Shown here piece by piece: positions 1-25,530 of a DNA stretch of 25,530 nucleotides. The notes under the pieces are model-generated. The model searched no databases, was not told the DNA's origin, and was given only the letters and a program-made list of their open reading frames with translations. Both the position numbers and the translations under genes were made by a program. The stretch's first letter is position 1. The number at the start of each line of letters is the position of its first letter. The stretch is from the IMG/VR virus record IMGVR_UViG_2630968343_000001, positions 1 through 25,530 of that record. One strand, given 5' to 3'. Source of the stretch: a virus.

Positions 1-207
1 ATGAGCTATATTTTTAACAAGAATCATAACCGGAGTCATACGCCAGATTGCCGGGCTGTTCGGATGATGAATTTTGATAAAAATGCCGAAACAGTGGAAG
101 AACCACGGGGCCACAGTTGCGGTTGGTGTGGTGCAGGTAAGATAGACAAAGTGGATCATCGTCTGGATGAATACAGTCAGAAACCATTAGCCCGGGAGGT
201 GGCCTAA
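1..207 (+). CDS. Small Cys/His zinc-binding protein resembling the Ada-type metal-binding module
   Basis: Motif N-x3-HTPDCRAVRMM...HSCGWC matches the H-x-P-x-C...C-x2-C pattern of Ada-like Zn-binding domains; coupled to next ORF via GAGGTGGCCTAAAATG. Confidence 0.5.
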   Translation: MSYIFNKNHNRSHTPDCRAVRMMNFDKNAETVEEPRGHSCGWCGAGKIDKVDHRLDEYSQKPLAREVA

Positions 208-208
208 A

Positions 209-583
209 ATGAAAGACCTTTTTGGTGGCCCTGACAGCATGCAGATGATAATGGAACAGTGCAGGAACAATCCAAGGATGGAAATCAGGAGCATGAAAGC
301 TCAAAATGAAATCTTCTGTGGATGTTTCGAGGACTACGATCTCCGTAGAATGAAATGGGACGGCCAGGAACTCTACTCCGGAGATACTGTCTATTTTAAG
401 GATCAGCATGGTTTTTTCTGGAAGGTGAAGATCTTCGTGGAACGTTTGGATCCTGATAGTGAAGAGAGTAGGATGGCCACGATAGAGGCAAATATCCGGA
501 ATCACTTAGCATTCCAGAAACAGCAGAGGAAAGCACAAAGTTGTGTTGATTGTGATGTGCCATTTGCAGAGGAGGGATTGTAA
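209..583 (+). CDS. Hypothetical early viral protein (124 aa) with C-terminal CxxC
   Basis: RBS GAGGTG upstream, 1-nt gap to previous stop, tightly packed operon. Confidence 0.75.
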   Translation: MKDLFGGPDSMQMIMEQCRNNPRMEIRSMKAQNEIFCGCFEDYDLRRMKWDGQELYSGDTVYFKDQHGFFWKVKIFVERLDPDSEESRMATIEANIRNHLAFQKQQRKAQSCVDCDVPFAEEGL

Positions 584-585
584 AA

Positions 586-876
586 ATGAATAGCAATTTG
601 ATTCTAGCAGAACACAACAAAGGCCTCCAAGTTTTTCCTATTTCTGAAACTGCAGCTGAAGTCCTTGATATGGAATATCGTGTGAACCTAAAGGAGTATC
701 GGGGTGAAGTATTGCTGGAAGCCAAAATAGGCCCTGGTCGGGACCTCTTGTCTTTCACAGAGCTTGGCAAATTCATGATTGAGGAAGAGGTTAAATTCAC
801 CTATGAGGCCGAATCTTATCTGTTAGAACTGCACGACTTTCAGAAGCTTTGTAAAATCTTGGAACAGGTGGTATAA
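586..876 (+). CDS. Hypothetical early viral protein (96 aa)
   Basis: RBS GGAGGG upstream, 2-nt gap to previous stop. Confidence 0.75.
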   Translation: MNSNLILAEHNKGLQVFPISETAAEVLDMEYRVNLKEYRGEVLLEAKIGPGRDLLSFTELGKFMIEEEVKFTYEAESYLLELHDFQKLCKILEQVV

Positions 877-880
877 CACA

Positions 881-1039
881 ATGAAACGGAGTTTATATCC
901 TAAAAGGGTGTCTGTTTGGAAGAATTTTTTATCCAAGTACAGGTATCAGGCCCTGGCCCTTTTAATCATTGTCATATTATTGATGGTGATTGGTGGAGTT
1001 CATAATCCAAGTGAACTGGAAGGAGTGTATGTTCAGTAG
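881..1039 (+). CDS. Small single-pass membrane protein (52 aa, not in ORF track): MKRSLYPKRVSVWKNFLSKYRYQALALLIIVILLMVIGGVHNPSELEGVYVQ
   Basis: ATG at 881, 4 nt after previous stop; GGTGG upstream; TAG at 1037-1039; basic N-terminus followed by a 16-residue hydrophobic stretch. Confidence 0.65.
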   Translation: MKRSLYPKRVSVWKNFLSKYRYQALALLIIVILLMVIGGVHNPSELEGVYVQ

Positions 1040-1042
1040 ACT

Positions 1043-1289
1043 TGCAAAGAATGTAGTAGTTAATTTGTGTGCACGTTGTCATTTTGAAAAAATGTATCTA
1101 AGCAAAAAATTAAAAACGGAGGAGAGAGAGTGTTTTCAGGAATAAACGATTTTACCGGCAAAAGTTTAATCAGTTTTTTTACTCCTTACTGTACTCTACT
1201 CTACTCTACTACTACTTACTTACATTCTAACTACTACTTAACTACTACTTTGTTTGCAGATTGCAAAGAATCTACTACTTTTCTTGCAG
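1043..1289. repeat. Three copies of an ~20-bp motif (consensus ACTACTACWTTBYTTGCA): one inverted at 1043-1063, two direct at 1240-1259 and 1270-1289; candidate origin iterons or operators
   Basis: Reverse complement of 1043-1063 (TTAACTACTACATTCTTTGCA) matches 1238-1258 (TTAACTACTACTTTGTTTGCA) at 19/21; 1240-1259 and 1270-1289 match at 17/20 with 30-bp spacing; palindrome TTTGCA-GAT-TGCAAA at 1253-1267. Confidence 0.75.
1180..1250 (+). repeat. Low-complexity CTACT/CTA tandem tract, almost G-free on the + strand
   Basis: TACTCCTTACTGTACTCTACTCTACTCTACTACTACTTACTTACATTCTAACTACTACTTAACTACTACTT read directly. Confidence 0.9.
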
Positions 1290-2028
1290 GGGTGATGGTC
1301 TGAAACCTCGCCAAAAACCTGTAAAAGTCCATGAAAGGGACACTGTAACAAACCGCCAGAAAAAGCTCCAATACATAGTAGACGACCCCAACAATGTCAC
1401 TGGTGAATTTGAAAAATTTGTACGCACTAAATACGGTTTCACCAAAGGAATAATTGGTAAAGAATTAATAGAAGCCCTAGAAAATCATCTAGCTTTACAT
1501 AACTTTGGACCATTCAGGAACAAATCATTAGACTTTACAGATTTTCTAGGACCTGCACACAAACATCTGAAATCAAATCATCAAACTCTTCTCAGTCACC
1601 TGGAAGATCTGTTCCAAGAAGGTGAAGTGATCAAATTCAAACAGATCCAGGATGTTATTAGAAGGGAGTTTGGCAGAACCGACAGAAGAACACATAAGAG
1701 TTATGTTGATGCCTTACGTTCAAGGGAACTATTAATTCAACCTGATGGGGTCAGGGATTATGAGTACTATTTCTTCAAGGAACAACCCCAAGCCCGGGAG
1801 AACCGTCCAACCCCTGTGGTTGATGTTCAAACCCGGTTAGTGTTTCCAGGAAATAAAGTTTTTGAACTTTTACCCGGACCAGGTACGACTTTTACGGTGC
1901 AGCGTTTACGGAAGATGACAACCTTAAAAGATGCAGATTTCCAGGCCGGTTTGAAACAGTTAACAGAATTGAAAATTATTAGAAATGTTGGAATAGGGAA
2001 ATTCCGAGTTAATGAAATAGAGGTGTAA
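1261..2028 (+). CDS. DNA-binding protein: N-terminal ribbon-helix-helix plus two winged-helix domains; candidate regulator or replication initiator. True start may be CTG at 1300
   Basis: KLQYIVDD...FEKFVRTKYGFTKGIIGKELIEALENHL is RHH-like; IKFKQIQDVIRREFGRTDRRTHKSYVDALRSRELL and FTVQRLRKMTTLKDADFQAGLKQLTELKIIRNVGIGKFRV are wHTH-like; GGTGA at 1291-1295 precedes in-frame CTG at 1300. Confidence 0.65.
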   Translation: MQRIYYFSCRGDGLKPRQKPVKVHERDTVTNRQKKLQYIVDDPNNVTGEFEKFVRTKYGFTKGIIGKELIEALENHLALHNFGPFRNKSLDFTDFLGPAHKHLKSNHQTLLSHLEDLFQEGEVIKFKQIQDVIRREFGRTDRRTHKSYVDALRSRELLIQPDGVRDYEYYFFKEQPQARENRPTPVVDVQTRLVFPGNKVFELLPGPGTTFTVQRLRKMTTLKDADFQAGLKQLTELKIIRNVGIGKFRVNEIEV

Positions 2029-2031
2029 AAA

Positions 2032-2832
2032 ATGGCTTTAACAACTGCACAACGAGGAAAAATTAGAGAAATAAAAGAAAAATACAAAAAAGAAGGATTA
2101 AAAGAAATTAAAGGCCGTGACGGTGTTTGGAGACCAACAGTAATTGGAGAATCATTCAAAGGCAAATATCTAGAATGTGTTCCAGACGCTGACAACTACC
2201 ACCGCAATAAATACATTTTTTCAGATGACAATGAGTTGAAAGATTCCAATGGCCGACTAGTTGGCTTGGATGGCCGTATAGCTCTTTTTGGAGGTGTGAC
2301 CCTGGATGACTCTATGGCCTGGATCCCAATTGGGGCCATGGTGGGGGTGATCTATTGTGGGGAACGACCTAACCCCGGATATAAGAGGGCTACAAAGCTG
2401 TTCACTGTGATGAGTGACAAGGAACTTGATGTTCCTATGAATATTTCCACACCCACTAAAAAGAAACCAGCAGCAGATTTGGCCATTGATGATGAAGCTG
2501 CCAGAGAATTAATCAAAGACTGCAAAACCTTCCTAGATAGTGAAGGGAAGAAAAACCCATCCATCCCAGAAATTGCAAATTACGCTGAGAAAATCCTCCA
2601 GGAAGACGATAAACCCGACCAACAATTACTGGACCAGGTTCACACTATACTGGCCCGGGACCTAATCGCTGAATGTGCTCTTTCTCTGACCAGTGACGAT
2701 AATCTTAACCCTTCAGAAGAAGAAGTGGCCGAGTGTGCTAAGAAAATCCTGGAAAACAAAAACCGTCCCTTATTGACTAAAGTTCAGTTGTTACTAGCGG
2801 ATATTGTGAAATCTAAAAAGAAAGAGGTGTAA
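2032..2832 (+). CDS. Putative OB-fold single-stranded DNA-binding protein with two C-terminal ~50-aa helical repeats
   Basis: WRPTVIGESFKGKY...IALFGGVTLDDSM...IGAMVGVIYCGE...KLFTV resembles the viral OB-fold family W.P...G..i.G.y...vwg...Ld..m....G..v.i.Y.G; tandem ARELIKDC...LA / ARDLIAEC...LA. Confidence 0.55.
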   Translation: MALTTAQRGKIREIKEKYKKEGLKEIKGRDGVWRPTVIGESFKGKYLECVPDADNYHRNKYIFSDDNELKDSNGRLVGLDGRIALFGGVTLDDSMAWIPIGAMVGVIYCGERPNPGYKRATKLFTVMSDKELDVPMNISTPTKKKPAADLAIDDEAARELIKDCKTFLDSEGKKNPSIPEIANYAEKILQEDDKPDQQLLDQVHTILARDLIAECALSLTSDDNLNPSEEEVAECAKKILENKNRPLLTKVQLLLADIVKSKKKEV

Positions 2833-2835
2833 AAA

Positions 2836-3276
2836 ATGGGAAAAAGACCACGTTGGAGTCCAGAGGAAAAAAAATTCTTCAACGAATGTGTTGACAAAGG
2901 AATGACAGATGCCCAAATTAGCAGTGAATTCCATATTAAAACCAAATTTGAAAAGGCTAAAGGGTTTCATATGCGCACTCCTGATGCTATGGGCCGCCGC
3001 CGCAGATTCTTAGCAATGGAACATCCACCAGTGGAAGGTAAACCTTTGAATCATAGAAGGTCCTGGTCACCAGAAGATGATGACCTTCTCAGAACATACA
3101 AAGACAGGGGAATCAGTAAGGAAGAAATGGCTGAAATTTTCAACCGAACAGAACGGGCCATAGATACTAGGATTCGGTACTTAGAAAACAAAGACACCAC
3201 TCCTTCTCCGGGGTTGCATCAGCTGAAAGGATTCTTTAATCATATTTTCCGGAGATTTGGCCATAATAGGGGTTGA
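2836..3276 (+). CDS. Protein with two Myb/SANT-like helix-turn-helix repeats; putative transcription regulator
   Basis: RWSPEEKKFFNECVDKGMTDAQIS and SWSPEDDDLLRTYKDRGISKEEMAEIFNRTERAIDTRIRYL (W-S/T-x-E-E/D-D-x-x-L motif twice); RBS GAGGTG. Confidence 0.7.
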   Translation: MGKRPRWSPEEKKFFNECVDKGMTDAQISSEFHIKTKFEKAKGFHMRTPDAMGRRRRFLAMEHPPVEGKPLNHRRSWSPEDDDLLRTYKDRGISKEEMAEIFNRTERAIDTRIRYLENKDTTPSPGLHQLKGFFNHIFRRFGHNRG

Positions 3277-3485
3277 TTATTGTTTTTCAACCGATCGAAT
3301 ATGCCACGGATCCAGACCTGGCTGGCATCTACATAATTTTTGATGATGGTGTCCTTTTACAGCTAGCTGTAAAGGGCACACATCAATTTTATGAAGTCAG
3401 TTATTATTTAGGTGAGTGGTTCGTGGATCGGGCCAAAAGGTTTTACGAGAAAATGATGTGTTCTGATGGGCATTATAATAAATGA
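3273..3485 (+). CDS. Hypothetical protein (70 aa)
   Basis: TTG start overlapping previous stop by 4 nt (TTGA); continues the early operon. Confidence 0.55.
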   Translation: MIIVFQPIEYATDPDLAGIYIIFDDGVLLQLAVKGTHQFYEVSYYLGEWFVDRAKRFYEKMMCSDGHYNK

Positions 3486-3583
3486 CTTGGAATATGTGCG
3501 TTTACTACCAAAAAATTCATAATCCAATTGATTATCAGTACAAAAAAGAAGAATTTAAAGGAATTATCTTAGAGATGTGCTAA
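3482..3583 (+). CDS. Possible 33-aa peptide MTWNMCVYYQKIHNPIDYQYKKEEFKGIILEMC
   Basis: ATGA overlap with previous stop suggests translational coupling; no recognisable domain. Confidence 0.3.
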   Translation: MTWNMCVYYQKIHNPIDYQYKKEEFKGIILEMC

Positions 3584-3618
3584 TTTGGGGTAATGCGGGA
3601 TTCTAATGGAGATCTTTA

Positions 3619-5064
3619 ATGGTTTATCATGCTCTATTTTGGCAAAAAACTTATATACGGTGGAACCAGATCGAATATAAACATTTTTATGGGTTAGTTC
3701 GTGGAGTGTGGTTACGTATGGTTATTACTAACAAAGAATATGAGTTTGCTTTTAATAACTGTCCTGATGCCATATTATTAACATTATCAGATGGGACAGT
3801 TTTATCAGCGAATCCGTCAGCTTGTGAACTTTTTGGTTACACTGAGGATGAATGGTGTGATTTGAAGAGATCAGATCTTGTGGATGCAACTGATTCTCGG
3901 ACATCTGTTTATCTTGAAGCAAGAAAAAAAGAGGGAGATGTAGAGGGTGAATTGATTTTCATCAAGAAAAATGGTGAAAAGTTCACAGGGCATATAAAAA
4001 GTGCTCTTAAACAACCAGAAAAAAGCTTAGGAAAAGCTTGTGTTATTATTAAAGATATAACTGAATTAAAACGTGCGGAAGAATCTTTAAAGAAAAATAA
4101 AGAAAGATATTACGACCTATTTTATAATGCACGTGTGGGAATATTTCGTTGTAGAATAAATAAAATGGAATTACTTGATGTTAACAAGAAAATAACTGAA
4201 CTGTCAGGTTATACCAAAGAAGAACTATTGAATGATGTCTCAATTGTCAAATTTCCTTATCCTGATGAAATTGATAATATTATGGGGAAATTAGAAGAAG
4301 AAGGTTTCATTGAGAATCATGAAGTCCATATCTTGGATAAAATGGGGGATATTAGAACAGCTTTGGTTTCATTCAAACTATATCCCGAAGAAGATTTTTT
4401 TGAGGGAACTGTAGTTGATATTACTAAAAGGAAAGAACTAGAACTAAAATTGCAAAAATCATTAGAAGAAAAAGAAATTTTACTAAAAGAGACACATCAC
4501 CGAGTTAAAAATAACTTAGCCATTATTTCAAGTATTATTAATCTGCAGTCCTCTTATTTTGACGACCCTGAAGCATTAAATGCTTTTAAAAATATCCAAG
4601 ATCGTGCCAATTCCATGTCCATGATTCATGAGAGGTTATACAAGTCTAAGGATTTAAAAAACATAAACTTTGGAGAATATTTAACCAGATTATGTAACAA
4701 TCTCTACAAAACTTACACACATTCAACCAACATCTCTTTAAAACTCAATATTGAAAATTTATCAGTGAAAAATGATGTTGCAGTCCCCTTAGGAATAATT
4801 GTCAATGAATTATTCACAAATTCATTAAAATACGCATTTCCTGATGAAAATGGAAATTTACAGGTAGATTTTAGAGGAAATAATGAAATGTATATGTTAA
4901 GTATAAAAGATGATGGTATTGGTTTACCTGAAGACTTTGGAATAGAAAAAACAAATTCACTAGGCTTAACACTGGTAAAAATTTTAACAGAACAGATAAA
5001 TGGTACTTTGGAACTTGAGTCTGAAAATGGAACAAAATGGTTGATAAAAATTCCAATTTCCTAA
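3619..5064 (+). CDS. Soluble PAS-PAS sensor histidine kinase, HisKA_2 / HATPase_c type; likely start at 3718 (MVITNKEYE)
   Basis: H-box LLKETHHRVKNNLAIISSIINLQ; N-box IIVNELFTNSLKYAF; G-boxes IKDDGIGLP and SLGLTLV; two PAS/PAC segments ending KDITELKRAE and DITKRKELE; no TM helix; GGAG upstream of ATG 3718. Confidence 0.93.
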   Translation: MVYHALFWQKTYIRWNQIEYKHFYGLVRGVWLRMVITNKEYEFAFNNCPDAILLTLSDGTVLSANPSACELFGYTEDEWCDLKRSDLVDATDSRTSVYLEARKKEGDVEGELIFIKKNGEKFTGHIKSALKQPEKSLGKACVIIKDITELKRAEESLKKNKERYYDLFYNARVGIFRCRINKMELLDVNKKITELSGYTKEELLNDVSIVKFPYPDEIDNIMGKLEEEGFIENHEVHILDKMGDIRTALVSFKLYPEEDFFEGTVVDITKRKELELKLQKSLEEKEILLKETHHRVKNNLAIISSIINLQSSYFDDPEALNAFKNIQDRANSMSMIHERLYKSKDLKNINFGEYLTRLCNNLYKTYTHSTNISLKLNIENLSVKNDVAVPLGIIVNELFTNSLKYAFPDENGNLQVDFRGNNEMYMLSIKDDGIGLPEDFGIEKTNSLGLTLVKILTEQINGTLELESENGTKWLIKIPIS

Positions 5065-5198
5065 TTTATAGCTTGATCAACAATAATTTTAAAATATCAT
5101 CATCTGTGAATAGTTTATTCGTCAAATAGGAGATTATAAATATTTTAAATTACAATTATTAATTATTAAAGCTCTGATATTTATAATAGGGATGAATT

Positions 5199-5651
5199 AT
5201 GATGATGACATCGGATCAAGTTAAAAGGGAATCTAGAAATATTAAATATTTGCTAGGTAAGTATAAAACCAAACAGCCGGGCGAGGTTAACCCTCGAACT
5301 ATTGATCTAAAAAAGGAATGGAGAGAAAATCAGAAAATACGAGTAGCACTTAAACAGATGGAAGATTTGAATGTTACTGGTGAGCTCCAGAATCAGGCTA
5401 TCTGGATCATCACCCATGGACCACGTACTAAGGATCTTTGTGCACGGTGCAAGTATGAAACTGTTACCTTGGCTATTATTTTTTATTTGAAATTCAGCAA
5501 TACTAAGAAAAGGCCATTATCACATTACAAGTTAGCCCGGGACCTGGGTTTGACAGAAGAAATTTATGCTAACATTGTTACTAAATTAGGTAGGTTTTTC
5601 CAGGAGAAAATGGCCCTCACTGGTAGAATCAAACGATATGATAATTCTTAA
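5199..5651 (+). CDS. TFIIB/TFB cyclin-fold-like protein (single cyclin repeat); putative viral transcription factor
   Basis: MEDLNVTGELQNQAIWII...DLCARCKYETVTLAIIFYLK...RPLSHYKLARDLGLTEEIYANIVTKL parallels the TFB core repeat (L.Lp..v...A..i...L..grs.e.v.aA.iY........eiA...gv.e..i......l). Confidence 0.55.
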   Translation: MMMTSDQVKRESRNIKYLLGKYKTKQPGEVNPRTIDLKKEWRENQKIRVALKQMEDLNVTGELQNQAIWIITHGPRTKDLCARCKYETVTLAIIFYLKFSNTKKRPLSHYKLARDLGLTEEIYANIVTKLGRFFQEKMALTGRIKRYDNS

Positions 5652-5717
5652 TTATAACTCTTATTTTTAATTTTAAACCTTTCTTCTTCCTTCGGTCATG
5701 TTTGCCATGTTATTATA

Positions 5718-6188
5718 GTGATAACGGCAAACTATTGGAGGGGTTGGTGTAAACTGGTAAAATTTGCAGATGATCCTGAATGGTTGCAGCTGGTCCGTGA
5801 TGGCTACTGTCCTGAATGTTTAGATCAATTTAACCCTAAGTCACGAAAACTTTTCAAAAAAGGAATTAAAAGAGAATGCAGCCAGGGCCACCTTATTCTT
5901 TATGGAAATCCATTGTATCTTGCTTATTATCGTGTTGAAAAGAAAAAAGAAAAAAAGAAAGTCACAGGTTGCCCTAAGTGTGGGGGTCAGGCTGTTACTT
6001 ATGATAAGAAACATGATGAAATTTTCTGTGATGATTGTGGCCTGGTGTTATCGGGGCCTCCACAGTGGATTCCTCCAGCTAGATGGGTGAATTATCCCAT
6101 GGGCAACCGTTACGATTACGCTGATATTGATGCTACTTACACCCCTTATGAAACAGATCGCTGTGATTATGGGGATTATATTGAATAA
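5718..6188 (+). CDS. Protein with a TFIIB-type zinc ribbon plus a second CxxC/CxxGH zinc site
   Basis: CPKCGGQAVTYDKKHDEIFCDDCGLVL fits the TFB N-terminal ribbon CPxCG...YD...GE..C..CGLV; also CPEC...ECSQGH. Confidence 0.8.
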   Translation: MITANYWRGWCKLVKFADDPEWLQLVRDGYCPECLDQFNPKSRKLFKKGIKRECSQGHLILYGNPLYLAYYRVEKKKEKKKVTGCPKCGGQAVTYDKKHDEIFCDDCGLVLSGPPQWIPPARWVNYPMGNRYDYADIDATYTPYETDRCDYGDYIE

Positions 6189-6225
6189 TTTTTTTTATGT
6201 TCATCATTTATTTGATGAAAAAAAG
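6189..6225 (+). terminator. Oligo-T tract plus hairpin after the zinc-ribbon gene; A-run on the far side suggests it works in both directions
   Basis: T8 directly after TAA, then TTCATCA-TTTATT-TGATGAA (6200-6219) and an A-run. Confidence 0.55.
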
Positions 6226-6453
6226 TGCTTTCCTAGGCGATTTGGTACACACCTCTAAGGGGGGATTGGTGGGGCCCTGGGCACAGTGAAATGAGAAAAA
6301 AAACGAAAAATAAAAGTTAAAAAACAAGGACTTTTAAAATAAACAATAATACCCCCCCCCTCTTATAGGTATTTAATCTATTTTTTTCTCTTTCACGTCA
6401 AAAAAGGCCCTACTATCCCCCCACTTTTCCAAACATATTGGGTGGTTTTTTTT
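6221..6453 (+). ncRNA. Predicted multi-stem structured RNA or 5' leader upstream of the late region
   Basis: 6259-6276 pairs with 6406-6422 (17 bp, 2 G-U, 1 bulge); 6286-6302 pairs with 6381-6396 (16 bp, 1 bulge); inner stems 6311-6317/6330-6336 and 6348-6353/6368-6373; outer 6221-6227/6422-6428; final hairpin 6421-6445 plus T8. Confidence 0.5.
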
Positions 6454-6543
6454 ATGAATAAAGACTTTTTAGGCGTCATAATCATCCTTTTAGGGATACT
6501 TTTCTTTTTCTTATTCATGGCATACAATCTCACAGTTTACTAG
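6454..6543 (+). CDS. Possible 29-aa hydrophobic peptide MNKDFLGVIIILLGILFFFLFMAYNLTVY
   Basis: GGGTGG at 6440-6445 upstream; one TM-length hydrophobic segment. Confidence 0.4.
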   Translation: MNKDFLGVIIILLGILFFFLFMAYNLTVY

Positions 6544-6680
6544 ATTGTTCAGTTACCATGGCCTACAACTGCAATGCAGCTGCACCCGCGACAGCTAATG
6601 ACACTGAACATTGCACTAATCTTAGACACTGATTTTCATTATTTAATGAACAAAAAAGAACTAAAAATGGAGATGGAATA

Positions 6681-6911
6681 ATGGCAGAAGAGGAAACTAA
6701 ACCAGAAGAAACCATAACTGAAGGATTAGAAAACAACAAGAGAAATGCAGTATTACAGGAAATTTCTCTGTGGGTTTTGATATTCATTGTGTACCTTGGA
6801 GATGCAATATCGAGAGACCAGTCAATAACTCCACTTGGATTAGTTTTGATACTTGCAGCTGTAGCACGACTTTACATTAAAGTTAAATTCCCTCAATTTC
6901 AGTTAAACTAA
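6681..6911 (+). CDS. Small two-TM membrane protein, holin-like
   Basis: Acidic N-terminus, hydrophobic segments ISLWVLIFIVYL and ITPLGLVLILAAVARLYI, basic C-terminus; RBS GGAG. Confidence 0.6.
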   Translation: MAEEETKPEETITEGLENNKRNAVLQEISLWVLIFIVYLGDAISRDQSITPLGLVLILAAVARLYIKVKFPQFQLN

Positions 6912-6935
6912 AAAACCTATAGGGGGCTTCTGTAG

Positions 6936-7214
6936 ATGGAAGAGGAAGGCAGGAAGGACCAACCAAAAATATATGATAACATCACCGGAAAACCATGCCC
7001 TGGCCATAAATGTCAATATGAGGGTAGATGGAAAAACTATTTTGATTTTAAAGAAAAAGTAATCGAATTCATGGGAAGAAAAGAAGAAATCAACGGAAAT
7101 TTAAAATTAGAAGACAAAAAACTCGAAGAAAGACTGAAAAGCATAGAAAACAAAGTATGGGCCATTCTTTTACTATTAAGTGGAGTTATCTTAAAAGTCC
7201 TATTTGGAACCTAA
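6936..7214 (+). CDS. Coiled-coil protein with C-terminal TM helix (XhlA-like topology)
   Basis: EEINGNLKLEDKKLEERLKSIENK heptads then VWAILLLLSGVILKVLFG; RBS GGGGG. Confidence 0.6.
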   Translation: MEEEGRKDQPKIYDNITGKPCPGHKCQYEGRWKNYFDFKEKVIEFMGRKEEINGNLKLEDKKLEERLKSIENKVWAILLLLSGVILKVLFGT

Positions 7215-7236
7215 AAAAATAAAAAGGAAAAAAATA

Positions 7237-7395
7237 TTAATGTTTAGTCTTATCCGCTAAAACATATCTCGTTCCTGTTTTTCTTCCTGGTGGAAAAGTT
7301 TTTCCTTTCACAACAGTAACTTCCCTATTTTCGCCAACAACCCTATATTGTCCTGATTCAGGGCATGTGTCTCCAGGAGAATAGTATTTAGGTAT
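7237..7395 (-). CDS. YjzC-like small protein (52 aa, not in ORF track), near-cognate ATA start: (M)PKYYSPGDTCPESGQYRVVGENREVTVVKGKTFPPGRKTGTRYVLADKTKH
   Basis: PG...P.SGQY.VVG...EVTVVKG..FPP...G..Y.L.D.TKH is the YjzC pattern; minus-strand GGGGTGA 4 nt before ATA; in-frame TAA immediately upstream. Confidence 0.7.
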   Translation of the reverse strand: MPKYYSPGDTCPESGQYRVVGENREVTVVKGKTFPPGRKTGTRYVLADKTKH

Positions 7396-7440
7396 TTAAT
7401 CACCCCCCATTTTAATTGTCATTACTAACTATAATCTGGA

Positions 7441-7458
7441 TTTTATTATAATACTTTT
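7441..7458 (-). promoter_or_regulatory. BRE/TATA promoter for the YjzC-like gene; the TATA core is a perfect palindrome
   Basis: Minus strand reads AAAAG-TATTATAATA-AAA about 50 nt upstream of the start; TATTATAATA (7444-7453) is self-complementary. Confidence 0.5.
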
Positions 7459-7510
7459 GATTTACAATGTTCACTAATTTTTCACTAAAATTTCAAAAAG
7501 TGATCACCAA

Positions 7511-8140
7511 ATGACCACCAAAAACACCCTAACCCCTAGCCTAACAGAAATGATAAAAAAAGATATGGTTAGAGGATACCGCAATGAAAATGGTGAAAAA
7601 GTATATCCAAAGCTTACAGAGGCTGCAGACTGGTATAATGTTAGTTATGATGGTCTTAAACAAAAAGCACGAAAATGGAACTGGAAGCAAAGACGTGAAG
7701 ATTACAAGCGCAAAGTGTCACTAAAAGTTGCTGAAAAAAAGGAAAATGAAGAAATTAGTGATCTTGAAGCTGAAGAGATCATAGTTGATAACATCAAATT
7801 TAACAATGCTGCAACTTTACTTCGCAGAGCTGCCACCAAGGAGATCCAAAAAATCCTTGATGGTGATCAGATCCTCAAGGTTTTAGATGATGGGACTATT
7901 ATTAAAGGTGTGAAAAGTGCAGGTTACCAGCTTATGAATTTGGGTAAGGCCCTGGAGTCTGCACAAAAAATCAGCAAGATAGCGGCCGGTGAACCTTCTG
8001 AGATCACTAAAAATGAGACAGATGTTAGAAGTGAAGGAAAATACACGGTTACTAGAAGTATAATTTGCAGTGAAGACCACATAAACCATGAAATAGAGGT
8101 TTTGAATGCCGCAAGCAAAGCCCAGGGATGTAATAAATGA
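7511..8140 (+). CDS. terS: Putative terminase small subunit
   Basis: Directly upstream of and overlapping terL; N-terminal HTH PKLTEAADWYNVSYDGLKQKARKWNWKQRR; helical oligomerisation region. Confidence 0.7.
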   Translation: MTTKNTLTPSLTEMIKKDMVRGYRNENGEKVYPKLTEAADWYNVSYDGLKQKARKWNWKQRREDYKRKVSLKVAEKKENEEISDLEAEEIIVDNIKFNNAATLLRRAATKEIQKILDGDQILKVLDDGTIIKGVKSAGYQLMNLGKALESAQKISKIAAGEPSEITKNETDVRSEGKYTVTRSIICSEDHINHEIEVLNAASKAQGCNK

Positions 8141-9674
8141 ACGTTTCCCATTAGGCCCTGGGACCTTTGCAATAGAAGCAAGTGAGGGCAGATGGAAACC
8201 ATTCCCTCACCTCATCCTTATAATTGAATTTTTAATGTATATGGTAGCCGGTCGATTCAACCGGCTCATGGTATTCTGCCCACCAAGGCATGGGAAAAGT
8301 TGGCTGATTAGTAAATATTTCTTAACATGGTTCCTTGGTAGTTTCCCAGACCTCCGTATAATATTAGCAACCCATAGGGCTTCTTTTAGTGCCAAATGGG
8401 GACGCATAAGTAAACAATTGTTAGAAAAGTATGGAAAGAAACTCTTTGTCAAAGAAGCCTTAACCGAAGATGGAGAACGCATACTACTTAAAAATGAAGT
8501 AGAGTTGGATAAATCCAGTAATGCAGCTTACCGATGGGATATTCAGGGCCATGATGGGGGCTTATTCACAGGAGGGATAGGTACAGGGCTTTTAGGAGAG
8601 GGGATGCATGGAGGGATCATAGATGACCCTACAAAAGGATTCACCAAAGCAAACCGCAAATCACACCAACAGGAATTAAATGATTGGTATTATACTGAAT
8701 TTAAAACTAGAGCTGATACTGATTTATCTACAGGTAAACCTCCTTGGATCTGTTACATTGCCCAAAGGCTTAATAGGAAAGACTTGGCCGGTCAGATATT
8801 ATATGGGCTGACTGAAGAGGACCCTGGAGAACCTCATATTGATGCCCGTGATGCTCTTAAAATATTGAGAAGTGGAGGCACAATTCCAAACGGGACATGG
8901 GTAGTATTAAACCTTCCAGCCTTAGCCGAGGAAAATGATCTTCTTGATAGAGCCCCTGGAGAGGCACTATGTAAACAAATTAAAAATGAAGAAGAACTGC
9001 ACCAAATCAAGAGAGAAATGGGCAGTTTCAGGTTTGAAGCACTCTACCAGGGGACTCCACGTGAAAGAGAAGGGAAAATTTTCAAATCAATCTGGTTTAA
9101 AGATGAACATGGAAACCTCCTTGAAGATCTATTTGTAGTAGGTTCAGAACTTAAAGTTAAAAATGAAATCAGATACTGGGATGCGGCTAGTAGTGGAGAG
9201 GAAGGAGATAAAACTGCCAGCCTCAAATCAACTTATGATAAACAAAGTAAACATCTTATTTTCAAAGGCCCACTGGTAAATTATCCCTACACAGCTAAAG
9301 GAGTGGTTGATAAGTTTTACCAGATAAGTAATGATGAACCTAACGCCCAGGCTATATTTGAACAGGAACCTGGAAGTGGAACAAAACTTTTAGTGGCACG
9401 ATTAAGGCAGGATAAACGTTTAAAACAGCGTAAAAAGATTCGATTAGATAAAGTTACTGAGAGTAAAGCAGACCGTTCATTTGATTTAGAAGTTTTATGT
9501 GAAGACCATAGAGTCCGCTTTGACAAAGAATCTCTAACAAAAAAAGATGTTGAAACTATCATAAATCAATGGATTGAATTCACAGGAGAGGAAGGCGGTG
9601 AAGACCACATTGTCGATGTCAGCACAGGTAGTGCAAGATGGTGGTTAAGGCCACGTAGGAAAGTGAGAGTATGA
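8106..9674 (+). CDS. terL: Terminase large subunit
   Basis: Walker A VFCPPRHGKS, Walker B GGIIDDP, motif QRLNRKDLAG, RNase H-like nuclease RYWDAAS...EQEPGSG...DHIVD; RBS GAGGT 5 nt before ATG 8106. Confidence 0.95.
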   Translation: MPQAKPRDVINERFPLGPGTFAIEASEGRWKPFPHLILIIEFLMYMVAGRFNRLMVFCPPRHGKSWLISKYFLTWFLGSFPDLRIILATHRASFSAKWGRISKQLLEKYGKKLFVKEALTEDGERILLKNEVELDKSSNAAYRWDIQGHDGGLFTGGIGTGLLGEGMHGGIIDDPTKGFTKANRKSHQQELNDWYYTEFKTRADTDLSTGKPPWICYIAQRLNRKDLAGQILYGLTEEDPGEPHIDARDALKILRSGGTIPNGTWVVLNLPALAEENDLLDRAPGEALCKQIKNEEELHQIKREMGSFRFEALYQGTPREREGKIFKSIWFKDEHGNLLEDLFVVGSELKVKNEIRYWDAASSGEEGDKTASLKSTYDKQSKHLIFKGPLVNYPYTAKGVVDKFYQISNDEPNAQAIFEQEPGSGTKLLVARLRQDKRLKQRKKIRLDKVTESKADRSFDLEVLCEDHRVRFDKESLTKKDVETIINQWIEFTGEEGGEDHIVDVSTGSARWWLRPRRKVRV

Positions 9675-11251
9675 AAAGAGAACCTGATGCTTTTATAGTC
9701 ACAAATGATGAAGGATGGGATGTTGTCACCACGGATGTCCTTGACAGATATGTCATCAAATCCCAGGAAAGTAGTGAAGGAGAAAGTAAACAGATAAAAG
9801 ATGACGGATGGAACTATGAAAACCTCCACGAACCACTTTATAATCCAGAACAGCTCACAGACCTACTAGAACGAAACACTTACCATGCTCAGTGTTGTGA
9901 TGTGGTGGCCAGGGAAAGTGGGGGCCTTGGTTTCAGCATAAGACCTGTGAGTGAAGAGGAAAATGTTAATGATGACCATAAACGAGTTTTAACTAAATTT
10001 TTCAAAAGTTTCAAAGTCAATGATGTGTTATATCGTAGGCAGTATGATCGACGTTCTATAGGTTATGGTGCTATAGAGATAATCCGAGAAGGAGGAAATA
10101 AGACCAGAATAACAAGTTTAGATCACATACCATCCCAAACACTCAGAAGGCACAAGGATGGTATAAGAGTCAAACAACAAGTGGGAAATAAAATAGTCTG
10201 GTTTGTATTATATGGTACCAACAAAGACCGTAATGGAAAGATTCTTTTTGATGTGAATTGTGAAAATGGAGACAAACATCCTGCAAATACCCTACCAGTT
10301 AAAAAATTAGCTAATGAAATATTATGGAGCTTAGATTACACTCCGAAATCACATTTTTATGGTATGCCTCGGATTGTTCCAGGAATTGGAGCTATTTATG
10401 GTGATATTAGCCGTAGAGATTACAATAGTTCATTCTTCAAAAACTATGGTATGCCTGCCTTTGCCGTGACAGTAACAGGGGATTTTGAAGATTATGATAA
10501 AGTTCCAGGAGATGAAGGTTATGATGAAACCAAAACCCTCCGATACAAAATATCACAGCAATTGAAAGAAGTTATCAAGAACCCTCACAGTGCGGTTACA
10601 ATACTCGTACCCAGTGAAGGTGAAGAAGGTAATGTTGAGGTTAAGATTCAACCATTGTCAATTGAAACTAAAGAAGCATCCTTCCGACTTTACCGTAAAG
10701 ATAACCGGGATGAAGTGCTAGCAACCCATAGAGTACCTGCTTACCGATTAGGTATAAATGAAACAGGTTCCCTGGGAGGGTCAAATAGCTCAGATGCAAA
10801 TAAAATATACAAAACTAGTGTACTTGAACCATTACAGGTAGATGACGAGTATGATATGAACTGGCTCATTAGAGAAGAGTTTGGTTTTACAGACTGCGAA
10901 TTCCAACTTAAAGAGATTGATATCAGTGATTTTGAGGGTGATGTTAACATAGCCGAAAAAATGTTCAATATGGCCAGTATCAAACCAAGACAGATAATAC
11001 AATATTTTGGTGAACGTTTTGGTCTTAAAGACGACCCGGAAAATCCGTACTTAGATGAATACTACTTGAATGGTCAGCCCCTGGACCTGGTTTGGAATCC
11101 TACTAATATTGAAGATCCACCTGGCACCTCTTCTGTTTTGGATGGTTTAGAAGGTTCAATAATTGAAAGCATGGAGGGGTCCAATGCTAGCAGTGAAAAC
11201 ACAGTTACAGCAGTCAAAACAGCTTTTAAACGTCTTAAAGCAAAATTATGA
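9671..11251 (+). CDS. Portal protein (PBSX/HK97-like)
   Basis: Follows terL with ATGA overlap; motifs FYGMPRI, FFKNYGMPAFAVTVTG, RDEVLATHRVPAYRLG; 526 aa. Confidence 0.9.
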   Translation: MKREPDAFIVTNDEGWDVVTTDVLDRYVIKSQESSEGESKQIKDDGWNYENLHEPLYNPEQLTDLLERNTYHAQCCDVVARESGGLGFSIRPVSEEENVNDDHKRVLTKFFKSFKVNDVLYRRQYDRRSIGYGAIEIIREGGNKTRITSLDHIPSQTLRRHKDGIRVKQQVGNKIVWFVLYGTNKDRNGKILFDVNCENGDKHPANTLPVKKLANEILWSLDYTPKSHFYGMPRIVPGIGAIYGDISRRDYNSSFFKNYGMPAFAVTVTGDFEDYDKVPGDEGYDETKTLRYKISQQLKEVIKNPHSAVTILVPSEGEEGNVEVKIQPLSIETKEASFRLYRKDNRDEVLATHRVPAYRLGINETGSLGGSNSSDANKIYKTSVLEPLQVDDEYDMNWLIREEFGFTDCEFQLKEIDISDFEGDVNIAEKMFNMASIKPRQIIQYFGERFGLKDDPENPYLDEYYLNGQPLDLVWNPTNIEDPPGTSSVLDGLEGSIIESMEGSNASSENTVTAVKTAFKRLKAKL

Positions 11252-12764
11252 TGATCGCTTAGCTGCTGAAACACAACTGGCCAATGAATTATCCTCTCTT
11301 TTCTTTGCAACTGAAAAACAAATCCTTAAAAATTTAAAATCTCACGATGAAATACCAGCTAATTTTTATTCCATTATATCACCCCTTGATGATTTACGGG
11401 TTGTTTACAGCCAACTAATAGCACAAATCAATGAAAAACATTTCATCCAGGGCTATGGTAGAAATGCAACATTGATTAAATTGATGGAGGCGGGATTTAA
11501 TCTGGATGTTGCAGCCAAAGCCCTTACTATTGACCGGGGAGATGATTTCTTTGGCATTGATGAAGCAACCCGTGAAAACATCAAAAACAAATCCTTCGTA
11601 GCATCACAAGGAGTGATGGACAGAGTAAACCAGGGAATCTCTAAAAATCTTGCCCAGAGTTACAATGATGGTGTTGGCATTGATAATGCCGCCCGGAGTT
11701 TACAACAAGAATTCAGCAAACTCAAAGGATATGAAGCCACTCGGATAGCAAGAACCGAAATAAACAGTGCACAGAATGAAGGAGCATTCCAGGCTTACTA
11801 TGACTTTGATATTAAATATCATCAATGGTGGACTGGTAGGGACGCACGGGTCCGAGACAGTCACCGGGCCATCCATGCCCAGATCACCAAGGTAGGATCC
11901 AAATTTACCAACGGCCTCACTAGACCTGGTGATCGCAGTGGGCCTAAGAAAGAATGGATCCATTGCCGGTGCACCACAATACCCTACCTTATGCCGCTAG
12001 GTATGATGGCTCCTCCAGGTGAGACTGCATTCTTTGAAAAGGACTTGATTCCAATACCTGGGTTTGATCAGGACATTATATCTTACCATCCTTATGATTC
12101 GCATAATCAAATTGTTAAAAGTAATATAAGACGAACTAGAGAATTAAGAACTGAATTAGGAAGAAAACAATACAATGGAACCATGTACAAACATGGAGAA
12201 ACTAGTAAAGACTATGTAACAATTTATAATGTGAAAGGGGACAGAAATCCTTTTATTTCTCAAGATGATGTTTATCAGCAGTATATGGATCTTCCTAAAA
12301 AGATAAGGGACAATGTTAAATCAATTTTCATTGAAAATAGCAGCATAATCAAAAGAGATGGGGAGGTTTTAGGATTTGCAAGACCTGAAAAAGGATGGTT
12401 TTGTTTACTGAAACCGTCAAATTATCCAAACCCCTCTCAATTAATTAAAGAACAAGTTTTCGCCCATGAAGCAGCTCATTTACTGGACACTAAGACTATT
12501 AAGTATGTACATTCTTATAGTAGGGAATACAGGCAAGCAGTAAGGGCGGATATGGTGGTGAATGGTGGTGAATTTCCTTCAAATTATGCGAAAAACTTTT
12601 TTATTAATAATTACGAAAATAACACTAGAGCTTCACTTAGGGAAGATTTCGCAGAATCGGTTCAATTCTATTTAAACCCTGAAACAGATCAGGGGATGCG
12701 ATTTAGAAGGTTGTTCCCTAATCGTGTTGAATATTTACGAAATTTGTTAGGTGAAATAGTATGA
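11184..12764 (+). CDS. MuF (Mu gpF / SPP1 gp7-like) head morphogenesis protein fused to a C-terminal zincin metallopeptidase domain
   Basis: MuF motifs RIARTEINSA, WWTGRDARVRDSH, PGD...HCRC; C-terminal FAHEAAHLLD (HExxH at 12465-12479) and REDFAESV; ATG 11184 follows GGAGGGG (ORF track starts at TTG 11163). Confidence 0.85.
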   Translation: MLAVKTQLQQSKQLLNVLKQNYDDRLAAETQLANELSSLFFATEKQILKNLKSHDEIPANFYSIISPLDDLRVVYSQLIAQINEKHFIQGYGRNATLIKLMEAGFNLDVAAKALTIDRGDDFFGIDEATRENIKNKSFVASQGVMDRVNQGISKNLAQSYNDGVGIDNAARSLQQEFSKLKGYEATRIARTEINSAQNEGAFQAYYDFDIKYHQWWTGRDARVRDSHRAIHAQITKVGSKFTNGLTRPGDRSGPKKEWIHCRCTTIPYLMPLGMMAPPGETAFFEKDLIPIPGFDQDIISYHPYDSHNQIVKSNIRRTRELRTELGRKQYNGTMYKHGETSKDYVTIYNVKGDRNPFISQDDVYQQYMDLPKKIRDNVKSIFIENSSIIKRDGEVLGFARPEKGWFCLLKPSNYPNPSQLIKEQVFAHEAAHLLDTKTIKYVHSYSREYRQAVRADMVVNGGEFPSNYAKNFFINNYENNTRASLREDFAESVQFYLNPETDQGMRFRRLFPNRVEYLRNLLGEIV

Positions 12765-13051
12765 TGATTAGACCTGGAGATGTTGTACAAGAAACCATTA
12801 AAATAGATGATGGTGGTCAAGAAATCATCAGTTATTTGGATAAAAATGGCGAATTTTCATTGAAATATTCATACAATGCAGTTAACATGCTCATTCAAAC
12901 TTATAATTCTGATGGTGTCCTAGTTAGTGAAGAACTTAAAGAAAATCCTTCCCGTGACAAATACGAAGAATCAGAACACTATGGGGATTGGATGAAAACT
13001 GTTAGAAAAATTAGTGAAGAAGATGAAAAAACAGGTTTGAATACCTTATAA
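12761..13051 (+). CDS. Small acidic protein coupled to MuF-peptidase; candidate immunity/inhibitor
   Basis: ATGA overlap with the MuF stop; RBS GGTGA; 96 aa; followed by a T-rich terminator-like tract. Confidence 0.55.
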   Translation: MMIRPGDVVQETIKIDDGGQEIISYLDKNGEFSLKYSYNAVNMLIQTYNSDGVLVSEELKENPSRDKYEESEHYGDWMKTVRKISEEDEKTGLNTL

Positions 13052-13131
13052 TTACTTTTTATATTTTATTTTGATTAAATTCCATTTTAATTAGCTTTAG
13101 CTATAAAACATTTTATAAGAGGTGATGACCT

Positions 13132-13278
13132 CTGAATTTTTCATTACTTTATCTCATTCTAGCCCTAGCTCTTTTAATCGTTACAATAGATTTAATGATT
13201 ATTCCATTTATCAAAGGGTTTAGAGAATCTATTGAACGTTATAAAGTTAAAAAAGAGTTAATAAAAAAATTCGAATAA
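13132..13278 (+). CDS. Small single-TM protein (48 aa, not in ORF track), CTG start: (M)NFSLLYLILALALLIVTIDLMIIPFIKGFRESIERYKVKKELIKKFE
   Basis: GAGGTGA at 13119-13125, 6 nt before CTG; TATA-like CTATAAAA at 13101-13108; hydrophobic N-terminus, Lys-rich tail. Confidence 0.55.
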   Translation: MNFSLLYLILALALLIVTIDLMIIPFIKGFRESIERYKVKKELIKKFE

Positions 13279-13292
13279 AAAAATTAAAAAAA

Positions 13293-13550
13293 TTATTCTT
13301 CTTCATTCTTTTTGAGAATATAATCTATTTTATTAATGAGATTGGATGCAATTTTGGACATTCCAGGACTAGTGCGTGGTACCGTACATTGGTTTAATGT
13401 GGTTTTATCCATCTTAAGGACTTCAATATCAATTTTTGAGACACTACGGTTGTCTTTCACACGTTTTATAGCAATATCCACTCTTGTCCTTATATCCAAT
13501 ATTAATATTTCATCTAAATTTTTTGGTTGAAAGCTAAATTCGATTGACAT
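13293..13550 (-). CDS. Hypothetical protein (85 aa), moron on the opposite strand
   Basis: RBS AGGGAG before ATG; minus-strand GAAAAATTTAATAA promoter-like element upstream; convergent with 13132-13278. Confidence 0.65.
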   Translation of the reverse strand: MSIEFSFQPKNLDEILILDIRTRVDIAIKRVKDNRSVSKIDIEVLKMDKTTLNQCTVPRTSPGMSKIASNLINKIDYILKKNEEE

Positions 13551-13663
13551 TTGACTCCCTCTATTTTTCTTAAAAATAATTAGGTGATTCTTAGGTTTCA
13601 GTGTTATTAAATTTTTCTAAACTATTATTGTCACTTTTGAATTAACAAATTGGAGGTGAAATT

Positions 13664-14941
13664 ATGGGAATATTCAGTTCTAAAGCAAGAGCTACAGCTC
13701 CTGGCAGTATCAAAAACCTTGAAGACCAGCTCAGAGGAGCAATCAACGACACATTCCGATCAGACCCCAACACTAAATACGACATCAGCACTTACCCCAT
13801 CGACATTATCCCCGACAAACCAATCAAATCCGGAAGTCTTATCATCGAAGATTACAGTTCCAGTAAAAACTACTCAGTACCATTTTCCACAGATGAAAAC
13901 GGAAATTACACTTTAGGCGAAAAAAAGGAAGTTAACAAAATTATGAACTATGAAGCTGTTAAATCAAGTGTTTTAGCGGTTGAAAAAGCAAAGGATCACG
14001 TTATGTTCACGGGAACAGCCCTTATTCCCGGAGAACCCGACTGTGATGCTACAAACGGTGAGGAGTTACTCACTGCTGAGAAAGTTGCAAAAATAGCACA
14101 TTCATTCATGGATTATCGAATTGTTGACAAAGAACACGAATTCCTGGTAACGAAGAAAAATATGGGGGACCCTGTGGAATCTTATCTACTTGATGCTCCT
14201 AAAGTGATGAAAAACATTAAAGGTGAAGAACGTGAATACCCTGAGGGCACATGGGTGGTTAAAAGCAAAATAACAGACCCTGAAATGATGAAAGCTGCAT
14301 TAAAAGGAGAAATAGCATACTCAGTTTCAGTGTTATCAGAAGAAGATGCTGATAAAGTCATGGCATCCATGAAAAACCGTGTTTTAATCAAGGATATTAA
14401 AAATCCAGTGGGATTCACTTTGTCATTAACAAAAAATCCATGTGTGGATAATTCTTGTAGTGTTAAAAGTGCTATGAAGGCCGGGCGTGCAATTTCAAAA
14501 GAAAATAAATCTGTACTTGAAAAAGCCAGGGACATAATAAACAGTCTGATTAATCAGGCTGATTCTGGCAGAAATGGAGGCGATAATGTGTCTGAAAAAA
14601 AAGAGAAGGATGAAAAAAAAGAATACGTCGAAAAATCCGATGTGGAAGATATGGTTAAAAAGGCAGTTAAAGAAGCAATGAATGATGAAAAAGAAGAATC
14701 AGCTTCTAAAAGTGTTCCTACTGAGTGTTCAAACTGCAAGGTAGCTGTGAAATCAACTGATAAATATTGCAGCAGCTGTGGAACTAAAATCAGCACTAAA
14801 GAAAAAAATGAAGAGGATGAAGAGGAAACCCCTGGAGGAGCTTCTAAATCTTTAAAACCTAATGGAGGGGACAAACCTACTCCTGCGGTTAAATCTTTTG
14901 AGGAAGAATTAGGCCGTGACCTTTACGGTTGTAAATCATAG
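13664..14941 (+). CDS. Prohead protease/scaffold, XkdF-like, with a C-terminal zinc ribbon
   Basis: TGTALIPGEPDCD...KIAHSFM...VDKEHE...PVESY...PEGTWVV...ALKGEIAYSVS is XkdF-like; charged scaffold tail; CSNC...YCSSCGTKI; RBS GGAGGTGA. Confidence 0.8.
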   Translation: MGIFSSKARATAPGSIKNLEDQLRGAINDTFRSDPNTKYDISTYPIDIIPDKPIKSGSLIIEDYSSSKNYSVPFSTDENGNYTLGEKKEVNKIMNYEAVKSSVLAVEKAKDHVMFTGTALIPGEPDCDATNGEELLTAEKVAKIAHSFMDYRIVDKEHEFLVTKKNMGDPVESYLLDAPKVMKNIKGEEREYPEGTWVVKSKITDPEMMKAALKGEIAYSVSVLSEEDADKVMASMKNRVLIKDIKNPVGFTLSLTKNPCVDNSCSVKSAMKAGRAISKENKSVLEKARDIINSLINQADSGRNGGDNVSEKKEKDEKKEYVEKSDVEDMVKKAVKEAMNDEKEESASKSVPTECSNCKVAVKSTDKYCSSCGTKISTKEKNEEDEEETPGGASKSLKPNGGDKPTPAVKSFEEELGRDLYGCKS

Positions 14942-14953
14942 GAGGCGATAAAA

Positions 14954-15937
14954 ATGACCCAAGATAATCAAACCATGTTAAACCAGCTTTCAGCAGCATT
15001 TAAGGATATAACTACAACTGATAAGTTAGGTGCAAGTATATTACAGCCTGGATATTTCAACAAGTATGTTCTTGCTGCAACTCGTGACAAAACCATACTT
15101 TCAGAGGCCCGGCTGGTTAAGATGACTGCTCAGGTTCAGAACATTGACCGAGTTGGTTTCAGTGGTAGGATACTTGAAAAGGCTGTGGAAAACCAGGAAG
15201 GAACTACTAAAACTCCTGAATTTGCACAAGAACAGCTTAAAGCTGAAGAATTCATTGCAACAGTTGGAATAACTGATAAATCGCTGCGAAGAAATGTTGA
15301 AGGTACTTCTTTCAACACTACCCTAGTATCTATGATGGGCCAGCAAGCAGGGGAGGATTGGGAAACCCTTGCAGTTGGTGGTGACAAAGATAAATATACT
15401 ACTGGTAGTTTACTGAAAAGCCAGGATGGTTGGATTAAAAAATCAACCAACAAAATTTACGGAACCGGAACTGGTAAAGCTTTTGATAAAGCTGGAACCG
15501 TTAAAGACATGATGAAAGCCATGTTAAAAAACTATCCTAGGAATTACTTGAAAAATAGATCATTCCTACGATTTTACTTGAACAGCGATCAGTTTGACAC
15601 CTACATTGATGAAGTTGGTGAAAGACCTACTGTTGCTGGTGACGATGCGGTCAGTAACAACGTAGCAAGGCCATACAAAGGAATACCTGTGCGTGAAGCA
15701 TTTGTTCTGAATGATAGTGAAATATTAGACACTACTAATGGATATGGTAATGTTTCTATGTTACATGACATTAGAAACATCGCATTTGGTATATTCTACA
15801 ATGTTACTATTGAACCAGATAGGATCCCTAAACTACGTAGAACTGATTATGTGCTAACTCAGGAAACTGACCAGGGATATGAAAACCCGGGTGTGAATGT
15901 GATTGCACTCGCAGATCAGACTAAACCTGCTGGATAA
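14954..15937 (+). CDS. Major capsid protein (HK97 fold)
   Basis: Follows the protease; 327 aa; GASILQP, ILSEARLVKM, NIAFGIFYNVTIEPDR; RBS GGAGG; oligo-T terminator downstream. Confidence 0.9.
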   Translation: MTQDNQTMLNQLSAAFKDITTTDKLGASILQPGYFNKYVLAATRDKTILSEARLVKMTAQVQNIDRVGFSGRILEKAVENQEGTTKTPEFAQEQLKAEEFIATVGITDKSLRRNVEGTSFNTTLVSMMGQQAGEDWETLAVGGDKDKYTTGSLLKSQDGWIKKSTNKIYGTGTGKAFDKAGTVKDMMKAMLKNYPRNYLKNRSFLRFYLNSDQFDTYIDEVGERPTVAGDDAVSNNVARPYKGIPVREAFVLNDSEILDTTNGYGNVSMLHDIRNIAFGIFYNVTIEPDRIPKLRRTDYVLTQETDQGYENPGVNVIALADQTKPAG

Positions 15938-15945
15938 GTGTCATT

Positions 15946-15980
15946 ATTACTTTTTGGCACTAATTCTTCTCTTTTTTTAC
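15946..15980 (+). terminator. Oligo-T terminator/attenuator after the capsid gene
   Basis: TACTTTTTGGCACTAATTCTTCTCTTTTTTTAC directly after the MCP stop. Confidence 0.5.
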
Positions 15981-15997
15981 TGGATAAGTGATTCATC

Positions 15998-16408
15998 ATG
16001 ACATACTGCACAGTTGATGAAATAATAGGCCTAACCGGGGTTTCTCCAAAAAAGCTAAAACTGGATGCAGACGACAATGACGGCCTTAAAAATTTATTAG
16101 AGAAATGGATCTCACAAGCTGAAAGTTTAATTGACAGTCACTGTCACACAACTTGGACAGGAACTGATATTCCCGGGGCTGTGAGTAATGTTTGTCTCCG
16201 TTTAGTGGCCAATATGGTCGCCCTGGCCGTGGCCAGACGAGAAACCGCCCTGGTAAAAGTCAATGACTGGACTATCAAAATCAGCGATGATAATGTATTC
16301 AACGAGGCACTTAAAGCAGATTTAAAACCTTTTGTTATTGACAAATCCACAAAATCAGATCGCGTTGAATTTACAGCAGTGACAGGAGCTGACCTGTACG
16401 ATGCCTAG
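15998..16408 (+). CDS. Head-tail adaptor (connector) protein
   Basis: Begins MTYCTVDEI; helical pattern WISQAESLIDSHC and IPGAVSNVCLRLVA typical of gp6/gp15-like adaptors; follows MCP. Confidence 0.75.
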   Translation: MTYCTVDEIIGLTGVSPKKLKLDADDNDGLKNLLEKWISQAESLIDSHCHTTWTGTDIPGAVSNVCLRLVANMVALAVARRETALVKVNDWTIKISDDNVFNEALKADLKPFVIDKSTKSDRVEFTAVTGADLYDA

Positions 16409-16841
16409 CATTGGAGTGACAGTAAGACTTGATAAAAGTCCTAAACAACTAATTCAAAAAGCTGTCAAGCGAACTGTTGATTTATCTGTTATGGAATTAC
16501 GTGGAAACCTTCAAAGGAACAGTCCAGTTGACCATGGGAAGATGCAAGGCAGCTGGTTAATAGCAGGCCAATTCGCTGGAGAATTAAATCAGAAGATCAT
16601 TAGCAGTGCATTATACACGAAATTCGTAAATGATGGTACAGGATTGTATGGGCCACGTGGCCAGTTAATCCGCCCGAAAACTGCTAGAAAGTTAGCCTTT
16701 GTTTATAAAGGTAAAAAGATTGCAGTGCCTTATGTCCGTGGTATCAAACCCCGTAAATTCGTTGAAAAGAGTATAAGGGAAACAGAACGGCGAGTACCTG
16801 AGTTCACAATAAGAGCTGTCATGGAAACATCTGGAGGATAA
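16401..16841 (+). CDS. Neck/tail-completion protein (HK97 gp10-like)
   Basis: SPVDHGKMQGSW, YTKFVNDGTG, VRGIKPRKFVEKS match the PVDTG.Lr.S...YA.yVe.GT...G.kp..F pattern. Confidence 0.8.
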   Translation: MPSIGVTVRLDKSPKQLIQKAVKRTVDLSVMELRGNLQRNSPVDHGKMQGSWLIAGQFAGELNQKIISSALYTKFVNDGTGLYGPRGQLIRPKTARKLAFVYKGKKIAVPYVRGIKPRKFVEKSIRETERRVPEFTIRAVMETSGG

Positions 16842-16845
16842 TGAC

Positions 16846-17352
16846 ATGGCACAGGGAATAGTAAAAGGACTGGACACTGTTTCAAGAACGGTGCCTAACT
16901 ACGTAAAACATGAAGTAAAGCCTGGTGGAATACTAGAAGATGTTAAAAATGTGATCATAGGACCTAAATCTGATGTTGGTGTTGACACTCCTGTTGTTTG
17001 GATTGTTGAACATCCCACAATACCACAACCTGGTTCAAAAGCTAACTTAAGCAGAACAAACTATCTGCAAACACCTTTTGAGTTTGTTTGTGTTGAATAT
17101 GATAAGGATCCAGAAATAGCAACAGAGAAAGCAAAAAACCTTGCAACTCGTGTGGCTGCAAGTATCATAACTCATTTTAATGTTTTAAAGGAAAATCCCG
17201 GCGACCCTGACCGCATCTTTCAATTCGTGAACTTCAATGAACTAATTCCCGATGGAGAGGTGAAGGTAGAAGGGAGTAATGAGTCTGTTCCAGTTGCAGC
17301 AATCATTTTAGACTTTATTTATCCTATCAGCTGGCTGGAATGCAAAAAATAG
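16846..17352 (+). CDS. Putative tail terminator protein
   Basis: Between neck and tube genes; 168 aa alpha/beta pattern; acidic. Confidence 0.55.
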   Translation: MAQGIVKGLDTVSRTVPNYVKHEVKPGGILEDVKNVIIGPKSDVGVDTPVVWIVEHPTIPQPGSKANLSRTNYLQTPFEFVCVEYDKDPEIATEKAKNLATRVAASIITHFNVLKENPGDPDRIFQFVNFNELIPDGEVKVEGSNESVPVAAIILDFIYPISWLECKK

Positions 17353-17364
17353 GAGGCAAAGATC

Positions 17365-18657
17365 ATGGCAAATCGAGTCTTAGGACTAAAATTAGAAGAA
17401 AATTATGGTGTAGAATCAGCATCCAACCCTGATTTCCATGTTGAAGTATCTAAATCAAAAGCATCATTGAAAACCGAACCCCTGACATATAAGGGAGGGG
17501 GCAGGTCAATAAAAAAAGCCAAAGCTGGAGCACTGAAGCCAGAAGCAAGTTTTGACCTGAAAACTGAACTTAAAACAATAGGTTACTTTTTAATGGCCTT
17601 TCTTGGGAACTATAAATTCACAAGTGGAGGTAGTGGTCCAAATATTCATGAATTTTGGGGAGAAGATAACTCAGAACTACCCTCATTCACAGGGTGGGCT
17701 ACTTTCGATTATTTCATGAAACAACTATTCGGTATGGTATGTGACACGCTGAAACTTGATGTTTCAGATGAATTTCTGGATGGGAGCTGTGAATGGAAGT
17801 ATAAAACTGAGAAAAAAATATCAGAAGTACCCAGTCCAGCTAATCAGAAACTGATACCAGATTCCATACTGATTGCATTTTATGATATAGCTTTAGAGCT
17901 AGATAATGCTGCTCCTCCAGGGGTTGTGTCTAAATTCAGTTTTGACGGAAAAAATAACCTCAACACAGATAAAACCATTGGAATAGGTAGTAGAGCTCCT
18001 CAGAAAAAGCCTAACGCACAGCAAAGGGAAATTAAAATAACTTTAGAATCTACTTTAGTACCCGAAACAGTGGCGATCATCGAAAAAGCAGAATATGGTG
18101 CATCTGGTGATAGTCCTTCAGAATGTAAACTTTACAAACTTCCTATGAAATTAACCATTGATTTCTGCGAAGATTCAACTGACAAGCTAACAATCTTTTT
18201 CCCTGAGTGCTTAGTGTCAGTGGAATATGAAGCTAGTGATGCTGATGAGATGGATGCTAAATTTGAGTTACAAGCAATATCTACTAAAAAAATCACCTTG
18301 GCCGATGATACACAGATTCTCACTGACATATATGCTAAACTGGAAAATGATCAGCCAGAGATTAAAGGTGGTGTGGCTGGAACTAGTACTGTTAGTTTCA
18401 CAGTTAAGGATAATGCCAGCACCCCTGCAGCTGTTGTGGGAGCTACTTTAAAGTTAACTAACAGGCAAACGGGCGCGACTTTATCAGCAGTAGCTGCAAC
18501 GAATGCTCAGGGCCAATGTGTGGTTAATAATGTACCATATGGTCGTTATGACGTTGAATTGAAAAACAATTCATCCGTAGTAGTTAGCACAAACCCCTCA
18601 ATTGTTTCTGTAAATGAAAACACAGAATCATTGAATTTAACTGCTAACACTAACTAA
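17365..18657 (+). CDS. Tail tube (major tail) protein with a C-terminal Ig-like/carboxypeptidase-regulatory-like domain
   Basis: LGLKLEENYG start, ELPSFT, FSFDGKNNL, REIKITLE; C-terminal VSFTVKD...VVGATLKL...TNAQGQ...NVPYGRYDVE; oligo-T after stop. Confidence 0.8.
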   Translation: MANRVLGLKLEENYGVESASNPDFHVEVSKSKASLKTEPLTYKGGGRSIKKAKAGALKPEASFDLKTELKTIGYFLMAFLGNYKFTSGGSGPNIHEFWGEDNSELPSFTGWATFDYFMKQLFGMVCDTLKLDVSDEFLDGSCEWKYKTEKKISEVPSPANQKLIPDSILIAFYDIALELDNAAPPGVVSKFSFDGKNNLNTDKTIGIGSRAPQKKPNAQQREIKITLESTLVPETVAIIEKAEYGASGDSPSECKLYKLPMKLTIDFCEDSTDKLTIFFPECLVSVEYEASDADEMDAKFELQAISTKKITLADDTQILTDIYAKLENDQPEIKGGVAGTSTVSFTVKDNASTPAAVVGATLKLTNRQTGATLSAVAATNAQGQCVVNNVPYGRYDVELKNNSSVVVSTNPSIVSVNENTESLNLTANTN

Positions 18658-18710
18658 ATAAACCTTTTTTTTACATTTTCACGGAATTTTAAGAAACTTG
18701 AGATGATATT

Positions 18711-19172
18711 ATGGTTCTACGAAAAGAAGACATACTGAAAGGAATAGAAGACCCTGAATTGGTTAAAATAAAAAGTTTGGGTGGTGAATTGCCATTAAGG
18801 CCACTCAGCAAGGCTGAATGGAATAAAATAGAACAGATTGAAGCTAAAGCCTATGGGACTTTTGAAGCAAATGAAACTGCTAAAAGAGGTAAACGCAAGT
18901 TGAAAAATGGAATGATGGAAACTAAAGGTAAAATTGACCTTGAAAAGCAGAACAAAGCTGAATTCAAAGGTAAAACCCAGGCCCTATATCTATCTATGAA
19001 CAACAGCCATGTTGAATGTGATAAATGGACTGAACTGGATATTCAAAAATTACCCGTTGCAGCTTTTGATGAAATTTTCGAGAAAGTAAAGGAACTGTCA
19101 GGAATACCAACCGATGAAGATGAAGGAGAAGATGAGAAAAAAGAACTGGACAACTTTCCTGAACAGTCCTGA
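18711..19172 (+). CDS. Tail assembly chaperone (lambda gpG analogue)
   Basis: Between tube and tape measure; acidic C-terminus ending ELDNFPEQS. Confidence 0.75.
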   Translation: MVLRKEDILKGIEDPELVKIKSLGGELPLRPLSKAEWNKIEQIEAKAYGTFEANETAKRGKRKLKNGMMETKGKIDLEKQNKAEFKGKTQALYLSMNNSHVECDKWTELDIQKLPVAAFDEIFEKVKELSGIPTDEDEGEDEKKELDNFPEQS

Positions 19173-19308
19173 AGGACGTGAATTAATCTGGCTTGACTAT
19201 TGTGGGTATCATCTCTGTAAAAGACAGGTTGATATGACAATACGTCAAGTATACGTCATATCCAAGGGTCGTTTGGACCTTCATAACGAAATGAACAAAG
19301 TAAAATAA
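19156..19308 (+). CDS. Frameshift extension of the tail chaperone (gpGT analogue), in the +1 frame
   Basis: Open +1 frame FLNSPEGRELIWLDYCGYHLCKRQVDMTIRQVYVISKG overlaps the chaperone 3' end and has no convincing RBS of its own. Confidence 0.6.
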   Translation, partial: FLNSPEGRELIWLDYCGYHLCKRQVDMTIRQVYVISKGRLDLHNEMNKVK

Positions 19309-19326
19309 AAAAATGGGTGTGATTGA

Positions 19327-22300
19327 ATGGCTGCTTTGATGGAAATCATAATCCGTGGAATTGATAAGGCCAGTGAAGTTGCTGAGAAAGTAGAAAGCAA
19401 AATGACTGGCATGGGAAACAAGATCTCCAATGCCATGGAAAAAGCAGCCATATCCGGAGACAGATTCACTCAGAAAGTGGACAATATGGCCACTAATGGT
19501 ATGTCTGCATATGCCCAAATGGACTTAAAACAGCAGCAATATCTCCAGGGCCTGAGTAAAGGACAGGCTTTACTTGACAGGATGGGAATATCGGGAAGTA
19601 AAGCAGGTCGAGTCATTGCTGCTGGTATTGACTTTGCAGATAACAGCATAAACCGTGTTAAATCAAGTGTGGATACTCTTAAAACTAAGATTCAAAGCAC
19701 AACCGTCGGAAATGCTCTGATAACGGGATTTAACACTGTTTCAAACAAAGTCACTGAGGTAGGAAATAAGATAAAAACATCTCTCGGCAAAGGATTAGAT
19801 ACTGTAAAAACCAAGGTCGAAAACCTGCAAAACAGCATGGGCGAACTGGGAATGTACGTCACCAGTGCCTTTGGTGCCCTGGGAATGGGAAGCATTTACC
19901 AGGCAACTGTTGGCCTGGCCATGATCAGAGAAAGAATGACCACTCTCATGTCTGCAACCATGGGCAACAAAGCAGCTGCAACCGACTTTGTTAACAGCCT
20001 GGACCAGATGACTAATAACAGTCTCGTCAGTCTTAATGACTTGGGAATGGCCATGTCAAAGATTAAGATGAGTACCGGGATGACTAATGAACAGTTGAAA
20101 CAGATAAGTCCCACCGTGAATGATATAGGTCAACGTGCTCTTCTGATGGGTAAGGATACTACTGAAGCTCAAGATTTAATGGTTGCCGGTTTCAGGGGTT
20201 TGAACGGCGAATTTGACATGTTGAAAGCCAACTTCGGCATAACTCGTGAAAACCTTATCAAAGCAGGATGGAGTGGGGCTGCAGCTGACGTGGAAGGATA
20301 TAATAAAGCCCTCCAAAAATGTCTGGAACAGGGCGGATCCATGTCAGAGATGATGAAAACTACAGAGGGCCAGATCCAGATCGTGAAGAAAGGTTTCAGT
20401 ACTGCTGGAAGGCAAATTGGTGAGGCATTCATACCAATTATTGTTGCTCTAGTAAATTTCATGGTGGCATTAAAACAAACCAACCCTGAAGTTTTCAAAT
20501 TAATGATAGTAGGTTCTGCTCTTGTATCTGGTTTTGCAATGTTACTACCTGTCATGGGTGCTATAATTGGTTCTTTTGAAGGATTATATACATTTCTTTT
20601 AGTAGATCGGACGGCTACTGATAAACTTACTCTGTCTCAAATTCGGCACACTGCCTCTCAAAAAGCTTCTGCTGCCTCAACATGGCTTCAAAATTCTGCA
20701 AAATCTGTTTACACTGCAATAACTGGAGGCCAGACAGCAGCAACTAATGCATCAACAGCATCGAGTATCAGAGAAAGTGTTGCACAGAAAGCTTCTGCTG
20801 CTGCTACTTGGGTGGTTAACGCTGCCAAATCAACATATACTTTCTTAACAAGTGGTCAAGTAGTTGCAACAATTGCTTCCACAGCTGCCATGATAGCAAG
20901 TTCAGCAGCAAGTAAAGCCGCAGCTGCTGCACAATGGCTTCTTAACGCTGCCATGAGTGCAAACCCTGTAATGATAGTTGTGATTGCAATCATAGCACTC
21001 ATAGCAATACTAGCAATACTTTATAACAGGAACGAAACTGTCAGAAATGCCATCAACTGGTTATGGGCAGGTTTACAACAGTTAGGCAGTTATATTTATG
21101 GCGGTCTACTTGCAGCATGGAACGCATTAAGTGGGGCCTTAAACTGGATCTGGAATGGCCTTGTACAACTAGGAGGATATATTATGGGTGGCCTTATGGC
21201 TGCCTGGAATGGTCTAGTTTCTGCATTATCCCCCATCATCATTGCCCTGGGTCTCCTGTGGGCAGCTATTAGTAAAGTTTGGACTAGTTTTGCCAGTAGT
21301 ACAGCAGCTCAAGCGGGTGGATTTTTCGCGCAAATTGTTGGAGTTGTATCCCAGTTATGGAATGCTTTAGTTCTCCTTGGGTCTGCGATTGGTAAAGTTT
21401 TCGCAGCTTTCGCAAATAGTCAAGCCTCACAGGCAAACGGAATATTTAGCCAACTGGCCAGTACTGTGATGGCTTTATGGAATGCATTGTCATGGCTTGC
21501 CGGATTAATTATAAACGCACTGATGCCTTATTTACAAATCCTTTGGGAGTTTTTAAGTGGAGCTTTCATGGCGGTTTGGGTCACAATCAGCGGAATTGTC
21601 ATGGCATTTATAAATTACATTGCAACGCTGATCACCATCCTGGCAAACTTGATCAGTGGTAATATTACAGTTGGACAAGCTTTGCAGCAAGTTTGGGGCG
21701 CTATCAAGATGCTCTTAGCCCAAGTGTTTACGTCAATTCTGCTTGGTATCGGCCAATTTGCAATGAACTTGATCAGCTGGGGGGTTCAAGCAGCAAGTGG
21801 ATTACTAAATGCATTTATTGCATATGTTTCACAGCTCCCTGGACGAGCTTGGGCATATTTCTTAGCATTCCTGAGCTACCTTGCCAGCCTCCCGGGACAA
21901 GCATTCGGTTACGCTGCCAGTGTGGGTTCAAACATAATCAATGCCATAGCAGGGTATCTCACTAGTCTTCCAGGAAGGATGTATCAGTGGGGTGTGAATG
22001 CTCTTCAAAGTTTCATCAATGCCATCATCAACAGCATACCCGGTTTAAGACAGGCTTTAGATGCCGTGTCATCTTTGTTCCCACATTCACCACCAAAAAC
22101 AGGACCATTATCTGAGATAAAAGCTAGTAACATGTATGAATGGCTTAAAGGAGTGGTTGATAAGGGTAAAGATGCCATGAAAACTTTCAACCTGGATGAA
22201 TTAAACACAGATATTCCCTCAACTGATTTTGGTCCAGGTCCTGCAAATCTGAAGTTTGAAAAATCAGAGTCCGAAAGTGAAATCATTGAAGAAATCATTG

Positions 22301-22494
22301 ATTTGAATTTAAACATCAATTTAGAAGATGTTCCAGATAATGTTGACGAACAAACACTTTATGAAATAGTTAAAGCTGTGCTTAAGGACAGTGAAATAGT
22401 TAAAGCTCTTATGAAGAGTAGAACGTTCAGAGACCGACTTAGTGTTGAAATTGGAAAAGGAGTTATTGAAACCAAAAGAGCACGTGGAGGATAA
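19327..22494 (+). CDS. Tape measure protein (1055 aa)
   Basis: Starts MAALMEIIIRGIDKAS; long Ala/Gly-rich helical sequence with Trp-periodic repeats; ANPVMIVVIAIIALIA motif; follows the chaperones. Confidence 0.95.
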   Translation: MAALMEIIIRGIDKASEVAEKVESKMTGMGNKISNAMEKAAISGDRFTQKVDNMATNGMSAYAQMDLKQQQYLQGLSKGQALLDRMGISGSKAGRVIAAGIDFADNSINRVKSSVDTLKTKIQSTTVGNALITGFNTVSNKVTEVGNKIKTSLGKGLDTVKTKVENLQNSMGELGMYVTSAFGALGMGSIYQATVGLAMIRERMTTLMSATMGNKAAATDFVNSLDQMTNNSLVSLNDLGMAMSKIKMSTGMTNEQLKQISPTVNDIGQRALLMGKDTTEAQDLMVAGFRGLNGEFDMLKANFGITRENLIKAGWSGAAADVEGYNKALQKCLEQGGSMSEMMKTTEGQIQIVKKGFSTAGRQIGEAFIPIIVALVNFMVALKQTNPEVFKLMIVGSALVSGFAMLLPVMGAIIGSFEGLYTFLLVDRTATDKLTLSQIRHTASQKASAASTWLQNSAKSVYTAITGGQTAATNASTASSIRESVAQKASAAATWVVNAAKSTYTFLTSGQVVATIASTAAMIASSAASKAAAAAQWLLNAAMSANPVMIVVIAIIALIAILAILYNRNETVRNAINWLWAGLQQLGSYIYGGLLAAWNALSGALNWIWNGLVQLGGYIMGGLMAAWNGLVSALSPIIIALGLLWAAISKVWTSFASSTAAQAGGFFAQIVGVVSQLWNALVLLGSAIGKVFAAFANSQASQANGIFSQLASTVMALWNALSWLAGLIINALMPYLQILWEFLSGAFMAVWVTISGIVMAFINYIATLITILANLISGNITVGQALQQVWGAIKMLLAQVFTSILLGIGQFAMNLISWGVQAASGLLNAFIAYVSQLPGRAWAYFLAFLSYLASLPGQAFGYAASVGSNIINAIAGYLTSLPGRMYQWGVNALQSFINAIINSIPGLRQALDAVSSLFPHSPPKTGPLSEIKASNMYEWLKGVVDKGKDAMKTFNLDELNTDIPSTDFGPGPANLKFEKSESESEIIEEIIDLNLNINLEDVPDNVDEQTLYEIVKAVLKDSEIVKALMKSRTFRDRLSVEIGKGVIETKRARGG

Positions 22495-22499
22495 TCTCT

Positions 22500-22685
22500 A
22501 TGAGTGGACAAATTGAAAGAAATCCGATAAAATGGCATGTTAAAGGCAACATTGCCCCACAAGAAGTGAGCAACCCTACAAATGAAGGAGTTTTCACGAA
22601 AAATAATTGTACTTTAATTGTTGAATCAGCAGTTGTTATTGACGGGAATCTAATTAAACCTATTAAAAGCACACCAAATTTTTAG
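22500..22685 (+). CDS. Small hypothetical protein (61 aa), possibly tail-associated
   Basis: RBS GGAGG, 5 nt after the TMP stop. Confidence 0.55.
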   Translation: MSGQIERNPIKWHVKGNIAPQEVSNPTNEGVFTKNNCTLIVESAVVIDGNLIKPIKSTPNF

Positions 22686-22697
22686 GAGGATGATTTA

Positions 22698-22997
22698 ATG
22701 GCAGCAGGGGATTTTATAACAGTAGATGGAACTATAGCCAACAATGCAACGATAGATATAAAACCATCAGCAGACCTTGAAGTTTGGAACCTTAAAGAGC
22801 TCATGGTCAGTGGAGCTTTCATATTATATGCCAACACAAACGGGACACAGATTGAAAAGAAATCATATCCTCAAGGGGAACATTTGAATTTAACTAAATC
22901 AGGAGGTTATCAGGTCCACAAAACATCTTTTTATCAGTTTAAAAATATTTCCGGCGGATCACTAAATTATTCATTTAAATATGGGGTGCTTAAATGA
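22698..22997 (+). CDS. Hypothetical beta-rich protein (99 aa), possibly tail-associated
   Basis: RBS AGGAGG; ATGA overlap with next ORF; alternating beta-strand pattern. Confidence 0.7.
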   Translation: MAAGDFITVDGTIANNATIDIKPSADLEVWNLKELMVSGAFILYANTNGTQIEKKSYPQGEHLNLTKSGGYQVHKTSFYQFKNISGGSLNYSFKYGVLK

Positions 22998-23524
22998 GTG
23001 ATGAGGTAATTTCAAAAGATGAAAAACCTGCAGGATGGGAAGGAAAAGAAAAAATCTTTGATAAGAAATTAACAAGCCAAAACAGCATTACAATCAGCCC
23101 CTTGAATGGAAACAGAGATGAAATCTATAAACTAAGAATTATGGGGGCTGCAGCATTGACTGCAACGCCTACAATAGAAAGTAATTTGTCAAATAATTGG
23201 CAAGGGGATGGTTACTACTTCAAAGATGATGCAGGATACTTTATTGTTGATGGAGATTTATCTGGAAAACCGAAACTCGGTGAAGGATTTACCGGTGGGA
23301 GTGCAGTTAACCAGTTAAACATTAAAGCAGAATTTGTTCTCATGAAAAACATAGAAAGGAGTTTCCGATCTGATTGTTCTTTCAGAACACCATCATACAA
23401 GGGAAGGTCAACTCTAAGTGCTCATCACACTGGAGACTACACAACTAGTTTAAACTATATAACAATCAATTTTGGCGGTCCTTTCACTGGAAGAGTAATA
23501 CTTCAAAGAGTTTCACTTGATTAA
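22994..23524 (+). CDS. Hypothetical beta-rich protein (176 aa), possibly a tail fibre/receptor-binding module
   Basis: Coupled to previous ORF; RBS GGGGTG; SITISPLNGNRDEIYKLRI and Gly/aromatic-rich beta strands. Confidence 0.65.
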   Translation: MSDEVISKDEKPAGWEGKEKIFDKKLTSQNSITISPLNGNRDEIYKLRIMGAAALTATPTIESNLSNNWQGDGYYFKDDAGYFIVDGDLSGKPKLGEGFTGGSAVNQLNIKAEFVLMKNIERSFRSDCSFRTPSYKGRSTLSAHHTGDYTTSLNYITINFGGPFTGRVILQRVSLD

Positions 23525-23541
23525 AAACGTAAGGTGGCATA

Positions 23542-25530
23542 ATGCTTTTTGACTTCACAGGCCGTATCAGCCTAGATTACATCTTGATGGATGATGGTAC
23601 GCCCATTATTCCTGGAACCAGGCTGACTCAAGATGGAGAACTCCTTTTTGAATTTACGGACCACACCATCCCAATTTACGCTTTAACTAGTAAACTACCA
23701 CCAAAAGCTGAAGTAGGGAAACAAATATCCTATGACATTCAATTAGAATGTACTAACCAAGGAGACCCTGGAAGAGAACTTATAGTTTCAGTTCCAATCC
23801 CAGCAGGTTTCAATCTTATAAAAGCCAGTTCAAATGAAGGAACATACAATTCTACTAATGGAAAATGGACTTTAATATTAGATTCTGATGATAAAGCTTA
23901 CCTTAATCTGATTCTTTCAGGAATTACAGCGGGTTCATGGGATCAGACTATAACCCTCGATGGCACTATAACCTCAATTACTAAGAACTGTGAAGTAGTA
24001 TCTTCAGATTCAGAGGGAAGCATAGCTAGTCATAGTGTTGATTTAGCAAATTATCCTATTACATTAGCCAATATGCAAGATGGACAGACCTACACTATTG
24101 TAACATACAGTAAAGTTCACGAAACTGGTGTGACTGGAATCCATGCAGGGGTAAAAAACAATACTATTAGTGTGAGTAATGGAGTTCAGGTTATCGGGAC
24201 CAGGGCAACCATACAAGACAACATCCAGAAGATAACCTGCACATTCATCTATGATTCAAACCATGACTGCATAATAACCTGGTTTGATGAATATCAATCC
24301 ATATCAACTGCCACAGAAGACAGACATTACGGTTTATGTTTAAATGAAGGATTTGACACCAACTACTATTTACCAAAAGACTTATTATCACAGCCAACAG
24401 CCATGTTGGATGATACAGGGGCGACCGATCTGTTTTTAGAAGGAAATTCCCAAAGTGCAGAGTACATATATTCTTTTCCAGTGCCAGATATTCTCCCAGA
24501 TAATTCATTTTTTGTAGGAGTTGAAGTTTTTCTTAACAGTTTTTCACCTTCTTCGATTGAAATTTTCTTAGTAAATGATGGGGGAGAATCTTCGCAATTA
24601 AAATCTGAATTTTTTGAAGGGAGTGGAAAAGTAGAATTTGGTGATCTTGCAGACTTATGGGACTTAAAAGATACGGACATTAAAGATCATCAACTTGAAA
24701 TTCATGTCAAATTCAGCAATAACACTCTCTATCAACAAAAATTCACTTATTCCAATTTAACGTTAGTTTTATATTATATTGAAGATGAAACTGGCCAAAG
24801 TAGAGGTTTCTATCTTGATGGGGTTCATGGTAGGAACTATGGAATATTTGTTAATGGCAAGGTTGAGATAACTGAAGGGGTTAATCTTGACATTGAAACA
24901 TTAGAACTAGATAGTAGTGTTGGGGAATTAGTCACGGGTAGTAAGATTAAATCTAAAGAGTTAAAAGTTCCTTTTGAAATTTTTGGATGCTCAATTGAAG
25001 AGGCCAAAAATAGATTATCAAAAGCGGTTAGGTGGATGGCTAGCGATATAAACAGAGTGAACATTCCTATTCCCAAAAAGCTGGTTTTTGAATGGGATCC
25101 CTCGCATGAATATAATGTTGTATTGAAAGGGGATGTGGATAACGATTTTGAGTATGGATCCTATACTTGTAAAGCTGTTTTTTTGGTCCCGGATGGGTTG
25201 GTATGGTCTCAAAGTAAGACAACAGGGCCATCAGGAGTTAATTTGGGCCGGGTCCCGGTATGGCCTGTTATATATTTCCGAACTAATGGAAGTAGTCAAA
25301 TAGTTTTGACAGAATCAGTTTCAGGAGCTACATTAAAAATCAATGAAACAATCCCTGAAAACACTCTCATGGTACTTGATTGTATTAATCGCCAATTGTA
25401 TGAGATGAAAACTAATGTTTATCATACAACTGTATCATTGGACAGTGTATGGCCTCAACTAATCAAGGAATATAAATTCACTGCTACCGGGGCTGTTATC
25501 CAGAAAATTGAATACAAAGAGGGGTATTAA
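23542..25530 (+). CDS. Distal tail (Dit-like) protein with an N-terminal DUF11-like domain and additional beta-sandwich domains
   Basis: VGKQISYDIQLECTNQG...VSVPIPAGFNLIKASSNEGTYNSTNGKWTL is DUF11-like; GFYLDG...GELVTGSKIKSKELKVPFEI...KLVFEWDPSHEYNVVLKG...KAVFLVPD is Dit-like; RBS AAGGTGG. Confidence 0.7.
   Translation: MLFDFTGRISLDYILMDDGTPIIPGTRLTQDGELLFEFTDHTIPIYALTSKLPPKAEVGKQISYDIQLECTNQGDPGRELIVSVPIPAGFNLIKASSNEGTYNSTNGKWTLILDSDDKAYLNLILSGITAGSWDQTITLDGTITSITKNCEVVSSDSEGSIASHSVDLANYPITLANMQDGQTYTIVTYSKVHETGVTGIHAGVKNNTISVSNGVQVIGTRATIQDNIQKITCTFIYDSNHDCIITWFDEYQSISTATEDRHYGLCLNEGFDTNYYLPKDLLSQPTAMLDDTGATDLFLEGNSQSAEYIYSFPVPDILPDNSFFVGVEVFLNSFSPSSIEIFLVNDGGESSQLKSEFFEGSGKVEFGDLADLWDLKDTDIKDHQLEIHVKFSNNTLYQQKFTYSNLTLVLYYIEDETGQSRGFYLDGVHGRNYGIFVNGKVEITEGVNLDIETLELDSSVGELVTGSKIKSKELKVPFEIFGCSIEEAKNRLSKAVRWMASDINRVNIPIPKKLVFEWDPSHEYNVVLKGDVDNDFEYGSYTCKAVFLVPDGLVWSQSKTTGPSGVNLGRVPVWPVIYFRTNGSSQIVLTESVSGATLKINETIPENTLMVLDCINRQLYEMKTNVYHTTVSLDSVWPQLIKEYKFTATGAVIQKIEYKEGY

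Follow-up and report, generated by a model that had tools for sequence, protein, structure and literature searches.

A head protein fused to a lethal factor-fold peptidase, with a candidate cognate partner, in a Methanobacterium provirus

We analysed a 25,530-nt stretch of viral DNA (the window), an IMG/VR provirus record, which thus has the temperate setting of MuF polymorphic toxin systems. The window carries a packaging module in the order TerL (8106-9674), portal, MuF, XkdF-type protease and MCP. The MuF gene of this module encodes a head protein fused to a peptidase domain and is followed by a small partner gene. The features of this region are listed below.

9671-11251, + strand: portal gene, directly 5' of the MuF gene (Pfam Phage_portal, E 6e-18)
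11184-12764, + strand: MuF-peptidase fusion gene, 526 aa from the ATG at 11184 (ORF list, translation P0001)
11163 (TTG) and 11193 (GTG), + strand: alternative starts of the MuF-peptidase gene (ORF list, database copy)
11634-11981, + strand: MuF (SPP1 gp7-like) head morphogenesis domain, aa 151-266 (PF04233, TIGR01641, PHROG head-morphogenesis families)
12009-12068, + strand: junction motif PPGETAFFEKDLIPIPG, 3' of which the C-termini of relatives diverge
12072-12761, + strand: predicted zincin peptidase domain of lethal factor/PPEP-1/MtfA-like fold, aa 297-526 (AF2, VIA-align, PDB profile match 9urd, homologues)
12465-12479, + strand: HEAAH zinc-binding/catalytic motif, H428, E429 and H432 (conservation)
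12585-12587, + strand: Tyr468 (SNYA), candidate transition-state-stabilising Tyr (conservation; role by parallel with LF and PPEP-1)
12642-12656, + strand: EDFAE motif (E487...E491), candidate third zinc ligand helix (conservation; 9urd alignment)
12749-12754, + strand: Shine-Dalgarno-like AGGTGA, 6 nt 5' of the partner start (sequence read)
12761-13051, + strand: partner gene, candidate cognate inhibitor/immunity protein, 96 aa, pI 4.5 (conserved family downstream of the peptidase fusion)
13664-14941, + strand: XkdF-type prohead protease/scaffold gene, downstream of MuF (Pfam Peptidase_S78_2, E 2.6e-17)

The N-terminal part of the fusion protein was readily assigned to head morphogenesis proteins. 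Pfam Phage_Mu_F (PF04233) matched aa 151-266 with an E of 4.6e-13 and 50.3 bits against a curated cut-off of 29.6, TIGR01641 matched aa 153-267 with 44.9 bits against a cut-off of 39.65, and the PHROG search also matched this part to head-morphogenesis families. An identical protein is encoded on a 2.45-Mb contig, and the identical protein P0004 of a public collection starts at GTG. The first-pass annotation had placed the end of the MuF domain near an HCRCTTIP motif, followed by about 250 extra residues that contain FAHEAAHLLD and REDFAESV and are encoded by AT-richer DNA. HCRCTTIP lies at nt 11961-11984 (aa 260-267) and the Pfam domain runs to aa 266; the other two motifs were found at nt 12459-12488 and 12639-12662. 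The extension itself stood, but its length was revised: the domain proper spans about 230 aa (aa 297-526; hereafter C-domain), and residues 271-296 are a linker that is kept also in relatives without the peptidase domain. The GC content was 33.3% in the C-domain and 32.0% in the partner gene versus 42.1% in the MuF N-terminal part and 38.1% in the whole window, so that the peptidase/partner cassette lies 5-6 points below the window average and 9-10 points below the adjoining MuF core. Such a composition is merely suggestive, and we rejected it as proof of recent transfer on its own.

The structure of the C-domain was modelled by AF2 with a pLDDT of 91.8 and adopts a predicted zincin fold. VIA-align placed the model at Z 11-12 to lethal factor (LF) and PPEP-1 over 155-180 aligned residues with an rmsd of 3.3-4.3 A; the individual values were Z 11.9 for 4pkw (rmsd 4.2 A, 178 aligned) and Z 11.5 for PPEP-1 (rmsd 3.4 A, 155 aligned), and MtfA (3khi) followed at Z 9.2. 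Foldseek returned a probability of 1.00 but an E of about 1e-3, and the ESM Atlas neighbours of the domain carry ATLF, Peptidase_M90 or Peptidase_Mx1 at 0.95-0.96. In the PDB profile search the only significant match was 9urd (E 6.7e-4), and PPEP-1 was weak (E 1-8). The HExxH, S.YA and EDF.E motifs align in this match, a likeness to the substrate import-associated zinc metallohydrolase lipoproteins of Bacteroidota (9urd, 4l7a; Peptidase_Mx1-like), which are secreted and have no phage context.

We collected 26 representative homologues of the peptidase domain, with 23-67% identity within the family. H428, E429 and H432 are at least 90% conserved in 25 family members and invariant in a closer set, and Tyr468, at least 90% conserved across the family, is presumably the counterpart of the transition-state-stabilising LF Y728 and PPEP-1 Y178. 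The motif [ED]DFAE was present in all fusions examined and aligns with EDFVE of 9urd. The domain thus shows the M34-type pattern, in which HExxH is followed by a conserved Tyr and by a Glu that serves as the third zinc ligand, with the ligands here assigned by motif analogy. Its metallopeptidase identity, read from HExxH in the first-pass annotation, is borne out by the modelled fold and the conserved catalytic residues; the domain looks like an active zinc endopeptidase and would be expected to be proteolytic. By sequence, however, the C-domain matched no family in Pfam, PHROGs or NCBIfam, and phmmer against PDB sequences was also empty. Neither Pfam ATLF (PF07737, at E up to 10) nor Peptidase_M90 matched it, which leaves it outside M34 by sequence, and MPTase-PolyVal was not matched in Pfam by the C-domain alone or by 10 family members. 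Judged from the model, the C-domain is therefore a fold-level relative of M34 rather than a family member. It shares with M34 (lethal factor, PPEP-1/Zmp1) and MtfA (M90) the fold, HExxH, the conserved Tyr and an ExxAE-type helix, and differs from them in its sequence (12-18% identity), an extra N-terminal beta-rich part, its fusion to a head protein and its dedicated partner. The fold common with lethal factor implies no likeness in targets or potency.

The partner gene overlaps the MuF stop in an ATGA (ATG 12761-12763, TGA 12762-12764), as the first reading of this acidic 96-aa ORF had noted, and its product (pI 4.5) is opposite in charge to the basic C-domain (pI 9.1). The partner family comprises 28 clusters with an invariant ENP motif, and some loci carry tandem duplicates. 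AF2 modelled the partner as four strands and one helix with a pLDDT of 91.6. No family was found for it in Pfam, PHROGs or NCBIfam, and the fold searches found nothing credible, with Foldseek E at 0.03 and VIA-align Z at 3.8 for the top matches; ESM Atlas gave only sub-threshold leads, including a MORN_2 cluster at 0.78. A by-eye impression of a MORN-variant/YwqK-type immunity protein was dropped, as Foldseek, VIA-align and ESM Atlas did not support it.

The first-pass annotation had suggested comparing related MuF proteins for swapped C-terminal domains. Such swapping was what we found: on a conserved N-terminus and junction, relatives carry the peptidase, an ADP-ribosyltransferase, an unknown extension or none. 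Among 31 relatives of the MuF N-terminus, 12 have the peptidase and 5 have ADPrib_exo_Tox, and the remainder are short or carry unknown extensions. The junction consensus PPG..F.E.DLIPIPG stands ahead of peptidase, ADP-ribosyltransferase, short and unknown C-termini alike. P0063, for example, shares 79% N-terminal identity and the same junction with the window protein but ends in ADPrib_exo_Tox. A Selenomonadales genome carries the peptidase as one among several tandem C-terminal cassettes, each headed by the MuF junction. The family also occurs in Firmicutes prophages, in longer MuF fusions in which the peptidase is joined to further C-terminal sequence (P0014, P0073 and P0079), and, in a Bacilli genome (L025), within a protein at least 1541 aa long. 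Pfam did not confirm a by-eye reading of the P0014 C-terminus as an ADP-ribosyltransferase, and a first scan of genome contigs with the MuF core detected no relatives.

The partner gene is tied to the peptidase rather than to the MuF core. A partner homologue lies 3' of the peptidase fusion in 10/10 archaeal-type loci checked, whichever of the two genes the search started from, and none accompanies the short-MuF relatives; it is thus a small downstream gene specific to the C-terminal domain, as in MuF polymorphic toxin systems. Both genes are missing from L006/L007, whose MuF core is 68% identical, and from Methanobacterium virus Drs3. The bacterial peptidase family members L023-L025 have no detectable homologue of the partner. 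Between the window and L001/L004, identity was 86% for the portal, 89-90% for the MuF core and 93-94% for the MCP, versus 51% for the C-domain and 58-62% for the partner. The dN/dS ratio was 0.22-0.29 for the C-domain, 0.26-0.37 for the partner and 0.05-0.11 for the structural genes; relative to the latter, the cassette genes evolve at 3-5 times the rate. With ratios below 1, both genes are under purifying selection, and no positive selection was indicated at the whole-gene level. In the C-domain dS is 1.3-1.4, compared with 0.7-0.9 in the neighbouring genes; the higher value is near saturation, so that allele exchange and faster evolution are inseparable here. Divergence of the C-domain correlated with that of the partner (Spearman rho 0.68; 0.66 as a partial correlation given the MuF core), whereas the partial correlation of MuF core and partner given the C-domain was 0.02, all computed on non-independent pairs. 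These values and the joint absence from L006/L007 and Drs3 agree with the expectation that the downstream gene would co-vary with the C-domain. By these comparisons, peptidase and partner appear to form a fast-evolving cassette that is gained, lost and exchanged at the conserved junction.

Partner genes were also found apart from viruses. At four host loci, obtained by searching with the partner gene itself, an intact partner ORF lies beside a truncated or decayed peptidase remnant and directly abuts CRISPR repeats. The archaeal chromosomes that bear these orphans have no full-length toxin gene. The orphan cassette of L031 starts just 3' of the MuF junction. Comparison of L032 with L036 gave 91% nucleotide identity and a dN/dS of 0.06 for the partner, and 75% identity for the adjoining remnant, which carries stops and indels. 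The repeats were compared with the hallmarks of CRISPR arrays (identical repeats of 30-37 nt at regular spacing, unique spacers, neighbouring cas genes) and agree with them: L033 has 58 repeats at 63-69 nt spacing 3' of a Cas2 gene, L031 has 14 repeats at 67-nt spacing and L032 has 7 repeats at 77-89 nt spacing; at L036 just three repeat copies were seen. The survival of intact partners next to decayed peptidases lends independent support to a neutralising role of the partner.

We consider it fairly probable that the MuF gene encodes a capsid-internal protein with a swappable zinc endopeptidase effector, which is delivered by the virion to the next host and neutralised by its cognate 96-aa partner. 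The swapping, linkage, co-variation, zincin fold and orphan partners largely support the virion-delivered protease/inhibitor pair that the first-pass annotation had proposed; delivery, toxicity, inhibition and target are predicted parts of that proposal. The translationally coupled partner would render the peptidase harmless during its synthesis in the producing or lysogenic cell. For the ejection of MuF proteins into the host we rely on work on bacterial phages cited in PMC5512222 and PMC5576092; by analogy, the peptidase would be packaged in the head with MuF and released into the next host cell alongside the DNA. There the C-domain may be toxic by cleaving a cytoplasmic protein of the host or of a rival element. 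The partner would inhibit the peptidase by physical contact, and it may protect its carriers from peptidase brought by related virions.

Strict linkage and co-variation suit any obligate binding partner, and translational coupling suits a stoichiometric role. The partner could thus serve the bulky C-domain as its own chaperone or as an adaptor for packaging, helping it to fold or to enter the prohead, with the peptidase still a virion-delivered effector. We regard this as unlikely, as it gives no account of the intact, conserved partners beside decayed remnants in host genomes lacking the remainder of the virus. It is quite unlikely that the zincin serves instead as a processing or releasing peptidase whose substrate, during maturation or ejection, is the MuF fusion itself or another head protein and not a host protein. 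Many MPTase domains of phage polyvalent proteins have been argued to process the polypeptide (Iyer et al., PMC5512222), and the L025 protein and the longer MuF fusions P0014, P0073 and P0079 would suit such a role. The 526-aa protein, however, has nothing past MuF to free, the virus already encodes an XkdF-type prohead protease, close relatives and Drs3 build heads without the domain, and neither a fast-evolving cognate partner nor orphan partners in hosts would be expected of housekeeping maturation.

Viruses of Methanobacteriales must cross pseudomurein, and the ejected internal proteins of some bacterial phages have wall-degrading domains. Since the C-domain sits on a protein expected to be ejected, it might be an entry enzyme that cuts pseudomurein or S-layer peptide links as internal head proteins exit via the tail. 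This is highly improbable: profile searches revealed no similarity of the C-domain to known pseudomurein endoisopeptidases or wall-binding modules, the same family occurs in Firmicutes prophages and at a polymorphic-cassette locus, and a co-expressed cytoplasmic partner would be needless. As neither protein has a curated family, one might also take the extension for a passenger in decay or without catalytic function, and the ORF behind it for a small structural gene with no relation to it. This is hardly credible: the catalytic residues are conserved at 23-67% family identity, purifying selection acts on both genes, and the partner is linked to the domain, conserved and in some loci present in tandem copies.

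Several points weigh against the virion-delivered peptidase with a neutralising partner: no fold or family is recognisable for the partner, the bacterial peptidase family members lack a detectable partner homologue, whole-gene dN/dS gives no sign of positive selection, and the orphan copies, found by a search with this very gene, could have been left behind by recombination at CRISPR arrays. More tentatively, it is possible that Methanobacterium hosts repeatedly captured the antidote gene with a dead peptidase stub as gene-sized 'spacers' and kept it as a shield against virion-injected peptidase. Capture would take place at or near the ends of arrays, by spacer-protospacer recombination or aberrant integration, and the captured partner would be kept under selection, possibly transcribed together with the array. 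The spacers of three arrays (L031, L032 and L033) had no match beyond chance to the window and its relatives, and neither CRISPR repeat type occurs within the window, so neither spacer-protospacer recombination nor a virus-borne repeat is established.

The locus combines features of several known systems. In bacteria, prophage MuF toxins that carry metallopeptidase domains and have a small ORF behind them have been described: among 191 putative MuF toxins, 20% have a metallopeptidase, ADP-ribosyltransferases are frequent and an ORF of less than 150 aa follows 89% (Jamet et al. 2017, PMC5576092). Zhang et al. 2012 (PMC3482391) list Euryarchaeota among the taxa that have the MuF system. The idea raised in the first-pass annotation is thus not wholly new, and the locus is an archaeal variant of a described type. 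The window shares with bacterial MuF toxins a portal-adjacent N-terminal MuF, variable toxin-type C-termini, a small downstream ORF and a prophage location. Unlike them, it has a methanogenic archaeal host (the nearest isolate is Methanobacterium virus Drs3 and the nearest loci are in Methanobacterium MAGs), peptidase and partner families outside Pfam, PHROGs and NCBIfam, a defined junction motif, and orphan partners at host CRISPR arrays.

In CDI/Rhs systems a demarcation motif precedes the variable toxin domain, and the genome keeps truncated tips together with intact immunity genes at other sites. The junction motif and the truncated peptidase remnants with intact partners resemble these orphan modules, which here, unlike in CDI/Rhs, abut CRISPR repeats and are not arrayed 3' of the main toxin gene. 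To our knowledge, polyvalent proteins with cognate immunity genes have not been described. Both MuF and MPTase act as hub domains in proteins for which packaging and injection have been predicted, and profile comparison unified MPTase with lethal factor (Iyer et al. 2017, PMC5512222). Like the polyvalent proteins, the family studied here includes MuF-peptidase proteins that continue past the peptidase at their C-terminus and one protein with a length of 1541 aa or more; unlike them, the window protein has just two domains and no MPTase-PolyVal match.

MuF polymorphic toxins have so far been analysed in bacteria; these results carry the concept over to archaeal viruses and define two protein families without a curated model, a lethal factor-fold peptidase and its partner. 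That partner genes sit as orphans between CRISPR repeats points to a recruitment of viral antidotes by hosts; if so, a protein-based immunity gene would be housed inside an adaptive immunity locus, and this would be the first documented polymorphic toxin/immunity conflict between an archaeal virus and its host. Confirmation of the capture mechanism would mean that CRISPR arrays are able to take in whole genes. Virus takeover of methanogen hosts is little known, and this Methanobacterium provirus offers a directly testable effector/antidote pair. The peptidase substrate, if identified, might prove to be a defence or regulatory protein of archaea which viruses must disable.

The window, a 25.5-kb IMG/VR provirus record, carries a standard head module:

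8106-9674, large terminase
9671-11251, portal
11184-12764, + strand, MuF-peptidase gene
12761-13051, + strand, partner ORF, 96 aa
13664-14941, XkdF-type prohead protease
14954-15937, major capsid protein

All of the sequence features that the first-pass annotation had named for this gene pair were found in place, and the AT-richness it reported for the DNA past the MuF domain was borne out: GC content there and in the small ORF is about 5-6 points under the window average and 9-10 under the MuF core. Among isolated viruses, Methanobacterium virus Drs3 comes closest (47.5% identity across MuF residues 11-301), and the most similar genomic loci are found in Methanobacterium MAGs, which gives good support for an archaeal host of Methanobacterium type. 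The large terminase shares just 40% identity with its counterpart in the related loci L001 and L004, where portal, MuF core and capsid protein match those of the window at 86-94% identity; the packaging enzyme has been swapped as a module. The partner and protease genes are separated by 612 nt of intergenic DNA with 26% GC (13052-13663), in which a reverse-strand 85-aa ORF lies (13293-13550), and the protease N-terminus is ~90 residues longer than in L001 and L004. The provirus also holds a complete PAS-PAS HisKA_2 histidine kinase gene (3619-5064; Pfam).

Pfam and NCBIfam recognised only the MuF domain (aa 151-266), and for the last 256 residues of the protein, searches of Pfam, PHROGs, NCBIfam and PDB sequences gave no match. 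Among 1.84 billion representatives, an exhaustive HMMER search found only 26 relatives of the C-terminal domain (C-domain, aa 297-526), most of them 520-560 aa long with the domain at the C-terminus and several with a Pfam MuF domain. The family alignment showed conserved HExxHxxD, S.YA, EDFAES and FPNR motifs, and the family profile matched the solved structure of the zinc metallohydrolase lipoprotein 9urd with the same motifs aligned (E 6.7e-4); its match to PPEP-1/Zmp1 was weak. The AlphaFold2 model of the C-domain was confident (pLDDT 91.8, pTM 0.82), and its top structural match was the catalytic domain of anthrax lethal factor (Z 11.9 over 178 residues, rmsd 4.2 A), alongside the Pro-Pro endopeptidases (Z 11.5 over 155 residues, rmsd 3.4 A) and, a little lower than the other top matches, MtfA (Z 9.2). 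Its language-model neighbours in the ESM Atlas bear ATLF, Peptidase_M90 or Peptidase_Mx1, and the top BFVD matches (E 4e-9) were proteins labelled 'minor capsid' from uncultured tailed phages. The motifs, the 9urd profile match and the structural matches together indicate that the C-domain, as modelled, adopts the lethal factor/PPEP/MtfA fold and is a zincin whose catalytic set looks intact. It resembles these proteins in fold only and by sequence falls outside those curated families; the likeness to lethal factor is purely fold-level and uninformative about the target of the C-domain.

We searched for MuF relatives with the N-terminal 296 residues only, followed by Pfam scans and our own C-domain HMM. 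The swapping of MuF C-termini anticipated by the first-pass annotation was evident among the 31 relatives: 12 carried the window-type peptidase and 5 an ADP-ribosyltransferase (PF03496), a few ended 29-30 residues past the conserved junction that follows the MuF domain, and the remainder, including a 685-aa protein annotated in Methanobrevibacter ruminantium M1, had long extensions of unknown nature. The MuF part of one relative, P0063, is 79% identical to that of the window protein and both share the junction PPGATTFFEKDLIPIPG, beyond which P0063, unlike the window protein, is an ADP-ribosyltransferase. PPGLTEFTE.QL.DIPG is common to the relatives P0071, P0068, P0072 and P0076, among which only P0071 has the peptidase. 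The MuF C-terminus is thus polymorphic. In a Selenomonadales MAG (L024:1200-5400) the peptidase is one among at least four tandem C-terminal cassettes, each opening with a MuF domain end (PLHPRCRCT...SGSRISEGRK) and followed by small ORFs, an arrangement classical for the orphan modules of polymorphic toxin loci; among the small ORFs, two (92 and 96 aa) are similar to each other. In a Bacilli MAG (L025:1-4929), the peptidase domain occupies residues 909-1092 of a protein of at least 1541 aa; the next ORF, of 91 aa, contains ENGNLISE, loosely reminiscent of the partner motif, and had no match to the partner HMM. The metagenomic protein P0014 (905 aa) has MuF and peptidase domains and then ~350 more residues, in which STS and ExE-like motifs seen by eye suggested an ADP-ribosyltransferase that Pfam did not confirm.

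In every archaeal-type case (L001, L002, L004, L009, L011 and L013), the gene 3' of the peptidase-MuF gene was a partner homologue, either as one unit (87-96 aa) or duplicated in tandem (163-164 aa). Conversely, when the search began with divergent partner homologues, the gene upstream always encoded a 535-575-aa MuF protein with HExxH and EDFA[ED]. The MuF proteins of L006 and L007 (MuF core 68% identical) and of Drs3 stop just past the junction; these loci have no partner gene, and the protease gene comes next after MuF (85 nt away in Drs3). Since they are jointly present in peptidase loci and jointly absent from these three, the C-domain and partner form a single presence/absence cassette. 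Tandem partners (162-171 aa), with an ENP motif in each half, occur at L011:5674-6168, L013:2247-2738, L014, L016, L018 and L019, from rumen and other metagenome lineages in which the peptidase stays single-copy. The partner was confidently modelled (pLDDT 91.6) as two beta-hairpins and a C-terminal helix, a fold similar to none of the solved folds searched.

Between the window and L001/L004, identity was 86% for the portal, 89-90% for the MuF core and 93-94% for the capsid protein; it was 51% for the C-domain and 58-62% for the partner (69% for both against L002). The dN/dS values were 0.22-0.29 for the C-domain, 0.26-0.37 for the partner and 0.05-0.11 for the portal, MuF core and capsid. The partner also co-varied with the C-domain, as the first-pass annotation had proposed: across 11 distinct loci their identities were correlated (Spearman 0.68; partial 0.66 given the MuF core), with a partial correlation of 0.02 between partner and MuF core given the C-domain, statistics that are descriptive only because the pairs are non-independent.

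A genome search with the domain identified two Methanobacterium MAGs carrying cassette pieces only. In OMB003 (L032:7036-8198; JAVSLV010000043.1), a CRISPR array with seven 37-nt repeats runs into a 594-nt insert, beyond which lies a slightly degenerate terminal repeat; the insert, viral DNA in the last 'spacer' position, consists of the final ~250 nt of the peptidase domain and the whole partner ORF. Several spacers of this array are near-duplicates of one another, and downstream there is a type III R-M methylase-like gene. In UBA410 (L031:1-4900), further copies at 1520-1550 and 4859-4889 come after a CRISPR array of fourteen 30-nt repeats, and the inter-repeat segment 1551-4859 holds a frameshifted peptidase domain starting just past the junction and an intact partner, then a further peptidase piece interrupted by stop codons and another intact partner. 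The same segment has a reverse-strand 115-aa ORF. This layout was seen again in three separate metagenome assemblies (L037-L039), which argues against chimeric assembly. On a 137-kb host contig (L033:1291-6291), 58 repeats downstream of cas2 are followed directly by the peptidase domain from HExxH onward, an intact partner and the host Lon gene. At L036:600-3224, two copies of the 37-nt repeat, here in reversed orientation, flank a decayed peptidase remnant (stop codons; EDFAES to EHFPES) together with an intact partner. The same arrays hold other gene-sized inter-repeat inserts, namely a 162-aa predicted membrane protein (L031, segment 898-1520) and an amine-oxidase gene beside a PemK toxin gene (L036). 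These loci were found using the cassette as query, and the capture frequency of other viral genes may be as high.

In the OMB003 and UBA410 MAGs, which like any MAGs can have lost proviruses, the MuF core and capsid protein were not found, the portal gave no match above the family cut-off and nothing else in 19.5 kb of virus was matched. No CRISPR spacer matched the virus. The left boundary differed in each orphan locus and the partner was complete in all; between L032 and L036 it was 91% identical in nucleotides (dN/dS 0.06), while the adjoining peptidase remnant was 75% identical with indels and stops. Because the partner is always complete and conserved while the adjoining remnant decays, we read these sequences as suggesting selection in host genomes on the partner alone, as expected for an antidote.

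The best-supported reading is that the gene encodes a MuF polymorphic effector like those reported from bacterial prophages (PMC5576092, PMC3482391), with a relationship to polyvalent proteins (PMC5512222). The head-internal MuF protein would bring the peptidase into the next cell, the cognate partner would neutralise it in the producer cell and in lysogens, and the pair would diversify fast; packaging, ejection, catalysis, toxicity, inhibition and substrate are all what we infer. Alternatively, the partner could be a chaperone, or the C-domain a processing peptidase, a wall-cutting entry enzyme or a dead passenger, but the presence of orphan partner genes, and the fact that heads can assemble without the cassette, count against most of these four.

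The architecture and logic of a MuF effector with its partner were already known from bacteria, and Euryarchaeota were in the listed range of the system in 2012 (PMC3482391). A full-text literature search of incomplete coverage returned no precedent for the CRISPR-embedded orphan partner genes. What is new here is the analysis of an archaeal-virus case, two uncurated protein families (the C-domain and the partner), a defined exchange junction, quantified co-variation, and orphan partner genes embedded at CRISPR arrays.
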